Shown here in pieces: positions 1 through 56,319 of a stretch of DNA of 56,319 nt. Origin of the DNA: a bacterium (lineage in GTDB: Bacteria; Methylomirabilota; Methylomirabilia; CAVQYV01). The position numbers and the translations under genes are program-made. The notes under the pieces are model-generated. The model saw nothing but the letters and a program-made list of their open reading frames with translations, made no database searches and was not told the origin of the DNA. The stretch covers positions 1 through 56,319 of the forward strand of contig JAZDMQ010000076.1 in assembly GCA_043800755.1 (NCBI GenBank), given 5' to 3'. How positions within the stretch are numbered: the stretch's first letter is position 1; each line of letters opens with the position of its first letter.

Positions 1-682
1 CCTGGAGCAGATCCCGGTTGGCCTGGCACAAATCCAAGTAGGCCCGCCCCCTCCCTTTCTCCTGCACCCAATCGCGCCACCTGGGGGACAGACGGGCAAA
101 GGCCTCGATCACCGGCTCGTCCACCTCGTAGCAGCAGGACCGGATAGAGGGCCCGATGGCGGCCACGCAGTCCTCAGGCTGGGTCCCAAAGACCTCTGAC
201 ATTCGCCGCACGACCTTTGCAGCCAGCCCGCTGGCCGTGCTCCTCCACCCCCCGTGAATCGCGGCAATCACCCTTTTCCTGGGGTCGAAAAGGAGAATAG
301 GAACGCAATCAGCGACCGAGACCGTGAGGATAAGGCCCGGAATCCGGGTGATAAGCGCATCGGCGGGACGGGTGGACAGACACTCGGGGAAGTCGGGTCG
401 GGATAGCATCCCTTGGTCGATCACCAAGATCTCATCCCCGTGCACCTGCTTGACTTTCACCAGTGGGTTGCCCTCGATCCCCATCTCCCCGAGAAGCCGG
501 CTGCGATTCTCGCGCACCGAATCGGGATGATCCCCCACCTCGAGGCTCAGGTTCAAAGAGGAGAAGGGAGGGCTGCTCATCCCTCCCCTGCGGGTGCTGA
601 ATCCATGAGCCAGTGTAGGATGCTCGCAGAGCCTTAAGAGCTGCAAATGTCTTAAGTCCGTTCTGACCCCACCTTTCCTCAT
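1..682 (-). CDS. pgeF: PgeF/YfiH peptidoglycan editing factor (purine nucleoside phosphorylase-like), 3' end outside the window
   Basis: Absent from the ORF track; translated by hand. ATG at 682 overlaps the upstream stop (TGATG). MRKGG...HGFSTRRGG..SLNL..QVHG..ADCVPILL..IHGGWR..IGPSIRSCCYEV, with the His/Cys/His motif residues intact. Frame stays open to the window edge. Confidence 0.93.
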   Translation of the reverse strand, partial: MRKGGVRTDLRHLQLLRLCEHPTLAHGFSTRRGGMSSPPFSSLNLSLEVGDHPDSVRENRSRLLGEMGIEGNPLVKVKQVHGDEILVIDQGMLSRPDFPECLSTRPADALITRIPGLILTVSVADCVPILLFDPRKRVIAAIHGGWRSTASGLAAKVVRRMSEVFGTQPEDCVAAIGPSIRSCCYEVDEPVIEAFARLSPRWRDWVQEKGRGRAYLDLCQANRDLLQ

Positions 683-2361
683 CAAAAGCCTGCCCTCCGA
701 AATTCCTCCAGCAGGTGCCCTTTGCTCACCCCGTCCTCCAGGTGATCCCAGGGAAAGACCTCCTCCGGCTGTCGCCGGCGATAGACATAGAAATCGGGAT
801 TCAGGCTCCATTCCTGAAAGGCCTTCTTCCATCGCCCGCCAAAGCGATGGGCCAAGAGGAGAAGGCCACCGAGCTGCCGATCCCCGCGGGCCAGCAAAGC
901 CTGGATGTAGCCCCATTGGGGGAGGTCGTGGAAGCAAATGATGTTGCTGGTGCCCTTGAGCGCCCTTTTGATCGCCCCCACCTTTTGCCGTAACCTACCC
1001 ACCTCCTCGAAGCCAAGCCACTGAAAGGGGGTCCAAGGCTTGGGCACGAAGGCATTGAGGCTCAAGGTGACCTGGCCCAATCGGGCGCTGCTCTTGGCGG
1101 CACTCAGCATGAGATGCTTCACCTTCTTGGCCATCGCGGCGATGGCCAGCACCTCCTCCTCTTGTTCGGAAGGAAGGCCCACCATGAAATAGAGCTTGAT
1201 ATTGGGGATCTTCTGGGCCAGGATTTGCTCCACCGTATGAAGGAAATCCTCCTCACCAATCCCCTTGCCCAGGACATGGCGAAGCCTCTCCGAGGCCGCC
1301 TCCGGGGCCAGGGTGATGGTCTTTTGCCCGCTCTGGGCCAGATAACGCAGCAGGCCTTCCGGGATGGCCCCTGCCCGCAGGGAGGGGGCAGAGACGGCAA
1401 AGCCTCTCTCCAGCAAATCCTGGCAGAGTCCTTCAATCTGGGGATGATCCGTGATGCAGGCCCCCACCAACCCTACCCTCTCTGGCAGGGTAATCCCTTC
1501 CAGGGATTGAAGGAGGGCCTCCCGGGTTCGAAAGCGAAAGGGACGATAGATCCCCCCGGCCAAACAGAAACGGCACCCTCCCTTGCAACCCCGATTGATC
1601 TCCAAAAGCAGCATATCCCCAAATTCGGTATGGGGGGTTCGGAGGAAGCTCAAGACGGGACAGCGATCGAGCTGGGCCACATAGTGCCTTTTGACGCGAG
1701 GGGGAGCCGGAGCGATCGCCTCCACTCCCTCAATGATCCCTTCCCTTCCGTAGAAGACGCGATAAAAACGGGGGATATAGACCCCTCCCGCCGTGGCCGC
1801 CTCCCTCAAGAAGGCCTCCCTTCCCCTTCCTTCTCCGCCCAGGGCGCGAAAGAGCCCAACAACCTCAGGGAAGGCCTCTTCTCCCTCCCCGAGGAAAAAG
1901 AGGTCGAAGAAATCTGCCATGGGCTCCGGATTGGAGAAGGCGCAGATTCCACCCATGACCACCAGGGGGTAACCCGGACCCCTCTGCTCAGAGAGCAATG
2001 GAATCCGGGCCAGATCCAAGATCTTCAGGATATTCAGGAAGTCGTTTTCGTAGGAGACCGAAAAGGCCACCATATCGAAGGAGGAGAGGGGACGACCTGA
2101 CTCCCAGGAGCAAAGGGGCGTCCTGGTCCTCTCGTATTCTGAGAGGTCTTCAGGGTCGGGGAGGAAGCCACGCTCGCAGAGGATATGGGGATGGAGATTC
2201 AGATAGTGATAGATGGCCTGGAATCCGAGATTGGACATCCCCACATAATAGGTGTTGGGATAAACCAAGGCCACCGAGACCTTCCCCCCGAAGGCCTTGT
2301 GACTCGTGCCTCTCTCCTCGTCCAGGAGCTTTTTGACTTTTTCTCTCAATTTCCAGGACAT
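682..2361 (-). CDS. Radical SAM protein with N-terminal B12-binding-like domain (resembles TIGR03960-type family)
   Basis: RGCKGGCRFC (CxxxCxxC); N-terminal YPNTYYVGMSNLG and NPEPMADFFD..GEGEE segments; 559 aa. Confidence 0.85.
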   Translation of the reverse strand: MSWKLREKVKKLLDEERGTSHKAFGGKVSVALVYPNTYYVGMSNLGFQAIYHYLNLHPHILCERGFLPDPEDLSEYERTRTPLCSWESGRPLSSFDMVAFSVSYENDFLNILKILDLARIPLLSEQRGPGYPLVVMGGICAFSNPEPMADFFDLFFLGEGEEAFPEVVGLFRALGGEGRGREAFLREAATAGGVYIPRFYRVFYGREGIIEGVEAIAPAPPRVKRHYVAQLDRCPVLSFLRTPHTEFGDMLLLEINRGCKGGCRFCLAGGIYRPFRFRTREALLQSLEGITLPERVGLVGACITDHPQIEGLCQDLLERGFAVSAPSLRAGAIPEGLLRYLAQSGQKTITLAPEAASERLRHVLGKGIGEEDFLHTVEQILAQKIPNIKLYFMVGLPSEQEEEVLAIAAMAKKVKHLMLSAAKSSARLGQVTLSLNAFVPKPWTPFQWLGFEEVGRLRQKVGAIKRALKGTSNIICFHDLPQWGYIQALLARGDRQLGGLLLLAHRFGGRWKKAFQEWSLNPDFYVYRRRQPEEVFPWDHLEDGVSKGHLLEEFRRAGF

Positions 2362-2696
2362 CGGATCAGTGGCTCGTTCTGCGTAGAGGACCCTTCTGCG
2401 GCACTTCCCCAGGGATATGAGGTGAGATATTCTTGGTTTGGGGCAGAAGAGATTTCAAGGATGAGGACTTGACCTTGCCTTCGCTGATGAAAAAACCCTG
2501 CCTCCGCGCTCTCGGGTGACAGGGACCTTCCTCCTCCTGACCAAAGGGACACCCTTCCCCCCCCGGTCGGGCTCTTGACCATACAGGCGCTAAAGATTTG
2601 CAGCGGCCCATCTCAGAAAGACAGGAAAGCCGATGCGGGTTGGGCTTCTAAGCCCTCCTCCCCTTGGGGGATTTCCCCTCTAAATCAGGAAACCCC

Positions 2697-3851
2697 TCAG
2701 TCCGCCTGTTTGCGCAGGAAGGTGGGGATGTCCAGGTCTTCATCATCAAAGGCCCGAAGGATCAACTGATCCGGCTTTCCTTCCGGCGACTTGCTCCCTT
2801 TCCTCCGCAGGTAGGTGGGGCGATCGAGATTCCTGCCGTGAATCGTCCGGAAATCAATGGCCTTACTGTTCTCGTCCATCGCCATCTTGGCGGCCGAATC
2901 AAATCCGGTGGCAATTACCGTTACCTTCATCTCATCCGCCATCTTCTCATCCACCACTGCCCCAAAAATGACATGCGCCTCAGGGTGGGCTGCCTCGAAG
3001 ATGGCGGAAGAGGCCTCGTTGACCTCATAGAGGGAGAGGTTAGAAGATCCGGTGATGTTAATGAGCAGACCCTTGGCCCCTTCGATCGAAACATTCTCGA
3101 GGAGGGGACTGTTGATCGCCCGATTAGCCGCCTCCGTCGCTCGATTCTCCCCGCTGGCAGTCCCGGTTCCCATGAGGGCCAGGCCCTTTTCCGCCATGAT
3201 GGTGCGCACATCAGCGAAATCCAGGTTGATGAGGCCCGGGACCACCACCAGATTGGATATCCCCTGAGCCGCCTGTTGCAGAATGGAATCGGCGATCCGG
3301 AAGGCATCCAGAAAAGAGGTCTGCCTCTCCACCACATTGAGCAGGCGTTCGTTCGGAATGGCGATCAAGGTATCCACCGCCGCCTTAAGCTCCATCAGGC
3401 CGTCTTCTGCCTGCCTCGCCCTGACCTTGCCTTCAAACCGGAATGGCTTCGTGACCACCGCGACCGTGAGGATGCCCATCTCCTTGGCAAGGTTGGCCAC
3501 GATGGGTGAGGCCCCGGTCCCTGTCCCCCCGCCCAGGCCAGCGGTGATGAAGACCATGTCGCAGCCCTCCAAGATGCTCAGGATCTTGTCGGTGTCCTCT
3601 ATGGCTGCCTTCCTTCCAATCTCGGGATTGGAGCCCGCCCCCAAACCCTTGGTCAGCTTTTCCCCGATCTGCAGCTTGGAAGAGACCGGAGAGGATATAA
3701 GGGCTTGAGCATCGGTGTTGATGACCACGAATTCCACCCCCTCGAAATTGGAAGTGGCCATCCGGGAAACCGCATTGCTCCCGCCTCCACCTATCCCAAT
3801 GACCTTGATCTTGGCCGATCCTTCCGGTTCCTCTTCGAATCGAAAGCCCAT
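2697..3851 (-). CDS. ftsZ: Cell division GTPase FtsZ
   Basis: IKVIGIGGGGSN, tubulin signature GLGGGTGTG, NLDFAD, C-terminal DIPTFLRKQ; SD AAGGAGG. Confidence 0.99.
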   Translation of the reverse strand: MGFRFEEEPEGSAKIKVIGIGGGGSNAVSRMATSNFEGVEFVVINTDAQALISSPVSSKLQIGEKLTKGLGAGSNPEIGRKAAIEDTDKILSILEGCDMVFITAGLGGGTGTGASPIVANLAKEMGILTVAVVTKPFRFEGKVRARQAEDGLMELKAAVDTLIAIPNERLLNVVERQTSFLDAFRIADSILQQAAQGISNLVVVPGLINLDFADVRTIMAEKGLALMGTGTASGENRATEAANRAINSPLLENVSIEGAKGLLINITGSSNLSLYEVNEASSAIFEAAHPEAHVIFGAVVDEKMADEMKVTVIATGFDSAAKMAMDENSKAIDFRTIHGRNLDRPTYLRRKGSKSPEGKPDQLILRAFDDEDLDIPTFLRKQAD

Positions 3852-3965
3852 CCGCGGCCTCCTTTCTTACGGCTGCCCTCGGGGCAGGCCCATTTGAGTT
3901 AAAACGAACGACTTCCTCAACGCATTGAGGACCCCAGGAGGAAACCCTCTGGGCGCATGGAGATC

Positions 3966-5204
3966 CTAAAAATACTCCTCAAACCATTCCTTCATGCGCG
4001 CGAATACCTTATTGAAGATGGCACGCTCCGGTACCTTCCGGAAACGACGCTGGGTTCGATGGGCAGCCCCATAAAGGACCAACCCCACGCCCGTTGCGTG
4101 AAGAGGGCTGGAGATAATATCCACCAATCCTCCCACCCCCTTAGGGTCTCCCCTCCTCACCGGGAGATCGAAGATCTGCTCCGCCAACTCCGGAATTCCC
4201 TCCATGATGGAGGACCCTCCGGTAATCACCACCCCGGCGGCCACCGCATCGTCATAGCCCGTTTTCTGGATCTCACGACTCACCAGAGAAAGGATCTCTT
4301 CCACCCGCGGTTGAATGATCTCACAGAGCAGTTGCCGGGAGAGGATCCTCGGCTTGCGCCCCCCCACGCTGGGAACCTCAATCGTCTCGTCCCCGTCAAT
4401 CATGGAGGTCATCGCGCACCCATACTTCTTCTTGATCCGCTCCGCCTCATGCATTGGGGTGCGGAGTCCGATGGCGATATCGTTGGTGAGGTGCTCTCCC
4501 CCCAGGGAAATGACCGAGCTGTGCCAGATGCTGCCCTGCACGAAGACCGCCATCCCGGTGGTTCCCCCTCCAATGTCGAGCAACACCACCCCCAATTCCT
4601 TTTCATCGGGAAGCAGCGCCGCCTCCGCCGAGGCCAGTTGCTCGAGCACAATATCGGAGACCTCGATCCCGGCCCGATTGACGCATTTGATAATATTCTG
4701 GGCCGAGGTCACGGCTGCGGTCACGATGTGGACCTCCGCCTCCAGCCTCACCCCCGCCATGCCCAGAGGCTCCTTGATCCCTCCCTGATCGTCAATGATG
4801 AATTCCTGAGGTAGGATATGGATGACCTCCCGATCTACTGGAAGGGCAACCGCCTTCGCCGCTTCGATGACCCGTTCCACGTCGTGGGTCGTCACCTCGC
4901 GGCCCTTGCCGGAAATGGCGATCACCCCGCGGCTGTTGAATCCTTTAATATGCCCCCCGGCAATCCCGACGAAGGCCGAGTTGATCTCCACTCCTGACAT
5001 CAATTCGGCTTCATGGACGGCCTTCTGGATGGAATCGACCGTGCTATCAATATTTATGACCACCCCCTTGCGCAGGCCTTTGGAGGGATGAACCCCGATG
5101 CCAATGATATCGATTTCTCCACCATCGGCTATCTCTCCCACGATCGCGCTGATCTTGGTCGTTCCAATGTCCAAGCCCACCACCAGATCCCTATCCTTTG
5201 CCAA
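3966..5204 (-). CDS. ftsA: Cell division protein FtsA
   Basis: VGLDIGTTKI, DIGGGTT, VITGG actin-like motifs. Start set at TTG 5204, 8 nt after GGAGG. Confidence 0.98.
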   Translation of the reverse strand: MAKDRDLVVGLDIGTTKISAIVGEIADGGEIDIIGIGVHPSKGLRKGVVINIDSTVDSIQKAVHEAELMSGVEINSAFVGIAGGHIKGFNSRGVIAISGKGREVTTHDVERVIEAAKAVALPVDREVIHILPQEFIIDDQGGIKEPLGMAGVRLEAEVHIVTAAVTSAQNIIKCVNRAGIEVSDIVLEQLASAEAALLPDEKELGVVLLDIGGGTTGMAVFVQGSIWHSSVISLGGEHLTNDIAIGLRTPMHEAERIKKKYGCAMTSMIDGDETIEVPSVGGRKPRILSRQLLCEIIQPRVEEILSLVSREIQKTGYDDAVAAGVVITGGSSIMEGIPELAEQIFDLPVRRGDPKGVGGLVDIISSPLHATGVGLVLYGAAHRTQRRFRKVPERAIFNKVFARMKEWFEEYF

Positions 5205-6093
5205 GTCCTTCACCTCCCTTTCCCGTGGGCTTCAAAATGACTCTCCCTGAAAATCGGAGATCGATATACTCCACTGAGGCCCAATCAATACCATACCGCG
5301 AAAAGACCTTTCCCATCCCTGCAAATTGCTCCTCCAAGGATTCCGGCCTCAATTTGAGGGAAGGCATCCCCTGGTCCAGCTTCACCTGGAGGCTGCCATC
5401 CTCAGTTTGGTAGATCTCCCGGATCTGTCCTCCTACACCCTTGAGGAATTGGCTGAAACCACGCCACAGGTAGCAATCCCGCTGAAACATGGCAGATCTG
5501 ACGGTATCCCCTACCTGGAAGCTGCGCTCGCCTTCCAACCGAATCAAGGGCAACTTGGGACTATCCTGCCCCTTCAAGGAGGCCAAGATCATCCCATCTT
5601 CGCTCACCAGGAAAGGATCACCGCCGAGGAGAACGCCGGCTGGCCTTCTTTCCACCACCCTCACCAACAAGGTATGGGGGAGGCGGCGGCGGATGGAGGC
5701 CTCTTGAACCCAGGGATTACGCCGGGCTCTCCCTGCCAGCTCGGAGAGATCAAGGAGCAGTATATTTGCGTTCGGCTCTAAACTCAACGAACTCGAGACC
5801 TCTTGGGGCGAGACCTGGGAGCACCTTTCCACCCGGACCGCCTCCACCCGAAAAAGAGGCGAAGTGCAAAACTGCTTATAACTCCAGGAGGCGATCCCAG
5901 CCCCGAGCAGGGGGAGGACCAGGAGGAAAAGCAAGGCCCTCCCCGCCCTCCTTCCTCCGAGCTTGCGCCTTCCACGCCTTTGGCCTCGAAAAGAAGGGGC
6001 ACTGGACGGCCTTCGGCAGTAATCTGTCGTCCCACCGAAGCTCCCCGCGGCCAGCCGGGAAGAATCCTCAAAGGCAAGGCTTCTCTTGATCAC
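5191..6093 (-). CDS. ftsQ: Cell division protein FtsQ/DivIB
   Basis: Basic N-terminus, one TM segment, POTRA region (NPWVQEASIRRRLPHTLLVRVVER), C-terminal YIDLRF; lies between ddl and ftsA. GTG start after AAGGAG (start uncertain). Confidence 0.9.
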   Translation of the reverse strand: MIKRSLAFEDSSRLAAGSFGGTTDYCRRPSSAPSFRGQRRGRRKLGGRRAGRALLFLLVLPLLGAGIASWSYKQFCTSPLFRVEAVRVERCSQVSPQEVSSSLSLEPNANILLLDLSELAGRARRNPWVQEASIRRRLPHTLLVRVVERRPAGVLLGGDPFLVSEDGMILASLKGQDSPKLPLIRLEGERSFQVGDTVRSAMFQRDCYLWRGFSQFLKGVGGQIREIYQTEDGSLQVKLDQGMPSLKLRPESLEEQFAGMGKVFSRYGIDWASVEYIDLRFSGRVILKPTGKGGEGLGKG

Positions 6094-6155
6094 CTTGCTC
6101 CTTCGCTGAATTGAGGGCCTGTTGCAGGGAGGGGGAGCGCAACGCCTCGTCATCT

Positions 6156-7079
6156 TCAGCTCCCCTTCTCCAGGGCTAACTCCAGGATCCTGCGGGTCAA
6201 TGCTTGAAAGTCATAACCTGCGGCCGCCGCCGCCTTGGGGAGCAGGCTCGTCTCCGTCATGCCCGGTACTGTATTGACCTCCAAGACGAAGGGGGTCCCA
6301 TTCTCATCCAGGCGAAAATCCACGCGAGAAAAGCCCGCACAACCCAAGGCCCGATGGGCCGCAGTAGCCATTTCCTGAACCTGGCGAAGCGAGGCATCCG
6401 CAAGGGGAGCAGGGACCAGATATTCGGTCATTCCGGGAGTATACTTGGCTCGATAATCATAGAATCCCGAAGCCGCAACCATCTCGATTGGAGGCAATGG
6501 CTCCTCTCCGAGAATACCTACGGTGATTTCCTTCCCCGGGATGTATCTTTCGATAAGGGCCGAAGAACCATGATGAAAAGCATCCTCCAGGGCCGGACCC
6601 AGTTCCCTCTCCTCTCGCACAATGCTCACACCAATCGTCGAACCCTCTTCCAGGGGCTTGACCACCACCGGCAAACCAAAGGGGATCTTGGAAACGGGAA
6701 TGGGCGTCTTACAATCTCCTTTCCAGACCCGATAGGGGGGCGTCGACAGCCCATGGAATTCAAAGAGTTGCTTGGAATAGAGCTTGTTCATGGCCAAGGC
6801 GCTTGCCAGGACCCCTGACCCAGTGTAGGGAATCCCCGACAATTCTAAGAGTCCTTGGATGGTCCCGTCTTCGCCTCCGCGGCCATGCAGGGCAATAAAG
6901 GCCACCTCCACTCTTCCCGCCCGGAGCCGATCCACAACATCGGGGCCCACATCGATCCCCTCCACCTCCAGACCCTGTGCCTTCAAGGCTCGCTCAATGG
7001 CCCGGCCCGACCTGAGGGAGACCTCTCTTTCCGCCGAAGTCCCTCCCATCAATACCCCGATGCGCCGGTCGATCTTCAT
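6156..7079 (-). CDS. ddl: D-alanine--D-alanine ligase
   Basis: GGTSAEREVSL, LHGRGGEDG, YDYRAKY, LEVNTVPGMT; ATG overlaps the murB stop (ATGA). Confidence 0.98.
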   Translation of the reverse strand: MKIDRRIGVLMGGTSAEREVSLRSGRAIERALKAQGLEVEGIDVGPDVVDRLRAGRVEVAFIALHGRGGEDGTIQGLLELSGIPYTGSGVLASALAMNKLYSKQLFEFHGLSTPPYRVWKGDCKTPIPVSKIPFGLPVVVKPLEEGSTIGVSIVREERELGPALEDAFHHGSSALIERYIPGKEITVGILGEEPLPPIEMVAASGFYDYRAKYTPGMTEYLVPAPLADASLRQVQEMATAAHRALGCAGFSRVDFRLDENGTPFVLEVNTVPGMTETSLLPKAAAAAGYDFQALTRRILELALEKGS

Positions 7080-7984
7080 CTCTCCCCCACCACCTGTACC
7101 TCCAGCTCCAGCTTGATATTCAGTTCCCTCTCTGCCCGCTCTTGAACAAGCTCGATCAGACGGCACACATCCGCGGCCCTTGCCCCTCCCAGGTTTTCAA
7201 TGAAGTTGGCATGAAGCTCGGATATCCTGGCTCTGCCCACCATCTTCCCCTTCAGCCCCAAAGACTCGATGATCTGTCCTGCATGAGCCCCAGGCGGATT
7301 CCGAAATACCGATCCGGCAGTAGCCGCCGGCAGCGGTTGACTTCTCCTGCGCTCCGCCTGAATGCTCTCCATTTTTTCCTGCACAACGGGTGGCTCTTCC
7401 TGCCGCAGGCGGAATTCCGCCTCCACAATCACCCCCTCGCAGGGAAGGAGACACCTGCGATAGGAAAAGGCCAAATCCCTTCGAGGAAAGGTATGGGGCT
7501 GTCCCTGCCAATTTAGAATCCACAACCTCTCCAGGACCTGATCGATCGAACCTCCAAAAGCCCCCGCATTCCCCTTAGCGCCTCCGCCCACCGTTCCCGG
7601 GATACCCGACAGGAATTCGAGGCCTGACAGGCCCCTCTTCGCCGCCCCCGCGGCAAGCAAGGGGAGATCTACTCCTGCTCCTGCCTGGACGACATCGCAG
7701 TCGAATTTCATCTCCTTCAAGCCCCGGCAGAGATTGAGCACCGTCCCCCTGATCCCTCCATCCTGGACCAGGAGATTGGTTCCCCTTCCCATGACCAAGA
7801 GAGGCTCCCCAGCTTTGCTTGCCTCCCCCAAGATCTCCTTCAAGTCTTCTGAACTCTGGGGAAAGACCATCAGATCGCAGGGGCCCCCGACCTTCAAGTA
7901 GGTATGATGAGCAAGAGGCTCATCACCAAAGGCGGCACCCTTCCACTTCTCCTTCACCCAGGATCTGAATGCTTCCCTGCCCAA
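7076..7984 (-). CDS. murB: UDP-N-acetylenolpyruvoylglucosamine reductase
   Basis: GRGTNLLVQDGG, GIPGTVGG, GNAGAFG, AGSVFRNP, HANFIEN. Confidence 0.97.
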   Translation of the reverse strand: MGREAFRSWVKEKWKGAAFGDEPLAHHTYLKVGGPCDLMVFPQSSEDLKEILGEASKAGEPLLVMGRGTNLLVQDGGIRGTVLNLCRGLKEMKFDCDVVQAGAGVDLPLLAAGAAKRGLSGLEFLSGIPGTVGGGAKGNAGAFGGSIDQVLERLWILNWQGQPHTFPRRDLAFSYRRCLLPCEGVIVEAEFRLRQEEPPVVQEKMESIQAERRRSQPLPAATAGSVFRNPPGAHAGQIIESLGLKGKMVGRARISELHANFIENLGGARAADVCRLIELVQERAERELNIKLELEVQVVGER

Positions 7985-7999
7985 TGGTCGCCAATTGGC

Positions 8000-9388
8000 T
8001 CAGAGGCTTCCGCCCTCGGTCTCTAACCTCCCCGCCAACTCCTCTCCTACTCTCCAGATGTCTCCCGCCCCCAAGGTCAGCACCAGGTCTCCCTCTTCGA
8101 TCAAACCCATCGCCAGATCGCAGATCTTTCCCTTCTCCCTCACAAAATATGCCTCTTTGTGGCCGCGTTCTCTGACCCCCTGGACAATAAGGGATCCACT
8201 GATTCCGGGGATGGCCTCCTCTCCAGCCGGATAGATCTCTGTGACAATGAGCACATCCGCTTGATGAAAGGCGCGATAGAACTCGGGCAGCAGGAAGTGG
8301 GTGCGGGTGTACCGATGGGGTTGGAATATCACCACCAATCGCCGATCGAAGGAATCTTTGGCTGCCTTGAGGGTCGCCAGTATCTCCGCGGGATGGTGGC
8401 CGTAGTCGTCAACCAGCATCACATCTTGGGCAAATATTCCCTTCACCTGGAAGCGGCGGGCCACCCCGCTAAACTCCTGTAACGCCTCCCGGATGATAGG
8501 GAAGTCTATTTCCAGCTCCAGGCCTACCGCGACCGCTGCGAGGGCATTGAGCACATTGTGCAATCCCGGACCCTGAAGGGAGACCTTCCCCAGGAATTGA
8601 TTGTGCGACAAAACCTCGAAGCTGGCGTTGAGGTTGATCAGCCGGATCCCCCGCGCGGTGAGGTCTGCCTGAGAATGCAGGCCATAGGTGACAAAGCGCT
8701 TTTCAATCGCAGGCAGGATTTCCTGGATGTTCACCTGGTCCAAACAGAGCACGGCTGCCCCGTAGAAGGGCACCTTATTCACAAACTGTATGAAGGTGGA
8801 CTTGATATGATCGAGGTCTCGATAGAAATCCAGGTGCTCCTCGTCGATGGTCGTCACCACCGCGATGGTGGGCGAGAGTTTGAGGAAGGAGCCATCGCTC
8901 TCATCGGCCTCGGCCACAAGAAAGTCCCCCTTGCCTAATCGCGCATTGAACCCCAGGCTGTTCAGCCTTCCCCCAATGACAATGGTAGGATCCAATCCTG
9001 CCTTGGCCAAGATGCCAGAGATCATAGAGGTGGTGGTGGTCTTCCCATGGGTCCCTGCCACCGCGATCCCGTACTTCATGCGCATAAGCTCCGCCAGCAT
9101 TTCCGCCCGGGGGATAATGGGAATCAGCCTTTCCCGGGCGGCCAGCAGCTCCGCATTGTTGGGGGCAACCGCGGAGGAGCGCACCACCACATCCGCACCC
9201 TCGACCTGTGAGGCATCGTGACCGATGTAAACCCGGATGCCCAGGGATTCGAGGTGCACCGTGTTCTCGGAAACCCTGAGATCAGATCCAGAAACCCGGT
9301 AACCGAGGTTTGCCAGGACCTCGGCAATCCCGGACATCCCCACCCCCCCGATCCCCACGAAATGGATTTGCTGCACCTTCCTCAACAT
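8000..9388 (-). CDS. murC: UDP-N-acetylmuramate--L-alanine ligase
   Basis: [35 protein letters not shown]. Confidence 0.98.
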
Positions 9389-9494
9389 CGATTGACCCTC
9401 AGTGCTCTTGCCAAGCCAGCCCAGCCATCCTCAACACTTTCTGCCCTCTTCTCTCGCTCCACCCTTCCCCTCAAACTTCTCAACCTCCCTTGCA

Positions 9495-10598
9495 TCAAGA
9501 ACGGCTTGCCATTCTTGAAACCAAATCAGCAATCTGATCGTCGGCATCGATCCTCGCCAAGGATTTCGCCTTGCTGCCCATGAGCTCCCTGCCTTGAGGA
9601 TCCCGCAAGGCCTCTTCCACAAGCCGGGCCAGGATGTTACCGTTCAAATCCTGGTCAAGGATGAGCTGCGCGGCGCCCAGTCGAACCAAGGCCTCCGCAT
9701 TGTGCCTTTGGTGATCGTTCGCGGCATAAGGATAAGGGACAAGGAGGGAGGGTTTTCCCAATGCCACTAGCTCGGCAATCGTGGTGGCCCCTGCGCGGCA
9801 GAGGACCAGATCGGCCAGGGCATAGGCAGAGGCCATCTCCTGGATGAAAGGACATACCCTGCCCTGGAGATGGCTCCGAGCCAAGCCCTCTTCCACCTGC
9901 AAGAGATCCCTCTCACCACTTGCGTGTAGAAACTGGATCTGCTCTCGCAAGGGCACCAGATAGGGCAAGGCCTCCAACAGGGCAAGATTAATCCTGGATG
10001 CCCCTTGTGATCCCCCGAAGCTGAGCAGGGTGAACCGATGCGGGCTCAGGTCAAATCGGCGGGCAGCCTCCTCACGGTCGCCGGTCAGGATCTCCCGACG
10101 AATGGGATTTCCTGTAAGGGTCATCTTCTTTCTTCCGCTCGCAAAATGGGCCGCACTCTCGGGAAAGGAGTAAGCGATCTGTCTGACCAAAGGAGCCAAG
10201 GCTCGATTCGTCCATCCCGGAAAGCAATTCTGTTCATGGACCAGGGTAGGGATCCCCCTCATGGCTGAAAGCAGAAGCAGTGGACCAGAGACATACCCCC
10301 CGACCCCCACGGCTACATCGGGATGGACCTGAGAGAGAATGATCCAACTGCGCAAGAAGGCCTGGGGCAAGAGGGCAAGGGATCCCATCAGCTTGGCCGC
10401 TTTCTTCCCCTTGAGGCCCCGGATTTGTACCTGGTGCAGAGGAAACCCTGATGCCTTGAAGTAATCCGTCTCCAGCCCTCCTCCAGTGCCCACGAACTCA
10501 ACCTGTGCGTCCGGGGTCCTCCTTCGCAGGGCGCGAGCAATGGCCAGCCCCGGAAAGATGTGTCCTCCCGTCCCCCCCGCCGCAATGAGAATCCTCAC
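9495..10598 (-). CDS. murG: Lipid II GlcNAc transferase MurG
   Basis: GGTGGHIFP, HEQN, GNPIR, GGSQGA, RAGATT, HQRHNA. Confidence 0.98.
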   Translation of the reverse strand: MRILIAAGGTGGHIFPGLAIARALRRRTPDAQVEFVGTGGGLETDYFKASGFPLHQVQIRGLKGKKAAKLMGSLALLPQAFLRSWIILSQVHPDVAVGVGGYVSGPLLLLSAMRGIPTLVHEQNCFPGWTNRALAPLVRQIAYSFPESAAHFASGRKKMTLTGNPIRREILTGDREEAARRFDLSPHRFTLLSFGGSQGASRINLALLEALPYLVPLREQIQFLHASGERDLLQVEEGLARSHLQGRVCPFIQEMASAYALADLVLCRAGATTIAELVALGKPSLLVPYPYAANDHQRHNAEALVRLGAAQLILDQDLNGNILARLVEEALRDPQGRELMGSKAKSLARIDADDQIADLVSRMASRS

Positions 10599-11728
10599 CG
10601 CACCCTTGACCCCGCGTGATGGGAGATGTTCAAAAGGATCCCTATCCCCATGAGGGTGAGGACCAGGGAGGATCCGCCAAAGCTGACCAAGGGGAGAGGG
10701 AGGCCAGTGGTGGGAAGGAGCCCGACCACCATTCCCACATTGATCGCCGCCTGCGATACGATGAGAATCGTAATCCCTATGGCGGCAAAGCGTCCAAAGG
10801 GGTCAGGGGCCTGCAGCGCAATGCGCGTGCCCCTCCAGAGGATGATTCCAAAAAGCAGGACGACCAATGAGGTGCCCAGGAATCCGATCTCCTCACCGAC
10901 GATGGCAAAGATGAAATCGGTGTGAGGTTCGGGAAGGTAGAAGAGTTTCTGCATCCCATCTCCCAATCCCCGTCCCAGAAGTCCTCCCGGTCCCAAAGCA
11001 TAAAAGGATTGCTTGATCTGATATCTCGCACCCTCCGGCACACGGGAAGGGTCGATGAGAGTCAGGAGGCGCGAGCGAGCATGAGAGGAGTGCATCATCA
11101 CCAGGAACAGGAGGGGCATAGATCCCACACCCAGCAGCAAGAGGTGGGAGATGCGTACCCCGCCCACAAAATAGATCATCATCGCCACGATCAACAGCAC
11201 CACGACATTGCCCAGGTTCGGCTGGAGCAGAATGGGGAGAATGATCACCGCGGCCGCTGCCAACAGGGGCAATAGGCCATGGGTGAATTCCTGAACCCGG
11301 GACCCCTTCTTAGCCATGAGGTGAGATAGAAAGAGGACCAGGGAGATCTTGGCCAGCTCGGCGGGTTGAAAGGAGAGACCGAACACCGAAAGCCATCTCC
11401 GCGCACCATTTGCCTTGACGCCAAGTTGGGGAATGAGGACCAAGGTCAAGAAAAGCAGGGAGAGGAGGAAGAGGGGGAAGGCCAATCTCTGCCAGCCCCG
11501 ATAATCACAACTCATCATCCAGATCATGATCAGGATCCCCAGAAAGGCCCATACCAACTGCCGTTTCAGGAAGAAATAGGAATCCCCGAACTTCTCCTGG
11601 GCACGGATCGCCGAGGAACTGTAAATCATCAGGATGCCCAGGGCGATCAGCACCAGGGTGATGGTGAAGATCAACTTGTCGAAGGAGAGACCCTTAAACA
11701 TGGCCAGGACCTTGATCCCCTCGTCCAT
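10595..11728 (-). CDS. ftsW: SEDS peptidoglycan polymerase FtsW
   Basis: Multi-TM protein; GARRW, FQPAELAK, LPEPHTDFIF, SFGGSS. Start may be 11701. Confidence 0.96.
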   Translation of the reverse strand: MDEGIKVLAMFKGLSFDKLIFTITLVLIALGILMIYSSSAIRAQEKFGDSYFFLKRQLVWAFLGILIMIWMMSCDYRGWQRLAFPLFLLSLLFLTLVLIPQLGVKANGARRWLSVFGLSFQPAELAKISLVLFLSHLMAKKGSRVQEFTHGLLPLLAAAAVIILPILLQPNLGNVVVLLIVAMMIYFVGGVRISHLLLLGVGSMPLLFLVMMHSSHARSRLLTLIDPSRVPEGARYQIKQSFYALGPGGLLGRGLGDGMQKLFYLPEPHTDFIFAIVGEEIGFLGTSLVVLLFGIILWRGTRIALQAPDPFGRFAAIGITILIVSQAAINVGMVVGLLPTTGLPLPLVSFGGSSLVLTLMGIGILLNISHHAGSRVR

Positions 11729-13076
11729 TCAGGCGCCGCACCTCATCCTTAAAGACCCTTCCCCGCTCCTCAAAATTGGCAAACATATCGAAGCTGGCAC
11801 AGGCAGGAGAGAGGAGGACCACATCTCCCCTCTCCGCCAGTGAGGATGCCTGGCGTACCGCATCGCCCATATTGGCCGCCTCGAAGACCGGGGCCGATCC
11901 CTCGACCGCCGCCCGGATCTTTTCCTTTGACTCTCCCAACAGGATGAAGGCCTTGACGCGCCCTCGCGCCATCGAAGCCAAGGGGGCAAAATCGCCCTCC
12001 TTGTCCTTCCCCCCGGCAATAAGAATGATGGGAGAGTTGAAGCCCTCCAGGGATTTCAACACCGCCCCCACATTGGTCCCCTTGGAATCGTTCACGAATT
12101 GAATTCCATCCCTCTCCAGGACCCACTCCAGCCGATGCTCTAAGCCGGGAAATTCCCTGAGGGCCTTCTTGATGGCCTTCGGCTCCAGCCCAAGGAGCGA
12201 GGCGGCGATCGTGGCCGCCATGGCATTCTCCAGGTTATGCACGCCTTTGATCGCGATCTCCGCGGCGTGACAGATCTGCCGAACCTGGCCCCTCCAGCGA
12301 AAAAGAAGGCTTCCGCCGTTCAGATAGCAGCCCTCATCGACTGGTCCATTGCGGCTGAAAAAGAGGCGCTGGGCCTTGATCTCGGAGGAGAGGGAAATGG
12401 TGAGGGGATCCTCGGCATTCAGGACAGCGAAGTCCTCCTCCCGCTGATTTTCAAAGATCCGGGCCTTGGCCCGCGCATAGGCCATCAAGTCGGGGTATCG
12501 ATCCAGATGATCAGGGGTGATATTGAGCAGCAGGCCGATGTGGCACCGAAAGGTCTCAATCGTCTCCAGCTGGAAGCTCGAGAGTTCGGTCACGATAACA
12601 TGCTGGGGGGGGAGGCCACGAACCACCTCGCACAGGGGAGTCCCTATGTTGCCTGCGACCAGGACTGGCCTTCCTCCCTCTTTCAACATCTCCCCGATCA
12701 AGCTAACCGTGGTGCTCTTCCCATTGCTCCCGGTGACGCCCACGAAGGTAGCAGAGGTGAAGAGGGAGGCCAGCTCTACCTCCCCGATAATCCGCACCCC
12801 TGCGCGCTGGGTCTCCCTCAAAACCGGAAGCGCCAACGGCACGCCGGGGCTGATGACGATCATGTCTGCTCCCAACAGGCTCTCCTGGCGATGACCCCCA
12901 AACTCGAACTCCACCCCCAAATCCTCGAGGGGAGAGAGATCCCCTTCGATCTTCTCCCGGGGCTGGGCCTCACTCACCTTTACCCTGGCGCCGGCTTCCA
13001 CCAGAAGGCGCGCCGCGGCCCTGCCGCTTCGTGCCAATCCCATCACCATAATCTTCTTGCCTCGAAGGTTTTCCAA
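11694..13076 (-). CDS. murD: UDP-MurNAc-L-Ala--D-Glu ligase
   Basis: GLARSG, GSNGKSTT, ELSSFQLE, NDSKGTN, LSPACASFD. Confidence 0.98.
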   Translation of the reverse strand: MENLRGKKIMVMGLARSGRAAARLLVEAGARVKVSEAQPREKIEGDLSPLEDLGVEFEFGGHRQESLLGADMIVISPGVPLALPVLRETQRAGVRIIGEVELASLFTSATFVGVTGSNGKSTTVSLIGEMLKEGGRPVLVAGNIGTPLCEVVRGLPPQHVIVTELSSFQLETIETFRCHIGLLLNITPDHLDRYPDLMAYARAKARIFENQREEDFAVLNAEDPLTISLSSEIKAQRLFFSRNGPVDEGCYLNGGSLLFRWRGQVRQICHAAEIAIKGVHNLENAMAATIAASLLGLEPKAIKKALREFPGLEHRLEWVLERDGIQFVNDSKGTNVGAVLKSLEGFNSPIILIAGGKDKEGDFAPLASMARGRVKAFILLGESKEKIRAAVEGSAPVFEAANMGDAVRQASSLAERGDVVLLSPACASFDMFANFEERGRVFKDEVRRLNGRGDQGPGHV

Positions 13077-13079
13077 GGG

Positions 13080-14162
13080 CTATCTCAGCTTCAGGGTGGT
13101 AAGGGAGATCAAAGCGAAGATGAAGGAGATAATCCAAAAACGCACTATGATCTTGGGCTCCCTCAACCCATTCAACTCGAAGTGATGATGGATCGGGGCC
13201 ATCCGAAAAACCCTTCTTCCCGTCGTTCGGAATGAGAAGACCTGAAGGATGACGGAGATGGCCTCGATCACGAAGACCCCACCCACAATCATCAGAAGCA
13301 GCTCGGATTTGATGATCACCGCCACAGTCCCCAGGGCCGCCCCCAGGGCCAGGGAGCCCACATCTCCCATGAAAATCTGGGCGGGATAGGCATTGAACCA
13401 CAGAAAACCAATGCTAGCGCCTACCATGGCCCCACAAAAGACCGTCACTTCGCTGGCTCCCCGAACGAAGATAACCTGCAGGTACTTGGCCACCGAGGCG
13501 TGCCCCGCCAGGTAAGACATAAGGGTGTAGGTGGCAGAGGCCATAAGAAACAGCCCGATCGCCAGGCCATCCAAGCCATCTGCGAGATTCACGGCATTGG
13601 AAGTAGAAACGATCACCCCCATGACCAAGATAATATAGAACCACCCCAGGTCGGGGAGCCACATCTTGAAGAAGGGGATAGCCAGCCTGCTGAAACTCAT
13701 GCCGGTCGGCCAGAGGTACAGATAAAGCCCCACGGAGAGGCCAAGCAGGATTTGCCAGAAGATCTTGTAGCGGGCGGGCAACCCCTGACTGTTCTTGCGG
13801 GTGAGCTTCAAGAAATCATCGAAGAATCCCAGCCCCCCGATCCCCAGAAGGGAGAAGAGGCACAACCACACAAAGCGATTCCCCAGATCCGCCCAGAGAA
13901 GGGTGGAAACCACAATAGACAACAGGATCAGAATGCCTCCCATGGTGGGAGTCTCTGCCTTGGAGAGGTGGCTTTGGGGGCCATCCGGACGGATCTGCTG
14001 CTGAATCTGATATTGTCTCAGCTTCTTAATGAGGAAGGGGCCTGCCAGCAGACTGATGAGGAAAGCGGTGAAGATGGCGCCTCCCGTGCGGAAGGTCACA
14101 TAGCGGAACACATTGAAGACGATCAGATACTTATGCAGAGGGAAGAGCAGGTGATAAAGCAT
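13080..14162 (-). CDS. mraY: Phospho-MurNAc-pentapeptide transferase
   Basis: [38 protein letters not shown]. Confidence 0.99.
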
Positions 14163-14164
14163 GA

Positions 14165-15544
14165 CTAATTAAGGCCCTCCAACACCTTCTCCATCTTCAT
14201 GGCCCGCGAACCCTTGAGCAAAACCCAATCCTTAGGCCTGAGGTTTTGCCTCAAGGCAAGGGAGGCCTCATTCTGATCCTGGCAGATGAAGATGGGAGCA
14301 GAAAACCCATTCCTCTGCGCCTCCTCGGCGAGGGCACCGGTGTGCGGCCCCACCGCAATCAGGGCTCCCACATTATTGTAAGACGCCAGAATCGCCCCGA
14401 TCTCCCGGTGCAGGCGCTCCCCCTGAGATCCAAGCTCGAGCATATCTCCCAGCACCAGGATGCCCCGGGCCTCCCCCTTCATCTCGAAAAAGGTCCCCAG
14501 GGAGGCCCTCATGGAAACGGGATTGGCATTATAGGCATCGTTGATCAGCACGGCCTCCCCGGGCAAGAGGACCTTCTCCATTCTCATGGGTGGCTGCCGG
14601 ATCGCACTCAGGGCCTCCCCAACCTCCTGGAGGGAAAGGCCAGCCATGACCCCGATGGCCGCTGCTGCCAGGACATTATAGAGATTATGCCGACCCCACA
14701 CCGAGAGGTGGACCGGGGCCTCTTGGGGGCCATAGCGAAGCTGAAAGTCCGTTCCCTCCTTGCCGACCACAATCCCGCTTGCCCACAGATCCCATTCGGC
14801 AGAGAGTCCGTAGGTAAAGCACCTTCCGCGGACCCCTCTCATCAGGGTCTTCAGATATGGATCTTCCCCATTCAGGATACAGGTTTTCTCGGCCCCCAGG
14901 AATTCTAACATCTCTGCCTTAGCGGCCAAAACCCCCTCCAGGGACCCCAGGAATTCAAGGTGGGCGGCCCCGATATTGGTGATCAGCCCGATGTCGGGTT
15001 GACAGATCTGGCTGAGGCGACGGATCTCCCCCCTGGCACTCGTCCCCAATTCCGCCACCACCATTTGATGGTCCTGGCGAATTTGCAGGAGGGTTAGGGG
15101 CAAACCGATCAGATTATTGAAGCTGCCGGGGGAGGAGAGGACCCGATAACGCCGGCCAAGGAGGAGGGTGGCCCACTCCTTGGTGGTCGTCTTTCCAGCG
15201 CTTCCGGTGACGGCCACCAGGGGAACAGGATGAAGCCTGCGCCAGAGGGAGGCGATCTCTCCCAGGGCAGAGAGCGTGTCCTCCACCTCCAGGAGCCCAG
15301 CGGCCTGATCGACCGCGAGTCCTTCGATCGAGGCGACAACGGCCCCTATGGCCCCTCTGCGAAGGGCCTCCAGGACAAAATGGTGGCCATCAAAGTTCGG
15401 GCCGGGGAGGGCAATGAAGAGGTCTCCCGGCCTCAGCGTGCGCGTGTCAGTAGAGAAGCTCTGGACATGCATCTCCGGATCTCCCCGGCGAAGTCTGCCT
15501 CCAGTGGCCTCCAGTATCTCTCCCCAAGTGAGATAGTCTCTCAT
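14165..15544 (-). CDS. murF: UDP-MurNAc-tripeptide--D-Ala-D-Ala ligase
   Basis: [45 protein letters not shown]. Confidence 0.97.
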
Positions 15545-17046
15545 CCTTCTGCCCTCAGCTTCTTTCGAATACAGGCACCTGCCACTTCCCGATCGTCAAA
15601 GGGAACCCTTCCCTCTTTCAGGATCTGATAGGCTTCGTGCCCTTTCCCGGAAATGACCACGAGATCCTCGTCTTGAGCCATCTGGACGGCCTTCGCGACG
15701 GCCTCCTGCCGGTCGATTATCTTATCATAGTTGTCCTTGCCTGGATATGCCTTTTTCACCCCCTCCTCGATCTCCGAGATGATCGTCGCCGGGTCTTCAC
15801 TTCGGGGGTTATCTGAGGTGATGATGAAATACTCGCTGTAGCGGGCCGCTACCTCGCCCATGATCGGCCTCTTCGCTCGATCGCGATCCCCACCGCATCC
15901 GAAAACCGTAATCAGCCTCCCTTCGCAGAGGTCCTTCGCTGCCTTTAGCGTCCTCTCCAGCGCGTCCCCGGTATGTGCGTAGTCCACCACCACCGTGAAC
16001 CTCTGGCCCTCCTCGATCCTTTCCCATCTTCCCGGCACGCGCCGAACCATCGCGATCCCTTCCGCGATCTCCGAGGGAGACAGCCCGCCCCAAACGCCAG
16101 CACCAGCCGCTGCCAGGATATTGTAAACATTGTGCTCCCCGATCAGGGAAGATCGAATGATGATGGGTCCGCGGGGACTCTCGATGTTCATGCGAATGCC
16201 TTTACTCGACAGGTCGAGGCCGGAGCCCCTGATCTGTCCTTTCTCTCCCAGGCCATAACCCCAGGCCTCAGTGGGAGTGACTTGCAGGAACTGCTCGGCA
16301 AAGGCATCGTCCAGGTTGATGAGCGCCATCTTGCGGGTCCCCTTTTCGCTCCCCTTCCCCAACTGCGAAAAGAGGCGAAGCTTGGCTCGCAAGTAGTGGT
16401 CCAGGTCCTGGTGGAAATCGAGATGATCAAGGGTCAGATTGGTGAAGATTGCCAGGTCGAACTCACAGCCGGACACCCTCTTGAGTTCCAGTGAGTGGGA
16501 GGACACCTCCATCACCGCGATATCAATCCCTGCCGCCACCATCTCCCCCAACACCCTCTGCAAATCCAACGATTCGGGGGTCGTCCTCTCCGCCACCTGC
16601 TCTCGCCCCCCAAAGCGGTAGTTGATGGTGCCGATCACCCCGACTCGCCGACCTGCCCGGGAAAACAGGGACTCAATGAGAAAGGTAGTAGTCGTCTTTC
16701 CATTGGTCCCGGTCACCCCGATGAGGCGAAGTCTCCGCGAGGGATGATGGTAGAAATTGGCCGCCATTTGGGCTAAAGCCAGGCGAGAGTCCGATACCTT
16801 GAGCAGGGTTACCCCGGGGGGAAGGGGGGAGAGCTTGGGGTCAGATTCCACTACCAGAGCCGATGCACCGCCTGTCAGGGCTGAGTGGACAAAATCGTGA
16901 CCATCGCGGCAAAATCCCCGGATGGCCACGAAGAGAGATCCAGGTCTCACCTGGCGCGAATCATAGTGAAGAGAGGCGATCTCTCGTTCCACATCCCCGG
17001 CCAGGCGGACATACTCAACGCCCTCAATCAGCTCTCGCAGCCTCAT
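15541..17046 (-). CDS. murE: UDP-MurNAc-dipeptide--meso-DAP ligase
   Basis: GTNGKTTT, TTPES, MEVSSH, DYAHT, GCGGDRD, and the DNPR motif typical of meso-DAP specificity. Confidence 0.98.
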   Translation of the reverse strand: MRLRELIEGVEYVRLAGDVEREIASLHYDSRQVRPGSLFVAIRGFCRDGHDFVHSALTGGASALVVESDPKLSPLPPGVTLLKVSDSRLALAQMAANFYHHPSRRLRLIGVTGTNGKTTTTFLIESLFSRAGRRVGVIGTINYRFGGREQVAERTTPESLDLQRVLGEMVAAGIDIAVMEVSSHSLELKRVSGCEFDLAIFTNLTLDHLDFHQDLDHYLRAKLRLFSQLGKGSEKGTRKMALINLDDAFAEQFLQVTPTEAWGYGLGEKGQIRGSGLDLSSKGIRMNIESPRGPIIIRSSLIGEHNVYNILAAAGAGVWGGLSPSEIAEGIAMVRRVPGRWERIEEGQRFTVVVDYAHTGDALERTLKAAKDLCEGRLITVFGCGGDRDRAKRPIMGEVAARYSEYFIITSDNPRSEDPATIISEIEEGVKKAYPGKDNYDKIIDRQEAVAKAVQMAQDEDLVVISGKGHEAYQILKEGRVPFDDREVAGACIRKKLRAEG

Positions 17047-18796
17047 TTACCTTATCCCCGGCTATCAAGGAAGCACTCCCCGCTGAGGACCGCATCTCCA
17101 AGTACTGAAGGGATTCCTTGGCAACCTCCGCAAAAACTGGAGCGGCAAGGGTCCCTCCCCAGGACCCGACCTTGGGCTCATCAATCGTCACCAGGATAGC
17201 AAGTCTGGGGGATTGCGCGGGGACGAAGCCTACGAAGGAAGCCACCACCTTATGATGAGAATACTCGCCGGTCTTCCCTTCCAGCTTTTGAGCCGTACCC
17301 GTCTTTCCCGCCACAGCAAATCCGGGAATGGCCGCATTCTTCCCCGAGCCATTCTCCACCACCTTGGTCAGAATGTCCGTCAGGGTGGAAGCGGTGGCCG
17401 GGGAGATGACCCGCCGCAGGACTTGAGGTGCATTCTCCCGCAGGATCTCGCCATGGGGACCCCGAATGCTCGCCACGACATAAGGATGCATTAGGTTCCC
17501 CCCGTTGGCGATGGCACAGAACGCCGTCAACAGTTGCAGGGGGGTCACGGAGATCTCCTGGCCGATTGAGATAGCCCCCAGCGAGATGGATGACCAATCC
17601 CGAGGATTCCTCAGGATGCCCTGCGCCTCCCCGGGAAGCTCGATTCCTGTTCGAGCACCGAAGCCGAAGCTGCGGATGTAGTCATAAAAGCGCTCCTTTC
17701 CCAACCTGGAGCCGGCCTTGATCGCCCCCACATTACTGGAATTCTCCAGGACCTGGGAAAAGGTAAGCCATCCATATTTCTTGTAGTCGCGGATATACAC
17801 CCCACACAGATTGATCCCGCCCATTTCGCAGTAAATCCTCTGCTCCGGTCCCATGATCCCCTCCTCCAGAACCCCGGCGGCCATGACGACCTTAAAGGTG
17901 GATCCGGGCTCATAGCAGTCGGTGATGGCCCGATTGCGCCGAAAGGTCGGGGGGTAGTTTTGGAAACGGTTGGGGTTGAAAGTGGGGCGATCGGCCATGG
18001 CCAAGACCTGGCCCGTCTGGGGGTCCATGACGACGATGCATCCGGCCTTCGCCTTGCTGCTGTTCACGCCCTTCTCCAGGGCCCGTTCGGCGAAGTACTG
18101 GATGACCTCATCGATGGTGAGGGTGAGATTGCAGCTCTCCAGGCTCACATCGGCCTCGGCCTCCCGAAAGGCGATCCTGCCCAAGGCATCGTAATATCCG
18201 AGCGGGGATTTCCGCGATTCCCCCAGATAGGTATCGTAGCCATATTCCAGGCCTTCCAGACCCCTATCATCGAGGCCCACAAACCCCAGAAGGTGGGAGG
18301 CCAATTCCTGCTTCGGGTAGTAACGCTTGTTTTCTTCCAAGGAAAAGACGCCCGGAAGCTTCAATTCGGCAAGGCCCTTGGCGCGGTCCGGATCGATTTT
18401 CCGCTTGATCCAGACAAAGGGCTTTCGGCTCTGTAACTTCTTGGAGACCTCGCTGCTCGACATATCCAAGAGGGAGGAAAGCTTGGCGGAGGTCCGGGAG
18501 ACATCCTCCACCAAAGAGGGGTGAGCAAATAAGGAGTAAGACCGCAGCGACACGGCGAGTTCCTTTCCATTGCGATCCAGGATGCTCCCTCGCCTGGAGG
18601 ATAAGGGGATCTGTCGCTGCTGTTGTCGGATGGCATCGGCAGTGAGGTGCTTGTGCTGCCTGATCTGGAGGTCAAAAAGCCGAAGGAGGATGACCATGAG
18701 GATGGTGGCCAGCGACAGGAAGAGGAAGAACATCCTCATTCTCATCGCCTTTGAATCCAATGCTGTGCAGCCAGAATCCTCTCGCATGTCACCCAT
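17024..18796 (-). CDS. ftsI: Class B PBP FtsI/PBP3
   Basis: RGSILDRNG, EPGSTFK (SxxK), SSN, GKTGTAQ; start uncertain. Confidence 0.96.
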   Translation of the reverse strand: MGDMREDSGCTALDSKAMRMRMFFLFLSLATILMVILLRLFDLQIRQHKHLTADAIRQQQRQIPLSSRRGSILDRNGKELAVSLRSYSLFAHPSLVEDVSRTSAKLSSLLDMSSSEVSKKLQSRKPFVWIKRKIDPDRAKGLAELKLPGVFSLEENKRYYPKQELASHLLGFVGLDDRGLEGLEYGYDTYLGESRKSPLGYYDALGRIAFREAEADVSLESCNLTLTIDEVIQYFAERALEKGVNSSKAKAGCIVVMDPQTGQVLAMADRPTFNPNRFQNYPPTFRRNRAITDCYEPGSTFKVVMAAGVLEEGIMGPEQRIYCEMGGINLCGVYIRDYKKYGWLTFSQVLENSSNVGAIKAGSRLGKERFYDYIRSFGFGARTGIELPGEAQGILRNPRDWSSISLGAISIGQEISVTPLQLLTAFCAIANGGNLMHPYVVASIRGPHGEILRENAPQVLRRVISPATASTLTDILTKVVENGSGKNAAIPGFAVAGKTGTAQKLEGKTGEYSHHKVVASFVGFVPAQSPRLAILVTIDEPKVGSWGGTLAAPVFAEVAKESLQYLEMRSSAGSASLIAGDKVNEAARAD

Positions 18797-18799
18797 CCC

Positions 18800-19207
18800 T
18801 TAAGGAGCCTTCTGGTTCGATTGATTCTCCCCGGAAAAGAGGATGATCTGTGAAGGAGCGGGATCCACCATCCTGAGCCTTTTGCGAGCAATTTCGTCAA
18901 TCCGCGCTAATGACTTCAGTTGCGCGATCTTAACGGTCAGCTCCTTCTCTTCTTGCGTCAAAGCGGAAAGCTCGGCATTGAGGCGTTCCACTTCGTACCC
19001 GATGCGAATCACCTGAATGTGCTGCCAGACATAAGAAAGGGCCCCCACCAAGATGATGAGGGTGGTCAGCAAAATGGCCCATAGCTCCTTTGCCCGCCTC
19101 GCCTTTTCCCGCCCGGCAGGGGCAGAGACTGACTGAACCCGGGGCAAGAGCCCCGCCCTGGAAGGGTCCCGTGGCAGCGATTCAAACCTGACCCGCTTGG
19201 CCCTCAT
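18800..19207 (-). CDS. ftsL: Cell division protein FtsL
   Basis: Cytoplasmic N-terminus, single TM, leucine heptad coiled coil, RIDEIARKRLRM; lies between rsmH and ftsI. Confidence 0.88.
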   Translation of the reverse strand: MRAKRVRFESLPRDPSRAGLLPRVQSVSAPAGREKARRAKELWAILLTTLIILVGALSYVWQHIQVIRIGYEVERLNAELSALTQEEKELTVKIAQLKSLARIDEIARKRLRMVDPAPSQIILFSGENQSNQKAP

Positions 19208-20151
19208 ATCCTCTCCGCGACCCTCAACTTCGCGCTACGGGAGTGGGGATTGGCCGCAATCTCTCTCTCGGTGGGGGTGATGGGCTTCTTCGAAAGGACC
19301 AGAACCTTGGGCTGACTGGGACAGGGGGAAACCGGAGCAAAGGGAGGCTCGGGCTGTCTGCTTAGGCTGACTAGGGTCTGTTTGACGATGCGATCCTCCA
19401 GGGAATGATAGCTGATGATTGCACATCTCCCTCCGGGCCTCAGAAGATCTATGCCCATTCGAATGGCGCTCTCCAGGCCTTCCAATTCCTGATTGACCGC
19501 GATGCGCAAGGCCTGGAAGGTCCGGGTCGCCGGATGGATGCGGAAGCGACGAGATTTGGGGGGAATCGCTCCCTGGACGACCTCTGCCAGCTGCCGAGTG
19601 CTCCTTATTCTCTCCCGCTTACGGGACTGGACGATCCTCCTGGCGATGCGACGGCCAAAGCGCTCCTCACCAAATTTCCACAGCAAATCGGCCAGCTCTC
19701 TCTCCGAGAGGTGATTCACCAAATCATCCGCCATCAGGTTCAAGCGTTGATCCATCCGCATGTCCAACGGTCCATCGCGAGAAAAGGCAAATCCCCTCTC
19801 GCTTAACTCCAACTGCAGGGCCGAAAGGCCCAGGTCAAAGAGGAGACCGTCTAACCCAGAGATCTCCCGCTCTTCTTCGATCTCTCTTAGGTGTTTAAAG
19901 CTTTCGTGGATCAGAACCGCTCTGCTTCCAAAGGCTTGAAGGCGAGACCGGGCCCGTTCCAGTGCGTCCAGATCCCAATCGAGACCATAGAGAATCCCAT
20001 CGGGGTTACTTTGTCTCAGGATTTCTTCCGCGTGTCCACCCAATCCTACGGTCGCGTCCAGATAGCGACCACCAGGCCCTGGCTTGAGCCAATATAGGAC
20101 CTCTTGCGAAAGAACCGGGATATGAACGATCTCAGGTCGGCCGCACCCCAT
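19204..20151 (-). CDS. rsmH: 16S rRNA m4C1402 methyltransferase
   Basis: HIPVL, DATVGLGGH, DLGLS, PLDMRM, FQALRIAVN, SYHSLEDR, RSAKLR. Confidence 0.98.
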   Translation of the reverse strand: MGCGRPEIVHIPVLSQEVLYWLKPGPGGRYLDATVGLGGHAEEILRQSNPDGILYGLDWDLDALERARSRLQAFGSRAVLIHESFKHLREIEEEREISGLDGLLFDLGLSALQLELSERGFAFSRDGPLDMRMDQRLNLMADDLVNHLSERELADLLWKFGEERFGRRIARRIVQSRKRERIRSTRQLAEVVQGAIPPKSRRFRIHPATRTFQALRIAVNQELEGLESAIRMGIDLLRPGGRCAIISYHSLEDRIVKQTLVSLSRQPEPPFAPVSPCPSQPKVLVLSKKPITPTEREIAANPHSRSAKLRVAERI

Positions 20152-20213
20152 AACAGAAGGCCTCTGGCCTCAGCTACGATCGAGGCCGGGGAGAAACCCT
20201 CGCGCGCCTTTCT

Positions 20214-20654
20214 TCAAATCCCCAATTCCACAAGCTTTGAGGCAACTTCCTCAAAGGTACCAGCAGAACGGGCCATGAAGTCTTCCCAGGATTCCTTGTC
20301 CCAAATCTCTATCTTGTTCAAGAGCCCCAGCAAGACGACCTCTCGATCTAATTGGGCTCGCTCGCGCATCTGGGGGGGAATCAGAATCCGACCCTGCGGG
20401 TCCAAAGGTACTTCGGTGGCACTGGAATAGAAAAGGCGGAGGAAGTTGCGCACATCCTTCTGAATCATGGAGAGCTGCTTCATCTTCTCCTCCAGCACTC
20501 TCCATTCGTCCTTCGGATATGCGGTCAGGCAGGAATCAAAATCGGTGAGGACGAGCTCGTTCTCCCCTTTGGCAGAGAGAAGCTCTCGGAATTTGGAAGG
20601 AATGCTCAGACGACCCTTTTCGTCGATTGTATGTTCAAATCTTCCCCGGAACAC
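20214..20654 (-). CDS. mraZ: dcw transcriptional regulator MraZ
   Basis: FRGRFEHTIDEKGRLSIP and DPQGRILIP (two SpoVT-AbrB repeats); GTG start. Confidence 0.98.
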   Translation of the reverse strand: MFRGRFEHTIDEKGRLSIPSKFRELLSAKGENELVLTDFDSCLTAYPKDEWRVLEEKMKQLSMIQKDVRNFLRLFYSSATEVPLDPQGRILIPPQMRERAQLDREVVLLGLLNKIEIWDKESWEDFMARSAGTFEEVASKLVELGI

Positions 20655-20667
20655 TTAACGCCCCTCT

Positions 20668-20693
20668 CCCCATTTTTCCCCACTTTATCCCAC
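20668..20693 (-). promoter_or_regulatory. Three MraZ-type operator boxes
   Basis: Minus strand aaGTGGGataaaGTGGGgaaaaaTGGGG: TGGG at an exact 10-bp period, between promoter and mraZ start, matching known MraZ boxes. Confidence 0.85.
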
Positions 20694-20704
20694 TTATGGG
20701 GCGA

Positions 20705-20734
20705 AATATATATAGGGTGCAAGGGGCTTGTCAA
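20705..20734 (-). promoter_or_regulatory. Sigma70-type dcw promoter
   Basis: TTGACA (20734-20729), N18, TATATT (alternatively N16, TATATA), in AT-rich sequence. Confidence 0.8.
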
Positions 20735-20767
20735 GTCATTTCTTGCCAATTTCAAAAAAAATCCCCT

Positions 20768-21625
20768 TCAAACCGTCACCACCAAGTTGTCAATCAGCCT
20801 TGCCTCTCCAAACCTTACAGCCAGGGCGAGCAGGACCTTGCCTTCCACCTTCTCTATCCCCTCCAACGATTCCGCGCCCACCAGGGCTACATAGTCGATC
20901 CGGGCCGTGGGCATGGAGGCGATCATCCTGCTCATCCCCTCTCGAATGCGCTGGGCTTCTCGATCCCCCTTCCGGATCGCCTCCTCCGCCCAGCGAAGGG
21001 CACGAAAGAGAACGGCCGCCTCCTGCCGTTCCTGCCCACTGAGATAGGCATTGCGGGAACTCATCGCCAGCCCATCTGCCTCGCGAACTATGGGGAGGAT
21101 GACCAATTCGATGTCCCAATTCAGGTCGGCCACCATACGGCCAATGATCATCGCCTGCTGCGCATCCTTCTGGCCGAAATAGGCCCGATTGGGCATGGTC
21201 AGGTGGAAGAGCTTGGCCACCACGGTAGTCACCCCTCGGAAGTGCCCGGGTCGAGAGGCTCCGCAGAGCTTGTCGCTCAGCCCCTCCACCAAGACATAGG
21301 TGCTGAACCCTTTGGGATAAATGGCCTCCGGGGAAGGGACAAAGAGGTAATCCACCCCCAAGGAGGAGGCCTTGGCTTTATCTCCCTCCAGATCCCTGGG
21401 GTACCCACGATAGTCCTCTGAGGGCCCAAATTGGATGGGATTGACGAAGAGGCTGACAATCACCACCTCATCCCTCTTCCGGGATTCTCGGATCAGGGAG
21501 AGATGCCCCTCATGATAGGCCCCCATCGTGGGGACCAGTCCGATCGCTTTCCCCGCCTGCCGGAGACCAAGGCAGATCGCCCGCATCTCCTCAACCTTCT
21601 CCATGGTCTGCATGGATCTTCCCAC
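20768..21625 (-). CDS. panC: Pantoate--beta-alanine ligase
   Basis: VPTMGAYHEGH, FVNPIQF, RPGHFRGV, FGQKDAQQ, GLAMSSRN, RLIDN. GTG start after GGAGG (or ATG 21613). Confidence 0.98.
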   Translation of the reverse strand: MGRSMQTMEKVEEMRAICLGLRQAGKAIGLVPTMGAYHEGHLSLIRESRKRDEVVIVSLFVNPIQFGPSEDYRGYPRDLEGDKAKASSLGVDYLFVPSPEAIYPKGFSTYVLVEGLSDKLCGASRPGHFRGVTTVVAKLFHLTMPNRAYFGQKDAQQAMIIGRMVADLNWDIELVILPIVREADGLAMSSRNAYLSGQERQEAAVLFRALRWAEEAIRKGDREAQRIREGMSRMIASMPTARIDYVALVGAESLEGIEKVEGKVLLALAVRFGEARLIDNLVVTV

Positions 21626-21642
21626 ACCACACCTCCCCCCCC

Positions 21643-21676
21643 AAAAAAAACAGCCCCTCGGACGGATCCGGGGGCT
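21643..21676 (-). terminator. Intrinsic terminator immediately upstream of the panC RBS
   Basis: AGCCCC-CGGA-tccg-TCCG-a-GGGGCT stem followed by gT8. Confidence 0.7.
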
Positions 21677-21873
21677 AATGGCCAACGCCTCAATTCAAAA
21701 ATCCGCCCACCTCGAGGCAGGATTTCCCGTCCTCTGGCGGACCACAAAGCACAATTTGTCGCCTTCCCCCGAAAGACCCGTCTCGGTCCCAATTCCTGGG
21801 ATCCAAGCGGGCCCTGGTTTCGCTTTCCTCTGTTGCACCTCCCTGAAAAGCCCTCCCCCCCTCCCTCAGGGGA

Positions 21874-22389
21874 TCAAGGGATTTCCCAGAGTGGGCCCTC
21901 CATCCTCCTTACTTGATGAGGATCCTCGAGGTCCACCAATAAGGCCTTCACCGTCTTCCCCAGCCTGGGATGCACCTGCTGGCCGGCCAACTCCGATAGA
22001 GGGACCAGCACGAATCGCCGCTGGTGCAGTCGGGGATGAGGGACGATGAGCGATTCCGACTCCAGGAGGAGGTCTCCATAAAACAAGAGATCGAGATCGA
22101 TGGGACGATCCGCCGGCCTTGCCCCCCCTGATTTTCCCATGGCCCTTTCAATCCGTTTCAGGCCCCGCAAGAGTGAACTGGGGGCCAGATCCGTTTCTCC
22201 CTCGGCGACGGCATTGACGAACCAGCCTCCAAATCCCTCTCCCACCGGTTCGGTCTCATAAGCTGAAGAGGTGCGGATCAGGCGAAATCCCTCGATCGCC
22301 AAGAGGCGGCGCAGGGCCTCCTGGCAGTGTCCTAACCGGTCGCCCTGATTCGAACCGATCCCCAGATAGACCTTAGTGCTCCGTTTCAT
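21874..22389 (-). CDS. folK: HPPK (2-amino-4-hydroxy-6-hydroxymethyldihydropteridine diphosphokinase)
   Basis: YLGIGSNQGDR, YETEPVG, RPIDLDLL, VPHPRLHQRRFVLVPL. Confidence 0.96.
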   Translation of the reverse strand: MKRSTKVYLGIGSNQGDRLGHCQEALRRLLAIEGFRLIRTSSAYETEPVGEGFGGWFVNAVAEGETDLAPSSLLRGLKRIERAMGKSGGARPADRPIDLDLLFYGDLLLESESLIVPHPRLHQRRFVLVPLSELAGQQVHPRLGKTVKALLVDLEDPHQVRRMEGPLWEIP

Positions 22390-22499
22390 AAATGCTGTAA
22401 CATACTATTTCCCGGAAACGGAGCACTTCCACAGGGGCTTACGCCCCTATGGCGCTCCATCAATCCCGAATACGTAACCGAAATTATAAGAGGGCGCAC

Positions 22500-22862
22500 T
22501 TAGGCAAGGCGACCTCTCCTAATCTCCACCCCCACAAAGTCGAGGCGAGAATCAAGGGGAGGGCATCGTTTCCTAAGGCGGATCATTAGTCCCTGCGCTG
22601 GAAACACTTCCAGGATCGCCGCTGCCATAGCCTCGGCCAAGGATTCCAGGAGCAGGTGCTGACTCTCCTGCCCTATCTTCTGCACCAGCCGACATACCTG
22701 CCCGTAATCAATGGTATCAGCGAGGGCATCGCTTTGAGCCGCCCGGGAGAGATCATAGGAGATCTCCAGATCGACCTGATAGTGCCCCCCCAGGCCTCTT
22801 TCAGCCTCGGAGACGCCGTGGTAACCATAGAATTGCAAACCCTCGATCAGGATCTTGTCCAA
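22500..22862 (-). CDS. folB: Dihydroneopterin aldolase
   Basis: DKILIEGLQFYGYHGV..ER, DTIDYG, LLESLAE; TTG start after GAGG. Confidence 0.95.
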   Translation of the reverse strand: MDKILIEGLQFYGYHGVSEAERGLGGHYQVDLEISYDLSRAAQSDALADTIDYGQVCRLVQKIGQESQHLLLESLAEAMAAAILEVFPAQGLMIRLRKRCPPLDSRLDFVGVEIRRGRLA

Positions 22863-22878
22863 CCCCAGCCTCACACAA

Positions 22879-24072
22879 CTAAGCCCGACAAGCCTTCTCC
22901 CGGATGCCAATCCCCCGGATGCGCTCTACTGCCTCCTCGATGCGCGGTTCGGGAACCGTGAGGGCAACCCGGAAGAATCCCTCTCCGTGCTGGCCAAATC
23001 CGTTTCCCGGGGTCACAACGATCCCGGTCTGCTCTAAGAGGGTTGCCGTGAATTCGGCCGAGGTGAATCCCTTGGGGACCGGGATCCAGGCATAGAAGCT
23101 GGCCTGGGGTGGGTCTATTTCCCATCCCATCTCGCGCAGGCCCCTCACCAGGGCATCCCGACGACCCTGAAAGGTTAACCTGGCCTTCTCCAGGGAATCC
23201 TGAGGGCCATTCAAAGCGGCTATCCCTGCATATTGCACCGCTTGAAACACCCCGGAGTCCAGGTTGGTCTTGACCCTGCCCAACCCGGACAGGATCTGGG
23301 CGTTCCCCACGGCGAAACCGATCCTCCACCCGGTCATGTTGTAGGTCTTGGAGAGGGAGTGGAATTCCACTGCCACCTCTTTGGCACCCTCCACCTGCAA
23401 GATGCTGGGGGGGCGATAGCCATCGAAACAGATCTCCGAATAGGCAGCATCATGACACAGGATGAGGCCGTGTCTGCTTGCCAGCTCCACTGCCTGGCGG
23501 AAGAAATCCAGGGAGGCCACGGAGGCGGTGGGATTATTCGGGTAATTGATGAAGATCATCTTTGCCTTCCCGAGGACCTCCCGGGGAACCTGTTGGAAAT
23601 CCGGCAGGTAGCCATTGGCTCTCATGATGGGCATGAAGTGAGGGATGCCCCCTGCTAGAACTGTCCCTGCCTGATAGACGGGGTATCCCGGATCTGGAAC
23701 CAGTACGAAATCACCGGGATCAATGAAGGCCAAGGGGATGTGGCCAATCCCCTCTTTGGATCCAATCAGGCTCAGCACCTCAGCCTCGGCATTCAGCTTC
23801 ACCCCAAATCTCCTGTCATACCAATCGGCCACCGCCTGCCGAAAAGAGAGCATGCCCTCGTAGGACGGATACTGGTGATTCCGGGCATCGACAGCCGCCG
23901 CGGCCAATTTCTCTACGATGTGGGAGGGGGTGGGGAGGTCCGGATCTCCAATGCCCAAGTTGATGATGTCCATTCCCCGTTTGGCGGCTTCTTGCTTCAA
24001 GCGATCAAGCTCCGCAAAGAGATAGGGAGGCAGTGCCTGCAATCGCTTGGCCTGTCCAAATCGTTGATCCAT
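22879..24072 (-). CDS. dapL: LL-diaminopimelate aminotransferase (PLP fold type I)
   Basis: LPPYLFAELD, LGIGDPDLP, GSKEGIGH, NYPNNPT, SLSKTYNMTGWRIG. Context: dapA/dapB/dapF/lysA present, no dapD/dapC/dapE in the window. Confidence 0.8.
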   Translation of the reverse strand: MDQRFGQAKRLQALPPYLFAELDRLKQEAAKRGMDIINLGIGDPDLPTPSHIVEKLAAAAVDARNHQYPSYEGMLSFRQAVADWYDRRFGVKLNAEAEVLSLIGSKEGIGHIPLAFIDPGDFVLVPDPGYPVYQAGTVLAGGIPHFMPIMRANGYLPDFQQVPREVLGKAKMIFINYPNNPTASVASLDFFRQAVELASRHGLILCHDAAYSEICFDGYRPPSILQVEGAKEVAVEFHSLSKTYNMTGWRIGFAVGNAQILSGLGRVKTNLDSGVFQAVQYAGIAALNGPQDSLEKARLTFQGRRDALVRGLREMGWEIDPPQASFYAWIPVPKGFTSAEFTATLLEQTGIVVTPGNGFGQHGEGFFRVALTVPEPRIEEAVERIRGIGIREKACRA

Positions 24073-24086
24073 CTCTTGCCTTTCCT

Positions 24087-24848
24087 CTAAGGTTGCGCCA
24101 CCAGGTTCTTCAGGCGACCAATCTTCTCGATCTCTACCTCCACCACATCCCCGGCCTTCATAGGCCCGATGCCTGAAGGCGTGCCCGTGGAGATGATGTC
24201 CCCGGGGAGCAGGGTCAGGACGGAGGAGATGAAGCTCACCAGATGGAAGGGATCGAAAATCAGGTGGACCGTATTGGAGGATTGTCTCACCTCGCCGTTG
24301 AGATAGGTCTTGATCGCCAGCCCCAGCGGATCAATATCGGTGACAATGTGGGGGCCGAAGGCCGCAAAGGTATCGAAGATCTTGGCCCGCAGCGGGCCAT
24401 TATCCTTGGCCACCAAGTCGCGCGCCGTGACATCGTTAAAACAGGTATAGCCCAGGATATATTCCCCTGCCTCCTCTCGGGGGATGTTCTTGGCCTTCTT
24501 CTTGATGACCACCGCCAACTCCCCCTCGTAATCCACCCGGGCCGACATGGGCGGCAGGAGGATCTGTTCCCCCGGGCCGATGACCGCCGTAGGAGGCTTG
24601 AGGAAGATGTGGGGCTCCTCCGGCAGGGCCTGGCCAACCTCCGCCGCATGATCCCTGTAATTGAGGCCGACGCAGACGATCTTGGACGGGTCGCAGGGCG
24701 CCAGGATCTGCACCGCGTTCAGGGAAACCTCAGAGCCGGTCATCTCCGGGTCTTCAAAGGGATCGCCCTTCAGGATCCTCACCCGCTCCCCCTCCAAGAT
24801 CCCATACCGGATCTCTCCCCCGGTCCGAAATCTCAAGTACTTGGACAT
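24087..24848 (-). CDS. Fumarylacetoacetate hydrolase (FAH) family protein
   Basis: CVGLNYRDH, FLKP, DYEGEL, NDVTARD, AKIFDTF, GDIISTGTPSG. Confidence 0.92.
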   Translation of the reverse strand: MSKYLRFRTGGEIRYGILEGERVRILKGDPFEDPEMTGSEVSLNAVQILAPCDPSKIVCVGLNYRDHAAEVGQALPEEPHIFLKPPTAVIGPGEQILLPPMSARVDYEGELAVVIKKKAKNIPREEAGEYILGYTCFNDVTARDLVAKDNGPLRAKIFDTFAAFGPHIVTDIDPLGLAIKTYLNGEVRQSSNTVHLIFDPFHLVSFISSVLTLLPGDIISTGTPSGIGPMKAGDVVEVEIEKIGRLKNLVAQP

Positions 24849-24881
24849 GTTCTCCCCTTTCCGCTTCTTGGGCTCCGCAAT

Positions 24882-26108
24882 CTATCGCCCCTCCTTGACT
24901 TGCCTCACGATCTGCCGGAATTCCTCCTCGGTCAGGAGGCCCTTTTTCTCCAGCGATTTCATCTTCACCTGGGAAAGGATCTTGGTAATCTCCTCCTCGG
25001 AGGCCCGTTCCCCAATCCGCTCCAGCCAGGTGGCGATGGAATCGAGGCCACTATTCTTACCCAACACGATCTCGGCCGGCCCCTGGCCCACGAGTCCCCA
25101 ATGGAAGGGAAAGAGTTCAGTGGGACGATCCTTCCCGCAGTTGCGATACCAGGAGGCGATGATGCCCGATTCGATGTTGAAAACCCAATCTCCCACGATG
25201 GGCCGATTCGAAGGGATCTGGAGGCCTGAAAGTTCCCGAATGAGCCTGGAAAGGGGATAGAATTCCTCGCAGCGAATGCCGAGATCCTGTCCGTACATGG
25301 TCAGGAGGCTGAGCACCAGATCCTCGAAGGAGCAATTTCCTGCCCTCTCCCCGATGCCAGTCACGGTCGTATGGGCCACCTCCGCCCCCGCGGCCAGGCC
25401 CATGACGGTGTTGGCGACCCCCATGCCAAAATCATCGTGGAAATGGGTCTCCAGGGGTTTCTTGATCCGCTCTTTGATCTTGCTGATCCAGAAGCCGATG
25501 GCATGGGGAGAGCAAACCCCAAAGGTGTCCACCACCGCTAAAGCATCCATGTGCCCTTCGGTGGCTACCTTCTCGATGAGGTCAAGGTACCAGCCCATCT
25601 CGGAGCGGGAGGAGTCGATGGGGAAGAAGACCGTGTACAGGCCCTGTTCTTTTGCGAATCGGGTCGCCTCAATGGAGAGATCGATTGCCTTCTGCAAGGG
25701 CCACTTGTATGCATACTGAATGATGTGGGGGGAAGAAGGGACCTCCACCACGATCCCCTTGACCCCACAGTCTACGGCCCTTTTGACATCGGGGACCATG
25801 CAGCGGGAAAAGGCAAAGATCTCCGGGCCCAGGTTCAACTTCACGATCTCCTTGATGGCCGCCTCGTCCTCGGGGGAGACTGCGGGCATTCCCGCCTCGA
25901 TGCGGTGGACGCCAGCCTCCGCCAGCTTGATGGCGATCCGCACCTTCTCCTCTTTGCGGAACTCAATCCCGGCCTGCTGTTCTCCGTCCCTCAAGGTCAC
26001 ATCGTGGATCTTGATCTTCTGGGGAAATCGAAAACCGGAGGTGACCTCCGGCAAGTAATTCCAGGCACTGACGAACCACTTTTCCGCCTTCCCAGGTTCC
26101 ACTATCAT
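24882..26108 (-). CDS. DRE-TIM metallolyase, LeuA/homocitrate/citramalate-synthase-like; substrate unknown
   Basis: DVTLRDGEQ, HFHDD (HxH), GIGERAGN; 408 aa, no LeuA regulatory domain; SD GAGGAGG before ATG 26108. Confidence 0.85.
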   Translation of the reverse strand: MIVEPGKAEKWFVSAWNYLPEVTSGFRFPQKIKIHDVTLRDGEQQAGIEFRKEEKVRIAIKLAEAGVHRIEAGMPAVSPEDEAAIKEIVKLNLGPEIFAFSRCMVPDVKRAVDCGVKGIVVEVPSSPHIIQYAYKWPLQKAIDLSIEATRFAKEQGLYTVFFPIDSSRSEMGWYLDLIEKVATEGHMDALAVVDTFGVCSPHAIGFWISKIKERIKKPLETHFHDDFGMGVANTVMGLAAGAEVAHTTVTGIGERAGNCSFEDLVLSLLTMYGQDLGIRCEEFYPLSRLIRELSGLQIPSNRPIVGDWVFNIESGIIASWYRNCGKDRPTELFPFHWGLVGQGPAEIVLGKNSGLDSIATWLERIGERASEEEITKILSQVKMKSLEKKGLLTEEEFRQIVRQVKEGR

Positions 26109-26213
26109 CCCTCCTCGATGGTAAAGTTCATCGCCCGAGCCCTCCCCCCAGGGAGGCTCCGGCCAAGCGAGCCAATGCAATGAGCCGGGCGGGAAAGGCC
26201 CCCGCCGCTTCCT

Positions 26214-27017
26214 CTATTTTAGTCCCAGCACATCCAACATATCATAGAGTCCATTGTTGGCGTGCACCACAAACCTCGCCGCCCGCAGGGCACCCCGCGC
26301 AAAATTGTCCCGGCTTCCCGCCCGATGGGTCAGTTCCACCCGCTCTCCCATGCCCCCAAAAATCACCGTGTGCTCCCCCACCACATCGCCCGCCCTGAGG
26401 GTGTGGATGGCGATCTCCTCGCGGGGCCTCTCTCCAATGATTCCTTGGCGGCCAAAGATCCCCACCTTCTCCAGGTCTCTCCCCGTGGCCGCCGCTATGA
26501 TCTGGGCCATGCGCAACGCGGTGCCGGAAGGGGCATCCTTCTTGAACCGATGATGGATCTCCGAGATCTCCACATCATATCCATGGGCGAAGATGGGGGC
26601 GATCTCCTCCAGCACCTTAAAGAGGACATTGACCCCCACGCTCATGTTGGGGCAAAGGACACAGGGACAATGCGCGGCAAGTCCCCGGACCTGCTCCACC
26701 TCATTCTTGGAGAAACCTGTCGTCCCAACCACAATCGCCTTCCCCGCAGCCGAGGTGATCTCTACATGGCGGAGAGAGGCTGAAGGTACAGTAAAATCGA
26801 CGGCCACATCGCATCCCTCGATCACCTGTGCAAGATCCTGGAGGATGGGAATGCCCGAGGGGCCCACCCCCGCCACCTCCCCTGCGTCCCTGCCCACAGC
26901 CGGATGGCCCTCTTTCTCCGTTGCCCCCACCAATTGCAGGCCCTCATCCTCCTTCAGCAGGGCGATAATCCGCGAGCCCATCCTCCCCGCAGCCCCGGTC
27001 ACTGCCACCTTGATCAT
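26214..27017 (-). CDS. dapB: 4-hydroxy-tetrahydrodipicolinate reductase
   Basis: GAAGRMG, GTTG, EIHHRFKKDAPSGTA, GEHTV; SD AGGAGG. Confidence 0.98.
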   Translation of the reverse strand: MIKVAVTGAAGRMGSRIIALLKEDEGLQLVGATEKEGHPAVGRDAGEVAGVGPSGIPILQDLAQVIEGCDVAVDFTVPSASLRHVEITSAAGKAIVVGTTGFSKNEVEQVRGLAAHCPCVLCPNMSVGVNVLFKVLEEIAPIFAHGYDVEISEIHHRFKKDAPSGTALRMAQIIAAATGRDLEKVGIFGRQGIIGERPREEIAIHTLRAGDVVGEHTVIFGGMGERVELTHRAGSRDNFARGALRAARFVVHANNGLYDMLDVLGLK

Positions 27018-27082
27018 CCCGTCCCTCCTTCTCGCTCGGTGCAGGTTCGGCATTTCCTGCGCCATCTTTCCTGCCGGCTGCT

Positions 27083-27955
27083 TCAGATCAGCCGATATCT
27101 TGCGAGAACCTCCTTCAACTTCTTGAGGTTTCCCTCCGCCATCCCCACCAGCGGGAGCCGCAGCTCTCCATCGATCTTTCCCATGAGGGCCAGGGCGGTC
27201 TTCACCGGGACGGGATTGGTCTCCAGGAACATCGCCTGGCAAAGGGGGAAGGCATCCCTCTGGACCTGGGAGGCCCGCATAAAATCCCCCGCCTCAAAGG
27301 CATCCACCAGATCGGCCATCAGGCGCGGGGCCACATTGGCCACCACCGAGATGACCCCCTTGCCTCCCACCGACAGGATCGGCATGACGATGAAATCATC
27401 CCCGGACAGGACGGCGATCTTATCCTGGCAGAGGGTGATCAACTCGGTGATTTGTTGGAGCGAGCCGCTGGCCTCCTTGACCCCCACCAGGTGCGGGATC
27501 GTACACAGCTCCGCGATGGATTCCGGCAGCATATTGACCCCGGTGCGAGTCGGAACATTGTAGATGATCATGGGAATCTCCACCGCCTCGGCAACCGCCC
27601 GGAAATGAGCAACCAGTCCTTTCTGGGTGGGACGGTTATAGTAGGGGGTAATCAGGAGGGCGCCGTCCGCGCCCGCGGCCTTGGCATGCCTGGTGAGGCT
27701 AATGGACTCTGCCGTACTGTTGGACCCGGTTCCCGCAATCACCGGGATCCTCCCGTCCACGACCTTGATGGTGAAGTCGATGACCCGATGGTGTTCCTCG
27801 TGGGTCAGGGTGGCCGATTCTCCGGTGGTGCCGCAGGGAACGATGCCATCTGTGCCATTGGCAATCTGAAACTCAATCAGCTCCTTCAGCCTTTTCTCGT
27901 CGACCTCCCCATTTTGGAACGGGGTTACGATGGCAACAATCGATCCTTTAAACAT
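27083..27955 (-). CDS. dapA: 4-hydroxy-tetrahydrodipicolinate synthase
   Basis: GTTGES, TPYYN, YNVPTRT, GVKEAS, ETNPVPVK. Confidence 0.98.
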   Translation of the reverse strand: MFKGSIVAIVTPFQNGEVDEKRLKELIEFQIANGTDGIVPCGTTGESATLTHEEHHRVIDFTIKVVDGRIPVIAGTGSNSTAESISLTRHAKAAGADGALLITPYYNRPTQKGLVAHFRAVAEAVEIPMIIYNVPTRTGVNMLPESIAELCTIPHLVGVKEASGSLQQITELITLCQDKIAVLSGDDFIVMPILSVGGKGVISVVANVAPRLMADLVDAFEAGDFMRASQVQRDAFPLCQAMFLETNPVPVKTALALMGKIDGELRLPLVGMAEGNLKKLKEVLARYRLI

Positions 27956-28018
27956 CTCTTCCCTCCTCCCCGCAAGCAGCGCGCTTCGTTTAAGCACCTG
28001 GGATCCATGGCTTGGGAC

Positions 28019-28840
28019 TCACCGCAGAGCCTCCTCCCAGAGCTCTCCCTCGTAGGCCACCGCCGTGCTTCCTTCCATATAGACCTCGTCAAATTCCAGT
28101 CCCCTCCGCACAAAATAGACGCCCAGGACCTCTCCCCCCCGGGTGTGCAAGAAGACGGGGGAGTCGGCCAACCCCAAGGCTGCAGAGATCAGGGCGGAGG
28201 CGACTGACCCGGTGCCGCAGGCCAAGGTCTCATCCTCCACTCCCCGCTCGTAGGTCCGAAGGGCAAGGTGATGGGAATCCTTCACGGTAATAAAATTGAC
28301 ATTGGTCCCCGCCGGGCGAAAGGACTCGTGGAAACGGATCTTTCGGCCGAGGTCTTTGACCGCAACGGCCTCCAGGTCCTCGCAAAACAATACTGCATGA
28401 GGGACCCCGGAATTGATGTGATGCAGGAGATGCTCCGCCCCATCCACCTCGATCTTGCAGTGCAGCCTCAGATCCTTCGGCTCGCCCATCCTGATCTTCA
28501 CCCGCTCTCCCGAGACCTCAGCCTGCACGATCCCCGCCAAGGTCTCAAAGGTCATCGTCCCTCCCACGATCCCTTGCAGAGAGGCAAAGCGGGCGATGCA
28601 CCTGGCCCCGTTCCCACACATCTCCGCTTCACTCCCGTCGGCATTGAAGATGCGCATTCGGAAATCGGCCCTCTGCGATCCCTCCAGGAACAGCACTCCA
28701 TCCGCCCCCACCGAGACCTTGCGCCGACAGGCCTGCCGGGCGAAGCCTGACGGATCGGCAATCAAGGCCTGATCCCGGCGATCGATCACCAGGAAGTCGT
28801 TGCCGCTGCCATTCATCTTCCAGAAGCGAATCTTCTCCAT
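28019..28840 (-). CDS. dapF: Diaminopimelate epimerase
   Basis: KMNGSGNDF, EMCGNG, GVPH, ERGVEDETLACGTG. Confidence 0.98.
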   Translation of the reverse strand: MEKIRFWKMNGSGNDFLVIDRRDQALIADPSGFARQACRRKVSVGADGVLFLEGSQRADFRMRIFNADGSEAEMCGNGARCIARFASLQGIVGGTMTFETLAGIVQAEVSGERVKIRMGEPKDLRLHCKIEVDGAEHLLHHINSGVPHAVLFCEDLEAVAVKDLGRKIRFHESFRPAGTNVNFITVKDSHHLALRTYERGVEDETLACGTGSVASALISAALGLADSPVFLHTRGGEVLGVYFVRRGLEFDEVYMEGSTAVAYEGELWEEALR

Positions 28841-28848
28841 AAGGACGC

Positions 28849-30108
28849 CTATTCCAGGAAGGCGGGGATCCTCTCCCCGCGGACCAAATCCAGCCAGGTC
28901 TCCCTTTCGCGGAGGAGATGGAATTCCCCGCCGTGCACCAACACCTCTGGCACCCGAGGTCGGGAATTGTAGGTGGAGGACATGGCGAAACCATAGGCGC
29001 CTGCGCTCATCACCGCCAGCAGCTCTCCCTGATCCAAGGGTGGCAACCTCCGGTCCTTCGCCAGGAAATCTCCCGACTCGCAGATGGGCCCCACCACATC
29101 CGCGGTGAGGGTCCCCTCCTCATCCCTCTGCCGGATGGGCTGGATCGAGTGGTAGGAGCCGTAGAGGCTGGGCCGAACCAGATCATTCATGCCCGCATCT
29201 ACGATCACAAAGTCCTTCTGGGACGCCTTTTTGAGATAGAGCACCTTGGTGACCAGGATCCCGGCATTGCCCACAATCACCCTCCCCGGCTCCAGCACCA
29301 CCGTGCAGCCCAAGTCCTGGATCACCGCGATCAGCGCCTCGGCGAACACCCGCGGCGTGGGAGGGTTTTCATTATAGTAGGTAATCCCCAACCCGCCCCC
29401 CACATCCAGATATTGGATGGGGATCCCGCGCCCCCGCAGGGTCTGGATCAGCTCCGCCATCTTGACCAGGCTGTCTACGAAGGGGGCGATTTCAATAATT
29501 TGAGACCCGATGTGCTGGTGTATCCCGATCACCTCGATGTGATTCAGCTCCACGGCCATCTGGTACTCCTCCAGGGCCCGGGCGATGTCGATGCCGAACT
29601 TGTTCTTCTTCAAACCGGTGGCGATGTAGGGGTGGGTCTGGGGGTCCACATCCGGGTTGATCCGCAAGGCCACTCTTGCCTGGGTCCCCAGATCCTTCGC
29701 CACCTGGTTGATCAGAATCAACTCCGGAGAGGACTCCACATTGAACATGAGGATGCCCGATCTCAGGGCAAACTCGATCTCCTCTCGACTCTTCCCCACC
29801 CCCGCATAGACGATGCGGTCGGCGGGGATGCCCGCCCTGAGCGCGCGGTAGATCTCCCCCCCGGAGACCACATCGGCGCCTGATCCCTCCTTGGCAAAGA
29901 TCCGAAGGATGGCCAGGTTGGAATTGGCCTTCAAGGCAAAACAGACCAGATGGGGAATGGCGGAGAAGGCGGAATCGAAGACGCGGAAGTGATGGAGCAG
30001 GGTGTGGTGGCTATAGAGATAGAAGGGGGTCCCGATCTCCGCTGCAATTCGGCGGACGGGCACCTCCTCACAGTATAATTCGCCCTCACGATATTGGAAG
30101 TCGTGCAT
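28849..30108 (-). CDS. lysA: Diaminopimelate decarboxylase
   Basis: FALKAN (PLP Lys), HIGSQI, DVGGG, EPGR, GPICESGD, GAYG, YNSRP. Confidence 0.98.
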   Translation of the reverse strand: MHDFQYREGELYCEEVPVRRIAAEIGTPFYLYSHHTLLHHFRVFDSAFSAIPHLVCFALKANSNLAILRIFAKEGSGADVVSGGEIYRALRAGIPADRIVYAGVGKSREEIEFALRSGILMFNVESSPELILINQVAKDLGTQARVALRINPDVDPQTHPYIATGLKKNKFGIDIARALEEYQMAVELNHIEVIGIHQHIGSQIIEIAPFVDSLVKMAELIQTLRGRGIPIQYLDVGGGLGITYYNENPPTPRVFAEALIAVIQDLGCTVVLEPGRVIVGNAGILVTKVLYLKKASQKDFVIVDAGMNDLVRPSLYGSYHSIQPIRQRDEEGTLTADVVGPICESGDFLAKDRRLPPLDQGELLAVMSAGAYGFAMSSTYNSRPRVPEVLVHGGEFHLLRERETWLDLVRGERIPAFLE

Positions 30109-30160
30109 GGATTTCGCTTCCCCTCAGCAAGAAGGTCTCCCCCCGATGGAAGGTTTTTTT

Positions 30161-30189
30161 TTGATAACACATTCCCCCCTCCTTGTCAA
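30161..30189 (-). promoter_or_regulatory. Sigma70-type promoter upstream of lysA
   Basis: TTGACA (30189-30184), N17, TATCAA, with TGn extension; last -10 base is non-consensus. Confidence 0.65.
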
Positions 30190-30216
30190 AGGGATTCTGG
30201 TAATGAAAGCCGGCCC

Positions 30217-31290
30217 TCAAGGGATTTCGACCTTCACTTCCTCAGAGAGTCCACTCTCATTGCGTTGGGGGGAGGAATCCACGGCGGAGACTGCGTAATA
30301 GAGGATGGTAGCGGGGGGAATGTTCTTGTCCACAAAGGTCACCTTGGTGGTGGGCACGAGATTGAGGCGGATATAGCCCACCCCTGGATAGAGGCTCCGG
30401 TAGACGAAATAGCCTGCCAGGTCCGCCTCGGGATTGGCCTCCCAGGCCAGCCGAACCTCCTTTCCTGCAAGGGCTGCGCTCAGGTTTCGGGGCCGCGAAG
30501 GGGGAGTCGTGTCGCTGGGGATCGCCACCGCCTCGTTGGATTCCAGGCTTTCATGGCCGGAAGGAAGCTCGGGATCAATCGCCCTGACGGTATAGTAATA
30601 GCTCACCTCGTTGGCCAGCCCGGTGTCGATGAAACTCCGCCCCTCAATCGGCTGGGTGTTGATCGGCCTTGAATCGTAGGACTGGGGGGCTTTTCCTCGA
30701 TAAAGGTTGTAGAGGGGGGGCGAGGTAAGCTCCTTCCCGTCTGCCCTGAATCTGGGGGCCTCCCAGGAGAGGAAGACGGTCTGATCGCCCCCGATCGCCT
30801 TCAGGAAGGAGGGGGGGTTGGGGCCGGGATCGATGCGGACCATGACCTCCTTGGAGGGAGGACCCGGTCCCTGGCCAAAATTGATCGCCCGAAGGTGATA
30901 GGCATATTGCTGATCGTAACTCAACCCCCTTCCTTCCCCATCATCGACAAATTCATAGGAATCGCCACTGACCTTTGCGTTCTCTGGCAGATTGGCCTTC
31001 ACCTTTGCGATCAGGGTCGCCGGCAAGGCAGCCCCCTCTTGCTTCACCTCCCGTCGATAGATCTCGAACTCCATGATCTCCCGGGCGGGTTTTCCCTTCA
31101 GGCTCTTGGCAGGGCGGGACCATGACAGATAAGCCCGGTTATCCCGGCTGACCGCCGTCACCTGGCTCACTGCCGAAGGAGTCGTCAACTCAGGCACCAC
31201 CGGGGGGGCCTTCCGGCCACAGGAGGAGACAAAAAGAGTCGCCCCCAGGAGAAGGAGGTTCAGGCCGAGGATGAAATATCGGTTGCCCAT
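30217..31290 (-). CDS. Lipoprotein with LptM/LppL-like N-terminal motif and three fibronectin type III domains
   Basis: Signal peptide ending VSS-C24, then CGRKAPPVVP; three Fn3 repeats (LSW..Y/F.IYR..F.D..Y.V.A). Confidence 0.8.
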   Translation of the reverse strand: MGNRYFILGLNLLLLGATLFVSSCGRKAPPVVPELTTPSAVSQVTAVSRDNRAYLSWSRPAKSLKGKPAREIMEFEIYRREVKQEGAALPATLIAKVKANLPENAKVSGDSYEFVDDGEGRGLSYDQQYAYHLRAINFGQGPGPPSKEVMVRIDPGPNPPSFLKAIGGDQTVFLSWEAPRFRADGKELTSPPLYNLYRGKAPQSYDSRPINTQPIEGRSFIDTGLANEVSYYYTVRAIDPELPSGHESLESNEAVAIPSDTTPPSRPRNLSAALAGKEVRLAWEANPEADLAGYFVYRSLYPGVGYIRLNLVPTTKVTFVDKNIPPATILYYAVSAVDSSPQRNESGLSEEVKVEIP

Positions 31291-31340
31291 AGGGGATTGA
31301 AAAGAAAAGGAAGAGGTCAACTCTTTGTCTTCCCTTTGAC

Positions 31341-31449
31341 CGGGGTGTGTCCCGCAATCCCCGCCCGGTGGGCGGGGTCAAGGGGCACAATACAAATTGA
31401 TATGTACTTCATTTCCGGGAAGCCCCGCCCGGTGGGCGAGGAGCTTCAC
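31341..31449 (+). mobile_element. Candidate non-autonomous IS200/IS605-type miniature element (MITE/PATE)
   Basis: Identical 16-mer CCCCGCCCGGTGGGCG at 31359-31374 and 31423-31438, each the core of a hairpin. Right copy has GAAG at its foot and TCAC at 31446-31449. Left copy has CAAT at its foot and TTGAC ending at 31340. No transposase ORF. Confidence 0.6.
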
Positions 31450-32839
31450 CTGGCCCGGGGCGATTCAGCCTTCTTCTCGCTGCCTTGAGTGCGGCCTCCA
31501 CCCTCTCCCCTGAGGTGCCGCCGGAGGACCGTCGGCGATTGACACAGGCCTCCAGGGAGATGAACTGAAAGACCTCTGGGCCGAAGAGGGGGGAGAAGGC
31601 CTTGAACTCCTCCAGGCTGAGATCCTCGATCTTCTCCTTCCCCTTCTGCAGGCAATAGCGGACAATCCTGCCCACCATCTCGTGGGCGGACCGAAAGGCC
31701 AGACCCTTCCCCGCCAGGTAATCGGCCAGATCGGTGGCATTGAGAAATCCCTGCTCCGCAGCTTGCCGCATTCGTTCTCTATGGACTTTCATTTGCGGAA
31801 GCATCAGGGAGAGGATCTGCAGGCAGGCCTTGGCCGTATCCACGGCATCGAAGAGGGGCTCCTTATCCTCCTGCAGATCCCGATTGTAGCTCAGAGGCAG
31901 ACCCTTCATGGTAGCCAACAAGGAGAAGAGGCTGCCGAAGACGCGACCCGATTTCCCCCTCACCAGCTCGGCCACATCGGGGTTCTTTTTCTGCGGCATC
32001 ATGCTCGATCCGGTGGCAAAGGCATCGGGAAGATCGAGGAAGCCGAACTCCGCCGTAGACCAGAGGATGATCTCCTCGCAGAGGCGGGAGAGGTGCATCA
32101 TCAAGATCGAGGCGGCGCCCAGAAACTCCAGGGAGAAATCGCGATCCGAGACTGCATCCAGGCTATTCTCCGCAACCTGGGCAAAGCCCAGGAGCTGGGC
32201 GACATAATCCGAATCGATGGGGAAGCTGGTCCCGGCCAGGGCCCCGGCCCCGAGGGGCAAGACATTCCCCCTTTGTCGGCAGTCGCCAAGGCGTCCCAAG
32301 TCCCGGTCCAACATCTCAAAATAGGCGAGGAGGTGATGGGCCAGGAGGATGGGCTGGGCCCGTTGGGTGTGGGTGTAGCCAGGGAGGATCGTCCTCAGGT
32401 TATCCTCTGCCAACTCCAAGAGGGCCGACTGCAGAGAGCGAATTAAGAGGCACAGGGCATCGATCTGCTCTCGAAGGTAGAGGCGGATGTCCAGGGCCAC
32501 CTGATCATTGCGGGAGCGGCCGGTATGGAGCTTGCCTCCCACCTCCCCCACCTTTTCGATCAGCAGGGCCTCGATGTTCATATGGACATCCTCTAACGCC
32601 GGATCAAAGGTCACCTTTCCGGCCTCGATCTCCCCTGCGATCTCCCGCAACCCGGCCACGATCTCCCTGGCCTCTGTCGGGCTGATGATCCCGGCCTTCC
32701 CCAACATCCGGGCATGGGCAATGCTGCCCTGAATATCGTATTTCGCCAGGCGGCCATCAAAAGAGACCGACTCGGTAAAGGCCTCGACCGACTGATGGGT
32801 CTTCTCCTTGAATCTCCCTCCCCACGGCTTCTTCTTCAT
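31409..32839 (-). CDS. argH: Argininosuccinate lyase
   Basis: PWGGRF, LHTGRSRNDQ, PGYTHTQRAQP, GSSMMPQKKNPD, SYNRDLQEDKE; atypical Pro/Gly tail. Confidence 0.98.
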   Translation of the reverse strand: MKKKPWGGRFKEKTHQSVEAFTESVSFDGRLAKYDIQGSIAHARMLGKAGIISPTEAREIVAGLREIAGEIEAGKVTFDPALEDVHMNIEALLIEKVGEVGGKLHTGRSRNDQVALDIRLYLREQIDALCLLIRSLQSALLELAEDNLRTILPGYTHTQRAQPILLAHHLLAYFEMLDRDLGRLGDCRQRGNVLPLGAGALAGTSFPIDSDYVAQLLGFAQVAENSLDAVSDRDFSLEFLGAASILMMHLSRLCEEIILWSTAEFGFLDLPDAFATGSSMMPQKKNPDVAELVRGKSGRVFGSLFSLLATMKGLPLSYNRDLQEDKEPLFDAVDTAKACLQILSLMLPQMKVHRERMRQAAEQGFLNATDLADYLAGKGLAFRSAHEMVGRIVRYCLQKGKEKIEDLSLEEFKAFSPLFGPEVFQFISLEACVNRRRSSGGTSGERVEAALKAARRRLNRPGPGEAPRPPGGASRK

Positions 32840-32910
32840 TGACCCGCCTTTGCAGCCCTTTCCGGCCCCATCGGGAAGGCAGACCTCCCTTCCCGCCACC
32901 AAACCGCTTC

Positions 32911-34128
32911 TCAACCCCTCTGTCTTTTCTCTACCCTGGCCCTCACCCGCAAGGGCAGGCCCCAGATCTTACAAAAGGACTCCCCGGCCTGATGGTCGAA
33001 GGTATCCGCGGCATCGTAGGTCGCCAGGTTGAAATCATAGAGAGAGAACTCTGACTTGCGGGCCACCGGCACACACTGCCCCTTGTAGAGCTTCATCCTC
33101 ACGACCCCGCTCACATTTCTCTGGGTCTCCTTGACGAAGGCATCCAGTGCCCCCTTGAGCGGAGAGAACCAGAGGCCGTAATAGACCAGTTCTGCATACC
33201 GGGGTACCAGGGATTCCTTGAAATGGAAGGTGTCGCGATCCAGGGTCAGGTTCTCCAGTTCCCGGTGGGCGATATGAAGGACTGTGGCCCCTGGGGCCTC
33301 GTAGACCTCCCTCGATTTGATCCCCACCAGGCGATTCTCCACCAAATCCTGCCGGCCGATTCCATACTCGCCTGCGATCTGGTTGAGGCTCCTAAGGAGC
33401 TGGGGCACGGACATCTCCTTGCCGTCCACCGCCACGGGCACCCCCTCCTCGAAACTCACCTCCAGGTAGCGGGGCTTATCCGGGGCCTCCTCCGGGGCCT
33501 TGGTGATAATATAGACATCGGCCGGGGGCTCCACCCACGGGTCTTCTAAGACGCCACATTCGATGCTGATGCCCCACAGATTGCGGTCGATGCTGTAGGG
33601 CTTTTCCTTGGTAGCCCGCACCGGGATATCGTGCCTCTTGGCGTACTCGATCTCCTCCTCCCGAGACTTGAATTCCCAAGTTCGCACGGGCGCCAAGACG
33701 CGCAGATCTGGAGCGAGCGCCATGACCGAGACCTCGAAGCGCACCTGATCATTGCCCTTGCCCGTGGAGCCATGGGCCACGGCATCGGCCTCTTCCTTGC
33801 GGGCGACCTCTACCAGGTGCTTGGAGATCAAGGGGCGGCTGATGGCGGCCGAAAGGAGATACTTCCCTTCATAGACGGCATTGGCCTGAAGCACCGGCAG
33901 GCAGTAGTCCCGTGCAAATTCATCCTTCAGGTCCTCGAGGTAGACCTTGCTCGCCCCGGTCTTCAACGCCTTTTCCCGCAGGGGCTCCAAAAATTCCTCC
34001 TGGCCCACATCCGCGGCCAGGGCAATCACCTCGCAGCCATAGTGCTCAATGAGCCACCGAATCATGACCGAGGTATCGAGCCCGCCCGAATAAGCCAACA
34101 CCACCTTGTTCACCGCTTTCTCCATCAT
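32911..34128 (-). CDS. argG: Argininosuccinate synthase
   Basis: LAYSGGLDTS, HGSTGKGNDQVRF, ENRLVGIKSREVYEAP. Confidence 0.98.
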   Translation of the reverse strand: MMEKAVNKVVLAYSGGLDTSVMIRWLIEHYGCEVIALAADVGQEEFLEPLREKALKTGASKVYLEDLKDEFARDYCLPVLQANAVYEGKYLLSAAISRPLISKHLVEVARKEEADAVAHGSTGKGNDQVRFEVSVMALAPDLRVLAPVRTWEFKSREEEIEYAKRHDIPVRATKEKPYSIDRNLWGISIECGVLEDPWVEPPADVYIITKAPEEAPDKPRYLEVSFEEGVPVAVDGKEMSVPQLLRSLNQIAGEYGIGRQDLVENRLVGIKSREVYEAPGATVLHIAHRELENLTLDRDTFHFKESLVPRYAELVYYGLWFSPLKGALDAFVKETQRNVSGVVRMKLYKGQCVPVARKSEFSLYDFNLATYDAADTFDHQAGESFCKIWGLPLRVRARVEKRQRG

Positions 34129-34185
34129 ATCCTCCCCGCCGACTTAGAATAAATGGGCCTCCGCCCCTCCACCCTTCCCCCCAAC

Positions 34186-35109
34186 CTATCCCCCCATCCG
34201 CTTCACCAGGATCGCCTTTTGCAGGTGGAGCCGATTCTCAGCTTGATCCCAGACGGCCGAGTGGGGACCATCCATCACCTCATCGGTGATCTCTTCTCCC
34301 CGATGGGCCGGCAGACAGTGCATCACCAGGACCTGGGGTTTAGCCAGGGAGAGGAGGGGGGCGTTCACTTGAAACCCCTGGAAGGCCTCCAGGCGCTTTT
34401 CCCGTTCCTGCTCCTGACCCATGCTGGTCCAAACATCCGTGTAGAGGACATCCGCGCCCTCGACTGCCCGCTGCGGGTCATGGTCGATCTCGATCTTTCC
34501 TCCGGAGATGGCCGCCTCCTTCAAGACCTCCCGGTGGATCCCCTGATCCGGCTCATAGCCCTCCGGGCAGACGATGACCAAATGGATGCCCAATTTGGCC
34601 GCCCCTTCCATCAGGGAGTGGGCCATGTTGTTTCCGTCCCCCACATAAGCGACCTTGAGTCCCTTGAGTCCCTGCCTCCTCTCCCGAATGGTGAACAGGT
34701 CAGCCAGCACCTGACAGGGATGGTGCAGGTCGGTGAGGCCGTTAATGACCGGTATGCTGGCACAGCGGGCCAACTCCTCCACCACCTGATGCCCGAAGGT
34801 GCGGATGACGAGGCCATCCACATAACGGGAGAGTACGCGTGCGGTATCGGCAATCGTCTCTCCCCGGCCGATCTGCAGGTCTTTGGAACTCAGGAAGAGG
34901 GCATGGCCCCCCAATTGATACATCCCCACCTCGAAGGAGACCCGGGTCCGAGTGGAGGATTTCTCGAAGATCATCCCCAGGGTTTTTCCCAGAAGAGGGG
35001 TGTAGCGCTCCCCCCGCTTCTGCCTCGCCTTCAAATCCTCCGCCAGATCGAGGAGCTCTTCGATCTCCGGTCGGCCCAAGTCTGCGATGCTCAGTAGATC
35101 TTTCTTCAT
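34186..35109 (-). CDS. argF: Ornithine carbamoyltransferase
   Basis: SSTRTR, HPCQ, DGNN, YTDVWTSMG, HCLP, AENR. Confidence 0.98.
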   Translation of the reverse strand: MKKDLLSIADLGRPEIEELLDLAEDLKARQKRGERYTPLLGKTLGMIFEKSSTRTRVSFEVGMYQLGGHALFLSSKDLQIGRGETIADTARVLSRYVDGLVIRTFGHQVVEELARCASIPVINGLTDLHHPCQVLADLFTIRERRQGLKGLKVAYVGDGNNMAHSLMEGAAKLGIHLVIVCPEGYEPDQGIHREVLKEAAISGGKIEIDHDPQRAVEGADVLYTDVWTSMGQEQEREKRLEAFQGFQVNAPLLSLAKPQVLVMHCLPAHRGEEITDEVMDGPHSAVWDQAENRLHLQKAILVKRMGG

Positions 35110-36305
35110 TTTGCCATTCCCGCGAAGACTGAATCCAGGACCCCAATCGCCTGATCGATCTCCCCCTGCTTCACATTCAGGGCTGGGATGATCCTCAGCA
35201 CCTTATCTCCCAAGCTGTTGATCAGCACCCCTCTTTCCTGGCATTGCGCATCGATCTCCTTGCCCGGGAATTCCAGCTCCACCCCGATCAAAAGGCCCTT
35301 TCCTCGCACCTCCTTGATGAAACCGTATTTCCTCTGGAGGTCTTTCAGCCGCCCCATGAAATAGCCTCCCATCCGTTGGGTGTTACCCAGCAAATCTTCT
35401 TCCCCAATGGCCTTCAGCACCTCGGTCCCTACGAAGGCCACCAGAGGATTCCCCCCAAAGGTTGCCGCATGAGTCCCCGGACCGAAGCTCCTTGCGACCT
35501 CCTCCTTCGCCAGCATCGCCCCCACCGGAAGTCCTCCGGCCAGCGCCTTGGCCAGGGACATGACATCCGGCTCGATCCCATAATGCTGATGGCAGAACAT
35601 GGCGCCCGTACGACCGATCCCGGTAAACACCTCGTCCAGGATCAACAGCAGGCCCTTCTCATCGCAGAGCCTTCTCAGCCCCGGGAGGAAGTCGTCCGCC
35701 GGCACATTCACCCCTCCTAAGGCCTGGATGGGCTCGAGCATAATCGCTGCCGTCTTCTGACTGAGGGCGGCCTCGGCCGCCCTCAGGTCATTGAAAGGGA
35801 CATATTTGAAGCCCTCGGGCAAGGGCTCGAAGCCCTTATGGTATTTGGTCTGAGCGGTGGCCGTCAAGGTAGCCAGGGTGCGGCCGTGAAAGGAGCCCTC
35901 CATGGTGATGATCTCGTATCGCTCCGGATGGCCGCTATCTTTGGCGTATTTCCGCGCCAGCTTGATACAGGCCTCATTGGCCTCTCCCCCGCTGTTGCAA
36001 AAGAAGACCCGGTCCGCGAAGGAGATCTCACAAAGGACCTTGGCCAAACGAATCTGGGCCTCGATATGGTAAAGGTTGGAGACATGGAGCAACCTCCCCG
36101 CCTGCTCCCGAATGGCCGCCACCACCTTGGGGTGGCAGTGGCCCAGCCCGTTCACCCCGATCCCCATGACCAGGTCCAGATACCGGCGCCCCTCGCTGTC
36201 CCATACGGAGGAGCCCTCACCCTTTACCAGGCAAATGGGAAGCCGGGCGTAGGTTTGGGCGACATATCGATTGGCATCTTCCATCCATCCTTCCTGCAAG
36301 CTCAT
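35106..36305 (-). CDS. argD: Acetylornithine aminotransferase
   Basis: NSGGEANE, SFHGRT, DEVFTGIGRTG, AKALAGG, TFGGNP. Confidence 0.96.
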   Translation of the reverse strand: MSLQEGWMEDANRYVAQTYARLPICLVKGEGSSVWDSEGRRYLDLVMGIGVNGLGHCHPKVVAAIREQAGRLLHVSNLYHIEAQIRLAKVLCEISFADRVFFCNSGGEANEACIKLARKYAKDSGHPERYEIITMEGSFHGRTLATLTATAQTKYHKGFEPLPEGFKYVPFNDLRAAEAALSQKTAAIMLEPIQALGGVNVPADDFLPGLRRLCDEKGLLLILDEVFTGIGRTGAMFCHQHYGIEPDVMSLAKALAGGLPVGAMLAKEEVARSFGPGTHAATFGGNPLVAFVGTEVLKAIGEEDLLGNTQRMGGYFMGRLKDLQRKYGFIKEVRGKGLLIGVELEFPGKEIDAQCQERGVLINSLGDKVLRIIPALNVKQGEIDQAIGVLDSVFAGMAK

Positions 36306-36353
36306 CTCTTTTCCCCTCAGATGAAAAGGAGGTTACCTTCCTGTCCTTTCCGC

Positions 36354-37232
36354 TCAGTTCAAGATCTCGGTGCCGATTCCCCTCTCCGTAAAGATCTCCA
36401 GGAGCAAGCAATGGGGGACCTTCCCGTTGATGATGTGGGCCTTCCCCACTCCCCCGTCCAGGGCTCGCAGGCAGGCTTCTACCTTGGGGAGCATGCCCTC
36501 GGCAATCACCCCTTCCCGGATGAGCCGCCTGATCTCTTTGCGATTCAAGGAGGAAATGAGGTTCCCCTCTCGATCCAGAATTCCATCGGTGTCGGAGAGC
36601 AGGATCAGCTTCTCCGCCGCCAGTGCGGCCGCTACCTCTCCTGCCACCGAGTCGGCGTTGATATTATAGGTGCGCCCCTCCTCATCCGCACCAATCGGGG
36701 CAATGCAGGGTATAAACCCTGCCTCCTCCAGGGTCAGGAGGAGGCGCGGGTCAACCTGCACCACCTGCCCCACCTGCCCCAAATCTATTCTCTGGGGCCC
36801 CCTCGCCCCCTGCCTTCGGTGTCTGATCCTGGCTGCCTTGATCAATCCGCCATCTTTGCCACTGAGGCCCACCGCGCATCCTCCGTGTCGGTTGATCAGC
36901 GACACCAGATTGGAATTGATCTCGCCCACCAAGACCATCTCCACGATCCGCATGGTCTCCGCATCCGTCACCCGAAGGCCGTCGACGAATCTTGGCTGCA
37001 GGCCTTGTTGCTTGATGGCCTTATCGATTTGAGGTCCCCCGCCGTGCACGATGACCGGACGCATCCCCACATACCTCATCAGGATGACATCCAGCATCAC
37101 CGCCTCTGGCAGTCCCTCCTCCGTCATCGCCGAGCCGCCATATTTGATGACCACCGCCTTATTTTGAAACTGGCGGATAAAGGGCAGGGCCTCAATCAGC
37201 ACCTCCACCTGCCTCTCCGATTTTCTGACCAT
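36354..37232 (-). CDS. argB: Acetylglutamate kinase
   Basis: VIKYGGS, VHGGGPQI, GLRVTD, YNINAD, GMLPK, GIGTE; SD GGAGG. Confidence 0.98.
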   Translation of the reverse strand: MVRKSERQVEVLIEALPFIRQFQNKAVVIKYGGSAMTEEGLPEAVMLDVILMRYVGMRPVIVHGGGPQIDKAIKQQGLQPRFVDGLRVTDAETMRIVEMVLVGEINSNLVSLINRHGGCAVGLSGKDGGLIKAARIRHRRQGARGPQRIDLGQVGQVVQVDPRLLLTLEEAGFIPCIAPIGADEEGRTYNINADSVAGEVAAALAAEKLILLSDTDGILDREGNLISSLNRKEIRRLIREGVIAEGMLPKVEACLRALDGGVGKAHIINGKVPHCLLLEIFTERGIGTEILN

Positions 37233-37276
37233 AATCCTCCTCTTTCTTGCCGGACCGCAAAGACCTCCCGGATGGC

Positions 37277-38629
37277 TCACAGGATGTAGCGACTCAGATC
37301 CTGATCCTTGATGACCTCGGTGAGTCGATCTCGAACATAGTGGGCATCGATGACCACCTTTGCCCCCTCCATCTGGGGGGCCTCAAAGGAGACCTCCTCC
37401 AGGAGCTTCTCCATGATGGTGTAGAGCCTTCTCGCCCCGATGTTCTCCGTCGCCTCGTTCACCATGGAGGCCATCTTGGCGATCTCCTCGATCGCATCGG
37501 GGGTGAATTCGATCTGGACCCCTTCGGTCTCCAGGAGGGCCGTGTACTGCTTGGTGAGGGCATTCCGGGGTTCGGTCAGAATGCGCACGAAATCGGCCTT
37601 TCCCAAGGAGTCCAGCTCGACCCGAATGGGAAATCGCCCCTGCATCTCTGGGATCAGGTCGGAGGGCTTGGAGACATGGAAGGCCCCCGCCGCGATGAAC
37701 AGGATGTGATAGGTCCTCACCAGACCATATTTGGTCGAGACGGTGCAACCCTCCACGATGGGCAACAGGTCTCTCTGGACCCCCTCTCGGGACACATCAG
37801 GGCCATGGGTCGATTCCTTCCCCGCGATCTTGTCGATCTCATCCAAGAAGATGATCCCGGAATTCTCCACCCGGAGGATGGCCTCGCTGAGAACCTCATC
37901 CATGTCGATCATCCTCTGGGCCTCTTCTTGGGCGAGGATCTTTCTCGCCTCCTCGATCTTCACCTTCCTCTTCTTCCTCTTCTGGGGCAGGAGGTTGGAG
38001 AGCATCTCCTTGATATTGATGTCCATTTCCTCCAGGCCACCGCTGGAGAAGATCTCCACCATGGGAACAGTCCGGTCCTTGACCTCCAGCTCCACCGCTC
38101 GTTCCTCTAACTTGCCCTCTTCCAGCCTCTTGCGAAGTTTCTCGCGGGTGTCCGAGTTCTTTTGCGCCTCCGCCTCGACCTCATTCTGTCCGCCAGCGGA
38201 GACGGAGCCCTTGGCGGATGGGAGAAGCAGGTCCAGGATGCGCTCCTCCGCCAGGATGCTGGCACGGGACTCCACCTCGCGGGCCTTCTCCCCCTTCACC
38301 ATATTCACCGCCAGGTCGGTCAGATCCCTCACCATGGACTCCACATCCCGGCCCACATATCCTACCTCGGTGTATTTCGACGCCTCCACCTTGATGAAGG
38401 GGGCCTCGGCCAATTTGGCCAACCGACGGGCAATCTCGGTCTTGCCCACCCCAGTGGGACCGATCATAATAATGTTCTTGGGGGCTACCTCGTCCCGCAG
38501 TTCAGGGGGGAGCTTCTGCCTCCGCCACCGATTCCTCAATGCGACGGCCACGGCCCGCTTGGCATTCTTTTGGCCGATGATATACTTATCCAATTCCTGG
38601 ACGATCTGCTTGGGGGTCAACTGTTCCAT
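37277..38629 (-). CDS. hslU: HslU ATPase
   Basis: [24 protein letters not shown]-terminal SRYIL. Confidence 0.99.
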
Positions 38630-38654
38630 CTTCCTTCCCTGCCCAACATGCACA

Positions 38655-39251
38655 TCAGATCTCCTCGATGATCACTTTCTCATTGGTGTAGACACAGAGG
38701 GAGGCAGCGATCTTCATCGCTTCCTCGGCAATGCCCCGGGCGTCCAAGTCGGAGTATCGCACCAGGGCACGGGCGGCGGCCATGGCGTAGGGACCACCCG
38801 AGCCAATGCCGATGATCCCATCGTCTGGCTCAATCACATCCCCAGTGCCCGAAATGATGTAGGAATAATCCTTATCCACCACCGCCAACAGGGCCTCCAA
38901 TCGTCGAAGTACCCGGTCCGTCCGCCAATCCTTGGCCAGCTCCACCGCCGCCCGAGGCACATTGCCGTTGTACTCCTCCAATTTCGTCTCGAATTTGGCG
39001 AAGAGGGCGAAGGCATCCGCCGCTGCCCCGGCAAAACCGACCAGGACTCTATCGTGGTATAGGCGGCGCACCTTCTTGGCAGTGGTCTTCATGATCGTCT
39101 CTCCGAAGGAGACCTGGCCGTCCCCGGCCAGGGCGACCCTTCCCTTGTGCCGCACCGAGAGGATGGTCGTGGAACGATGTACCGGTGAAGGGGCATGTGG
39201 TGTGGGGCCAAAACCCGTGGCCCTGCCTTTGATTCCGCTCAGCTCCCGCAT
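38655..39251 (-). CDS. hslV: HslV protease subunit with 27-aa N-terminal propeptide
   Basis: [39 protein letters not shown]; ATG preceded by AAGGAG. Confidence 0.97.
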
Positions 39252-39325
39252 CTTCTGCTCCTTGAACCCCCGGGCGATCGAAGAAGGGCTTCATCAAGCC
39301 TTGCCCTAAAATCCAGAGCTCCCCC

Positions 39326-40261
39326 TCAGGCCTTGGGATGAGCCTTATCGTAGACCTCCATGATCTTGTCCATGCTCAAATGGGTATAGCGCTGGGTGGT
39401 GGAGAGGCGGGCATGGCCCAATAGCTCCTGAATTGCCCTCAGATCCGCCCCCGCGTCCAACAGATGGGTGGCAAAGCTATGCCTGAGGCCGTGAGGACTG
39501 ATGCGGTGCGCGATCCCACTTTTCCTCAAGTATTTTAACACAATCTGGGCCACCGATCTACCACTTAATCTGCCTCCCCAACGGTTCAAAAAAAGCGCAC
39601 GCTCCTCCTCCCCCTCCACCCTTTCCTGAGGCAGGAACTCACGCCGCCGTGACAGGTAGACCTGGAGGGAGAGCACCGCCTGGGAGCCAATGGGCACGAC
39701 CCGCTCTTTCCCCCCCTTGCCCAAAACGCGAATCAATCCTGCCTCCAGATCTAGATCATTCAGATCCATGCCCACCAGCTCACTGAGGCGAATTCCACCC
39801 CCATAAAACAGCTCTAAGATCGATCTGTCCCTGACCCCCTGGGCAGTGGGGGCATCGGCTGATTCCAGGAGGGCAATGGTCTCATCCACCGTCAGGAAGG
39901 CAGAGAGCCGCCGGGGCAGCTTGGGGCTGGCCACGCGCTGGGCCGGGTTGAAAGCAATTCTCCCTTGCCGCAGCAGGTATTGGAAGAAGCTGCGAAGGCA
40001 GGCCAATTTTCGAGCCACGCTCGCCTTGGCGATTCCCTTGGCAAAGAGGTCGCTCATGAAGGCCCGGATGAGGAAGGCATCGATTTCCTTCCAATCAATG
40101 GCCTCAGAGAGAAGGCTTCGCGTCACCTTGAGGTACTCCAAGAACTGCGAGAGGTCACCTTCATAACTGCGGATGGTATGAGGGGAGGCATTCCTTTCCA
40201 CCCAGAGAAAACGCAGGAAGGCATCCATATCCCGATTCTTTATTTCCCTCTCAGGAGACAT
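39326..40261 (-). CDS. xerC: Tyrosine recombinase XerC
   Basis: Catalytic R (GIRLSE), K (GKGGKER), HGLRH, LGHA, TQRY; housekeeping context. Start 40261 or 40228. Confidence 0.9.
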   Translation of the reverse strand: MSPEREIKNRDMDAFLRFLWVERNASPHTIRSYEGDLSQFLEYLKVTRSLLSEAIDWKEIDAFLIRAFMSDLFAKGIAKASVARKLACLRSFFQYLLRQGRIAFNPAQRVASPKLPRRLSAFLTVDETIALLESADAPTAQGVRDRSILELFYGGGIRLSELVGMDLNDLDLEAGLIRVLGKGGKERVVPIGSQAVLSLQVYLSRRREFLPQERVEGEEERALFLNRWGGRLSGRSVAQIVLKYLRKSGIAHRISPHGLRHSFATHLLDAGADLRAIQELLGHARLSTTQRYTHLSMDKIMEVYDKAHPKA

Positions 40262-41588
40262 AGCGGGCCTTCCATTGTTCGAGGGCCACCAAGGATCGCC
40301 AGGCATACCTCATCCGCCTCTCTTTGAAAGGGACCTTTCCCCCTGCGCCCAGGGGGGGAAAGAGGCCGAAATTCACATTCATCGGCTGGAAGTGATCGGG
40401 ATCGGCCTCCGTGATATAGCGGATCAACGACCCAAGGGCCGTATCCGGAGGAGGGGCTTCCAGGGCCTTGTCCTGGAGGAGGCGAGCGGCGTTGATTCCC
40501 GCCAACAGGCCCGTCGCCGCGGACTCCACATACCCTTCCACCCCGGTCACTTGGCCCGCGAGAAACAGGCCGCCCTTGCCCTTCCATTGCAGATTCTTGT
40601 CCAACAGGGTGGGTGAGTTAATGAAGGTGTTGCGGTGCATGCTGCCATAGCGGCAGAATTCCGCCCTTTCCAGGCCCGGGATCTTACGAAAGACCCTCTC
40701 CTGCTCGGCTTGCCTCATCCGAGTCTGGAAGCCCACCAGATTATACATGGTGCCTTCGCGATTCTCAAGGCGTAGCTGAATCGCTGCCCAGGGCCGTTTT
40801 CCGGTCGAGGGATCAATCAGACCGACCGGCTTCATGGGGCCAAACCGCAGGGTATCTTTGCCCCGCATCGCCAGCTCCTCTATGGGCAGACATCCCTCAA
40901 AAAAGTGGGTCTCAAAATCCTTGGCCTCGGCCGTCTCGGCCCTCATTAATTCCCCCCACAGCCAATCATACTCTTCCTGGCTCAACGGGGAGTTGAGGTA
41001 ATCCTCCCCGCCCCGCCCATACCGTGAGGCCCTGAAGACCCTGGACAAATCCAGAGACTCGGCCCAGACGATGGGGGAGATGGCGTCAAAGAAGGAAAGC
41101 AATCCCTTTTGGGAGGAGGCCGAGCCCGGGACTGTCTCCTCGATCAACGACGAAAGGGCCTGGGCCAGAGGCGCGGAGGTGAGAGGTCCGCTGGCGAGGA
41201 TCACCAATCCCTCTTGCGGGACGCTTTCCACCTCCTCCCGCACCACCTCGACGCGGGGGTGTCTTTCCAGGATGGCGGTAATGGAGGAGGAGAAGGCGTG
41301 GCGATCCACCGCCAAACAGGAACCGGCTGGCACGGCATGGTCTTCGGCCACCCTGATAACGAGGGACCCAAGCCGCCTCATCTCCTCTTTCAGCAACCCA
41401 CTGGCAGAATCCAGGGCATTGGATTTAAGGGAATTGCTGCAGACGAGCTCGGCCAGGAGTCCACTTCGGTGGGCCGGGGTCATGGAGCGAGGCCTCATCT
41501 CCCATAGGAGCACCTCGAATCCGGCCCTCGCCAACTGCCATGCCGCCTCTGATCCGGCCAATCCCCCCCCGACAATGCTGACCCTCAT
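40251..41588 (-). CDS. trmFO: Folate/FAD-dependent tRNA m5U54 methyltransferase
   Basis: GGGLAGSEAA, ELVCSNS, FEGCLP, GFQT, YGSMHRNT, GVEGYVES, PMNVNFG. Confidence 0.97.
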   Translation of the reverse strand: MRVSIVGGGLAGSEAAWQLARAGFEVLLWEMRPRSMTPAHRSGLLAELVCSNSLKSNALDSASGLLKEEMRRLGSLVIRVAEDHAVPAGSCLAVDRHAFSSSITAILERHPRVEVVREEVESVPQEGLVILASGPLTSAPLAQALSSLIEETVPGSASSQKGLLSFFDAISPIVWAESLDLSRVFRASRYGRGGEDYLNSPLSQEEYDWLWGELMRAETAEAKDFETHFFEGCLPIEELAMRGKDTLRFGPMKPVGLIDPSTGKRPWAAIQLRLENREGTMYNLVGFQTRMRQAEQERVFRKIPGLERAEFCRYGSMHRNTFINSPTLLDKNLQWKGKGGLFLAGQVTGVEGYVESAATGLLAGINAARLLQDKALEAPPPDTALGSLIRYITEADPDHFQPMNVNFGLFPPLGAGGKVPFKERRMRYAWRSLVALEQWKARYVS

Positions 41589-43786
41589 TCGTGAGGCCCC
41601 TCTTCCGTTCCCTCCAACCTTCCCTCCTCAGGGATAGGGGGGCTGGGCTTCTCCCAGGAGGCATAAGAGCAGTCGGGGTATTTGTTGCATCCATAGAAGA
41701 CCCTCCCCCGGCGGGTGCGCCTTTCCACCAAGAAGCCGTCGCATCCCTCCCGGCGACACCGGATGCCCAAGGTCAGGGGCCTGGTGTTCTTGCAGGAAGG
41801 AAAGCCCTGGCAGGCCAGGTATCTGCCAAATCGGCCCTCGCGAACCACCATCTCCTTGCCGCACTTCTCACAGACCTCCCCCGCTGCCTGCTGGACCGGG
41901 GGCTTATGCGGCCCCTGTTGGTCCTCCTTCAGCTTCAGGGTATTCTTGCAAGCGGGGTAACCGCTGCAGGCCAGAAATTTGCCATACCTCCCCCACCTGA
42001 TCACCATTGGCTTCCCACACCTCTCGCAGACCTCCGAGGTCTCCAGGGCGATCGTCTTGATGCTCTTCATCCCGGAGCCGGCCTGACTCAGGGTCTCCCG
42101 GAATCTCCCATAGAATTCCTGCAACAGCTCCTTCCCCCGAGCAGTCCCCTCTTCCACCTCGTCCAATTGCTTCTCCATCGCGGCGGTGAATTTCACATCC
42201 AGGATCTCGGGAAAATTCGGCACCAGCATATCCGTGACGATCATCCCCAGGTCGGTGGGCTTGAAATGGCCCTTCTCCTTGAAGACATAGTCCCGTTCCT
42301 GGATCGTGGAGAGGATGACCGCGTAAGTGCTGGGCCGACCGATCTCCCGCTCCTCCAACTCCTTGACCAGGGAGGCTTCGGTAAAACGCGGCGGGGGTTG
42401 GGTGAAGTGCTGCTCTGGCTCCAGGCCCTGAACCTGCAGCCTCTCCCCCGCGACCAAGGGGGGCAGGACCCCTTCTCTCTCCTCGTCCTCTTCTCCCCCC
42501 GGGGGGGAAGTGGCTTCATCCTTTCCCTCTGCATAGAGGATGGAAAAGCCCGGGAATTTCTTCACCGTGCCGACGACTCGGAATAGCGCCCTCCCGGCTT
42601 CGACCTCCGCAACGGTCACCTCCAAGATCTCTGGATTCATCTGGCTCGCCAGAAACCGGTTCCAAATAAGGGAGTAGAGGGCCAGCTGATCTTTGGTCAA
42701 GTGGGGCTTCAAGCTCTGCGGGTCATGAAATGCCGAGGTGGGACGGATCGCCTCGTGGGCCTCTTGGGACCGAGCGCGGTTCTGGTAAAAGTTGGGCTGG
42801 GCCGGGAGAAATTGAGGTCCATACCTGGCCTCGATCCATCTGCGGGCCTCCTGGATAGACTCCATGGAGACCCTGACGGAATCCGTCCTCATGTAACTGA
42901 TCAGGCCGACCGCCCCTTCCTCCCCAACCTCGATCCCCTCATACAATTGCTGCGCCGTAGCCATCGTCTTCTTGGCGGAGAAGCGCAGCTTACGGTTCGC
43001 CTCTTGCTGAAGCTTGCTGGTAGTGAAGGGCGGAACCGGATGGCGCCTTTTCTCTTTCTGGCTCACCCCTCTGACTTGAAAGGGCTTACCCTCCAACTCC
43101 GCGACGAGGGCCTGGGCCTCTTCTTCATTCCGGATCTCCGCTTTTTGCCCTCCGATCTTGGCGAGCTGCGCCTTGAAGGGAGGAGGAACGGCGGCAGAGA
43201 GCTGAGCGGCAATAGTCCAGTACTCAGCAGGGATGAAGGCCCGGATCTCCTTTTCCCGGTCGCAGATGAGACGAAGCGCCACCGACTGCACCCTCCCTGC
43301 CGAAAGCCCCGCCTTGACCTTCCGCCACAGCAGGGGACTGATCTTGTATCCCACCAAGCGATCCAATATCCTCCGGGCCTGCTGGGCATCTACCTTCTTC
43401 TCATCCAGCCGACCAGGAAGGTCCATGGCTGCTTTTACGGCGGAGCGGGTGATCTCGTGGAACAGGACACGCCAGATGCGATCCTGCAGCTCCTTCATTT
43501 CATCGGCCAGATGCCATCCGATCGCTTCCCCCTCCCGGTCAGGGTCGGTGGCGATGAAGATCTTCTCCGCCTTCTTCGCCGCCCCTTTGATCTCCCGCAG
43601 GGTCTTCTCCCGCCCCTTCACGATGATGTACTCGGCGTCGAAGCTGGATTCATCCACCCCCAGACGACCAGGGGGCAGATCCTTGAGGTGGCCCATGGAG
43701 GCCATCACCTTGAATTCCGGCCCCAGTATCTTTTGAATGGTCCTGGCCTTGGCCGGGGACTCCACCACGATCAAGTTAGGAGACAC
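41585..43786 (-). CDS. topA: DNA topoisomerase I
   Basis: IVVESPAK, DPDREGE, SAGRVQS, YMRTDS, EAHEAIRP, GRPSTY; three C4 zinc ribbons. Confidence 0.99.
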   Translation of the reverse strand: MSPNLIVVESPAKARTIQKILGPEFKVMASMGHLKDLPPGRLGVDESSFDAEYIIVKGREKTLREIKGAAKKAEKIFIATDPDREGEAIGWHLADEMKELQDRIWRVLFHEITRSAVKAAMDLPGRLDEKKVDAQQARRILDRLVGYKISPLLWRKVKAGLSAGRVQSVALRLICDREKEIRAFIPAEYWTIAAQLSAAVPPPFKAQLAKIGGQKAEIRNEEEAQALVAELEGKPFQVRGVSQKEKRRHPVPPFTTSKLQQEANRKLRFSAKKTMATAQQLYEGIEVGEEGAVGLISYMRTDSVRVSMESIQEARRWIEARYGPQFLPAQPNFYQNRARSQEAHEAIRPTSAFHDPQSLKPHLTKDQLALYSLIWNRFLASQMNPEILEVTVAEVEAGRALFRVVGTVKKFPGFSILYAEGKDEATSPPGGEEDEEREGVLPPLVAGERLQVQGLEPEQHFTQPPPRFTEASLVKELEEREIGRPSTYAVILSTIQERDYVFKEKGHFKPTDLGMIVTDMLVPNFPEILDVKFTAAMEKQLDEVEEGTARGKELLQEFYGRFRETLSQAGSGMKSIKTIALETSEVCERCGKPMVIRWGRYGKFLACSGYPACKNTLKLKEDQQGPHKPPVQQAAGEVCEKCGKEMVVREGRFGRYLACQGFPSCKNTRPLTLGIRCRREGCDGFLVERRTRRGRVFYGCNKYPDCSYASWEKPSPPIPEEGRLEGTEEGPHE

Positions 43787-43810
43787 GGTCGCTACTCCTC
43801 CAAAATCTTA

Positions 43811-44911
43811 TCAGGACGCCCTCTGAAATTGCTTTCCCCTCTCCTGGCGGCAATAGCCTTTGATCTCCAGGCTCAACAGCAGAGAAGCCACCCTTCCGGC
43901 GGGCAAGCCACTTTTCGCGATGAGTAAATCGATATGCAGCGGTTGATCGGACAGCATCTGATAGAGCAACTCCTCTTCCCCTTCCAGCGGAGGCCTGGAC
44001 CCCTCTCCTCTCCGGGCCCCTGGGCGAACAGGAAGTGGACACTGGAGCCTCAACTCCTCTAAGATATCCTCGGCGTCCTCCACCAGTTTCGCCCCCATCT
44101 GGATGAGTCGATGACATCCCCGGCTCCCCTGGAGATAGACCGAACCGGGAACGGCGAAGACCTCCCGGCCCTGCTCAACCGCGAAATTCGCCGTGATAAG
44201 GGCCCCGCTCCGCTCGTGCGCCTCCACCACTACTACCCCTCGGGAGATCCCACTGATGATCCGATTTCTCCGGGGAAAATTCCCCGGAACCGGGGCGGTT
44301 CCCAGGGGGAATTCGGAGAGGAGGGCCCCGGATTGGGGGATCCTCTCCGCCAGGTCCCGGTTCTGCGGCGGATAGAGGACATCGAGCCCCGATCCCCACA
44401 CGGCCAAGGTCCTCCCCGACGCCTTGAGGGCCCCGCGATGAACGGCGGTATCGATTCCCAAGGCCATTCCGCTCACGATCGTTAAGCCGCAGGACGCCAG
44501 ATCGTACGCCAGATCGCCCGCCACTCCCCTCCCATACTCCGTCGATCTCCTGGAGCCAACGATCGCCACCGCCACCTCGTCCTCCTCGATCAGCTCCCCC
44601 TGGAGATAGAGGACTGGCGGCCTGGAGGGAATTTGGGCCAAACTGGAGGGATAATGGACATCCTGGCCCGTCAGGATCCTGATCCCCAGGCTCCGGGCAA
44701 GTGCTTCCTCTCGCTCCATTGAAACCTCGGCAGGAAATCTGAGGATGGAGCACGCGATCTTTCCGCCAATCCCCGGGACGGATCGCAGCCCCGCTTCGTT
44801 CGCCGAGAGGACTCTCAGGGCAGAACCAAAATGTTCCACCAGCGCCTGAAAGCACAGTGGACCTACCCCTGGAACCATATTCAAGGCGATCCAGGCCTGC
44901 CGTTCGTCCAT
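43811..44911 (-). CDS. dprA: DNA processing protein DprA
   Basis: AIVGSR, SGMALGID, FPRRNRIISG, EAHERSGALITA, C-terminal winged helix. Confidence 0.97.
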   Translation of the reverse strand: MDERQAWIALNMVPGVGPLCFQALVEHFGSALRVLSANEAGLRSVPGIGGKIACSILRFPAEVSMEREEALARSLGIRILTGQDVHYPSSLAQIPSRPPVLYLQGELIEEDEVAVAIVGSRRSTEYGRGVAGDLAYDLASCGLTIVSGMALGIDTAVHRGALKASGRTLAVWGSGLDVLYPPQNRDLAERIPQSGALLSEFPLGTAPVPGNFPRRNRIISGISRGVVVVEAHERSGALITANFAVEQGREVFAVPGSVYLQGSRGCHRLIQMGAKLVEDAEDILEELRLQCPLPVRPGARRGEGSRPPLEGEEELLYQMLSDQPLHIDLLIAKSGLPAGRVASLLLSLEIKGYCRQERGKQFQRAS

Positions 44912-44920
44912 AGCTTCCGC

Positions 44921-44948
44921 ATTATACCCCAGCCCGAAGAGTAGTCAA
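44921..44948 (-). promoter_or_regulatory. Near-consensus sigma70 promoter of dprA
   Basis: TTGACT (44948-44943), N16, TATAAT (44926-44921); 9 nt before the ATG. Confidence 0.85.
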
Positions 44949-45025
44949 TAACCAATTCGGGCAGGATTCGAGCAGGAGGGGAAGTTCAATCCATGCCCCG
45001 CCAAGCGGCAGCGGATTCGACCGTC

Positions 45026-45070
45026 AAAAAGGAAGGAGGGGATGAAGTCCAACTTCATCCCCTCCTTCCT
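45026..45070 (-). terminator. Intrinsic terminator after the LysM gene
   Basis: Perfect 18-bp inverted repeat (AGGAAGGAGGGGATGAAG / CTTCATCCCCTCCTTCCT), 5-nt loop, T run. Confidence 0.85.
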
Positions 45071-45106
45071 GGGCAAGGGCCCGTATCCTTCAGCTCCGGA
45101 ACCCCA

Positions 45107-46258
45107 TCAAGGTATTCTCTTCTCCAGGGAGACCCGATCCCCCCGCTCTATTTCCCCGCTACTCTCCAAGATAAGGCCGGTGGAGGCCTGCTCAGTCGAC
45201 CGCAACACCACCAGCTCCCCCATCAGGGTAGAGGGGGGCTGGGCCCCGCGAGGAACTAATCCTCTGGGCATAACATCTGGTCGAGAGATGGAGAAGATAT
45301 CGCCCGGCTTAATCCCTTGCTTTGCTCCCAGGTCGATGTAGACGATATCACGGCCCCCCAGGGCCCCTTTCTCGTCGCGGGAGACCACAATGCATCCCTT
45401 CACCTTCGTGCTGGCCGGCTCAGGCTTCAGGTCGAAGGGAAACACAGGGGTCTGATAGGGGATCAAGCAGTCTCCCTTGGCGACTGAGGTGTAACTGTAA
45501 GCGATCTCCGCCTTGGAGGAGTTCTCCATGACCTCCTTAATCTCCAGCCGCCCGACATTCAGCACCAAGATCCCTAACCTTCCTCCCCGGAGAGGATGAT
45601 GGACCTTCCGTGTAGGCCGCAGGATGGAGAATTGATCCCCCACCTTCACCCCCTCCTTGGGTCCGATGTTAACAATCACCCAATCGCCGGCGGATAGCTC
45701 GTTGATGTCCTCTATGGGCTTCACGATCCTTCGCCGCTCCCGCAGGATGTCCTCCTTTCCGATAAAGCCGCAGTCGGCAACGATCTGGGGCGTTACCTGC
45801 GGTGCAGGCTGATAGGGGGGGAGCTCGAGCGCAGGGGGCTTGGCGATCTCTTGCGAGGCCTCCTCTCCCTGCTTGCTCTCTGGGGCAGCGGCGCCCTCCT
45901 GGGGGGCGGCCATACCCTCTTCCCTCGCCTCAGGGGCCGTCGCCAGGTCCCCTGCCTGGGTGGTGCCCGCAGGGGCCATCGTCCCCTCCTGCGCCGCCGG
46001 GGCTGCCCCTTGTCCGGGAAGGGTGATCGGGTCGCCAGGGTAAATCAGGTTAGGGTTCTTGATATACCTGTTCATCTCCCAGACTTTGGGCCAGAGTCGT
46101 GGATTTTGAAGGTAGGCGCCCGAGATGTGCCAAAGGGTATCCCCCTTGCGCACGGTATAGGTCCCTTTCTCCAGTTCCCCGGCTCCCAAGCTGGCAGCAC
46201 AGGTGATCATCAAGATCACCGACAGGCCCAAGAGAGACCGACCCTTTTTCCTCAACAT
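45107..46258 (-). CDS. LysM-domain periplasmic protein, TsaP-like (type IV pilus secretin-associated)
   Basis: Signal peptide, LysM (YTVRKGDTLWHIS..NPNLIYPGD), A/P/E/Q linker, FlgT-like beta regions; adjacent to dprA as tsaP often is. Confidence 0.75.
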   Translation of the reverse strand: MLRKKGRSLLGLSVILMITCAASLGAGELEKGTYTVRKGDTLWHISGAYLQNPRLWPKVWEMNRYIKNPNLIYPGDPITLPGQGAAPAAQEGTMAPAGTTQAGDLATAPEAREEGMAAPQEGAAAPESKQGEEASQEIAKPPALELPPYQPAPQVTPQIVADCGFIGKEDILRERRRIVKPIEDINELSAGDWVIVNIGPKEGVKVGDQFSILRPTRKVHHPLRGGRLGILVLNVGRLEIKEVMENSSKAEIAYSYTSVAKGDCLIPYQTPVFPFDLKPEPASTKVKGCIVVSRDEKGALGGRDIVYIDLGAKQGIKPGDIFSISRPDVMPRGLVPRGAQPPSTLMGELVVLRSTEQASTGLILESSGEIERGDRVSLEKRIP

Positions 46259-46313
46259 GGTCCATCTCCTTTTCTTAGGGATTTATTGGTCAGGGGCTGA
46301 GGCAACTCGTCAC

Positions 46314-47348
46314 TCATCCACCGGATCCGCCTTGGTCAACCCTCTCCGGTCCCGGCAGGGAGAGCCGCTGGATCTTCTCTTTCCACAAGGCGGCAAATCC
46401 GTATTCGAAGAGCTCACAGGCATCTTGCCACCTTTCCTTATCGTTGAGCAGGACGGCGATCAGCCGATGGCCACCTCGCGAGGCCGAGCCCACCAGACAC
46501 CTCCCGGCTTCCTCGGTGTAGCCCGTCTTGATGCCATCCGCCCCCAGACACGAACCCAATAGGCGGTTGGAGTTCCTACAGGTCTTCGGTCGATGGAGGC
46601 CTTGCAGCCAGATGGCAACCTCTCTGTTCTTAACACAATCGGCCAGAAAGGGCAAGGACATTGCATATTGGCTCAATCTCGCTATGTCCGAGGCGGTCGA
46701 ATAATGACGGGGATGATCGAGGCCGTGGCAATTGCAGAAGTGAGTGTCAAGAAGTCCCAGGGAGAGGGCCTTCCCGTTCATCTCCCTGACGAAATCTTCC
46801 TCGCGGCCGCACAGGTGCTCAGCGGCGGCCACTGCCGCATCGTTGGCCGATCTAACCAACATGGCGGAGAGCAGATCCCTCAACAAGACCCGCTGACCAG
46901 GCCTCAGTCCCAGGGAAACCCCTGGAGTGGCGGCCGCCCTTCTGCTCACCCTCACCCAATCCTCCAGGCGTCCCCTCTCGGCGACGATGACCGCAGTCAT
47001 CAGCTTGGTGAGGCTTGCTATGGGGCGCCTCGCGCGGGGATTTTTCTCCAGAATCACCCTTCCAGATCCTCCGTCAATGAGGAGTGCGGAGGAGGCGCTG
47101 ACCTCCGGAGGGACCAGTTCGGGGGCCCGATCCTCGGGATCGGGGATCACCCGTTCCACCTCTGCCCAAGGCAAGGCGATGATCCCCCCTCCCACCTCCA
47201 GCTCGATGAACTTCTCTCCTGATTGCTCCAACACCCTGGCCTGGAGCGCGCTCCCATTCTTGAAAAAGACCTGATCCCCCAGGGTCGGGGAGGCCCAAGC
47301 CAGGAGGGCAGTGAGAAGGATCGCGGAAAGGGTCGAGATAGCCCTCAA
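46314..47348 (-). CDS. D-alanyl-D-alanine carboxypeptidase (peptidase S11) with extra N-terminal domain
   Basis: Signal peptide; ASLTK (SxxK), SAN, HGL, KTG. Confidence 0.9.
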   Translation of the reverse strand: MRAISTLSAILLTALLAWASPTLGDQVFFKNGSALQARVLEQSGEKFIELEVGGGIIALPWAEVERVIPDPEDRAPELVPPEVSASSALLIDGGSGRVILEKNPRARRPIASLTKLMTAVIVAERGRLEDWVRVSRRAAATPGVSLGLRPGQRVLLRDLLSAMLVRSANDAAVAAAEHLCGREEDFVREMNGKALSLGLLDTHFCNCHGLDHPRHYSTASDIARLSQYAMSLPFLADCVKNREVAIWLQGLHRPKTCRNSNRLLGSCLGADGIKTGYTEEAGRCLVGSASRGGHRLIAVLLNDKERWQDACELFEYGFAALWKEKIQRLSLPGPERVDQGGSGG

Positions 47349-47359
47349 TGTGACCCTTT

Positions 47360-48226
47360 CTATTTCGACTTGGAGAGCTCAGCCAGCTTTTTCCGCGCCA
47401 AAGAGGCGGGCGCGCTGTCCGGGTACTTGGAAAGCAGCTTCCTCCACTCGGCGATTGCCTTCTCCCTCTGTCCGAGCTCCAGATAGCTCAACCCCACCTT
47501 GAGCTGGGCATCAGGGACCTTGTCACCCTGGGGAAAGCGATCCGGGACCTTCTGAAACTCCGCCAGGGCCCGTTTGAACTCCTTCTGGGAATAATAGGCC
47601 TCCCCAATCCAGTATTGGGCATTGTCGGCCAATTCACTCTGGGGGAACTCCTGGGTGTATCTCTCGAATTCGAGGATGGCCTGTCCCATTTCGCCCGCCT
47701 TCAGAAACTTCATGGCCCGATTGTAAAGCTCCTGTGACCCCAAGGCCCCGGTAGGGGCAGGCTGGACTTTTTGCGGCGGCTCTGGTTGGGAAACAGGGGC
47801 ACTGGGAGCCACCTCGACGGCAAGGGGGGCGACTGCGGCGGAGGAGACTTCCGCCGGGGCTGCGGAGGGCGGAGCAGCGGCTGTGGCGAGAGGCTTCTCC
47901 AAGGGCGCCTTCATCCCCTCCAGGCTCCCCTTTATCTCTCCTAGGCTGATCTCCAAGGACTGCAATCGGGCCTGAATCTCTCCCGTACGGTCGTTATTCT
48001 CCTTCAGCCTCTTCTCCATGAGATAATAGCCCGTCCTCTGCTCCTCGATGCGGGATTTCATTTCGATGTCCTCCCGCTGGAGCGTCCCGATCTGCCTCTG
48101 CTGGTCGGCCATCTTCTGGGAAAGCGTCTCGATCCTCTGCGAGGCACAACCCGAAAAAAGGGCCATGGCCACCAGTATGGCCAAGCCTGTCACTGTCTGA
48201 TTCAGGGCTGATCTAATTCCGATCAT
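47360..48226 (-). CDS. cpoB: CpoB/YbgF-like protein, predicted lipoprotein
   Basis: Lipobox FSG-C; coiled coil; Ala/Pro linker; TPR with ADNAQYWIGE, KVPDAQLKVG, KYPDS; SD GGAGGT. Confidence 0.85.
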   Translation of the reverse strand: MIGIRSALNQTVTGLAILVAMALFSGCASQRIETLSQKMADQQRQIGTLQREDIEMKSRIEEQRTGYYLMEKRLKENNDRTGEIQARLQSLEISLGEIKGSLEGMKAPLEKPLATAAAPPSAAPAEVSSAAVAPLAVEVAPSAPVSQPEPPQKVQPAPTGALGSQELYNRAMKFLKAGEMGQAILEFERYTQEFPQSELADNAQYWIGEAYYSQKEFKRALAEFQKVPDRFPQGDKVPDAQLKVGLSYLELGQREKAIAEWRKLLSKYPDSAPASLARKKLAELSKSK

Positions 48227-48341
48227 CGCAGTACCTCCCGAATGAAGGTGCCTCCTCAGCTTTTCCCCGCCCGGCGCCAGAGGCCTTACCCTGGACTCGC
48301 TGCTGTGAGGGGGGAGAATTGAGCCTCTTTCACTTCCGATA

Positions 48342-48370
48342 ACCGTAATGTCTTTACGCCTCCCTGTCAA
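48342..48370 (-). promoter_or_regulatory. Sigma70-type promoter upstream of cpoB
   Basis: TTGACA (48370-48365), N17, TACGGT (48347-48342). Confidence 0.75.
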
Positions 48371-48426
48371 GGGGGAAAATGGGGCTTTATGCCGCAGATT
48401 GCAGCGGCTTTGATCGTCCAAGGTCT

Positions 48427-49008
48427 TCAGGAGGCCTTGCCGGGGAAGAGTTCTTCTTCCACAATCTGGCAGATGATATGCCCAAGGGTCATGTGGGCCT
48501 CCTGGATGCGGGGGGTGGAACGGGAGGGGATGATCAGGGCCAGGTCGCAGATCGGCGCCAGCCCACCTCCATCACCTCCGGTGAAGGCCACCGTCTCGAT
48601 GCCTCGCTTGTGGGCCGCCTCCACCGCCCTGATCACATTGGCCGAGTTGCCGGAGGTAGAAATAGCGTAGAGGACATCCCCGGCCCTGCCCAGGGCCTCC
48701 AACTGTCGCGCAAAGACCTGGGAGAAATCGGAATCATTGCCGATGGCCGTCAGGATGGAGGTATCGGTGGTGAGGGCAATGGCAGCAAGGGCGGGGCGAT
48801 CAAAGAGGAAGCGGTTGACGAACTCGGCTGCCAGATGCTGGGCATCGGCTGCCGAGCCTCCATTGCCGCAAAGCAGGATCTGGTTCCCTCGCTTCAAGGC
48901 CTTTAGGGTCACCTCCACCACCTTGCCAATGTGCTCTATCTGATATCGGATCAGATCCTGTTTGACTGCCACACTTTCCTTGAGCAGCCGCTCGATCAGG
49001 ACCTTCAT
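48427..49008 (-). CDS. gmhA: Phosphoheptose isomerase (SIS domain)
   Basis: GNGGSAADAQH, ALTTD, GNDSDF, STSGNS, RIQEAH; SD GGAGG. Confidence 0.88.
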   Translation of the reverse strand: MKVLIERLLKESVAVKQDLIRYQIEHIGKVVEVTLKALKRGNQILLCGNGGSAADAQHLAAEFVNRFLFDRPALAAIALTTDTSILTAIGNDSDFSQVFARQLEALGRAGDVLYAISTSGNSANVIRAVEAAHKRGIETVAFTGGDGGGLAPICDLALIIPSRSTPRIQEAHMTLGHIICQIVEEELFPGKAS

Positions 49009-49147
49009 ACCTCCCTCCCTGGGCCAAAAGTCCCGCCCTCTCTCCGCAGAAGAGGACAAAGGGAACAAAGGGCCAGGCCGGGCAGACCCTCATCCCTCGG
49101 CAGCGCCCGGGCCGTCCTCCCCAACCTGGCCAGCTGAAAGAGAAGAA

Positions 49148-49303
49148 CTATTCCTTCTTGCTCCGGGATGCCCTCTTGGGCCTTGGCCTCGTTTTGCTCC
49201 TGCCTTCTGATACCGCCGCGGCCTGGAGAGGCTGATGCCTCTCCTTGAACCTTTTTTCCCGCTTCCGATGAAGCTTCTTGATCTCCCGATGCGTCCTCGC
49301 CAT
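49148..49303 (-). CDS. Small highly basic hypothetical protein (51 aa)
   Basis: Hand-translated; below the ORF-track length cutoff. MARTHREIKKLHRKREKRFKERHQPLQAAAVSEGRSKTRPRPKRASRSKKE. G-rich SD-like GGATGGGGAG upstream; 37 of 51 codons end in G/C. Confidence 0.6.
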   Translation of the reverse strand: MARTHREIKKLHRKREKRFKERHQPLQAAAVSEGRSKTRPRPKRASRSKKE

Positions 49304-49319
49304 CTCCCCATCCCATCAT

Positions 49320-50207
49320 TTAGGCAACATGCAGACGGATATAGAGATTGCCCTGCCTCCCCTCTCCAGACCTCAATCCCTTCCCTGCGACGCGCAGGCG
49401 CATCCCGGGTCTCACCCCCGAGGGAACCTGAAGGAGGATCTTTTCCTCTCGACCATTGCGGACAAAGGAAAAGACCCGTTGACAGCCAATTAGGGCCTCC
49501 TGGGGAGAGATGCTCAGGTCACAGTAGAGGTCCTGCTGGCCTTTCTGGCTCCGCAAAACGCCCCAAAGACCGCTCAAAGAGTCAATGACTCCCCACTTCC
49601 ACCGCTTCCCTTGCTCCCTGAGCTGCCCCACCCAGAGTTGGAAGGGAGCGACCACCAGGCCCCGCCACAACAGGGAGGATATCTTGACCGGCGGGGGGTC
49701 TGAATAGGAATCCCCACCAGGGCTGCCGGGTCGATCCGCTCGAACGGAGCCGCCAGCAGGTGGAAAGCCGAATAGGGTCCCCTGGAAATAGAACCCCTGG
49801 CCTTGAGAGAAGACCCGGCGCAGGTACTCCTCATCGAAGCGCAGGCCAAAGGCCGCAAATTCCCGTTCCAGATCTGAAAAGAGATCCTGGGCACGGGAGT
49901 GGAAAGGAAAACCGGAAAAGGGATCCCCTGGCCGATACGAGAAAGGACCCTCGCGGTCCTGAGGAGCGCGGAAGTCCCCTCTTCCAGGACGACCCTGTTG
50001 CCCGGCTTGACCTTTACCCATGAGACAGGCATAGGCCTCGCTAATCTCTTTGAAACGCTCCTCCGCCGCCCTATCTCCCGGATTGCGATCAGGATGGCAG
50101 GCAAAGGCCAGCCTCCGGTAGGCCCTTTTGATCTCCTCCTCGCTGGCCCCCTCTTGCAGGCCCAGGACCTGATAGTAATCGGAGTAAGCTGCACCTTTCC
50201 TCTGCAT
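49320..50207 (-). CDS. J-domain (DnaJ/CbpA-like) protein
   Basis: DYYQVLG..HPDRN..F.EISEAY J domain, G/F region, one C-terminal DnaJ-type beta domain; no zinc finger; SD GAGGAGG. Confidence 0.88.
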
Positions 50208-50262
50208 AGCCTCCTCATCGCCTCTTTACCATGACGCTCTGTCCCAATGCCGAACACCTTAT

Positions 50263-50291
50263 TTCTTACCCTATTTCCCCAGGGGAGTCAA
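50263..50291 (-). promoter_or_regulatory. Possible sigma70-type promoter of the J-domain gene
   Basis: TTGACT, N17, TAAGAA (last -10 base non-consensus). Confidence 0.5.
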
Positions 50292-50307
50292 TGACCAATC
50301 CGCTCGC

Positions 50308-50341
50308 AAAATGAAAGGGGCTATCCGAAGATAGCCCCTTT
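50308..50341 (-). terminator. Intrinsic terminator after the cyclase-family gene
   Basis: AAAGGGGCTATC-TTCG-GATAGCCCCTTT (cUUCGg tetraloop on the minus strand), then CATTTT. Confidence 0.85.
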
Positions 50342-50366
50342 GCCCTCAGAGGTCGGGATCCCCGAT

Positions 50367-52004
50367 CTATTCGATGGGGATATCCAGGCCCTCGAAGTAC
50401 CAGATGCGGGAATGGCTCCCCGAGCCAGCCTTGCCGTTGATGCAGGGCATGACGAAGGCGAAGCCCTTAGAGTTGGCCGCTTGCTGTAGGTCGCCGCCCA
50501 CATTCTCGGTGATATAGATGCCCTTGCCGAGCAGGGTCACATGGGTGATGTTGTTCTCCACATCGGTACCCTTGCCCCGCTGGCAGGTCATGGCGGCATC
50601 GATGCTGGTCACATCGGAGAGCGCACCCACGATGCCCTTATCCGCCAAATGCTTGGCCACATCCCCGCCGACGCCCGGGAAGGTGTAGGTCACCCAGTCA
50701 CGGTGGAATCCATTATTGTGCAGGGCCCACTTGTGCACCATATCCTGGGAGAAGCAGACGATGTCACCCTTGTTGACAGTGAGGCCGGGGTGCTTGCTCA
50801 TCCAATCTTTAAACATCGCCATATTGAAGATCCAGTCCCCTTCCTCCGGGCCGTACCGGGAGGCATTGATGATCAGGCAGGGGGCTGCCCAGTGCTGCAA
50901 GGGCACCTTGTCGATGGTCCATTGGGCGCCCTCTCTCCGGTGGGACGGGGAATCGGTATGGGTACCGAAGTGCTCGTTGCAGTAGAGCTGCTGCCCATAC
51001 CAGCCGTCATACTGGTAGTTGATCCAGGGATAGATCCCCCGGAAGTCATTGAGGCTGGGCACGCCAACCATGTTGCCCCCGAAGACGGCCGTCCAGATGT
51101 GCATCCCATTGCGGAGGTCGTTGGCCAGATCGAACATGGGGACCGCCATGAACTTCTTCTCCAGCTCCTTCATGGAGGCATAGGAGGCGGCCATCCCCTT
51201 CGCCTTGGTGTCATCCAGCGCGAAGACCCGGGTGGGGGCGCCGGAGCCCTGGTAGATCTTCATCGGTCCCAGGACCGCGAAGACCCACTTGTCTGCCACG
51301 GAGGGATCGAAGCGAATGTTCTCCAGGACCCAGATCAGGTTGCTGAACATGGCGCGATGGGCCAGGGGCTTGCCTTCATCCGCCACCCTCTTATAGGTGT
51401 CGATGGAGAGGACGTCCATGCCGAAGCCCTTGATCCGGCAATCCGCCATGTACTTGGCCGCGTCCTCGGTGATGCCGGGGAAGCCATACTTGATGAAGCG
51501 CTGGTTCTTGCCGGCGATATACTCATCCCAGTATTTGTCCCAGCCGGTCCACATGAAGATCATCGAGCGGGCCGCATCCCGCATCAGGTCGCAGCCGGTT
51601 TTCTGCTCCCAGGCCTTGATGTCGGCCAGGCTCACCTCGTAGCCATCCCGGTCCTTCACCCAGGGCCGCACGTCCATGATCACGGCCTTGCCGATGAACT
51701 TGTCCTGGGGAATTTGATCTAGTCGCCAGAAGCCATAAGGGTTATGGGACGGGCTATCCATGTGGGTACCGGTATGCTCGGTGAACTTGAGGTCATAGCC
51801 ATAGAAATTGGGGCCGACTTTATCGTAGCACTCCGCTTGGGTCTTGCATCCGCCCCACATACTCATACCTTCCCATTTGCCGGCCCAGGCGGGCATCCCG
51901 TTCTCGAATTTCTGGGTCAGGTCGACGATCTTGTAGGCCACGGCCGTCCCGGCAAACAGAGAAACCACGAATATCGCAGTGACAATCAACAATGCTCTTT
52001 TCAT
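50367..52004 (-). CDS. Secreted tandem-domain cyclase/kynurenine-formamidase-family metal hydrolase
   Basis: Signal peptide MKRALL..GTAVA; two HxGTHxDxPxH motifs (HTGTHMDSPSH, HFGTHTDSPSH), each with a downstream EN (LENI, TENV); SD AAGGAG. Confidence 0.85.
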   Translation of the reverse strand: MKRALLIVTAIFVVSLFAGTAVAYKIVDLTQKFENGMPAWAGKWEGMSMWGGCKTQAECYDKVGPNFYGYDLKFTEHTGTHMDSPSHNPYGFWRLDQIPQDKFIGKAVIMDVRPWVKDRDGYEVSLADIKAWEQKTGCDLMRDAARSMIFMWTGWDKYWDEYIAGKNQRFIKYGFPGITEDAAKYMADCRIKGFGMDVLSIDTYKRVADEGKPLAHRAMFSNLIWVLENIRFDPSVADKWVFAVLGPMKIYQGSGAPTRVFALDDTKAKGMAASYASMKELEKKFMAVPMFDLANDLRNGMHIWTAVFGGNMVGVPSLNDFRGIYPWINYQYDGWYGQQLYCNEHFGTHTDSPSHRREGAQWTIDKVPLQHWAAPCLIINASRYGPEEGDWIFNMAMFKDWMSKHPGLTVNKGDIVCFSQDMVHKWALHNNGFHRDWVTYTFPGVGGDVAKHLADKGIVGALSDVTSIDAAMTCQRGKGTDVENNITHVTLLGKGIYITENVGGDLQQAANSKGFAFVMPCINGKAGSGSHSRIWYFEGLDIPIE

Positions 52005-52324
52005 GAATTCACGCTCTCCTTCCTCGCTGGCCACAGAATCACAGCGGGGCCTGCCAATCCGTCTGGCGGCCTCACCATTACTCCAACGCGCCTATGGATC
52101 CTCTCTCACCTCCCTCCTCTTTGCCAAATTCCAGACAGGCAATTCCCCGAGGGCCCTCCCTCGAAAGAGAAGAATGGCCTCGCGGGACAGAAAATGGGAT
52201 TTAGAGACCGGGTGTCCTGTTCGGAAAGCTTTGGATCAGCGATAGGGAAGGTAATAGCGAGCGAGGCCCCTACACCTTTGCGTTCAACTAATGATACCTT
52301 TGATCCCAATTGTCAAGGGAAATC

Positions 52325-54022
52325 TTAGAAGGGCCGGAAGACGAGGTCCTTGATCCGCAACTGGAGGCTCTGATTGCCCTGATAGGCGTTAATGAAGGGA
52401 GAAAAGGCCAGATCGACCCGGGGAAGGCGGCCCTGGAGTTCTTCGCAGAGCTCGCCCATGCCGAATCCGATCGCCTCCAACACCTTTCCCCTGTTTCTTA
52501 CCCTCATTTTCAAGTGTCTCTCCCCGACCCGCCGGGGATACTTCATGACCTCCAATCCCCGGCTCGCCAGAGTCGGCTCAGGGTTCCCCAGTCCGTAGGG
52601 CTCAAGCGCCTTCATCTCCGTCACCAACTTGAAAGAGAGATCCTCCAGCGAGACCTCTCCGTCGAGGGCGACCGGGGAGAGGAAATCCTCTTCGGACAAG
52701 AGGGCTTCCGCCTCTTCCTGAAATCGTTCGAAAAAGGCGGGGACCTTCTCCCGGCTAATGGTGAATCCCGCAGCCTGGGAATGGCCTCCGAAGCCTTCGA
52801 GGAGGGGGGCGCACCTCTCCAGGGCCTGATTGACCGGAAAGGCCGGGATGCTCCGTGCGGACCCCCTCCCCTTCTCGCCCCCCAGGGCGACGATGACCAC
52901 GGGTCGGTGGTAGGCCTCGACCAACCGGGAGGCTATGATGCCGATCACCCCCACATGCCATCGCTCAGAGCATAGACAGATCGCCTTGGGCAGTTCCCCC
53001 TTGGCCTCCAGCATGGCATTCGTCTCCCCGATCGCTGCCCTCTCTATCGCCTGGCGTTCGCGATTCAACTCCTCCAGCAGGCGAGCCAGTTGTGAGGCCT
53101 CAGAGGCAGACTCGGTGCAGAGGAGGCGAAAGGCCAGGTCTGCCTCCTTCAATCTCCCTGCGGCATTGAGCCGGGGGCCCAGGACGAAAGCCACCTGACC
53201 CGCCCCCAGAGAAGAGTGGGAGAGGCCAGCCTCCTCCAGCAGGGCGCGAATTCCGGCCTTGGGCGATCTCTGCAACTGCCTCAGACCAAACTGGGCGAAG
53301 ACTCGGTTCTCGCCCCTCAGGGGCACCACATCGGCAATGGTGCCCAGGGCCACCAGATCGAGGTGCTCCTCCATATACCCTCCTCGCCCCATTGCCTCGG
53401 CCAGCGCCTGGCAGATCTTGAAGGCCACCCCGGCTGCGGCCAAGGACTTGAAGGGATAGGGACAGTCAAGGCGCTGCGGATTCAGGATCGCCACCGCGGA
53501 AGGGAGCTTCTCTCCAGGGAGGTGGTGGTCGCAGATGATCATGTCCATCCCCAGATCCTGGGCCAAGGCCGCCTCTCGTTCCGCATTGATGCCCTGGTCG
53601 ACGGCGATGATCAATCCCACCCCTTCCCCCTTGGCCCAGTGGATTACCTCCTCCTTTAGACCGTAGCCCTCCCGCACCCGATCCGGGAGATAGTGGATGA
53701 CATGGCCCCCCAACTCCCTCAGGAGATACCACATGAGGGCCATCCCCGTGATGCCATCCACATCGTAGTCCCCATAGAGGAGGATCTTCTCCTGGCGCGA
53801 AAGGGCAGAGCGCAGGCGTGCGACCGCAGGCTCCATATCCTGGAGCAGCGAAGGCTGATGGAGATCCTGCAAAGAGGGGGAGAGAAAGGCGCGGGCCTCA
53901 GAGGTGCTCTTGACGCCCCGATTAACGAGGATCTGAGCCAGCAGGGGATGAATCTCCAACTCCCTGGCGATCTCCTGCGCCTCTTTCGAATCCCCCTGGG
54001 GGAGACACCACCTTCTGCGCAT
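52325..54022 (-). CDS. recJ: ssDNA exonuclease RecJ
   Basis: YGDYDVDG, DHH, LGTIADVV, GPRLNAAGR, GSARS, GGH, PYGLGNPEP. Confidence 0.97.
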   Translation of the reverse strand: MRRRWCLPQGDSKEAQEIARELEIHPLLAQILVNRGVKSTSEARAFLSPSLQDLHQPSLLQDMEPAVARLRSALSRQEKILLYGDYDVDGITGMALMWYLLRELGGHVIHYLPDRVREGYGLKEEVIHWAKGEGVGLIIAVDQGINAEREAALAQDLGMDMIICDHHLPGEKLPSAVAILNPQRLDCPYPFKSLAAAGVAFKICQALAEAMGRGGYMEEHLDLVALGTIADVVPLRGENRVFAQFGLRQLQRSPKAGIRALLEEAGLSHSSLGAGQVAFVLGPRLNAAGRLKEADLAFRLLCTESASEASQLARLLEELNRERQAIERAAIGETNAMLEAKGELPKAICLCSERWHVGVIGIIASRLVEAYHRPVVIVALGGEKGRGSARSIPAFPVNQALERCAPLLEGFGGHSQAAGFTISREKVPAFFERFQEEAEALLSEEDFLSPVALDGEVSLEDLSFKLVTEMKALEPYGLGNPEPTLASRGLEVMKYPRRVGERHLKMRVRNRGKVLEAIGFGMGELCEELQGRLPRVDLAFSPFINAYQGNQSLQLRIKDLVFRPF

Positions 54023-54036
54023 GGGAGGCTCCGTGC

Positions 54037-54969
54037 CTATTTCTTCTTGCCAGTGGGCTTTACCTTCTTCACCCGCACCTGGCCAGGCCATTCCAATACG
54101 AGGGCACTGGCCACGAAGATCGATGAAAAGGTCCCCACAATGATCCCCATGGATATGGCGAGGGAGAAGTCATGGAGGACCTCCCCTCCCAAAAAGAGGA
54201 AGGAGAGAGTCACCAGGAAAACGGAGAGGCCGGTGACGATGGTGCGAGAGAGGACCTCGTTGATGCTGGAATTGATCACCAGACCCAATGGGTCTTTGCG
54301 CCTGGCCCTCAGGTTTTCCCGGATGCGGTCGAAGACCACGACCGTGTCGCTGAGGGAATAGCCCGCCAGGGTCAACAGGGCGGTCACCAGCAGAAGATTG
54401 ATCTCCTTTCCCATCAAATGAAAGACCCCAAACACCGCCAGGACATCATGGAAGGTGGCGATAGTGGCGGCGACACCGAACCGGAAATCGAAACGCCAGG
54501 CGATATAGATGAGGATTCCGATCATTGAGAGGACGATCGCCCAGGTCGCAGACCGACGCAGTCCTTTTCCGATCGCCGGTCCGATTTCGTCGCTGCCCTC
54601 CACCACGAAGGATCTTTCCGGGAGATTCGCCTTTAGGGCCTCCTGGATCTTGTCCAGCGTCCTGCTTTGCTGGGCGAATTCCTTCTTCACCCGGATGAGG
54701 ACCCGCGAGCTATCCGAGAACTGCTGCAGATTGCTCTCCGGGATATTGGCCTTGCCCAGGGCCTCCCGCACGGATCCCACCTCCACCGGCCCGTCGAACC
54801 TCAATTGCACCGAGGTCCCTCCTGCGAAATCGGTGCCCAAATTGGCATGTCCTCGGAATACTTGAATGATGGCGAAGAGGCCCAAGAGCACTAAGATGCC
54901 GGAAAGGGCAAAGGAATAATAACGCTTTCCCATGAAGTCGATCTTGGTCTTTCCCAGGATTTCAATCAT
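54037..54969 (-). CDS. secF: Protein translocase subunit SecF
   Basis: LGTDFAGG, FHDV, GYSLSDTVVVFDRIREN, SRT, GTFSSIF. Confidence 0.97.
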   Translation of the reverse strand: MIEILGKTKIDFMGKRYYSFALSGILVLLGLFAIIQVFRGHANLGTDFAGGTSVQLRFDGPVEVGSVREALGKANIPESNLQQFSDSSRVLIRVKKEFAQQSRTLDKIQEALKANLPERSFVVEGSDEIGPAIGKGLRRSATWAIVLSMIGILIYIAWRFDFRFGVAATIATFHDVLAVFGVFHLMGKEINLLLVTALLTLAGYSLSDTVVVFDRIRENLRARRKDPLGLVINSSINEVLSRTIVTGLSVFLVTLSFLFLGGEVLHDFSLAISMGIIVGTFSSIFVASALVLEWPGQVRVKKVKPTGKKK

Positions 54970-55077
54970 CGATCCTCCCCATCTCTCCTCAAAGCCGGAA
55001 GCAAGAGCTCCATAATGGACTTAAAGTATTGCTGCAAACAATGCGGGCCAAACGGAGGGCCCTGGTGAATGATATCC

Positions 55078-56319
55078 TCAAACACTGATCCTCTTCATCT
55101 CCCATTTGGTGGTCATCCAGTCGAGGATGGTCTTGGTTCCGATCAGGGCGGTAAAAAGGTTGATCAGGATGCCCAGACTGAGGGAAACCGCGAAGCCCTT
55201 GATCGGTCCCGTCCCGAACTGGAAGAGGACCACGGCGGTGATCAGGGTGGTGACATGCGAGTCGACGATCGTAAGGAAGGCCTTGGTGTAGCCGCTATCG
55301 ACGGCCGAGCGCCCTGTCTTGCCCAGGCGCATTTCCTCCCTGATCCGCTCGAACATCAAGACATTGGTGTCCACGGCCATCCCAATGGTGAGGGCGATGC
55401 CCGCGATCCCGGGCAGGGTGAGGGTCGCTCGAAACCAGGTGAGGGCCCCCATCAACATGATTATGTTCAAAAGGAGGGCGAAATCGGCTACCACCCCTGA
55501 GACGCGGTAATAGAAGACCATGAACAGGACCACCAATGCGGCCCCCACCAAGGTGGCCCGGAGGCCCTTCTGAATCGAGTCTTGGCCCAAAGAAGGTCCC
55601 ACGGTCACATTGGCAAGGATGTGAACCGGTGCCGGAAGGGCACCCGCCCGCAACACGATGGCCAGATCCCGGGCCTCATCCATCGAGAAACGACCGGTAA
55701 TCTGGGCCTTGCCGTTGGGGATCTTCTCGTTGATGCGAGGGGCGGAGTAGATGGTATTGTCCAGGATGATAGCCAGCCGACGCCCCACATTGGCCCCGGT
55801 GATCTGGGAGAAGATGCTCGCCCCCACCCGATCGAACTCGAGAGAGACATTGGGTTCGTTCATCTCACTTCCGATCTGCACCTCCGCCGTGGTGATCGTG
55901 TCGCCGGTGAGGAGGGCCTTCTTCTGCAAGAGGAAGGGGGGCTTGCTGACATTCCCCTTGGAGTCGGTGGTCTTCTGGTACAAGACCTCGGTGTCGGGCG
56001 GGGGATTGCCCGCCATGGCCGCCTCCATCACCTTCGCATCCTCCGTGCGCCCGTCCACCAGTTTGAATTCCAAAAGGGCGGTCTTCCCGATCAGCTCCAC
56101 CGCCCGCTGGGGCTCCTTGATGCCGGGGAGCTGCACCACAATCCGCCGCTCCCCCTCCGGAACGATCTGGGGCTCGCTCACCCCGAACTGGTCCACTCGA
56201 TTGCGAATCGTCTCCAGGCATTGACGAACGGCGTACTCCTGGAGGCGTTTCACTTCTTTCGGCTTTAAGGAGAGGAGCATCTCCGAAGGATCCCCGGTGG
56301 GCGATGCGTCCAGCACTCC
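55078..56319 (-). CDS. secD: Protein translocase subunit SecD, 5' end outside the window
   Basis: RNRVDQFGVSEP, AIILD, LRAGALPAP, VGPSLG, GMAVD, FERIREE. Confidence 0.98.
   Translation of the reverse strand, partial: GVLDASPTGDPSEMLLSLKPKEVKRLQEYAVRQCLETIRNRVDQFGVSEPQIVPEGERRIVVQLPGIKEPQRAVELIGKTALLEFKLVDGRTEDAKVMEAAMAGNPPPDTEVLYQKTTDSKGNVSKPPFLLQKKALLTGDTITTAEVQIGSEMNEPNVSLEFDRVGASIFSQITGANVGRRLAIILDNTIYSAPRINEKIPNGKAQITGRFSMDEARDLAIVLRAGALPAPVHILANVTVGPSLGQDSIQKGLRATLVGAALVVLFMVFYYRVSGVVADFALLLNIIMLMGALTWFRATLTLPGIAGIALTIGMAVDTNVLMFERIREEMRLGKTGRSAVDSGYTKAFLTIVDSHVTTLITAVVLFQFGTGPIKGFAVSLSLGILINLFTALIGTKTILDWMTTKWEMKRISV

What the first reader, a model, noticed from the sequence alone, without database searches (positions are those of the whole stretch)
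24882..26108. LeuA-like DRE-TIM enzyme lacking the conserved GIH histidine, inside the DAP lysine cluster
Seen: intact RDGEQ, HFHDD and GERAGN, but FNIESGIIASW where isopropylmalate, citramalate and homocitrate synthases have H-x-(S/A)-G-(I/L)-H; no regulatory domain. Known: in yeast homocitrate synthase this His is part of the Glu-His catalytic dyad. Homocitrate synthase starts the alternative AAA lysine route, yet this genome region encodes a full DapL route. Inference: a different reaction (aldol cleavage or a non-acetyl-CoA condensation), possibly paired with the neighbouring FAH protein as an undescribed 2-oxoacid module.
Basis: partly seen in the sequence, partly recalled or inferred. 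Interest (0 to 1): 0.58.

Follow-up and report, generated by a model that had tools for sequence, protein, structure and literature searches.

The report
LeuA relative missing its condensation triad
This gene encodes an intact, widely conserved relative of the leucine-pathway enzyme LeuA that has lost the three residues such enzymes use to activate acetyl-CoA and gained a new acidic residue, so it probably splits small keto-acids instead of building them, and many genomes may carry it under a wrong name.

Summary
Observation confirmed and extended. The 408-aa DRE-TIM protein keeps the metal and 2-oxoacid site but lacks the whole Glu-Tyr-His triad of LeuA-type synthases (Ile164, Thr330, Ile317), not only the His. 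It gains Glu122 on strand 4, invariant in 273 close homologs, and has a small hydrophobic pocket (F100, V160, F162) without the homocitrate-synthase residues. It sits in one large clade of triad-less LeuA descendants (about 88 clusters at 50% identity). I found no characterised member. The genome already has LeuA, CimA and a Re-citrate-synthase-like paralog. The FAH pairing is not supported: dapB-FAH adjacency exists in 21 class relatives that lack this gene. Homologs mostly lie in catabolic operons (2-hydroxyacid dehydrogenase, M24 hydrolase, Zn-ADH), although a second lineage also places the gene behind dapB. Best reading: C3-C4 cleavage of a metal-bound 2-oxoacid through the pyruvate enolate, most likely a class II pyruvate aldolase (0.45). 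Rivals are CoA-dependent acylpyruvate thiolysis (0.2) and oxaloacetate decarboxylase (0.15). The substrate is inferred, not shown. The scan noted family members in other genomes, without the triad loss.

The parts
24882..26108 (-). Triad-less LeuA-clade DRE-TIM metalloenzyme, 408 aa (406 if it starts at GTG 26102): TIM barrel plus C-terminal subdomains I and II, no regulatory domain
   Evidence: model pLDDT 93; best structural match SaHCS 6KTQ, Z 39.0, rmsd 1.4 over 270 residues
25974..25991 (-). R40-D41-G-E43-Q44-Q45: DRE helix (Arg binding the substrate, metal-binding Asp)
   Evidence: 100% conserved in 273 homologs; equals Arg89, Asp90, Gln93 of MAMS (PMC11532901)
25743..25745 (-). E122 on strand 4: new invariant Glu where LeuA has Phe; candidate acid/base (inferred)
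   Evidence: 100% of 273 close homologs; Glu in 59 of 97 triad-less rows, Phe in 17 of 23 His-bearing rows
25617..25625 (-). F162-P-I164: I164 replaces the triad Glu (MAMS Glu227); F162 fills the side-chain pocket (Ser, Thr or Gly in IPMS, HCS, MAMS)
   Evidence: alignments; F162 and I164 100% conserved
25437..25445 (-). H222-x-H224 metal ligands
   Evidence: His288 and His290 of MAMS
25335..25352 (-). G253-E-R-A-G-N258 motif, kept from the LeuA clade
25149..25172 (-). E313-S-G-I-I317-A-S-W320: I317 replaces the catalytic His (MAMS His388); W320 is nearly invariant
25119..25121 (-). T330 (Leu, Thr, Val or Gln in the family) replaces the stacking Tyr (MAMS Tyr399)
   Evidence: 6KTQ alignment
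25047..25061 (-). G350-K351-x-S-G354 linker motif (NmIPMS Lys332), kept
26214..27014 (-). dapB, upstream neighbour (105-bp gap)
   Evidence: TIGR00036 over the cut-off
24087..24848 (-). FAH-family gene (Rv2993c-like); an older member of the dapB-FAH-dapL string, not a dedicated partner
22879..24072 (-). dapL, LL-diaminopimelate aminotransferase (context)
   Evidence: TIGR03540 over the cut-off
27083..27955 (-). dapA (context): a canonical HTPA synthase is present in the same operon
   Evidence: TIGR00674 over the cut-off

Best explanation
A LeuA descendant whose chemistry moved from the acetyl-CoA methyl group to C3 of the metal-bound 2-oxoacid. Shown by alignment: the metal site (D41, H222, H224), the 2-oxoacid ligands (R40, T195) and a small hydrophobic pocket (F100, V120, V160, F162, V193) are kept; the Glu-Tyr-His triad is replaced by aliphatic residues; E122 is new and invariant. 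Inferred: the pocket takes a pyruvate moiety, the space left by the triad takes a C4 substituent, the C3-C4 bond breaks to give the pyruvate enolate held by the metal and R40, and E122 (or a water it holds) protonates C3. The most likely physiological reaction is CoA-independent retro-aldol cleavage of a 4-hydroxy-2-oxoacid into pyruvate and an aldehyde (class II pyruvate aldolase), with oxaloacetate decarboxylase side activity. The substrate is not identified. Here the gene is an insertion between dapB and the FAH gene, limited to this family among the relatives searched.
For: Triad loss. In MAMS, H388A/D/E/Q, E227A/D and Y399S are inactive (PMC11532901). Glu and His are lost together: only 1 of 97 His-less rows keeps the Glu, and they form one clade with support 99. 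The His, Arg and Ser/Thr of HCS at the pocket positions are F100, V160 and F162 here (positions as in PMC12961565). Neighbours in 171 loci, 51 groups at 80% identity: D-2-hydroxyacid dehydrogenase 19 groups, M24 hydrolase 12, Zn-ADH 10; an aldehyde-handling enzyme (Zn-ADH, aldehyde oxidoreductase, ALDH, Mo-hydroxylase) in 20. A 2-oxopent-4-enoate-hydratase-like gene lies directly upstream in L009 and L141. DHDPS-like and CitE-like lyases, malate synthase and PPDK also occur nearby. Class II pyruvate aldolases, including the DRE-TIM enzyme DmpG, share the enolate and the OAA decarboxylase activity (PMC5065237).
Against: Q44, R102, E254, R255, K351 and both C-terminal subdomains are invariant. 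In synthases these surround CoA, which a plain aldolase would not need; however R77, E236 and K332 of NmIPMS also form subunit contacts (PMC9860122). Acyl-CoA-handling genes lie nearby in 12 of 51 groups. The His that DmpG-type aldolases carry after RDG (own knowledge) is Gln here. MAMS E227Q and H388N keep some activity, and four His-bearing relatives have Met at the Glu position. The position of E122 rests on alignment; model coordinates could not be inspected. Neighbour counts have no background control.
Confidence: 0.45

Rival explanations
1. CoA-dependent thiolysis: the same C3-C4 cleavage, but the CoA thiol attacks the C4 carbonyl of a 2,4-dioxoacid (acetylpyruvate, formylpyruvate), giving acyl-CoA and pyruvate. 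This would be an energy-conserving counterpart of FAH hydrolases.
For: Explains both the loss of the triad and the retention of Q44, R102, E254/R255, K351 and subdomain II. Phosphotransacylase with acetate or butyrate kinase lies beside the gene in L034 and L074, and a PTA_PTB gene follows it in L116. A formyltransferase fused to an acyl-CoA synthetase is adjacent in L071 and L073, with formate-THF ligase in L071. Formylpyruvate is a known catabolite, proposed to be cleaved by an FAH protein (PMC7356986).
Against: Such neighbours occur in 12 of 51 groups, fewer than aldehyde-handling genes (20), and L071, L073 and L074 belong to a more distant subclade (47-49% identity). I found no described enzyme of this type.
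Confidence: 0.2
2. A dedicated oxaloacetate (or 3-substituted oxaloacetate) decarboxylase or keto-enol tautomerase that supplies pyruvate or clears enol-oxaloacetate.
For: A generic reaction would explain stand-alone copies, the slot behind dapB, and contexts with fumarase, succinate dehydrogenase, SucCD and a malate racemase. No other OadA- or PycB-type DRE-TIM was found in the genome.
Against: It does not explain the frequent Zn-ADH and aldehyde oxidoreductase neighbours, or the strongly conserved aromatic residues (Y134, W136, W320), which suggest a larger substrate (inference).
Confidence: 0.15
3. An acyl-CoA lyase (citramalyl- or malyl-CoA type, like HMG-CoA lyase) or an acyltransferase that uses acetyl-CoA only as an electrophile.
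For: CoA-side residues are kept; CitE lyases, family III CoA-transferases and SucCD occur in a few groups.
Against: The commonest operon (2-hydroxyacid dehydrogenase, M24, Zn-ADH) has no enzyme that makes a CoA ester; the HMG-CoA lyase model scores 54.8 against a cut-off of 246.
Confidence: 0.1
4. An ordinary Claisen synthase (IPMS, CimA or HCS type) that uses E122 or water as the base.
For: Closest models and structures are all synthases; single triad mutants of MAMS keep some activity.
Against: All three residues are lost, in a whole clade; all curated cut-offs are missed; LeuA and CimA are present; no LeuCD or dehydrogenase partner recurs among the neighbour clusters.
Confidence: 0.07
5. 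A metal-dependent stand-in for DapA (pyruvate plus aspartate semialdehyde) in lysine synthesis.
For: In a deltaproteobacterial lineage the operon reads lysA-dapF-dapB-this gene with no dapA.
Against: A DapA over the cut-off lies elsewhere in that lineage (orthologs in 15 of 17 genomes searched); the window has dapA in the operon; several members of that lineage moved or lost the gene.
Confidence: 0.03

Closest known systems
LeuA-type Claisen synthases (IPMS, homocitrate synthase, citramalate synthase, MAMS; TIGR02090 LEU1_arch)
   Same: Fold (6KTQ Z 39.0), about 30% identity, DRE helix, HxH, Thr, GERAGN, ESG, GKxSG, subdomains I and II.
   Different: Glu-Tyr-His triad absent; new E122; pocket F100/V160/F162; best model score 317.5 against a cut-off of 484.75; catabolic neighbourhoods.
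4-hydroxy-2-oxovalerate aldolase DmpG/BphI/MhpE (DRE-TIM class II pyruvate aldolase)
   Same: Same superfamily and metal site; also lacks the synthase triad (own knowledge); the proposed reaction type.
   Different: About 21% identity, TIGR03217 66 bits against a cut-off of 286; Gln instead of His after RDG; no acylating acetaldehyde dehydrogenase found in 5 genomes searched. It would be a separate origin of aldolase chemistry, from the LeuA branch.
HMG-CoA lyase and (R)-citramalyl-CoA lyase
   Same: DRE-TIM fold and C-C cleavage.
   Different: About 20% identity; those enzymes end with the barrel, this one keeps the LeuA subdomains; model score far below the cut-off.
FAH-family acylpyruvate hydrolases and oxaloacetate decarboxylases
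   Same: Analogous chemistry on a metal-bound 2-oxoacid that leaves a pyruvate enolate (own knowledge).
   Different: Unrelated fold; the adjacent FAH gene is inherited independently of this gene.

Membership tests
DRE-TIM metallolyase superfamily | TIM barrel with R-D-x-E helix and HxH metal site | tested here: met
   PF00682 204.8 bits; R40, D41, E43, H222, H224; structural matches Z 30-39
LeuA-type Claisen synthases | Catalytic His in G-(I/V)-H of subdomain I | tested here: not met
   I317; ungapped alignment to four solved enzymes
LeuA-type Claisen synthases | Strand-5 Glu and stacking Tyr of the Glu-Tyr-His triad | tested here: not met
   I164 and T330; roles from PMC11532901
LeuA-type Claisen synthases | 2-oxoacid ligands Arg and Thr; CoA-proximal Gln; C-terminal subdomains I and II | tested here: met
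   R40, T195, Q44; model covers residues 300-405
LeuA-type Claisen synthases | Acetyl-CoA plus 2-oxoacid condensation activity | not testable with these tools
   needs an assay
2-isopropylmalate synthase | Curated model cut-off; leu operon context | tested here: not met
   192.6 against 598.7 bits; the true LeuA is on contig C132 in an ilv-leu operon
Homocitrate synthase | His, Arg and Ser/Thr that bind the 5-carboxylate side of 2-oxoglutarate | tested here: not met
   F100, V160, F162; models 276.7 against 462.9 and 223.5 against 413.55; no LysX over the cut-off
Citramalate synthase | Curated model cut-off | tested here: not met
   134.9 against 450; the true CimA is on contig C134
4-hydroxy-2-oxovalerate aldolase (DmpG/MhpE) | His after RDG; model cut-off | tested here: not met
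   Q44; 66 against 286 bits; the motif is from own knowledge
4-hydroxy-2-oxovalerate aldolase (DmpG/MhpE) | Partner acylating acetaldehyde dehydrogenase | tested here: inconclusive
   TIGR03215 not found over the cut-off in 5 genomes searched, three of them of unknown completeness
Class II pyruvate aldolases (functional class) | Pyruvate C3 proton exchange and retro-aldol cleavage | not testable with these tools
   inferred from active site and neighbours
HMG-CoA lyase family | Curated model cut-off | tested here: not met
   54.8 against 246 bits

The most novel reading that the evidence does not exclude
The triad-less clade (about 88 or more clusters at 50% identity) is an unrecognised functional branch of the DRE-TIM superfamily, and this member is a 2,4-dioxoacid:CoA thiolase that uses the inherited CoA tunnel with reversed polarity to capture acyl- or formyl-CoA, a reaction type for which I found no description.
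Probability: 0.2. Interest if true: 0.8.

Novelty: new variant of a known kind. Interest (0 to 1): 0.58.

Why it matters
Databases call these proteins LeuA family, isopropylmalate/homocitrate/citramalate synthase or pyruvate carboxyltransferase, so they can distort reconstructions of leucine, lysine and citramalate routes in uncultured bacteria. A three-position fingerprint (no Glu on strand 5, no His in ESGI, often Glu on strand 4) separates them. If they cleave 2-oxoacids, the synthase branch gave rise to lyase chemistry while keeping its accessory domain, and the enzyme is the handle on an unassigned catabolic operon (M24 hydrolase, 2-hydroxyacid dehydrogenase, Zn-ADH, amidohydrolase) found across several phyla. 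A few cheap assays would settle it.

Tried and rejected
FAH module: rejected by synteny. AAA lysine or nifV role: rejected on pocket residues, model scores and no LysX. DapA replacement: raised, mostly rejected. PanB replacement (panC is nearby without panB): panB lies on contig C110. Fixed partnership with the M24 hydrolase: no ortholog found in G000 or G001, both rated 100% complete. One origin or two for the dapB-linked copies: the trees separate them, but the AU test does not reject one clade (p 0.25), so this is unresolved. Plasmid search gave only distant matches, 35% or less. ESM Atlas gave generic names. Literature searches found no description of this clade; the DRE-TIM network paper (DOI 10.1021/acs.biochem.5b01193, cited from memory) and the HCS, IPMS and MAMS structure papers were not held, so the yeast Glu-His dyad is taken from own knowledge and an earlier mention of the clade cannot be excluded. 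The IQ-TREE run on the wide set did not finish; the wide tree is FastTree only, with five frameshifted or partial rows left out and the trait columns left in. No complex prediction was run, as no binding claim is made.

Full report
Observation. The gene at 26108-24882 (- strand) encodes an intact 408-aa protein, lying in the string lysA-dapF-dapA-dapB-gene-FAH-dapL-folB-folK-panC. Its GC3 (0.77) matches its neighbours (0.70-0.81). Pfam gives HMGL-like only. The best NCBIfam model is LEU1_arch at 317.5 bits against a cut-off of 484.75, and every synthase model misses its cut-off. The predicted model is confident (pLDDT 93) and matches homocitrate, methylthioalkylmalate and isopropylmalate synthases best (Z 38-39).

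Active site. In MAMS, Asp90, His288 and His290 bind the metal, Arg89 and Thr257 bind the 2-oxoacid, Gln93 lies near the CoA thiol, and Glu227, Tyr399 and His388 form an arrangement conserved in IPMS; His388 is the likely base, and H388A/D/E/Q, E227A/D and Y399S are inactive (PMC11532901). Alignments to four solved enzymes map the first group onto D41, H222, H224, R40, T195 and Q44, all kept. They map the triad onto I164, T330 and I317, all lost. Across 273 distinct close homologs, position 164 is always Ile, position 317 is Ile or Val in 98%, position 330 is Leu, Thr, Val or Gln, and no His in residues 300-345 is conserved. The pocket positions that are His, Arg and Ser/Thr in homocitrate synthases are F100, V160 and F162, which argues against 2-oxoglutarate binding and for a small side chain. 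E122 on strand 4, where LeuA has Phe, is invariant, as are H128, Y134, W136 and nearly W320. Q44, R102, E254, R255 and K351 are also invariant; their NmIPMS equivalents R77, E236 and K332 make subunit contacts (PMC9860122), so their retention does not prove CoA use.

Family. The 120 best database hits (65-91% identity) all lack the His. A profile search of 50%-identity representatives shows a much wider set. Of 120 full-length rows, 97 lack the His and only one of those keeps the Glu; 59 carry Glu at position 122. In a FastTree tree the 97 rows, with one His-bearing row that lacks the Glu, form one clade with support 99, apart from the canonical synthases. Nine of the 97 are the query and added close homologs, leaving about 88 clusters. 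The caveats are a fast method, long branches and a query profile biased towards the clade. Record titles of close homologs span Methylomirabilota, Acidobacteriota, Armatimonadota, Bacillota, Chloroflexota, Thermodesulfobacteriota, Nitrospinota, Actinomycetota and Budvicia aquatica. The nearest GTDB genome is an NC10 bacterium at 91% with the same gene order.

Own genome. It holds four DRE-TIM genes: LeuA in an ilv-leu operon, CimA (both over their cut-offs), a Re-citrate-synthase-like gene with LeuCD-like and isocitrate-dehydrogenase-like neighbours (identified by motif and context only), and this one. No LysX passes the cut-off. The gene is therefore not needed for leucine, isoleucine or AAA lysine synthesis.

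Neighbours. Among 31 genomes of the class, only the two of this family have the gene, while dapB is directly followed by the FAH gene in 21 others, 14 of them with dapL next. The gene is thus an insertion into an older string, and the FAH pairing is incidental. In 171 loci, grouped into 51 sets at 80% identity, the recurrent neighbours are a D-2-hydroxyacid dehydrogenase (19 groups), a DddP-like M24 protein (12), GntR regulators (11), a Zn-dependent dehydrogenase (10), an SDR (7) and an Amidohydro_2 protein (7), with transporters. Aldehyde-handling enzymes occur in 20 groups and acyl-CoA-handling enzymes in 12. FAH occurs in 4 and dapB in 2. The second dapB case is a deltaproteobacterial lineage with lysA-dapF-dapB-gene and no dapA in the operon. 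DapA lies elsewhere in 15 of 17 of those genomes, and some members carry the gene behind homoserine dehydrogenase and panB, or behind a 2-oxopent-4-enoate-hydratase-like gene. Whether the two dapB-linked sets share one origin is open (p-AU 0.25). The M24 partner was not found in this genome, and some copies stand alone, so the reaction probably acts on a fairly common intermediate.

Mechanism. Shown: the machinery for enolising acetyl-CoA is gone, the 2-oxoacid site is intact and narrowed, and a new carboxylate is fixed beside it in sequence. Inferred: the enzyme works on C3 of the bound 2-oxoacid through the pyruvate enolate (about 0.8 for this umbrella). What leaves from C4 is open. An aldehyde (class II aldolase, 0.45) fits the commonest neighbours; such aldolases also decarboxylate oxaloacetate (PMC5065237). 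An acyl group passed to CoA (0.2) fits the kept CoA-side residues and the phosphotransacylase-kinase pairs and formyltransferase-synthetase fusions beside some homologs. CO2 (0.15) fits stand-alone and C4-dicarboxylate contexts. An acyl-CoA lyase or transferase (0.1), an ordinary synthase (0.07) and a DapA stand-in (0.03) remain.

Comparison and verdict. It is a member of the DRE-TIM superfamily and a descendant of the LeuA branch, but it fails the defining catalytic test for IPMS, CimA and HCS and is not a DmpG or HMG-CoA lyase family member. It probably works like a class II pyruvate aldolase. I found no paper on this clade, but the main network study of the superfamily was not held, so prior notice cannot be excluded. 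Earlier scan notes flagged members in other genomes as parts of unknown catabolic clusters; none of the lines shown mentions the triad. Novelty: new variant of a known kind. Interest 0.58: a clear, widespread and cheaply testable change of chemistry, with the substrate unknown.

Noticed in passing
window 26100-26116: The AGGAGG lies only 1 nt before the ATG at 26108 but 7 nt before an in-frame GTG at 26102, the likelier start (406 aa).
   Followed up: partly
window 24087-24848; L088, L090-L109: The Rv2993c-like FAH gene directly follows dapB in 21 class relatives, often before dapL; its role in this conserved string is unassigned.
   Followed up: partly
L071:2991-5891 and L073:2850-5720: A formyltransferase domain fused to an NDP-forming acyl-CoA synthetase lies beside more distant homologs; L071 also has formate-THF ligase. 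Possibly formyl-CoA handling.
   Followed up: partly
L216:897-11227; L243: A deltaproteobacterial arg-lys operon lacks dapA and dapL; a divergent dapA stands alone elsewhere.
   Followed up: yes
L083 (G000:C36:12548-17022): Re-citrate-synthase-like gene with LeuC/LeuD-like genes and an isocitrate-dehydrogenase-like gene: an apparent 2-oxoglutarate synthesis unit.
   Followed up: no
L287 (G000:C154:27000-34216): A gene resembling HpcH/HpaI aldolases (by eye only), a 2-hydroxyacid dehydrogenase of the same type that accompanies the DRE-TIM gene elsewhere, and an acetoin-dehydrogenase-like complex.
   Followed up: no
window 20768-22910: folB-folK-panC without panB; panB lies on contig C110.
   Followed up: yes
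L117:1352-21212: Large operon with the homolog, two DHDPS-like genes, two M24 proteins, two Zn-ADHs, a nitrilase, TauE and an NMT1-type binding protein; possibly sulfonate-related catabolism.
   Followed up: no
P0214, P0234, P0251, P0265: His-bearing LeuA relatives with Met in place of the strand-5 Glu.
   Followed up: no

What the first reader, a model, noticed from the sequence alone, without database searches (positions are those of the whole stretch)
31336..31449. 109-bp non-coding element with IS200/IS605-type paired ends (candidate MITE/PATE)
Seen: an exact 16-bp direct repeat 64 bp apart, each forming a CCCCGCCC/GGGCG(G/A)GG hairpin, around an AT-rich core. Known: IS200/IS605 ends are same-strand hairpins whose 4-nt foot guide pairs with the cleavage tetranucleotide (IS608: AAAG-TTAC, GAAT-TCAA; pairs 1:2, 2:1, 4:4). 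Here the right-end GAAG predicts TCAC, and TCAC is present (3/3 pairs). The left-end CAAT at +15..+18 faces TGAC (2/3 pairs). Such right ends also form the 3' end of TnpB omegaRNAs. Inference: a transposase-free mini-element mobilised in trans, possibly leaving a small RNA whose 3' flank is antisense to argH. It is the only mobile-element signature I found in this window.
Basis: partly seen in the sequence, partly recalled or inferred. Interest (0 to 1): 0.7.

Follow-up and report, generated by a model that had tools for sequence, protein, structure and literature searches.

The report
High-copy IS200/IS605-type mini-transposon in argH
The two GC-rich hairpins at the 3' end of argH are one copy of a roughly 110-nt, gene-less mobile element of the IS200/IS605 (single-strand 'peel-and-paste') kind that occurs in huge numbers in sediment, wetland and lake bacteria; here it supplies the last 12 codons and the stop codon of argH.

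Summary
An exact 16-nt repeat lies at 31359-31374 and 31423-31438, and each copy forms a hairpin. It is not a local oddity: 31336-31449 matches a dispersed repeat family end to end (family covariance model, 101.8 bits). More than 120 copies with unrelated flanks were fetched from metagenome contigs. In sediment and lake metagenomes the summed contig word-depth rises from about 5-10x in the flanks to 2,000-12,000x over the element.

The family has no terminal inverted repeats and no target-site duplication. It has a conserved left-flank motif T-T-G-R and a conserved right terminus GAGCTTCAC. Its same-strand hairpins show compensatory changes. One empty site (L170) gives the junction TTGA|AAAG.

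The right end, GGGAAG-hairpin-AGC(T)TCAC, is nearly the same as the right end of annotated enterobacterial IS200/IS605 elements that carry tnpA (Y1_Tnp) and tnpB. The left end is built alike.

No transposase was found in the window or in 1.2 Mb of fetched loci. The guide/cleavage-site pairing could not be confirmed by covariation.

This is a new member of a known kind, apparently undescribed and very abundant. The small-RNA idea is untested and unlikely. The window copy is fixed in all seven metagenomes that hold the locus.

The parts
31336..31339 (+). TTGA: conserved left-flank target motif (family T-T-G-R). It stays outside the element.
   Evidence: Position profile of 94 copies: T 62%, T 90%, G 97%, A/G 55/45%. 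The empty site L170 reads ...CCTTGA|AAAGCGG.
31340..31449 (+). The element itself (110 nt; CCGG...GAGCTTCAC). The putative top (active) strand is the window + strand.
   Evidence: R1 hit 31336-31449, 101.8 bits. Contig pile-up borders. 84% identical to the family consensus, equal to the family median.
31347..31388 (+). Left-end compound hairpin. Outer stem GTGTCCC (31347-53) / GGGGCAC (31382-88) encloses CAAT (31355-58) and hairpin 1 (31359-77); TCAA follows at 31378-81.
   Evidence: ssDNA fold. The outer stem is paired in 97.5% of cells across 80 copies.
31359..31377 (+). Hairpin 1: CCCCGCCC-GGT-GGGCGGGG (first copy of the 16-nt repeat).
   Evidence: The family has variants A, B and C of this hairpin.
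31395..31414 (+). Central A/T-rich hairpin, AATTGA...TCATTT. Its 3' arm holds the argH stop codon (TCA on + = TGA on -, 31409-31411).
   Evidence: CM alignment. This pair covaries in the family: UA 20 / GC 11.
31415..31422 (+). CCGG + GAAG. GAAG is the candidate right guide tetranucleotide and is also the 5' arm of the outer stem GAAGC/GCTTC.
   Evidence: Present in every copy because the search pattern required it. The same GGGAAG precedes the right-end hairpin in L207 and L210.
31423..31441 (+). Hairpin 2 (right-end palindrome): CCCCGCCC-GGT-GGGCGAGG.
   Evidence: Compensatory pair types in the family: CG 52 / GC 17 / UA 4.
31442..31449 (+). AGCTTCAC: linker and right terminus (TCAC, the transposon-encoded end motif).
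   Evidence: Profile G-A-G-C-T-T-C-A(90%)-C(67%), then a flank that starts with A/T in 95% of copies. Enterobacterial IS right ends read AGCAGTCAC|.
31409..32839 (-). argH (argininosuccinate lyase, 476 aa). Its last 12 codons and its stop codon come from the element.
   Evidence: Pfam Lyase_1 + ASL_C2. Homologues stop aligning at residue ~459. Translation.
30217..31320 (-). Downstream lipoprotein gene (TTG start at 31318-31320; FN3-like; no Pfam hit), followed by lysA and dapF.

Best explanation
Window 31340-31449 is one copy of a protein-less derivative of an IS200/IS605-family insertion sequence, that is, a palindrome-associated transposable element (PATE), or MITE in the loose sense.

Shown: it belongs to a dispersed family of about 110 nt with sharp borders. 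The family has a conserved left-flank motif TTGR and a conserved right terminus GAGCTTCAC. It has no terminal inverted repeats and no target-site duplication. It has hairpins on one strand that are kept by compensatory changes. Its right end, and the build of its left end, match those of IS elements that encode a Y1 (HUH) TnpA and TnpB.

Inferred: a TnpA made elsewhere in the genome binds the two subterminal hairpins on the + strand when that strand is single-stranded. It cuts after TTGR on the left and after TCAC on the right, releases a single-stranded circle, and pastes it 3' of another TTGR motif ('peel and paste'). GAAG, 5' of hairpin 2, would position TCAC as GAAT positions TCAA in IS608.

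The window copy landed at the 3' end of argH, antisense to it. The argH reading frame now runs 38 nt into the element and stops in its central hairpin. The copy is of average age (84% identical to the consensus). It is present in every strain variant seen, so it is probably no longer moving.
For: Multi-copy: 126-164 contigs per run pile up on 31340-31451 at 2,000-3,900x against 7-13x in the flanks. Around another copy the figures are 1,800-12,000x against 4-9x. The metagenome scan hit its 120-locus limit. R1 finds 107 copies in 487 kb.

Borders and target: information profile. No TSD at any offset or length; the largest excess over control is 0.06. Empty site L170 reads TTGA|AAAG, against sites filled in L198, L128 and L176.

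Structure: 87.5% of cells are paired. Cells changed on both sides number 45, against 23 +/- 3.5 in shuffles (0/500), and the observed structure exceeds all slid controls. G-T pairs outnumber A-C pairs on the + strand in the arms not fixed by the search pattern (12:4 and 19:2). The + strand folds better in 87 of 119 copies.

Homology of ends: the only plasmid hits of the consensus lie at the 3' end of tnpB genes. L207 has Y1_Tnp tnpA and OrfB_IS605 tnpB. Its right end is GGGAAG-CCCCGCCC-TTTA-GGGCGGGG-AGCAGTCAC. Similarity to a Klebsiella element in a different context ends exactly after TCAC. R1 hits L207 at 2446-2535, ending at that C.

IS608 geometry and guide rule are taken from PMC3201880. 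PATEs without genes are an accepted class (bioRxiv 10.1101/2023.03.14.532601).

There is no orientation bias relative to neighbouring genes: 51/43 upstream and 48/44 downstream.
Against: No tnpA or tnpB was found in the 56-kb window or in about 1.2 Mb of fetched loci, so the mobilising enzyme is unidentified.

The left 'guide' does not covary with the target. Hairpin-1 variants B and C (35 of 106 copies) lack CAAG but keep TGRC. N11 against target position 1 shows no excess of Watson-Crick pairs. GAAG can equally be read as the plain stem GAAGC/GCTTC.

Among the enterobacterial right ends, GAAG, GAAT and GAAA all go with TCAC, so the fourth pair of the IS608 rule is not general.

The central hairpin also covaries, which transposition alone does not require.

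No empty allele was seen for the window copy or for two consensus-identical copies.

The match to the enterobacterial right end is short (28-29 nt, E 0.3 on its own).
Confidence: 0.75

Rival explanations
1. It is a REP/BIME-type system. The hairpins are repetitive extragenic palindromes spread and maintained by a single-copy domesticated Y1 transposase (RAYT / TnpA-REP), not by an insertion sequence. The 110-nt unit would be a fixed cluster of such palindromes.
For: In lake metagenomes X55 and X57 the last 36-40 nt alone (GAAG-hairpin-AGCTTCAC) is 25-70 times more abundant than the rest of the element. It lies mid-contig in long contigs of one abundant organism. No IS-borne transposase was found. 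REPs resemble IS200/IS605 subterminal hairpins (PMC3333891, abstract seen).
Against: The unit is a constant composite with two different ends, a conserved core and sharp borders. The hairpins are in direct orientation, not inverted as in BIMEs/REPINs. There is no GTAG-type head. The right terminus equals that of tnpB-bearing IS elements, down to TCAC. No RAYT-like Y1 protein was seen in the fetched DNA.
Confidence: 0.08
2. It is a structured RNA gene family that happens to be mobile. The whole three-hairpin fold would be selected as RNA, for instance as a stand-alone guide-RNA scaffold used in trans by a TnpB nuclease (as many PATEs are said to carry omega RNAs) or as a regulatory RNA, with the flank 3' of TCAC as guide.
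For: All hairpins covary, including the central one. The element is present in metatranscriptome contigs from soil, wetland, peat, groundwater and sediment. Its right end equals the 3' end of tnpB/omega-RNA regions. PATEs 'often encode omega RNAs'.
Against: RNA contigs run on into unlike flanks on both sides, so there is no sign of a discrete RNA. Only about 35 nt resemble the TnpB element; R1 scores just 18 bits on L207. There is no Rfam match. Orientation relative to genes is random. Neither promoter-like nor terminator-like sites were found in the window copy.
Confidence: 0.08
3. It is a non-autonomous element of another family that makes no target duplication (IS91 rolling-circle, IS110/IS1111), or it is a retro-mobile element.
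For: There is no TSD and no TIR. A few copies are truncated at the 5' end with intact 3' ends: L114, L156, L165, L175.
Against: End sequences match IS200/IS605 ends specifically. The target and terminus motifs (TTGR / TCAC) are of the IS608 / ISDra2 type. No reverse transcriptase or IS91/IS110 gene was noticed, though none of these was searched for.
Confidence: 0.04
4. It is a local feature only: a tandem duplication of a terminator or mRNA-stabiliser hairpin downstream of argH, or a two-repeat CRISPR-like mini-array (28-nt repeat + 36-nt spacer = 64).
For: The 64-nt period and 28-nt repeat fit CRISPR dimensions. The position is at a gene's 3' end.
Against: The 'spacer' is conserved in more than 120 copies elsewhere. 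There is no T-run after either hairpin on either strand and no terminator call. Relatives at 73-80% ArgH identity lack it.
Confidence: 0.01

Closest known systems
PATEs (palindrome-associated transposable elements): gene-less derivatives of IS200/IS605 elements, described in Haloquadratum (PMC3119063) and Geobacillus stearothermophilus (bioRxiv 10.1101/2023.03.14.532601)
   Same: About 100-nt scale. Only the left and right ends of an IS200/IS605 element with subterminal hairpins on one strand. No genes, no TIR, no TSD. A conserved motif next to the left end and a conserved motif at the right end. Many copies, presumably moved in trans.
   Different: The sequence family appears undescribed: there was no Rfam hit, and no literature search on its sequence motifs was made. 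Copy numbers and environmental spread are very large. Hosts include distantly related uncultured bacteria. It has a third, central covarying hairpin and nested extra palindromes. The cognate tnpA was not found.
Enterobacterial tnpA-tnpB IS200/IS605 element on Raoultella ornithinolytica plasmid pNUITM-VR1_1 (NZ_AP025010.1 304.1-305.9 kb; L207) and related TnpB-only elements in Klebsiella (L209), E. coli (InsQ/TnpB, L208) and a phage contig (L210)
   Same: Right end: GGGAAG / 8-bp CCCCGCCC stem / AG / ...TCAC|, in the same orientation as tnpB. Left end: TGCCCCG-NAAR-[CCC(T)CGCCC hairpin]-..AA-GGGG.. The variant GGGCGTGG arm occurs in both.
   Different: Those elements are 1.2-1.8 kb and encode proteins. 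The linker is AGCAGTCAC (9 nt) rather than AGCTTCAC (8 nt). The left-flank motif looks like TTAAC rather than TTGR (its boundary was not determined). The hosts are Enterobacteriaceae.
IS608 of Helicobacter pylori (mechanistic reference; PMC3201880)
   Same: A target tetranucleotide kept on the left (TTAC vs TTGR). A right terminus TCAA vs TCAC. A guide 5' of the right hairpin, GAAT vs GAAG, with the fourth position changing together with the terminus (T:A to G:C). A-G directly 3' of the right hairpin foot in both. Cleavage-site-to-hairpin distances of 19 and 10 nt against about 18-19 and 8 nt.
   Different: No sequence homology was tested beyond these motifs. The left-end guide could not be fixed in one register. 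The left hairpin is compound (outer and inner stems).
REP/BIME elements with RAYT (TnpA-REP) (PMC3333891, PMC8266576)
   Same: High-copy GC-rich extragenic palindromes related to IS200/IS605 ends. A solo version of the right-end hairpin is very abundant in some lake bacteria.
   Different: The family unit is a fixed asymmetric composite with direct-orientation hairpins, not single palindromes or inverted pairs. There is no GTAG head.

Membership tests
IS200/IS605-derived non-autonomous element (PATE) | Subterminal imperfect palindromes at both ends on the same strand; no terminal inverted repeats | tested here: met
   Profile and alignment of 80-122 copies. Paired cells 87.5% with compensatory changes. 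ssDNA fold of the window copy. The reverse complement of the right end does not match the left terminus (sequence inspection of the consensus).
IS200/IS605-derived non-autonomous element (PATE) | No target-site duplication | tested here: met
   All combinations of boundary offset and k = 2-6 on 99 copies give an excess over shuffled flanks of at most 0.06. Empty site against filled sites shows a clean insertion.
IS200/IS605-derived non-autonomous element (PATE) | Insertion 3' of a short conserved motif that remains in the left flank (TAM), and a conserved motif at the right terminus (TEM) | tested here: met
   Left: t-T-T-G-R. Right...GCTTCA-C, then a flank starting with A/T. L170 empty site reads TTGA|AAAG. 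The boundary rests on one empty site, so it is uncertain by 1 nt.
IS200/IS605-derived non-autonomous element (PATE) | Cleavage sites recognised by 4-nt guides 5' of the hairpin feet (IS608 rule, PMC3201880) | tested here: inconclusive
   Right: GAAG/TCAC fits 3/3 in 71 of 106 copies, but GAAG was fixed by the search pattern and also pairs with CTTC as a stem. Left: CAAG/TGAC fits 3/3 in 37 of 60 variant-A copies, but variants B and C lack it, and the empty site shifts the cleavage site to TTGR. No covariation.
IS200/IS605-derived non-autonomous element (PATE) | Ends homologous to those of an element encoding a Y1 (HUH) TnpA | tested here: met
   The right end is near-identical in motif order to L207 (Y1_Tnp 132.8 bits; OrfB_IS605). 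The left end has the same build. Caveat: the shared stretch is short, and the IS is from a different phylum.
IS200/IS605-derived non-autonomous element (PATE) | A cognate tnpA in the same genome able to act in trans | tested here: inconclusive
   None in the window or in 1.23 Mb of loci (phmmer with the L207 TnpA and TnpB and a recalled IS200 probe).
IS200/IS605-derived non-autonomous element (PATE) | Top strand biased to the lagging-strand template | not testable with these tools
   Contigs are short and no replication origin is known. Only orientation relative to genes was tested, and it is unbiased.
REP/BIME with RAYT | 20-40-nt palindromic units with a conserved 5' tetranucleotide head, often in inverted pairs, linked to a single-copy RAYT gene | tested here: not met
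   The unit is a fixed 110-nt composite. The hairpins are direct, not inverted. No RAYT-like Y1 ORF was found in the fetched DNA. Solo right-end hairpins in another organism remain unexplained.
CRISPR array | Identical repeats separated by unique spacers | tested here: not met
   The 36-nt 'spacer' is conserved across copies. No CRISPR repeat family reaches Rfam's threshold.
TnpB omega RNA | A scaffold of 100 nt or more ending at the right end, next to or overlapping tnpB, with a defined transcript | tested here: inconclusive
   Only the last ~35 nt resemble a tnpB 3' region. No tnpB nearby. RNA contigs read through both borders. Strand and ends of the RNA are not obtainable from contigs.

The most novel reading that the evidence does not exclude
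The family is more than a selfish hitch-hiker. Its whole three-hairpin fold, closed by the invariant CCGG...CCGG, would be selected as a single-stranded nucleic acid with a function of its own. One example is an orphan guide-RNA scaffold that lets a TnpB-type nuclease encoded elsewhere target the sequence 3' of each of hundreds of insertion sites. Another is a module that rebuilds a -35-like TTCACA next to genes. The same right-end hairpin would also have become a REP-like solo repeat in other bacteria, linking IS ends, PATEs and REPs in one living lineage spread across phyla.
Probability: 0.12. Interest if true: 0.7.

Novelty: new member of a known kind. Interest (0 to 1): 0.42.

Why it matters
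It shows that a tool-less reading of raw sequence correctly picked out a single-strand transposon relic from two hairpins.

It also defines, with consensus, borders, target motif and a covariance model, an apparently undescribed PATE family. That family is among the most repeated sequences in several freshwater-sediment, wetland and lake metagenomes, where it breaks assemblies: many contigs end in it.

For genome annotation it explains why this ArgH has a non-homologous 12-residue tail and a borrowed stop codon.

For the biology of IS200/IS605 and TnpB it offers a natural series: full IS, then PATE, then possibly solo REP-like hairpin, all with one recognisable right end. In that series trans-mobilisation, target choice (TTGR) and any RNA role could be tested.

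Tried and rejected
(1) Local duplication, terminator or mRNA-stabiliser hairpins: rejected by the family data and by the lack of a T-run.

(2) CRISPR mini-array (28 + 36 = 64): rejected because the spacer is conserved.

(3) Known RNA family: no Rfam match at gathering or at E <= 10 on the window copy, on eight consensus-like loci, or on the L207 IS.

(4) Empty allele of the window copy: contigs of eight metagenomes were laid, seven of which covered the locus. All seven carry the element and show no joints. Relatives at 73-80% ArgH identity (L082-L085) lack it, but the intergenic DNA cannot be aligned, so they are not true empty sites.

(5) Empty alleles of two consensus-identical copies (L143, L151): none.

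(6) Transposase hunt: phmmer of a recalled IS200 TnpA, then of the real L207 TnpA and TnpB, against all six-frame ORFs of at least 70 aa from the window and 207 loci found nothing. Scans of viral contigs for the core, left end and right end gave only one truncated tnpB 3' end with a right end.

(7) Covariation of guide and target: negative.

(8) Strand inference from G-T versus A-C. The raw count for hairpin 2 pointed the wrong way, until I saw that the search pattern had fixed its 5' arm, which is an ascertainment bias. Only the unconstrained arms were used.

(9) My crude ORF-overlap statistic (47 of 122 copies 'inside ORFs') is unreliable because spurious ORFs run through the GC-rich element, so it was not used.

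(10) The apparent orthology of L120 and L125 and the L160/L196 'empty site' are due to other repeats, not to true empty sites.

(11) Host taxonomy: only coarse labels were obtained. The window ArgH is nearest to NC10 / Methylomirabilales MAGs. L129-type hosts form an unnamed clade, with one member labelled 'Proteobacteria bacterium'.

Full report
**1. The observation**

On the + strand, CCCCGCCCGGTGGGCG occurs exactly at 31359-31374 and 31423-31438, and nowhere else in the 56-kb window. The repeat extends to 28 nt (86% identity). Each copy is an 8-bp GC hairpin with a GGT loop; the second has one C-A mismatch. The core between them is A/T-rich. TTGAC precedes the unit and TCAC ends it. The description is therefore correct.

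**2. Setting**

All genes here are on the minus strand, in the order argD-argF-argG-argH-lipoprotein-lysA-dapF.

- The argH ORF (31409-32839, 476 aa; Lyase_1 + ASL_C2) does not stop where its homologues do. Homologues stop aligning at about residue 459.
- The ORF continues through hairpin 2 and ends at a TGA at 31409-31411.
- So 38 nt of the 'non-coding' element encode the tail (G)EAPRPPGGASRK*.
- Hairpin 1 lies in the gap before the lipoprotein gene.
- Neither hairpin is followed by a T-run on either strand, and no terminator or promoter pattern is found.

**3. It is a dispersed repeat**

Logan contigs of four sediment metagenomes that hold this locus were laid on 31200-31600. The flanks stand at 7-13x. 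Positions 31340-31451 reach 2,000-3,900x, from 126-164 mostly short contigs per run that are 80-95% alike. Those contigs lose all resemblance at 31336/31347 and at 31448/31449.

A pattern taken from the conserved blocks (GGGGCACAAT N8-30 CCGGGAAGCCCCG) hit the 120-locus limit in JGI metagenome contigs. All copies have unrelated flanks.

The consensus is TTGACCGGCAAGTGCCCCGCAAGCCCCGCCTTGTAGGCGGGGTCAAGGGGCACAATATAAATGAGATTTCCTTTCCGGGAAGCCCCGCCCTGTGGGCGGGGAGCTTCAC.

- Information content rises from zero at t-T-T-G-R-C-C-G-G. It falls to zero after G-A-G-C-T-T-C-A-C, and the first flank base is A/T in 95% of copies.
- A covariance model built from 80 copies (R1) scores the window copy at 101.8 bits over exactly 31336-31449. 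It finds no second copy in the window.
- R1 finds 107 copies in 487 kb of the fetched loci. That is about one extra copy per 60-70 kb beyond the copy that brought each locus in.
- The window copy is 84% identical to the consensus, which is the family median.
- Seven copies at different loci are at least 97% identical to the consensus, a sign of recent spread.
- Around one of them, in lake metagenomes, depth goes from 4-9x to 1,800-12,000x.
- Loci that bear the element have 38-57% G+C (median 49%); the window has 59%.
- Window proteins are only 25-49% identical to proteins of those loci.
- The window's ArgH is nearest to NC10 / Methylomirabilales MAG proteins. The MutS2 of one typical host belongs to an unnamed clade. 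The family therefore spans distant lineages.

**4. Anatomy and structure**

On the + strand the element folds into three parts:

- a compound left hairpin, with outer stem GTGCCCC/GGGGCAC around hairpin 1;
- a central A/T hairpin;
- a long right hairpin, with GAAGC/GCTTC around hairpin 2.

Across 80 copies 87.5% of cells are paired. Cells changed on both sides number 45, against 23 +/- 3.5 in column shuffles (0 of 500 reach the observed value). Every slid control is far lower. Examples are CG 52 / GC 17 / UA 4 in hairpin 2 and UA 20 / GC 11 in the central hairpin.

Which strand is the functional one was tested as follows:

- In arms not constrained by my search pattern, G-T pairs outnumber A-C pairs on the + strand (12:4 and 19:2). 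The + strand is the more stable one in 87 of 119 copies.
- The opposite count for hairpin 2 is an artefact of the pattern having fixed its 5' arm.
- So the functional single strand is most likely the window + strand, which is antisense to argH.

Hairpin 1 exists in three variants: A 60 copies, B 29, C 6. Longer copies (125-151 nt) carry nested small palindromes.

**5. What kind of mobile element**

- There are no terminal inverted repeats.
- There is no target-site duplication at any boundary offset or length.
- Orientation relative to neighbouring genes is random. This argues against a terminator or a leader element and for insertion in either direction.
- One site is informative about borders. 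L198, L128 and L176 carry the element at the same place in a conserved stretch, and L170 has that stretch without it...CCTCCGGAAACCTTGA|AAAGCGGATCATTAGAGAGAGGGG.
- This fits insertion of CCGG...TTCAC (the 110-nt class) between TTGR and A/T, with nothing duplicated or lost.
- In the window, removing 31340-31449 would put argH in frame with a TGA that overlaps the TTG start of the lipoprotein gene. Removing 109 nt gives no stop at all. This is a weak, independent hint for the same boundary (sequence reading).

**6. Link to IS200/IS605**

A blastn of the consensus against 72,556 plasmids gave nine short hits. Seven of them lie at the very 3' end of genes annotated as TnpB.

In Raoultella plasmid pNUITM-VR1_1 (L207) the unit is a tnpA (Y1_Tnp, 132.8 bits) plus tnpB (OrfB_IS605) element.

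- Its right end reads GAAGTGGGAAG-CCCCGCCC-TTTA-GGGCGGGG-AGCAGTCAC|. The family's right end reads CCGGGAAG-CCCCGCCC-TGT-GGGCGGGG-AGCTTCAC|.
- Similarity between L207 and a Klebsiella TnpB element in a different context ends exactly after that TCAC; with an E. coli InsQ/TnpB element it ends 3 nt further on.
- All of these, and a phage contig, share the same right-end motif ...GTCAC.
- R1 hits L207 at 2446-2535, ending at the same C.
- The left end of L207 (..TTAAC AAT TGCCCCG TAAA CCCTCGCCC..GGGCGGGG ATATAA GGGGAGC) has the same build as the family's left end.

Measured against IS608 (PMC3201880), the geometry is close:

- target kept on the left;
- right terminus TCAA against TCAC;
- right guide GAAT against GAAG, with the fourth position and the terminus changed together;
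- A-G directly 3' of the right hairpin foot in both.

Gene-less IS200/IS605 derivatives (PATEs) are an accepted class (PMC3119063).

**7. What remains unproven**

- No tnpA or tnpB is present in the window or in 1.23 Mb of fetched DNA.
- The guide/cleavage pairing is only a consensus-level fit. The right end fits 3/3 in 71 of 106 copies, but GAAG was fixed by the search pattern and can simply be a stem.
Variants B and C lack that tetranucleotide, and the empty site moves the cleavage site to TTGR.
- No covariation between candidate guides and target positions was found.
- The enterobacterial right ends pair GAAG, GAAT and GAAA with the same TCAC.
- The central hairpin's covariation is not explained by transposition.
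- Metatranscriptome contigs from several biomes contain the element, but they read through both borders into unlike flanks. There is thus no evidence for a discrete small RNA.
- Only about 35 nt resemble a TnpB 3' region.

**8. The window copy**

It is present in the 99% strain L081 and in all seven of the eight laid metagenomes whose contigs cover the locus, with no empty joint. Relatives at 73-80% ArgH identity lack it.

It carries changes in candidate functional positions: CAAG to CAAT, a T-G pair in the outer left stem, a C-A mismatch in hairpin 2, and a 5-nt insertion in the core. Uniquely among 106 copies, its two hairpins have been made identical over 16 nt. It is best seen as a fixed, probably inactive insertion.

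Its lasting effects are a new C-terminal tail and stop codon for ArgH, and two very stable hairpins in the argH-lipoprotein intercistronic RNA (-59.6 kcal/mol, z -3.1).

**9. Verdict**

The element is a new member of a known kind: an IS200/IS605-type PATE. The family itself seems undescribed and is remarkably abundant.

One open point is worth following. In some lake bacteria the right-end hairpin alone is 25-70 times more frequent than the whole element. This is either a second family with the same right end or a REP-like offshoot.

Noticed in passing
window 31359-31377 and 31423-31441: Only in this copy (and its 99% strain L081) are the two hairpins identical over 16 nt, both with a GGT loop. 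In 105 other copies the longest shared run is at most 10 nt. This looks like an intra-element conversion of one hairpin by the other.
   Followed up: yes
window 31317-31340 with 31450-31453: Removing 110 nt (31340-31449) puts argH in frame with the TGA of AGTTGACC, which overlaps the TTG start of the downstream lipoprotein gene (a TTGA stop/start overlap). Removing 109 nt leaves no stop before the next gene. In L081 the ATG at the position of window 31288-31290 is AGG, and the gene caller used the TTG.
   Followed up: partly
L118, L123, L179, L154, L197, L201, L203, L092, L104, L146, L180, L187; free-standing in L196 ~1005-1030: A second small palindrome, CCTGCCTRCCGGYAGGCAGG, sits nested in loops or next to hairpins of many family copies, and also alone in a flank. 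A further module, GTCCCGTCCTAACGGGAT, extends hairpin 2 in about 15 copies. These may be independent REP-like inserts or expansion segments.
   Followed up: no
flanks of L161, L182, L160, L196, L103, L131, L145, L156: Many insertion sites lie in short A/T-rich arrays of ATTTGA(A/C)ATTTGAA-type motifs, which themselves contain the TTGA target. The right terminus plus first flank base (TTCAC+A) resembles a -35 hexamer.
   Followed up: no
L128:1423-1530, L176:2069-2175, L198:9806-9915; empty site at L170 ~11619: The same site is filled with different hairpin-1 variants (A in L128 and L176, B in L198) and is empty in L170. This means either repeated independent insertion at one hot spot or exchange between copies.
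   Followed up: partly
runs X55, X57 (also X51, X54) laid on L151:4107-4146 and L143:4424-4459: The right-end unit alone (about 36-40 nt) is 25-70 times deeper than the rest of the element. It lies mid-contig in 3-13-kb contigs of one abundant lake organism (about 40-50 units per genome). Some units share an A/T-rich upstream consensus.
   Followed up: partly
P0002-P0010 (ArgH relatives), window 31409-31460: ArgH proteins of this clade have non-homologous, mostly basic C-terminal tails of 5-30 residues (466-490 aa against 458-461 aa elsewhere). The 3' end of argH seems to be a recurrent site of change.
   Followed up: partly
E. coli chromosomes (450 of 5,426 genomes) and Salmonella plasmids; query L207:808-847: Unannotated 35-40-nt matches (97-100%) to the left-end hairpin of the Raoultella IS200/IS605 element. 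These are solo IS-end or REP-like hairpins in enterobacteria.
   Followed up: no
L210:6440-6560 (IMG/VR contig, next to tail-fibre genes): A truncated tnpB 3' end with an intact right end (GGGAAG-CCCCGCCC-GACA-GGGCGGGG-AGCTGTCAC) in a phage contig. L208 (an E. coli phage-like plasmid) has a full InsQ/TnpB at a similar place beside a tail gene.
   Followed up: no
window 31340-31343 and 31415-31418: The invariant CCGG at the element's start and the invariant CCGG before GAAG are self-complementary and pair in the ssDNA fold. This would close the left and central hairpins into one domain.
   Followed up: no

What the first reader, a model, noticed from the sequence alone, without database searches (positions are those of the whole stretch)
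50367..52004. Exported two-domain cyclase/kynurenine-formamidase-family hydrolase as a stand-alone unit
Seen: Sec-type signal, two diverged domains each keeping HxGTHxDxPxH and the downstream Glu, a CKTQAEC pair suited to a disulfide, own terminator and long leader. Known: KynB and isatin hydrolase are cytoplasmic single-domain metal amidohydrolases acting as oligomers. Inference: a fused pseudo-dimer with two possibly different active sites, hydrolysing an external amide or lactam (nutrient, signal or antimicrobial). It is the only gene here with no housekeeping explanation.
Basis: partly seen in the sequence, partly recalled or inferred. Interest (0 to 1): 0.62.

Follow-up and report, generated by a model that had tools for sequence, protein, structure and literature searches.

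The report
Exported double cyclase-family metal hydrolase
This is a real, transcribed gene for an exported enzyme made of two fused, diverged copies of the kynurenine-formamidase/isatin-hydrolase fold, each with a complete metal site; the architecture recurs in nature but has never been characterised, and its substrate is unknown.

Summary
Window 50367-52004 (minus strand) encodes a 545-aa protein. It has a Sec-type signal peptide (MKR, hydrophobic core, AVA|YK) and two PF04199 domains that are 26% identical to each other. Both keep HxGTHxDxPxH plus the later His and Glu, and all 12 residues are invariant in 27 orthologues. The AlphaFold model is one compact unit (pTM 0.87). Its nearest solved folds are isatin hydrolases, the cyclase-phosphotriesterase C-PTE and KynB.

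The gene has its own terminator hairpin and a conserved leader of about 200 nt or more. Sediment metatranscriptome contigs cover it.

It is not KynB. It scores 57 bits against a 223-bit cut-off, the genome has no tryptophan dioxygenase, and the protein is exported. It also departs from isatin hydrolase at the Glu ligand and one pocket Trp.

The CKTQAEC cysteine pair is not conserved.

My best reading is a periplasmic or secreted single-chain pseudo-heterodimer with two probably binuclear hydrolytic sites, acting on an unidentified small carbonyl or phosphoryl substrate. Orthologues are rare: 2 of 201 genomes in the phylum, plus Deltaproteobacteria, which suggests horizontal transfer. Interest is moderate.

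The parts
50367..52004 (-). CDS of the 545-aa exported tandem cyclase-family protein (stop codon 50367-50369)
   Evidence: orthologues 70-97% identical over the full length
51936..52004 (-). Sec-type signal peptide, residues 1-23 (MKRALLIVTAIFVVSLFAGTAVA, predicted cut before YK)
   Evidence: Sequence inspection; conserved n/h/c layout in orthologues; Pfam domain begins at residue 27
51201..51935 (-). N-terminal PF04199 domain, residues 24-268. Metal/catalytic residues H77, H81, D83, H87, H216, E228. Swapped-hairpin region is about residues 44-75, including the non-conserved C53/C59.
51744..51776 (-). Motif 1, HTGTHMDSPSH (residues 77-87)
   Evidence: invariant H/H/D/H in 27 orthologues
51138..51200 (-). 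Interdomain linker with a helix (residues 269-289; helix 271-286 in the model)
   Evidence: Inferred to correspond to the N-terminal exchanged helix of isatin hydrolase dimers (PMC6117287).
50370..51137 (-). C-terminal, strongly diverged PF04199 domain, residues 290-545. Residues H345, H349, D351, H355, H488, E500. Beta-hairpin 324-342. Conserved tail FEGLDIPIE.
50940..50972 (-). Motif 2, HFGTHTDSPSH (residues 345-355)
50314..50341 (-). Terminator-like hairpin (AAAGGGGCUAUC-UUCG-GAUAGCCCCUUU) followed by CAUUUU
   Evidence: MFE -31.9 kcal/mol, z -2.56. Coverage in runs X14 and X16 stops near 50400.
52005..52324 (-). 320-nt intergenic leader/promoter region between the recJ stop and the ATG. 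SD AAGGAG lies at 52014-52019. A TTGACA -35-like hexamer lies at 52311-52316 (candidate only).
   Evidence: RNA contigs reach 52196 and 52219. The sigma-70 consensus scan found no promoter.
52102..52115 (-). Conserved purine box AGGGAGGTGAGAGA, about 100-110 nt upstream of the ATG, function unknown
   Evidence: Conserved in leaders of NC10-lineage loci and of L101, L109 and L112. It is the only exact match in the window.

Best explanation
The gene encodes a Sec-exported enzyme, periplasmic or further secreted. It is a single-chain pseudo-heterodimer of two cyclase-family (PF04199) metal-hydrolase domains.

An internal duplication in the family's ancestor fused what is normally an obligate domain-swapped homodimer. 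After cleavage of the signal peptide, the two halves pack as the homodimer does. Each half provides a His/His/Asp/His + His + Glu centre, which is the ligand set of the binuclear Zn enzymes KynB and C-PTE. The beta-hairpin of the other half closes its pocket. Because the C-terminal half has diverged strongly, the two composite active sites are no longer equivalent.

Each site activates a metal-bound water or hydroxide to hydrolyse a small carbonyl or phosphoryl compound outside the cytoplasm. The candidates are an aryl or cyclic amide, a lactone, an ester or a phosphotriester. The actual substrate is unknown.

The gene is a self-contained unit with its own leader and terminator, and in some lineages it sits next to a PAS-kinase/NarL-type regulator pair.

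Shown: the domain architecture, conserved ligands, fold, signal-peptide features, transcription and distribution.
Inferred: export, metal stoichiometry, hairpin swapping, activity of both sites, and the reaction type.
For: - Two PF04199 domains; intra-protein similarity 26%, E 5e-18.
- All 12 ligand/catalytic residues are invariant in 27 orthologues, including the 41-47% identical subclade. The N and C domains are equally conserved, for example 78-81% each in the Deltaproteobacteria and same-family orthologues.
- The AF2 model has pLDDT 83 and pTM 0.87. Foldseek top hits are 4m8d, 8f9x, 5nna, 5nmp and KynB, at probability 1.0.
- H488 and E500 align with the His and Glu of binuclear C-PTE. E228 aligns to a Gln in mononuclear isatin hydrolase A.
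- Family dimers are domain-swapped, with hairpin residues of the partner in the pocket (PMC6117287, PMC12135135). The equivalent positions here are F67-Y-G69 and W335-Y-G337.
- A tree with N and C domains of this family as one clade is not rejected and has the higher likelihood.
- The signal peptide is conserved in all full-length orthologues.
- Among 50%-identity representatives, 13 of 16 tandem proteins have an N-terminal signal-like segment, against 50 of 120 single-domain ones (Fisher p 0.003).
- Contigs from metatranscriptome runs X14, X16, X19 and X28 lie on the gene.
- There is a terminator hairpin.
- An orthologous PAS-HisKA_3 kinase plus NarL-type regulator sits next to two different subclade members.
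Against: - No biochemical data exist for any tandem member.
- No conserved operon partner points to a substrate.
- Model coordinates could not be inspected, so the hairpin swap and pocket geometry are inferred from homologues.
- The hairpin tips are the least confident part of the model (residues 51-67 and 311-318).
- Conserved ligands do not prove that both sites turn over substrate.
- The signal-peptide call rests on inspection and a crude rule, not on SignalP or experiment.
- RNA evidence comes from assembled contigs of strains mostly 95-97% identical. It shows presence only, and relative expression cannot be quantified.
Confidence: 0.7

Rival explanations
1. Only one of the two domains is catalytic. 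The other keeps its metal site for structural reasons and serves mainly as the partner that donates the pocket-closing hairpin, making it a pseudo-enzyme half.
For: - The C-terminal domain lies on a very long branch (length 1.02).
- It has lost the family's TGW motif after the central strand (FSQDMVHKW instead of WTGWDKYW).
- A distant tandem relative, P0034, has a degenerate second motif.
- Earlier first-stage notes on other genomes describe tandem cyclases with one degenerate half.
Against: - All six ligand/catalytic residues of each domain are invariant in 27 orthologues.
- Both domains evolve at the same rate within the family. This is not expected of a purely structural half.
Confidence: 0.15
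2. It is an ordinary kynurenine formamidase or isatin hydrolase that happens to be duplicated and exported. For example, it could open isatin formed during anaerobic indole degradation.
For: - The best sequence and fold matches are isatin hydrolases.
- JGI annotation of orthologues reads 'kynurenine formamidase'.
- From my own knowledge, untested here: anaerobic indole degradation in sulfate reducers and denitrifiers is reported to pass through isatin.
Against: - The TIGR03035 arylformamidase equivalog scores 57 bits against a cut-off of 223.
- The genome has no tryptophan 2,3-dioxygenase, while the control genomes matched.
- N-formylkynurenine is a cytoplasmic intermediate, but this protein has a signal peptide.
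- The Glu at 228/500 is a Gln in isatin hydrolase A.
- One of the two pocket tryptophans donated by the partner hairpin is Gly in both halves.
- Identity to isatin hydrolases is only 22-25%.
Confidence: 0.08
3. It is not a simple hydrolase of amides or esters. Instead it catalyses a retro-Claisen C-C cleavage or a cyclisation (as DPGC or DpsY-type 'cyclases' do), or it serves mainly as a periplasmic metal-binding protein.
For: - PF04199 includes the Mn-dependent dihydrophloroglucinol cyclohydrolase and proposed polyketide cyclases (PMC10470551).
- In the deltaproteobacterial locus L101 the gene is surrounded by three Nramp-type transporter genes.
- In L110 it lies near two MR_MLE enolase-superfamily genes and a DUF362 gene.
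Against: - These neighbourhoods are not conserved between lineages.
- DPGC acts in a cytoplasmic pathway with NADPH- and CoA-dependent partners.
- Nothing in the sequence separates these chemistries from hydrolysis.
Confidence: 0.07

Closest known systems
Isatin hydrolases IH-A/IH-B (Labrenzia aggregata, Ralstonia solanacearum; PDB 4M8D, 4J0N, 5NNA, 5NNB, 5NMP)
   Same: Best sequence hits (E 5e-19) and best fold hits. They share the HxGTHxDxPxH motif and the later catalytic His. They are domain-swapped dimers in which the partner hairpin builds the pocket (PMC6117287).
   Different: They have a single domain of about 260 aa. They hold one Mn, with Gln where this protein has Glu228 and Glu500. 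The hairpin Trp59/Trp61 pair becomes F67/G69 and W335/G337 here. Identity is only 22-25%. This protein has two fused, non-identical halves behind a Sec signal.
Kynurenine formamidase KynB (PDB 4CO9, 4COB, 4COG; NCBIfam TIGR03035)
   Same: Same fold. Same full ligand set His, His, Asp, His + His + Glu, which binds two Zn ions in KynB (PMC5341072, PMC6117287).
   Different: The TIGR03035 score is far below the cut-off (57 versus 223 bits). The genome has no tryptophan dioxygenase. KynB is a cytoplasmic homodimer of about 210-aa chains, whereas this protein is exported and fused.
Cyclase-phosphotriesterase C-PTE of Ruegeria pomeroyi (PDB 8F9X)
   Same: Second-best fold match (TM 0.79-0.84 on the target). 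It aligns over the whole C-terminal domain, including His488 and Glu500. It has a binuclear Zn site and is a domain-swapped dimer (PMC12135135).
   Different: It has a single domain. Its substrates are anthropogenic phosphotriesters plus isatin. Identity is 21-22%. There is no evidence here for phosphotriesterase activity.
Other uncharacterised tandem PF04199 proteins (for example P0037/P0038 with C-terminal membrane anchors, lipoprotein P0045, P0050, P0059, eukaryote-like P0041-P0043, and this genome's own second tandem gene at C45:15058-16887)
   Same: Two cyclase domains in one chain, nearly always behind an N-terminal signal.
   Different: They come from independent duplications. In most of them the N and C halves are each other's closest relatives. 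In this family the C half has diverged far from the N half, yet keeps every ligand.

Membership tests
Pfam PF04199 'putative cyclase' (KynB / isatin hydrolase superfamily) | Profile match above the gathering score | tested here: met
   194.8 bits against a cut-off of 23.1, with two stretches. The genome search scored each half at 117.5 and 83.4 bits.
Pfam PF04199 'putative cyclase' (KynB / isatin hydrolase superfamily) | HxGTHxDxPxH metal motif plus downstream His and acidic residue | tested here: met
   Present in both halves and invariant in 27 orthologues.
Pfam PF04199 'putative cyclase' (KynB / isatin hydrolase superfamily) | Swivelling beta/beta/alpha-type fold of IH/KynB | tested here: met
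   AF2 model pLDDT 83. Foldseek probability 1.0 to 34 chains of the family, and nothing else below E 0.01.
Pfam PF04199 'putative cyclase' (KynB / isatin hydrolase superfamily) | Dimer with exchanged hairpin completing the partner's pocket | not testable with these tools
   pTM 0.87 indicates a defined two-domain packing.
Kynurenine formamidase KynB (TIGR03035 equivalog) | Equivalog score above the curated cut-off | tested here: not met
   57.3 bits against 223.05.
Kynurenine formamidase KynB (TIGR03035 equivalog) | Pathway context: tryptophan 2,3-dioxygenase in the genome | tested here: not met
   PF03301 is absent from the 100%-complete genome. Controls matched in Caulobacter and Deinococcus.
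Kynurenine formamidase KynB (TIGR03035 equivalog) | Cytoplasmic location with its substrate | tested here: not met
   A conserved Sec-type signal peptide is present. Judged by sequence only.
Isatin hydrolase (EC 3.5.2.20) | Mononuclear Mn site (Gln rather than Glu after the second-shell His) | tested here: not met
   E228 aligns to Gln of RsIHA. E500 aligns to Glu of binuclear C-PTE.
Isatin hydrolase (EC 3.5.2.20) | Two partner-hairpin tryptophans lining the isatin pocket (Trp59, Trp61 in LaIHA) | tested here: not met
   The aligned residues are F67/G69 in the N half and W335/G337 in the C half (PMC6117287).
Isatin hydrolase (EC 3.5.2.20) | Isatin hydrolysis | not testable with these tools
   Needs an enzyme assay.
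Sec-exported protein (signal peptidase I substrate) | Positive n-region, hydrophobic h-region, small residues at -3/-1, no lipobox Cys, no twin-Arg | tested here: met
   MKR / LLIVTAIFVVSLFAGT / AVA|Y, conserved in orthologues. No dedicated predictor or experiment was available.

The most novel reading that the evidence does not exclude
Fusing the two protomers of an obligate domain-swapped dimer into one chain may be a recurrent, convergent adaptation of this enzyme family to life outside the cytoplasm. A fused chain guarantees assembly after unfolded Sec transport and in dilute surroundings.

In this particular family the fusion then freed the two composite active sites to specialise. One exported polypeptide would then carry out two different reactions on an environmental compound, perhaps sequentially. 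Expression in some lineages would be controlled by a dedicated PAS-kinase/NarL system and a conserved leader element.
Probability: 0.25. Interest if true: 0.6.

Novelty: new variant of a known kind. Interest (0 to 1): 0.4.

Why it matters
PF04199 is a small fold with a growing list of chemistries: formamidase, lactamase, esterase, dienelactone hydrolase, phosphotriesterase and C-C hydrolase. Every characterised member is a single-domain homodimer.

Here an exported, single-chain, asymmetric version keeps both metal sites under strong selection. It is transcribed in anoxic sediments and occurs in at least two bacterial phyla at about 78% identity. Similar fusions arose independently in bacteria, probable archaea and probable eukaryotes.

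Characterising one member would annotate a class of extracytoplasmic hydrolases that is now mislabelled 'kynurenine formamidase'. It would also test how fusion of a swapped dimer permits active-site specialisation. It could further reveal a new extracellular step in the turnover of N-heterocycles, lactones or organophosphates. This would extend known enzymology rather than define a new kind of system.

Tried and rejected
It returned no close orthologue, so contexts came from the look-up of encoding contigs instead.
2. Conserved operon partner: none was found across 10 contexts. Unknown neighbours had no Pfam hits.
3. Riboswitch or structured leader: no credible Rfam hit, only two sub-threshold snoRNA-family matches inside the coding region. 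The leader folds no better than shuffles (z 0.25), and RNAalifold finds no consensus pairs.
4. A sigma-70 promoter scan of the region found nothing. The TTGACA after recJ is only a candidate.
5. Disulfide staple from CKTQAEC: rejected as a family feature.
6. KynB role: rejected.
7. Methanotrophy marker: the PF02461 search was uninformative because no control matched.
8. 'Much more expressed than its neighbours': in X14, X16 and X28 the gene is the best-covered stretch of 20 kb. However, those contigs come from strains mostly 95-97% identical, whose neighbouring genes may fall under the 90% threshold. In X25, which holds the same strain, the gene is not favoured. I therefore claim only that it is transcribed.
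9. Fusion of two different paralogues rather than an internal duplication: not needed. The constrained tree with N and C together is at least as good.
10. Literature search for tandem or secreted cyclase-family enzymes found nothing relevant.
Full report
**The object**

An ORF of 545 codons runs on the minus strand from ATG 52004 to the stop at 50367-50369. A GTG ten codons upstream is also open. However, all orthologues begin at the MK(R/K) aligned with 52004, and an AAGGAG lies 9 nt before that ATG.

The gene lies between recJ (52325-54091) upstream and a short DnaJ-like gene (49320-50207) downstream, all on the minus strand. It sits in a run of housekeeping and envelope genes: secD, secF, recJ, gmhA-like SIS, BamD-like TPR, a D-Ala-D-Ala carboxypeptidase, a LysM protein, dprA and topA. 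GC content is that of the surroundings.

**Checking the observation**

- Pfam finds PF04199 twice, E 9.7e-58.
- The halves (about residues 24-268 and 290-545) align to each other at 26% identity, E 5e-18.
- Each half has the full signature: H77-x3-H81-x-D83-x3-H87 with H216 and E228, and H345-x3-H349-x-D351-x3-H355 with H488 and E500.
- In an alignment of 27 full-length orthologues, all twelve residues are invariant. This includes a second subclade only 41-47% identical. The two halves are conserved to the same degree.
- The N-terminus is MKR, then a 16-19 residue hydrophobic core, then AVA|YK. That is a standard signal peptidase I substrate with no lipobox and no twin arginine. The Pfam domain starts at residue 27. 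Every complete orthologue has the same layout.
- A GC-rich hairpin with a UUCG loop followed by UUUCAUUUU lies 26 nt after the stop codon (MFE -31.9 kcal/mol, z -2.6).
- The upstream intergenic region is 320 nt.

The one detail that does not hold as a family feature is the CKTQAEC pair. Cys53 is present in 13 of 27 orthologues and Cys59 in 17 of 27. The pair sits at the tip of a loop that is the least confident part of the model.

**Fold**

AlphaFold2, run on a 15-sequence alignment, gives mean pLDDT 83 and pTM 0.87. That means one compact body rather than two beads on a string.

Foldseek against the PDB returns only family members at significant scores. These are isatin hydrolase B (4M8D, 4J0N), the cyclase-phosphotriesterase C-PTE (8F9X), isatin hydrolase A (5NNA, 5NMP), Bacillus 'metal-dependent hydrolases' (8HMO, 1R61, 3KRV), KynB (4COG, 4CO9, 4COB), MJ0783 and the esterase-type 5IBZ. 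Each covers one half of the query (TM about 0.37 on the query, 0.7-0.84 on the target). No solved structure has two such domains in one chain.

**Why a fused pseudo-dimer is the natural reading**

Isatin hydrolases and C-PTE are domain-swapped dimers. A beta-hairpin, and in isatin hydrolases also a short N-terminal helix, crosses over and supplies pocket residues to the other protomer. In LaIHA these are Trp59 and Trp61; in C-PTE, Phe82 (PMC6117287, PMC12135135).

In the HMMER alignments these positions correspond to F67/G69 in the N half and W335/G337 in the C half. The model has strands at 47-50 and 69-75 flanking a long loop in the N half. It has a clean hairpin at 324-342 in the C half, and a helix at 271-286 in the linker.

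I could not inspect coordinates, so the swap itself is inferred.

**Metal site**

The residue twelve positions after the second-shell His is Glu in both halves. It aligns to Gln in mononuclear Mn isatin hydrolase A and to Glu in binuclear Zn C-PTE. KynB also has the His/Glu pair and binds two Zn ions (PMC5341072). Two binuclear centres per chain is therefore the most likely state. This is inferred, not shown.

**What it is not**

- The arylformamidase equivalog TIGR03035 scores 57 bits against a cut-off of 223.
- The genome is 100% complete by the tool's estimate and has no tryptophan 2,3-dioxygenase, while the control genomes matched.
- An exported enzyme would not meet cytoplasmic N-formylkynurenine.
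- The isatin hydrolase pocket and metal features are not kept (see above).

The JGI label 'kynurenine formamidase' on orthologues is therefore an over-annotation.

**Distribution**

The word-indexed search finds 35 clusters. About 25 of them are full-length orthologues at 70-97% identity, with sources named as candidate division NC10, Deltaproteobacteria and Desulfatiglandales. There is also a 41-47% subclade and a few more distant tandem proteins.

The exhaustive search of 1.84 billion representatives gives 2,676 family hits, but only two representatives above 40% identity.

Within the window's own phylum, only 2 of 201 sampled genomes carry the orthologue: this one and one from the same family. 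PF04199 as such is multi-copy in many genomes of the class.

The deltaproteobacterial copy is 78% identical, the same as the copy in the sister genus of the same family. This points to horizontal transfer.

**Genomic context**

- In the NC10-type lineage the gene sits at a fixed place, recJ - gene - (variable slot) - gmhA (L102, L108, L111). The slot holds the DnaJ-like gene here and in L111, nothing in L102, and an unknown gene in L108.
- Elsewhere the neighbours differ.
- One association does recur. Orthologous PAS-HisKA_3 kinase and NarL-type regulator genes (61% and 83% identical) lie just upstream of a member of each subclade, in L109 and L112, across intergenic regions of 780 and 905 nt. 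This suggests inducible expression in that lineage. The window's genome has no orthologue of this pair.

**Origin of the two halves**

In a domain tree of 24 tandem and 33 single-domain proteins, most tandem proteins have N and C halves as sisters. That implies many independent duplications, or concerted evolution.

In this family the seven C halves form a 100%-supported clade on a branch of length 1.02, away from the N halves. Constraining the N and C halves of the family to one clade gives a higher likelihood than the unconstrained search, with p-AU 0.64. A single internal duplication before the two subclades split, followed by rapid divergence of the C half, therefore fits the data.

Among the 50%-identity representatives, 13 of 16 tandem proteins begin with a signal-like hydrophobic segment, against 50 of 120 single-domain ones (Fisher p 0.003). 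The test is crude and the sample was selected by similarity to an exported query, so I treat this as a lead only.

It does show that export is common in the family. This genome alone has at least two further PF04199 genes with clear signal peptides, one of them a second, unrelated tandem, plus two copies truncated at contig ends.

**Transcription**

Eight sediment metatranscriptome runs from at least four studies share words with the gene. I laid five of them on the window. Contigs from X14, X16, X19 and X28 cover the gene, mostly at 95-97% identity.

Two of these contigs continue into the leader, to 52196 and 52219, which is 192-215 nt before the ATG. In X14 and X16 coverage ends near 50400, just before the terminator.

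Relative expression cannot be judged from these contigs (see Tried and rejected).

**The leader**

The leader is conserved in the NC10-type loci. It shares a purine box (consensus RRGGRGGTGAG, here 52102-52115) with loci L101, L109 and L112, the last of which carries the second protein subclade. The box is the only exact match in the window.

The leader has no credible Rfam match, no excess folding energy and no consensus structure. Its role is unexplained.

**Function**

Characterised PF04199 enzymes hydrolyse N-formylkynurenine, isatin, carboxyl esters, trans-dienelactone, phosphotriesters and the C-C bond of dihydrophloroglucinol. All use a metal-activated water (PMC5341072, PMC6117287, PMC12135135, PMC10470551).

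The sequence therefore fixes the mechanism class but not the substrate. I commit to the following: an extracytoplasmic, single-chain pseudo-heterodimeric metallohydrolase with two non-equivalent active sites, acting on a small carbonyl or phosphoryl compound available outside the cell.

**Verdict**

It is unproven in chemistry, and the singularity was overstated. This is a new, well-conserved variant within a known enzyme superfamily, of moderate interest.

Noticed in passing
own genome C45:15058-16887 (+), C45:24243-25220 (-), C87:1-918, C81:3-620, C126/C72: The genome holds several more PF04199 genes. One is a second, unrelated exported tandem protein (motifs SHTATHYDSPQH and EHPGTHYDAPTH). 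One is an exported single-domain protein with a variant motif (HTGCHMDSLAH). Two copies are truncated at contig ends. One cytoplasmic-looking copy is split across two contigs. In the metagenomic locus L109, an exported single-domain relative of the C45 tandem (42% identical) lies 1.1 kb downstream of an orthologue of the gene studied here.
   Followed up: partly
window 52102-52115 (-); L101, L102, L108, L109, L111, L112 leaders: A purine-rich, Shine-Dalgarno-like box (RRGGRGGTGAGRRA) lies about 100-125 nt upstream of the start codon and is conserved with the gene across phyla. Genome-wide there are 12 exact matches. Two of them lie 72 and 126 nt upstream of other genes for exported proteins (C27, C108). 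No structure or function was found.
   Followed up: partly
window 49320-50207 (-): A short DnaJ-like protein (J domain plus a fragment of DnaJ_C, no zinc-finger region) occupies a variable slot between the cyclase gene and gmhA. It is present in L111, absent in L102, and replaced by an unrelated 367-aa gene on the other strand in L108.
   Followed up: partly
L101:531-1994 and L101:10090-11553: In the deltaproteobacterial genome, the orthologue is bracketed by two 84%-identical 487-aa multi-pass membrane proteins with no Pfam hit, whose sequence looks Nramp-like by eye. A canonical Nramp, an aldehyde:ferredoxin oxidoreductase and an OYE-type flavoenzyme lie nearby. The window's genome has 57-58% identical homologues on C67 and C27, not near the cyclase gene.
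   Followed up: partly
L110:4261-8419: Another orthologue (P0017) lies beside two MR_MLE enolase-superfamily genes and a DUF362 gene. DUF362 is the family that an earlier agent described as exported LarA-like paralogues in this same genome.
   Followed up: no
L107:349-10585: A distant tandem relative (P0034, 33% identical) has a degenerate second motif. It sits in an apparent operon with a heparinase II/III-like protein, a metallo-beta-lactamase-fold protein, a GFO/IDH/MocA oxidoreductase, a HEAT-repeat protein and a BcrAD/BadFG-type ATPase. This hints at a polysaccharide-related role for that branch.
   Followed up: no
residues 536-545 (window 50370-50399): The C-terminal tail (W)YFEGL(D/N)IPIE is almost invariant in the orthologues and becomes YFEGLELPELE in the second subclade. 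A conserved acidic tail on an exported enzyme might be a sorting or partner-binding signal, or might reach into an active site.
   Followed up: no
window 48517-48749 (gmhA-like gene): RNA-run contigs in X19 and X25 join 48517 to 48749, skipping 231 nt inside the SIS-domain gene. This could be a strain variant, an assembly artefact, or a sequence from another organism.
   Followed up: no
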